This document shows positions 1-8,115 of a stretch of 8,115 bases of DNA, in pieces (the stretch's first letter is position 1; each line of letters begins with the position of its first letter). Under the pieces are notes generated by a model, which saw only the letters and a program-made list of their open reading frames with translations, ran no database searches and was not told the origin of the DNA. The position numbers and the translations under genes were made by a program. The stretch lies in sequence record DRR723986_232568; one strand, given 5' to 3'.

Positions 1-30
1 CACCTGATTATGAGTCAGGTGCTCTAACCA
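1..30 (-). repeat. att site: tRNA(CAT) fragment from D-loop to anticodon arm, lacking the tRNA 5' end; continues left of the window
   Basis: Reverse complement is TGGTTAGAGCA-CCTGA-CTCATAA-TCAGG-TG. tRNA-like sequence stops at 30: the + strand continues cgcaaaac instead of the expected D-stem complement (..tgagcta). CACCTGA (1-7) and TCAGGTG (15-21) form a perfect inverted repeat around a 7-bp spacer. Confidence 0.88.
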
Positions 31-78
31 CGCAAAACACCCATTATACTTCACTTTCAAGGACATTAGAAAGTTTAA

Positions 79-98
79 TCTGCCAAATGTCTGTCAAA
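79..98 (+). repeat. Two tandem 11-bp TCTGYCAAATG units; putative integrase arm-type binding sites (left)
   Basis: tctgccaaatg (79-89) and tctgtcaaa (90-98). The same motif occurs three times at 7915-7945. Confidence 0.8.
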
Positions 99-1160
99 AT
101 GAAAGTATCTTACCCTAAAGTAAAGCAAGACTCTAACCAAAGAGTTTTTATTGATTTCACACATAATAACAAACGCTACAGGTTGTTTAATGGTGATAAA
201 ATCAACTCAAGTATTCAGCCTAACTCATACCCTTTAGACCAACGTTTAGAGATAGGTCATTTATTAGCTGCTGAGGTTTACAAGTTCCTTAATAGTGGAA
301 TGTGTATTAAACAACTTCAAAGGTCCAAACTAATGAAGCCTAATATGAGTGATGTAGGTTATCTAAAAGTAGCTTTAGAGCAAAAACTAAAAGGTAACTA
401 CTCCCTTAAATACAAAGAAACATTATCCTTTGTTTGTGATGGTTTATTAAGTGTTTTAAAAGACCAAACAATTAACTCTAACGACATCAAAAGAATGTTA
501 GATAAATACACCTCAGGAGTATCTTACAACACTCTTAAAAGACACTTAAATGTGTTGCTTAATGAAGCGGTTAGTTTAGGTATGAGCTCTAACCCAATGT
601 TAGAAATTAAGTCTAAGAAGACTAAAGCCAAACTCCATAAACCCTTTGATAATTTGGCTGAGGTATTAGATGAGATTAAGCATTACAACAATAATTTGTA
701 TTTATGCTGTTTACTTACTTATGGGTGTTTACTAAGACCTCATCGTGAAGTTAGAGAACTCACTTGGGGAGACTTCTCAGAAGACCTAAGTTTTATAAAT
801 CTATCAGGACATAGAAACAAATCAGGCAAGAATAGAATCGTTCCTGTACCTTCTTTTATCAAAGACTTGTTAGATGCTAAAGACAAGCATTTAAACATCT
901 TTACAGGGCGTATAACACCACCAAATAAAGACTACTTTAAAACACTTTGGGGTAGGTATAAAAAGAGTTCTAAGGTGTTAAAACAAGACCAAACATTATA
1001 CTCTTTTAGACACTCAGGAGCTATAGACATTTTTAAAAGAACAGGCTCTATAACTAAGCTGCAAAAAGCTATGGGACATTCTAATATTACGGTGAGTTTA
1101 ACCTATCTAAGAGGGCTTGAGATAGCGGAACTAAAAGAGGCTGATATGCCGAGTTTATAA
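99..1160 (+). CDS. int: Tyrosine recombinase / integrase (ORF is open from 87; ATG at 99 preferred)
   Basis: Catalytic motifs LLRPHRE (R), NKSG (K), YSFRH (HxxR with Y for the first H), MGHSN (H) and TYL (Y). The N-terminal RVFIDFTHNNKRYRL resembles an arm-binding beta-sheet domain. It is adjacent to the tRNA att site. The ATG at 99 has A at -3, as is usual for Bacteroidota starts. Confidence 0.95.
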   Translation: MKVSYPKVKQDSNQRVFIDFTHNNKRYRLFNGDKINSSIQPNSYPLDQRLEIGHLLAAEVYKFLNSGMCIKQLQRSKLMKPNMSDVGYLKVALEQKLKGNYSLKYKETLSFVCDGLLSVLKDQTINSNDIKRMLDKYTSGVSYNTLKRHLNVLLNEAVSLGMSSNPMLEIKSKKTKAKLHKPFDNLAEVLDEIKHYNNNLYLCCLLTYGCLLRPHREVRELTWGDFSEDLSFINLSGHRNKSGKNRIVPVPSFIKDLLDAKDKHLNIFTGRITPPNKDYFKTLWGRYKKSSKVLKQDQTLYSFRHSGAIDIFKRTGSITKLQKAMGHSNITVSLTYLRGLEIAELKEADMPSL

Positions 1161-1280
1161 TGTGGTTAGTTAATGTAAAATGAAGGTTAACATCAAGTAA
1201 CATAACGAAGCCTTGATTTCAATCACAATGAGTTTATTTTTTTACTATCTTCATAACTCACTAACCAACAATTATTTACA

Positions 1281-2061
1281 ATGAAAAATTTAGTTTTTGC
1301 TTTTGCCCTTTTGTGTAGTACAAGTTTAGTAGCACAGTTTTTTCCCAATCAAAATAGTTCAGGAATACAATCGATAAGTAATAATGCAAGTGGGGACAGG
1401 TCAACTGCTATGGGAAATGTTACAGAAGCAAGTGGATATGTGTCAACCGCTATGGGTGTTTCAACTACAGCAAGTGGAGATTTTGCAACTGCTATGGGTT
1501 TACGAACTAAAGCACAAGATTTCGCAGCTACAGCAATTGGAACCTACAACATTGACGAAACACCAAATCCAACCGGTTTCTCTTTGCAAAATTCAGCCTT
1601 TGTCATTGGTAACGGGGGTTATGATAGCCAAGGCAATTGGTTAGGGGGTGCAGATGAAACTCGCTCAAACGCCTTCGAAGTCTTGTTTGACGGCACTACC
1701 ACAATTGCAGGAGACCTCAACATAAACTCAGATGCCCGTTTAAAAGCCAACATCATTTCTTTAGGAGCTACCCCTATCTAAACTGTTACAAATAGACGGT
1801 AAAACCTATACAATGAAGAAAGATGCTAATCATAAAAAGAAGGTTGGACTGTTAGCCCAAGACATTGAAAAGGTATTTCCTGAGTTGGTTACAGAAACTA
1901 ACGATATCAAGTCTGTAAACTACCAAGGGTTAGTGCCTGTGCTTATCAATGCAATGAAGGAACAGGATGCTATCAATAAACAACAAGAAGATAAACTTAA
2001 CAAACAGCAACAGGAAATAGATGAGTTAAAGGCTATGGTTAAGGCTTTAGCTAAGGGTTAA
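1281..2061 (+). pseudogene. Secreted fibre/adhesin-like protein (signal peptide, YadA-head-like repeats, peptidase S74 intramolecular chaperone, coiled coil), split by a single-base frameshift at C4 1771-1774
   Basis: ORF 1281-1781 has MKNLVFAFALLCSTSLVA|Q, ASGxxSTAMG repeats and NSDARLK. Removing one C gives ..LGATLSKLLQIDGKTYTMKKD.., which continues into ORF 1813-2061 (GLLAQDIEKVFPELV, SVNYQGLVPVLINAMKEQ), for 259 aa in total. A sequencing error is possible. Confidence 0.88.
1380..1547 (+). repeat. 42-bp (14-aa) coding tandem repeat, about 4 units
   Basis: GCAAGTGG at 1386, 1428 and 1470; GCTATGGG at 1407, 1449 and 1491; the fourth unit is degenerate (AQDFAATAIG). Confidence 0.9.
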
Positions 2062-2086
2062 GAATAGCAGAACTTAAAGAAAATAT

Positions 2087-3550
2087 CTATTTTACCTTAA
2101 TCAGTACAACATACTTAGAAATCTCTTTTATTTGCTCAGTAAGTGATAAAGTTTGTAGTTTAGTACTAGATGGTAAGTCTATACTTTTGGGAAGTACATC
2201 AATTAAGTTCAATACATAGCTTGATTTTATTGTATAACCAACATTATCTGCTATATCAGACCGAAGTTTTGAAGAGTTAATTCCAAGAAGATTGCCTTTA
2301 TCATCAAATAAAGGGCCTCCACTATTTCCTCCTTGGATTGGAGCAGTAATTTGATAAGTGGTAATATCCCCATCATATCCTGACTTAGAACTTATAATAC
2401 CGTCAGTAATTTTAATCTCTTTACCCATTAAGGATAGTGCCATAGGATACCCATAGGCATAAACTTTTGTCCCTACGTCAGAAGAACGTGTTTTAAAATT
2501 GTATGGCAAATTGTCAAGACCATCGAAATTCATATCAAATATTTTGATAATCGCTAAGTCGTTTACCTTATCGGATTGTACAATCTCAGCATTAAACTTT
2601 TGCACCTCTCCATCAACAATAAACTCTACTTCAATATCATCCGCGTCCTCAATTACGTGATGGTTTGTAACAATATATCCTGATTTAGATATGATTATTC
2701 CTGAACCATTTCCTGCCCATTCTCCGGACTTGGCCCTCCTTTTTTCGCTTAATTTCGGATAAACTTTATAAAGTATTGAATTACCTAATAATTCAAATTC
2801 TATTAATGCGTTATTTTTAACTGTACCTACTGCCTTTCTCTTGGAACGTTTATTGCCCATAGTCCAATTAACAGTAACTATCTCATCTGATGCGGCAGTT
2901 TCAAAAACTGCTTTTACTTCACCGGGTTTCCATCCTCCACTTCCTTCCAAAATGTATCCGATGAACTTATAATCATCTTTAACAATTGCAAGTTTATAAT
3001 CGCTATTATCCGATGATTTGTATTCCCAAATCCCTTCAAAAAGTTCAGTCCCGTTTTCATCAAAATAATCTCTTATACTTTTTTCTGAAGAAAAATTTAG
3101 TTCTGCACTTAGTTCAGTCTCAATTATTTGATTGGAGGTTGTCTCTGAGTTATATTTGTACTTGTGTGAAAGCATTTCCTTCATCGCCTTTTTTAATGCT
3201 ATACCAGATGAAAGAGCCCCCCTCCAACTGCTTTTATAAAAAGTTTGACCATCACTGGTTTGCAGATAAAAGTTTGCATCACAAGAAGTATAACCACAAG
3301 CCTCTTCTGAACTAACATATAATGCAAGGTCTGGGTTTTGCTCTAGGTCATCAGGGAAATCATCATTAACGTCTAAAGTGTTATACCCAGCTCTTTTTAA
3401 TTCTCTCAGAATTATTTTCTTACTATTTTTGTATGAAGTAGTTTCTACAACGAAATATTTGTAATTATCTACACCAGACCTTTTGAATGATTTTGATTGA
3501 CAAAAACCGATTAATGGCAAAACCAACAATAATAGAAGTAATTTTTTCAT
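2087..3550 (-). CDS. Secreted trypsin-like (S1C/HtrA-type, no PDZ) serine protease with N-terminal domains of unknown function
   Basis: Signal peptide MKKLLLLLLVLPLIGFC|Q; GSGIII..GYIVTNHHVI (His), DLAIIK (Asp) and GGNSGGPL (Ser). Confidence 0.92.
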   Translation of the reverse strand: MKKLLLLLLVLPLIGFCQSKSFKRSGVDNYKYFVVETTSYKNSKKIILRELKRAGYNTLDVNDDFPDDLEQNPDLALYVSSEEACGYTSCDANFYLQTSDGQTFYKSSWRGALSSGIALKKAMKEMLSHKYKYNSETTSNQIIETELSAELNFSSEKSIRDYFDENGTELFEGIWEYKSSDNSDYKLAIVKDDYKFIGYILEGSGGWKPGEVKAVFETAASDEIVTVNWTMGNKRSKRKAVGTVKNNALIEFELLGNSILYKVYPKLSEKRRAKSGEWAGNGSGIIISKSGYIVTNHHVIEDADDIEVEFIVDGEVQKFNAEIVQSDKVNDLAIIKIFDMNFDGLDNLPYNFKTRSSDVGTKVYAYGYPMALSLMGKEIKITDGIISSKSGYDGDITTYQITAPIQGGNSGGPLFDDKGNLLGINSSKLRSDIADNVGYTIKSSYVLNLIDVLPKSIDLPSSTKLQTLSLTEQIKEISKYVVLIKVK

Positions 3551-3589
3551 AGTATGTAAGAAGTAAATTTTTTTGGTTTTAATTGGATG

Positions 3590-3617
3590 CTAATATAACA
3601 AAAACGATAAAAATCAA
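3590..3617 (-). promoter_or_regulatory. Putative Bacteroidota sigma-A promoter for the protease gene
   Basis: Minus strand TTG-N17-TATATTAG, near the TTG / TAnnTTTG consensus, about 40 nt upstream of the ATG. Confidence 0.5.
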
Positions 3618-3644
3618 TTAAATAGTAAAGTACAATTATTTACT

Positions 3645-3890
3645 ATGGCATTTAGAGGAACTATAAATACTAATGGCAGACCAAAGGGAAGCCAAAACAA
3701 GAACACTAAGCTAATTAAAGATACTCTTGCAGAGTTATTAGAAAACAACACAGAAGAGCTCTTAAAACGTATTAATAACCTCAGCAATAAAGACTATGTT
3801 AAGTTTCATATTGATATAGCTAAAATGCTGTTACCAAAACCTACTAAAGTAAAAGTTACTATGGATGAAGTTCCTATTATACAACTGTAA
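3645..3890 (+). CDS. Small protein with GRPKGSxNK motif; terminase small subunit-like / DUF5681-like
   Basis: The N-terminal NTNGRPKGSQNKNT is followed by predicted amphipathic helices and LLPK. This layout resembles small phage packaging-locus DNA-binding proteins. The function is inferred. Confidence 0.65.
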   Translation: MAFRGTINTNGRPKGSQNKNTKLIKDTLAELLENNTEELLKRINNLSNKDYVKFHIDIAKMLLPKPTKVKVTMDEVPIIQL

Positions 3891-3935
3891 TTCGTACCAA
3901 TCGTACAGTTATATTGTTAGTACGAAGTACGATTT
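3889..3935. repeat. Palindromic TCGTAC repeat cluster A
   Basis: TCGTAC at 3892 and 3901, then inverted GTACGA at 3920 and 3927, around an AT-rich 13-bp centre. Confidence 0.85.
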
Positions 3936-4050
3936 ATTTATACAAAAATTATGTAACTATTTGACGTAGAATGAAAATAGATGAGGTTTAATAATCAAAA
4001 GCCTTAAAATCAATCAAAATCGAAATCTTTTATATCAGTATCACTTCTAA

Positions 4051-4416
4051 TTAATAATAACCTTTACCCATAACACAGTGCCTTACACCCCCTCTTGGGT
4101 TTTCTACATCTCCCTTAAATCTTGGTATTAAATGACAATGAAAGTGCATTACAGTTTGTCCTGAAACCTCTCCACAATTCATTCCAATATTATACCCCTC
4201 AGGAGTAACTTCCTTTTCGATAATTTCTTTTGCTTTATTAATCATCTTTGGAAGTTCAATTTGTTCTTCATCTGTCAATGAGAAATAATCCTCTCTTAAC
4301 TCATTAGAGATAATTAGTAAATGATTCTTTGATACAGGATAAGCATCGTAAATCATAAAAAAACACTTACCTCTATAAATAATTCTATCTTCAGGGATGG
4401 TTAAAAATACACTCAT
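4051..4416 (-). CDS. HIT-family (histidine triad) nucleotide hydrolase
   Basis: DAYPVSKNHLLII, GYNIGMNCGEVSGQTVMHFHCHLIPR (HxHxH) and GDVENPRGGVR. The start codon overlaps the upstream stop (TAATG). Confidence 0.95.
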   Translation of the reverse strand: MSVFLTIPEDRIIYRGKCFFMIYDAYPVSKNHLLIISNELREDYFSLTDEEQIELPKMINKAKEIIEKEVTPEGYNIGMNCGEVSGQTVMHFHCHLIPRFKGDVENPRGGVRHCVMGKGYY

Positions 4417-5441
4417 TAAAATGTTCCTATTAGTTCTATGTTAGGCTTCCACGTTTGTATGGAATTTTCTATTGCTAAGTTATAATGTTTCTCCAAAAAC
4501 CTCTTGCGTTTTTCTTTGGTTAAACCTGTCTGATTAACGATTGTTTCAGCTAATGGATGTTTGCTACTAATGTAAAATTCGTTTCTATTAAATAACCTTT
4601 CTAAAAAACGTTTTTCAGGGACTCTTGCGCTCTTTTGTCTGTTTACACTACTATCAGCTAAAACAAGATTCCAAACACCATTAATATTAGCTCCATTTTG
4701 AGAATGAATTACCTTATTAGTATGAGGCAAGAAATGGTCTACATCACAGATGTTTTGACTGTTTGAGTTTATAGAAATGTCTTGGAAACTGTAAAAGCAT
4801 TTACCCTTTTGATAACCATTTAAAGCATCTTTAACAGAGGTTACATCTTTTCTCTTCATCATATCACTTTCAATGAAAAACAAAGCGTTTTGCTCATCAT
4901 ACTTAACCTCTAATAAGTTAGGATTTATATTAAGATTCCAAGCTGTTTCAACTAAGTTCCATCGAGCTTCAACCTCTTGTTCAAAATTTTGAAAATGGAA
5001 GTTTTCTTTGAGTTTTAGTAACTCATCAGTTATTACAATTTCCTTTTTTCTACCAACATAATCTTTATGGTAAAAGGGATTAGGTATTTCTCCACCATTA
5101 ATATTTTGGAAAGCATCTACAACATTTACAAAACCATATCGTTCTGTTAATTTCAATAACTCTTGGTAATCTAATTCATCGGACAGATAAGACCTACAAC
5201 CATTTAAAAAAGTACTTGACTTTGAATTACCTTGTTTATCATTCTCTTTCAAATGATTTAGAATGTTTCTTGAAAATGGGTCTGCTAAATCTTTTAAACT
5301 AATTCTTGTAGTTTCTTTATTTGCTAACTCAAGAAGACTTTTAGCAAAAGCAAACTTATAAGTAGCTGAGTTTTTACCAAATAAGATAATAGCTCTCCAT
5401 TGAGATTCAAGACTTGGGTCGTTTAATTGGAAATTGGTCAT
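4416..5441 (-). CDS. HNH endonuclease domain protein (ATG at 5441 preferred over TTG at 5447)
   Basis: The C-terminal half has KCFY..DVDHFLPH..WNLVLA....N.QKS (beta-beta-alpha metal fold pattern). The N-terminal region contains NSATYKFAFAKSLLEL. Confidence 0.85.
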   Translation of the reverse strand: MTNFQLNDPSLESQWRAIILFGKNSATYKFAFAKSLLELANKETTRISLKDLADPFSRNILNHLKENDKQGNSKSSTFLNGCRSYLSDELDYQELLKLTERYGFVNVVDAFQNINGGEIPNPFYHKDYVGRKKEIVITDELLKLKENFHFQNFEQEVEARWNLVETAWNLNINPNLLEVKYDEQNALFFIESDMMKRKDVTSVKDALNGYQKGKCFYSFQDISINSNSQNICDVDHFLPHTNKVIHSQNGANINGVWNLVLADSSVNRQKSARVPEKRFLERLFNRNEFYISSKHPLAETIVNQTGLTKEKRKRFLEKHYNLAIENSIQTWKPNIELIGTF

Positions 5442-5444
5442 AGT

Positions 5445-5452
5445 CAAATATA
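5445..5452 (-). promoter_or_regulatory. Bacteroidota -7 promoter element TATATTTG directly before the HNH start codon
   Basis: The minus strand reads TATATTTG-ACT-ATG, an exact TAnnTTTG match. There is no well-spaced -33 TTG. Confidence 0.6.
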
Positions 5453-5464
5453 AATTATTAATAC

Positions 5465-5518
5465 AATTCGTACCACTCGAACCTTCGTATAAAGAACGAA
5501 TGGTACGATTTTGTACTA
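5465..5518. repeat. Palindromic TCGTAC repeat cluster B (putative iterons/ori downstream of the rep-like gene)
   Basis: TCGTAC 5468, TCGAAC 5477 and TCGTAT 5485, then inverted GAACGA 5494, GTACGA 5503 and GTACTA 5513. tcgtaccactcg pairs with cgaatggtacga (11/12). AATTCGTACCA and GTACGATTT are shared with cluster A. Confidence 0.85.
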
Positions 5519-5525
5519 TCTTCCA

Positions 5526-6509
5526 TTACGCAGCATCATTATATTTCTTTAACCACTTTCTAACAGCACCTTCAGAAACTCCAAACTCTTTTCCAATTTG
5601 AGTATTTGACACTCCTTCTGCTTTCATTCTTGCAGCTTCCATTATCCTGAAGTCAACGTCATCTTGACTGAGCTCCTTAAGATGTTCAGACTCTCTACCA
5701 TAACCCATTAATTGTAATTCAAGAATGTTAGAAGCCTTAACCTTGTTACAGATTATTACATTGTCATCACCATAGAGTATTTCAGTGTTTCTTGCTTTAA
5801 TCTGCTTTATGTATCTAATACTCTCATCCTTAAAGCTCTTATTAATAGCAAAACAACTGTCTGTAAAGTTCATTAACTGCTTACTGCCCGCAAGGTGATT
5901 AAGGTTAATTGCTTTAGTTACATCTCTCTTAGGAGTGTGAGCCAACACCAATATAGATAACCCATACTTTGTTTTAAGTCGCTTTAGGTTCTTCATTAGT
6001 GGTGCTGCAATGTTTGCCTTTTCTCCATCGTTTAATAGGAATGAAATGTTATCGACAATTACAACCTTACTCTCTGTTTCTAATACACATTCCTCAATGC
6101 TCTTAATTATGTTCTCAACACTATCCGTATTATCTGCAATAAAATCAGGATTCAGTTCTACTCGTATTAGATTGTCATCAAATCTATAATACTTGTTAAT
6201 GTTGTTCTCTGAGCCTTCATTAGCAGTATACCTTAATTGGAATTGTTTGGCTGTAAGTTCAAAGTCAAAGTAAAGTACCTTCTGTTTGTCTCCTTGATAC
6301 TTAAAATCACTAATGTAACCTTTACTAATGCCATTAGCTATTTGAACAGCTAATATGGTTTTACCAACGTTTGCGTCTGCAAATAAAATACAGAGTTCAT
6401 TCTCATACCATAGCTCACTAAAGAGCATATTAGGAACTCGTATGTGTTTAACTTTATTAATCCATTCGTTTGCTGAATTAACTAAAAATAACTTGTTAGG
6501 CTTTTTCAT
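5526..6509 (-). CDS. AAA_25/RepA-like (RecA-fold) ATPase, probable replicative helicase, with C-terminal HTH
   Basis: Walker A LFADANVGKT, YFDFEL, Walker B VVIVDN, LVLAHTPK and AGSK motifs. C-terminal HTH GVSNTQIGKEFGVSEGAVRKWL. ATGA overlap with the upstream gene. Confidence 0.85.
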   Translation of the reverse strand: MKKPNKLFLVNSANEWINKVKHIRVPNMLFSELWYENELCILFADANVGKTILAVQIANGISKGYISDFKYQGDKQKVLYFDFELTAKQFQLRYTANEGSENNINKYYRFDDNLIRVELNPDFIADNTDSVENIIKSIEECVLETESKVVIVDNISFLLNDGEKANIAAPLMKNLKRLKTKYGLSILVLAHTPKRDVTKAINLNHLAGSKQLMNFTDSCFAINKSFKDESIRYIKQIKARNTEILYGDDNVIICNKVKASNILELQLMGYGRESEHLKELSQDDVDFRIMEAARMKAEGVSNTQIGKEFGVSEGAVRKWLKKYNDAA

Positions 6510-6847
6510 ACTGTAAATAATGTTAATTGATTAGACTTAGGTTTATACTTCTTGTTGGTGGTGTAGAAGCCAACACCATTTCTTTTTGATATAGGACATT
6601 TAGAAAACTTTACTTTATAAATAGTCCCTTGTTTCTCCATACGATTTAATAGAGATGTAAAATTGGTACGTCTAACGTCTAATTCTACCTCAACCATTAA
6701 CATCGTTTTAGGTGTCATTGAAAAGGCTTGAAGAACCCTTCTCTTTTGAGCTCCATAAGCTCTTTGTTGTTCCACCTCACCCTGAGGTCTTACAACTTGC
6801 AGATTACTCTTGTAATCAGTTTCATAATTTGGATTTCGTAATCCCAT
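6506..6847 (-). CDS. Small basic winged-helix-like DNA-binding protein with C-terminal QLTLF motif
   Basis: PKTMLMVEVELDVRRTNFTSLLNRMEKQGTIYKV fits a wHTH pattern. It is translationally coupled to the ATPase, in the position usually held by xis/AlpA-like genes. Confidence 0.7.
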   Translation of the reverse strand: MGLRNPNYETDYKSNLQVVRPQGEVEQQRAYGAQKRRVLQAFSMTPKTMLMVEVELDVRRTNFTSLLNRMEKQGTIYKVKFSKCPISKRNGVGFYTTNKKYKPKSNQLTLFTV

Positions 6848-6877
6848 AATTAAAACTTTTAGTTGTTAATAATGAGG

Positions 6878-6945
6878 CTAAACTATTATGAAACAGAGAT
6901 TTAGTAGACTACGTTTTAGAGAGCGTAGTGTAGTGTGTAGTGTGT
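6878..6945 (-). promoter_or_regulatory. Putative promoter/operator of the wHTH-ATPase operon with clustered GTAGT/ACTAC motifs
   Basis: TAGTTTAG (-7-like, minus strand 6878-6885); GTAG-A-CTAC palindrome 6904-6912; ACTACG (6908) / CGTAGT (6924) inverted pair; GTAGT direct copies at 6925, 6930 and 6937. Confidence 0.5.
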
Positions 6946-6994
6946 GATTTCTTTTAAAGAGCTGTATTATAGAAAGTTGTAATTTAAATGAAGT

Positions 6995-7885
6995 CTAATT
7001 TTTTCTAAGCTCTATTAAGTTGTTTATGATTTTTATAATTGGGTCAGATAATTCATCACTAATATGATTACTTCCTCTTAATTGGTCTTTGTTTACAATT
7101 TCGTTATCTACTGTAAAGACCTGTTCTGATTTAACCCAAATAGATTTGTCTTTAATAAAATCATCTTTTTTTAATGTTGAAATTAGATAGCTTAATTGGT
7201 TTCTCTTACCTATCCAATTAATTTTACTTTCAAAAATCTCCCCTGAAAAAATGTTTTGGAAATCTGTCTTTGAAGTGTCGGAAGAAATGAGATTCTCTTT
7301 AATTAAATCCCTTTGTAATTGCTTTAGGCTTTCAAAATCTTTAGTGTGGTGGAAACATTTATACCCTTTTAGAGTTCCTGAGGTTTCTTTTTTATTTGGT
7401 GAGCTAATAATTTTCTTTAAATCCTGTAAGACTTCTAATATTTCTTTAAAATAGAATTTAAGTTGGTTGTGATTTTTCTCCGTTATAAGAAGTGTGTCTG
7501 TATTTGACTTTTTATCTAAACTTGTTTTATACTCAAAAAAATTTGTGCCATCAATACTATTCCATAGCAAAGGGGTTAATCCAATAAATTCATTTAGCTC
7601 ACTCTTTAAAATCTCAACTCCCAAATTTTCATTATTTGTAAAAAGTTCTAAATCAAAAAAACCATTTGTATTAATAAATCTTTGCTTCCTTAACAACAAA
7701 TACTCTTTAAGCTCTTGTACAGTGAAAGAATTAACGATTGTAATGGGTCTATAAGCATTATACATTCTATCTCTTTCTTCAATATCCAATCCATACTTTT
7801 CAGCAACATCAAAAGCATTGAGTTTGTTAACTGAAAATATTAGGTTTGAAATGTAGGCTTCTAATTGGTCTTCGGTAAAGTTCAC
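6995..7885 (-). CDS. Hypothetical protein (GTG start), possibly an element-encoded transcriptional regulator
   Basis: 296-aa uninterrupted ORF. The C-terminal LI..T...F..IFSG....KINWIG...L.YLI..L pattern resembles uncharacterised proteins of Bacteroidota mobile elements. The function is inferred from position only. Confidence 0.7.
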   Translation of the reverse strand: MNFTEDQLEAYISNLIFSVNKLNAFDVAEKYGLDIEERDRMYNAYRPITIVNSFTVQELKEYLLLRKQRFINTNGFFDLELFTNNENLGVEILKSELNEFIGLTPLLWNSIDGTNFFEYKTSLDKKSNTDTLLITEKNHNQLKFYFKEILEVLQDLKKIISSPNKKETSGTLKGYKCFHHTKDFESLKQLQRDLIKENLISSDTSKTDFQNIFSGEIFESKINWIGKRNQLSYLISTLKKDDFIKDKSIWVKSEQVFTVDNEIVNKDQLRGSNHISDELSDPIIKIINNLIELRKN

Positions 7886-7914
7886 AACAAAAATTTTGAA
7901 CTAAAATAACAACC

Positions 7915-7945
7915 TCTGTCAAATGTCTGCCAAATGTCTGCCAAA
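7915..7945 (+). repeat. Three tandem 11-bp TCTGYCAAATG units; putative integrase arm-type binding sites (right)
   Basis: tctgtcaaatg tctgccaaatg tctgccaaa, with the same motif and orientation as 79-98. Confidence 0.85.
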
Positions 7946-8052
7946 AAAAAGTGTATTTTAGCATTGTTCTTTGATAGTGAAATTTAAAGTGTGTTGTAGT
8001 TTGGTAAGAAATAGGTTTCTTGAAACCCCAATAAACACAAAGGTTATAAAAC

Positions 8053-8081
8053 AAAAAAAGCACCTACTAACGTAAGTGCTT
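8053..8081 (-). terminator. Intrinsic terminator downstream of the tRNA
   Basis: Minus strand AAGCACTTAC-GTTA-GTAGGTGCTT (10-bp stem with one G-U pair) running into a T tract, 5 nt after the tRNA 3' end. Confidence 0.88.
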
Positions 8082-8086
8082 AAAAG

Positions 8087-8115
8087 TGGTCCCACTTGGG
8101 CTCGAACCAAGGACC
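8087..8115 (-). tRNA. 3' part (variable loop, T arm, acceptor strand) of tRNA-CAT, probably tRNA-Ile2; the gene continues beyond the window; att site
   Basis: Reverse complement is GGTC-CTTGG-TTCGAGC-CCAAG-TGGGACC-A. The CAT anticodon is inferred from the duplicated fragment at 1-30. G68/G69 and the GA-CTCATAA-TC arm resemble Ile2. The three G-C pairs of an initiator anticodon stem are absent. Confidence 0.85.

Follow-up and report, generated by a model that had tools for sequence, protein, structure and literature searches.

What does a histidine-triad (HIT) nucleotide hydrolase do beside an HNH nuclease in the cargo of a small mobile element? The question is raised by record DRR723986_232568, in which a first-pass annotation had proposed a two-gene antiphage system, carried by a satellite, with the HIT protein gating the nuclease. 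The window, i.e. the whole stretch of DNA analysed (8,115 nucleotides), is a complete 8.1-kb integrative element. Outside the two genes its main features are the following.

1 to 30, minus strand: tRNA fragment (CAT anticodon), left att end; contigs continue into the 5' part of the tRNA.
87 to 1160, plus strand: tyrosine integrase of the carrier element (profile matches).
4019 to 5463, no strand: variable cargo slot (a single run X2 contig, depth 8).
5526 to 6509, minus strand: AAA_25/DnaB-like helicase with a C-terminal HTH, element replication module (profile matches).
8087 to 8115, minus strand: right att end, formed by a tRNA 3' half with a terminal CCA (sequence and contigs).

The single run X2 contig joins 4019 to 5463, the whole cassette being skipped or replaced and the intervening sequence unread, which suggests that the cassette occupies a variable cargo slot. 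ARAGORN found no whole tRNA in the window, only tRNA(CAT) fragments at both ends. The carrier element has an integrase, a helicase and tRNA att ends, as a PICI-like satellite would, and is likely a satellite: the cargo slot, the att ends and the integrase agree with the satellite cargo proposed earlier, but no helper phage was seen and no capsid gene was found in the 8.1-kb window. DNA near-identical to the window occurs in marine and aquatic metagenomes, the closest genome copy being a Flavobacteriaceae MAG (85%); no relatives of the helicase were found in IMG/VR.

Several other parts of the element deserve mention. An 81-aa ORF (3645-3890, plus strand) matches PHROG 8771 (unknown function, E 2e-5) and carries an NGRPKGS motif which we take to be that of small terminase subunits (TerS-like). 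Imperfect inverted-repeat blocks on TCGTAC/GTACGA bracket the cargo slot at 3892-3932 and 5468-5508 and contain all six copies of this hexamer in the window; they may be protein-binding, origin or recombination sites. A YadA-head repeat gene with an S74 chaperone tail (1281-2061, plus strand) is split in two frames near 1771-1813, a region in which other contigs differ in repeat number and by small indels. A 487-aa secreted-type trypsin-like protease (2087-3550, minus strand) is a second variable cargo, run X2 giving no cover at 2440-3523. A model of the PMC12799240 kind, in which trypsin activates the nuclease, was rejected, the N-terminus of the protease being signal-peptide-like and trypsins not being a recurring neighbour. 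The ORFs of 113 aa (6506-6847) and 296 aa (6995-7885), both on the minus strand, have no convincing family in Pfam, PADLOC, NCBIfam or PHROGs.

The cassette itself lies entirely on the minus strand.

4051 to 4416, minus strand: 121-aa HIT-family nucleotide hydrolase with an HFHCH triad, lacking the N-terminal CxxC.
4414 to 4418, minus strand: TAATG stop/start overlap (sequence; translational coupling inferred).
4416 to 5441, minus strand: 341-aa nuclease, with an SBD-like winged helix (about aa 8-168), an HNH core (about aa 215-275) and a conserved helical C-terminus.
4617 to 4799, minus strand: HNH (beta-beta-alpha-Me) core, D235-H236...N258...N267, Cas9-HNH-like, with a degenerate Zn knuckle.
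4938 to 5420, minus strand: 'TYKF' winged-helix domain, a predicted reader, with near-invariant Y28, K29, F30, V107 and F111.
5445 to 5452, minus strand: TATATTTG, possible -7 promoter element of the Bacteroidota type, separated from the ATG by 3 nt.

Both genes are confirmed, HNH at 5441-4416 and HIT at 4416-4051, with Pfam matches to HNH_4 (E 1e-6) and HIT (E 3e-17, 63.4 bits for a cut-off of 21.5). For the nuclease we prefer the ATG at 5441 to the TTG at 5447 chosen by the ORF finder because the closest full-length homologs have 341 aa. The motifs had been called intact, and this is true of the catalytic residues: D235 is present, H236, N258 and N267 are kept in 73, 74 and 72 of 76 aligned relatives respectively, and H91, H93 and H95 (H91-F-H93-C-H95) in 61/61 linked HITs. 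It is not true of the Zn-knuckle cysteines, which are degenerate (CxxS, DxxV) here and throughout the Bacteroidota clade. The TAATG overlap lies at 4418-4414, and an identical 1-nt overlap joins the two genes in 35 of 54 adjacent HNH-HIT clusters.

The promoter element fared less well. TATATTTG fits what we take to be the Bacteroidota -7 consensus, TAnnTTTG, and if functional would give a near-leaderless mRNA. But no -33 element was seen upstream of the HNH gene, the window has 8 copies of the -7 motif, and the motif lies upstream of only 9/54 relatives (0/54 in in-gene controls); a promoter consisting of this candidate motif only is plausible. Relative to the closest genome copy, synonymous changed codons outnumber non-synonymous ones in both HNH (124 vs 52) and HIT (40 vs 20): the two genes are under purifying selection. 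One 217-nt RNA contig maps to 4903-5117; it was rejected as a sign of transcription.

How constant is the pair? The nuclease has at least 3,752 relatives at 90% clustering (from 5,490 candidates), or 1,171 representatives at 50%. Its distribution is patchy, about 1% of genomes in three phyla: 4/400 Bacteroidota, 5/400 Pseudomonadota and 2/400 Bacillota in an even draw of genomes that left out the centres. IMG/VR holds 7 copies, INPHARED (50,697 phage records) none. Among the first 600 pattern matches in GTDB 559 were relatives, of which the best 80 were retained, giving 64 clusters at 90% identity. In this set, biased to close Bacteroidota relatives, 59 of the 64 non-redundant clusters are HIT-linked: HIT follows directly downstream in 54, a fusion of methyltransferase and HIT adjoins the nuclease gene in 2, and in 3 the HIT is one gene away. 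The conserved linkage sought by neighbourhood analysis is thus borne out. Flanking genes other than the partner vary between loci. The sequence identities of HNH and HIT are correlated (Mantel r 0.61, p 0.001, 59 pairs), a pattern also expected from simple co-transfer.

Fusions, which had also been suggested as a check, do exist. The best 120 longer homologs of the window HIT carry an HNH domain in 100 cases and a methyltransferase domain in 12 (precomputed Pfam). The exact pair is fused only in P0342 (468 aa), on one 2.2-kb contig; we do not accept it as a genuine fusion form, as it is one sequence and its junction could be read-through or error. None of the 80 metagenome loci ranked on P0342, a HIT-fused query, carries this fusion, a stop codon separates HNH from HIT in four loci (L127, L128, L162, L164), and a weak search for fused forms of 652-2000 aa found none. 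A separate large family (P0284-P0392) consists of single chains of about 330 aa with a different N-domain (MSHIYQPVM motif) followed by HNH and a HIT 45-53% identical to that of the window; homology between its N-domain and that of the window nuclease was rejected, only the HNH core aligning. A divergent sister clade (L113:1492-2514) matches PHROG 338 over its full length (E 3e-73) and is likewise followed by a HIT gene.

In all, we surveyed 189 loci, i.e. 136 clusters, of which 6 were dropped for short flank. In 126 of the remaining 130 clusters a HIT, class I SAM methyltransferase, MazG-like (PRA-PH) or Nudix gene lies within 1.5 kb of the nuclease gene. The partner is adjacent on the same strand in 117 of them (75 HIT, 2 fusions, 38 methyltransferase, 2 MazG-like), and the even draw gives a partner in 11/11 (5 HIT, 5 methyltransferase, 1 MazG-like). 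Only four clusters (L003, L004, L013, L194) are without one. Depending on the clade, HIT lies before or after HNH; it is upstream in 15 clusters. A quick tree built from 134 nucleases shows 9 changes of the HIT label and 7 of the methyltransferase label, of which supported branches force 5 and 4, respectively. HIT is exchangeable, its place being taken elsewhere by a small SAM methyltransferase, by a fusion of methyltransferase and HIT, or by a pyrophosphatase of the MazG/Nudix type. Nudix genes lie near the nuclease in six loci (L002, L070, L075, L076, L088, L111). In three Sphingobacterium loci (L055, L070, L075; about 7030-7640) HNH and HIT are separated by a secreted-looking gene of 200 aa that matches nothing in Pfam or NCBIfam. 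Two Pseudomonadota loci (L101, L105) have the HNH plus methyltransferase version next to a tRNA-linked integrase, a cargo position like that of the window.

These exchanges bear directly on the gating role that had been imagined for HIT. In a gated toxin acting by abortive infection, the nuclease would attack host DNA unless its partner removed a signal or adduct or modified the nuclease, and infection would tip the balance. The partner in 126/130 clusters, the probable coupling in 35/54 and the co-variation of the two proteins, for what co-transfer leaves of it, all go in this direction, and an off-switch role for HIT is proposed in Thoeris type II (PMC8565338). But the slot is filled by four unrelated folds, well-supported branches force no fewer than 5 changes of label for HIT and 4 for the methyltransferase, 4/130 clusters are partnerless, and the Pfam and PADLOC profile matches include no ligand-sensing domain, whether SAVED/CARF-type or other. 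HIT as a dedicated signal gate is not supported, partners of unrelated fold being better explained by a shared metabolite than by a dedicated protein gate. The gated toxin as a whole appears unlikely; it keeps this weight because neither the near-obligate partnership nor the methyltransferase is explained by the clean-up role that we favour below.

What might the partners act on? The best PDB sequence matches of the HIT protein are mycobacterial Ap4A phosphorylase-like proteins (3wo5 and 3ano, E 2e-15 to 1e-14), which share its HxHxH triad, with Hint/Fhit-type enzymes also among its closest structures; its scores are far under the NCBIfam cut-offs (60 vs 290, 55 vs 130 and 42 vs 206 bits). HIT proteins of the aprataxin type remove 5'-AMP from stalled ligation ends. 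A HIT fold with an intact triad, and close HIT homologs fused to HNH proteins, would suit such a repair of collateral damage in host DNA by a weakly specific nickase or restriction enzyme. We consider this highly improbable, since a HIT of 121 aa has no DNA-binding extension, the closest structures are of the Ap4A phosphorylase and Hint/Fhit type, and MazG, Nudix and methyltransferase partners would be left unexplained. The stand-alone methyltransferase is TehB-like, of the small-molecule class I, among many generic matches, and is unlike DNA methylases. Among methyltransferase families the fused one is matched best by TIGR04096, which is dnd-associated (E 1e-14 to 1e-19), over 85/478 positions and below cut-off. 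No DNA methylase is a constant neighbour across the nuclease loci.

The N-terminal domain had been suspected of sensing DNA modification, and the comparison of structures supports a reader-like fold. The domain has no Pfam family in the 76 members, and its AlphaFold model has a pLDDT of 94. Searched against 48,161 chains (VIA), the model has SBDs of ScoMcrA, SprMcrA and Hga as 5 of its top 7 matches (Z 7.1-8.1, rmsd 3.5-4.0 A, 117-121 residues). Cdc6/Orc winged helices are tied with them (1fnn Z 8.0, 1w5s Z 7.8; 98-107 residues), and with VIA a Z near 8 can reflect a common arrangement. In the Atlas, the closest cluster to carry a Pfam name is PF26340 DNA-SBD_ScoMcrA (0.76, 30% of members), which is a lead only. 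Other approaches gave no link: Foldseek had no match at E<=0.001, NF045808 did not match the window protein at E<=0.01, and no SBD family appears among the matches of the 76 members in a Pfam copy that may lack PF26340. A profile link to the SBD was rejected, hhalign being not significant with either 2 or 15 SBD sequences. A DpnI-type m6A winged helix was rejected as well (Z only 4.3).

By eye, using the secondary structure of the model and the ScoMcrA sequence but not coordinates, Y28-K29-F30 would fall at H116-R117-P118 of ScoMcrA and N106-V107-x-x-A110-F111 at Y164-P165-x-x-A168-L169. In this register the Lys is kept at the R/K117 position, while the SBD His is replaced by Tyr and the Pro by Val. 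Conservation among the 76 members is high for Y28 (72), K29 (73), V107 (76) and F111 (71), and position 106 is Tyr in 19, like ScoMcrA Y164. H116 and P165 are the most conserved pocket residues of the SBD (PMC6224610). The modelled pocket position is thus strongly conserved with a chemistry different from that of the SBD, and we do not count the window nuclease among the SBD-HNH enzymes. The domain is a probable modified-DNA reader; the SBD is also treated as a winged HTH in PMC10853773.

A winged helix may also read plain base sequence. Winged-helix likeness is common to generic DNA binders, and the patchy distribution of about 1% fits selfish spread, as for a sequence-specific restriction enzyme or an addiction module whose partner somehow protects the host. 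Here the difficulty is the partner: the methyltransferase resembles TehB and small-molecule enzymes rather than DNA methylases, and to our knowledge HIT, MazG and Nudix proteins cannot mark DNA. We hold this explanation to be quite unlikely.

Is the setting defensive? PADLOC matches (E<=1e-8) were obtained for 39 of 148 scanned neighbours (from 210 non-redundant near neighbours) and for 8 of 115 control genes, which came from 7 Bacteroidota genomes by way of 20 arbitrarily chosen 8-kb stretches (odds ratio 4.8, Fisher p 4e-5), both sets containing generic helicase/ATPase matches. The neighbour matches include a CBASS cyclase and effector, DRT8, Wadjet JetA, Tiamat TmtA, SoFic and PD-T4-3, as well as type I, II and IV restriction proteins; the defence-island context is thereby supported. 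Neither Dnd nor Ssp models are among the listed matches of the 148 neighbours, and co-location with phosphorothioate (PT) modification genes was rejected. That 74% of scanned neighbours have no PADLOC match leaves room for a role outside defence, be it the salvage of nucleotides from degraded DNA or a function in the life cycle of the element, and HNH genes assist packaging in phages. Such roles are very unlikely in view of the element variant without the cassette at the slot, the unrelated flanks across relatives and the lack of any match in the 50,697 phage records. We conclude that this is a real, conserved, mobile two-gene module, and probably a defensive one. As first stated, it could not be assigned to a named system: PADLOC (PADLOC-DB 2.0.0, 2023) gave none for the pair, and the weak, partial matches to ThsC, Cas9 and PtuB were rejected as a basis for naming it.

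With moderate confidence, we read the cassette as a nuclease of the type IV kind, dependent on DNA modification, with a partner that destroys the modified nucleotides set free, and not as a signal-gated toxin. HIT, MazG and Nudix enzymes all break P-X bonds of free nucleotides. Through its conserved pocket at the SBD position the winged helix would read a chemical mark on incoming DNA, and the HNH domain would cut near it; a host without the mark would need no protective DNA methylase. In abnormal nucleotides, whether they come out of foreign DNA or were made for it, the HIT protein would hydrolyse the P-X bond and so keep them out of host DNA, where the nuclease would cut self. In other lineages a MazG-like or Nudix pyrophosphatase, or a small-molecule-type SAM methyltransferase, would do the same job. 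Here we infer nuclease activity, modification dependence, the HIT substrate and any antiphage effect. The reader-then-HNH architecture matches SBD-HNH enzymes, and a reader joined to HNH, with no DNA methylase, follows the type IV pattern (PMC7461809). Against this reading, a near-obligate partner exceeds the need of an accessory enzyme, since characterised SBD-HNH enzymes cut as purified single proteins (PMC7461809). For the methyltransferase to fit clean-up, its substrate would have to be a small molecule. The likeness to the SBD is itself middling (Z about 8, tied with Cdc6/Orc), with no significant Foldseek or hhalign link and with His and Pro apparently replaced.

Which mark would be read is a further question. 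Phosphorothioate as the target, with a HIT that desulfurates dNMPS to prevent self-marking, is a bold and rather unlikely version. The Tyr/Lys/Val pocket would read PT DNA and the HNH domain would cut it. By polymerase stereochemistry released dNMP-alpha-S would, once salvaged, end up as Rp-PT linkages in host DNA, which would trigger self-cutting. MazG and Nudix enzymes would break dNTP-alpha-S, and methyltransferases would S-methylate dNMP-alpha-S or sulfide. Human HINT1 turns dGMPS into dGMP and H2S, as described in PMC8775712. This chemistry, the SBD-like fold, the TIGR04096 match and the absence of DndC in carriers are four weak hints of sulfur; DndC is found in 0/50 carrier genomes and 8/171 of the Bacteroidota background, which is not significant (one-sided Fisher p 0.12). 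If true, one sulfur chemistry would account for all four partners, and the family would be a second widespread class of PT-reading restriction enzymes with built-in sulfur-nucleotide detoxification.

How does the pair compare with known systems? The closest are the PT-dependent type IV enzymes SBD-HNH and SBD-SRA-HNH (EcoWI, SprMcrA, Hga, ScoMcrA; NF045808, PF26340). They have a winged-helix reader N-terminal to HNH, to which the predicted fold of the window domain is similar (Z 7-8, tied with Cdc6/Orc), and the window protein shares with them the Lys at R/K117 (by eye), a C-terminal HNH with catalytic His and Asn, and the absence of a cognate DNA methylase. They are rarely coupled with dnd genes; among carriers of the window family DndC was found in 0/50, which does not differ significantly from the background. 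In contrast, there is no sequence or profile similarity, the window reader has two extra helices, His116 and Pro165 appear as Tyr and Val, the HNH is Cas9-like with a degenerate Zn knuckle, and the window family has a near-obligate HIT, methyltransferase or MazG partner. One genome has three SBD-HNH (NF045808) genes in tandem (L117, L124 and L126, G1262:C112).

SauUSI with Nudix offers the same linkage of a nuclease to a small nucleotide hydrolase, and the window family also occurs near Nudix. SauUSI is presumably a PLD-helicase, whereas the window nuclease is a small winged helix-HNH protein with HIT. SauUSI is an ATP-dependent 5mC/5hmC enzyme, and SauUSI-like type IV enzymes are linked to Nudix genes (PMC3141236), which are not needed for restriction (PMC3312211). 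ThsC of Thoeris type II is a HIT inside a defence system, to which the window HIT has a partial PADLOC match (E 4e-9). But the window effector is a predicted DNase, and neither ThsA nor ThsB matched in the nine window proteins or the listed matches of the 148 neighbours. Similarity to Septu PtuB and to Cas9 is weak and centred on the HNH core; unlike these, the pair has no PtuA ATPase, RuvC or guide, there being no constant ATPase neighbour and the AAA_25 gene of the window matching primase/helicase families, not PtuA. Literature searches (subscription journals being outside their coverage) found no paper on the pair. A term search of the main texts of PMC10853773, PMC12839542, PMC12366544, 10.1101/2025.01.08.631726 and 10.1101/2025.01.08.631966 found no histidine-triad protein, although their supplements may list one. 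The only defence HIT that we found in print is Thoeris ThsC (PMC8565338).

The pair is best read as an unnamed reader-HNH, type IV-like restriction variant with an exchangeable nucleotide-processing partner. Small nucleotide hydrolases sit by many modification-dependent restriction enzymes, and their role has been open since the SauUSI paper of 2011; natural partner swaps in a compact family make it testable directly, with two genes. If the reading is true, the family would define a pocket of a new kind for reading DNA on the SBD winged-helix fold, perhaps also a new reagent with which to detect a DNA modification, and the cassette would add defence cargo to those of marine Bacteroidota integrative elements.
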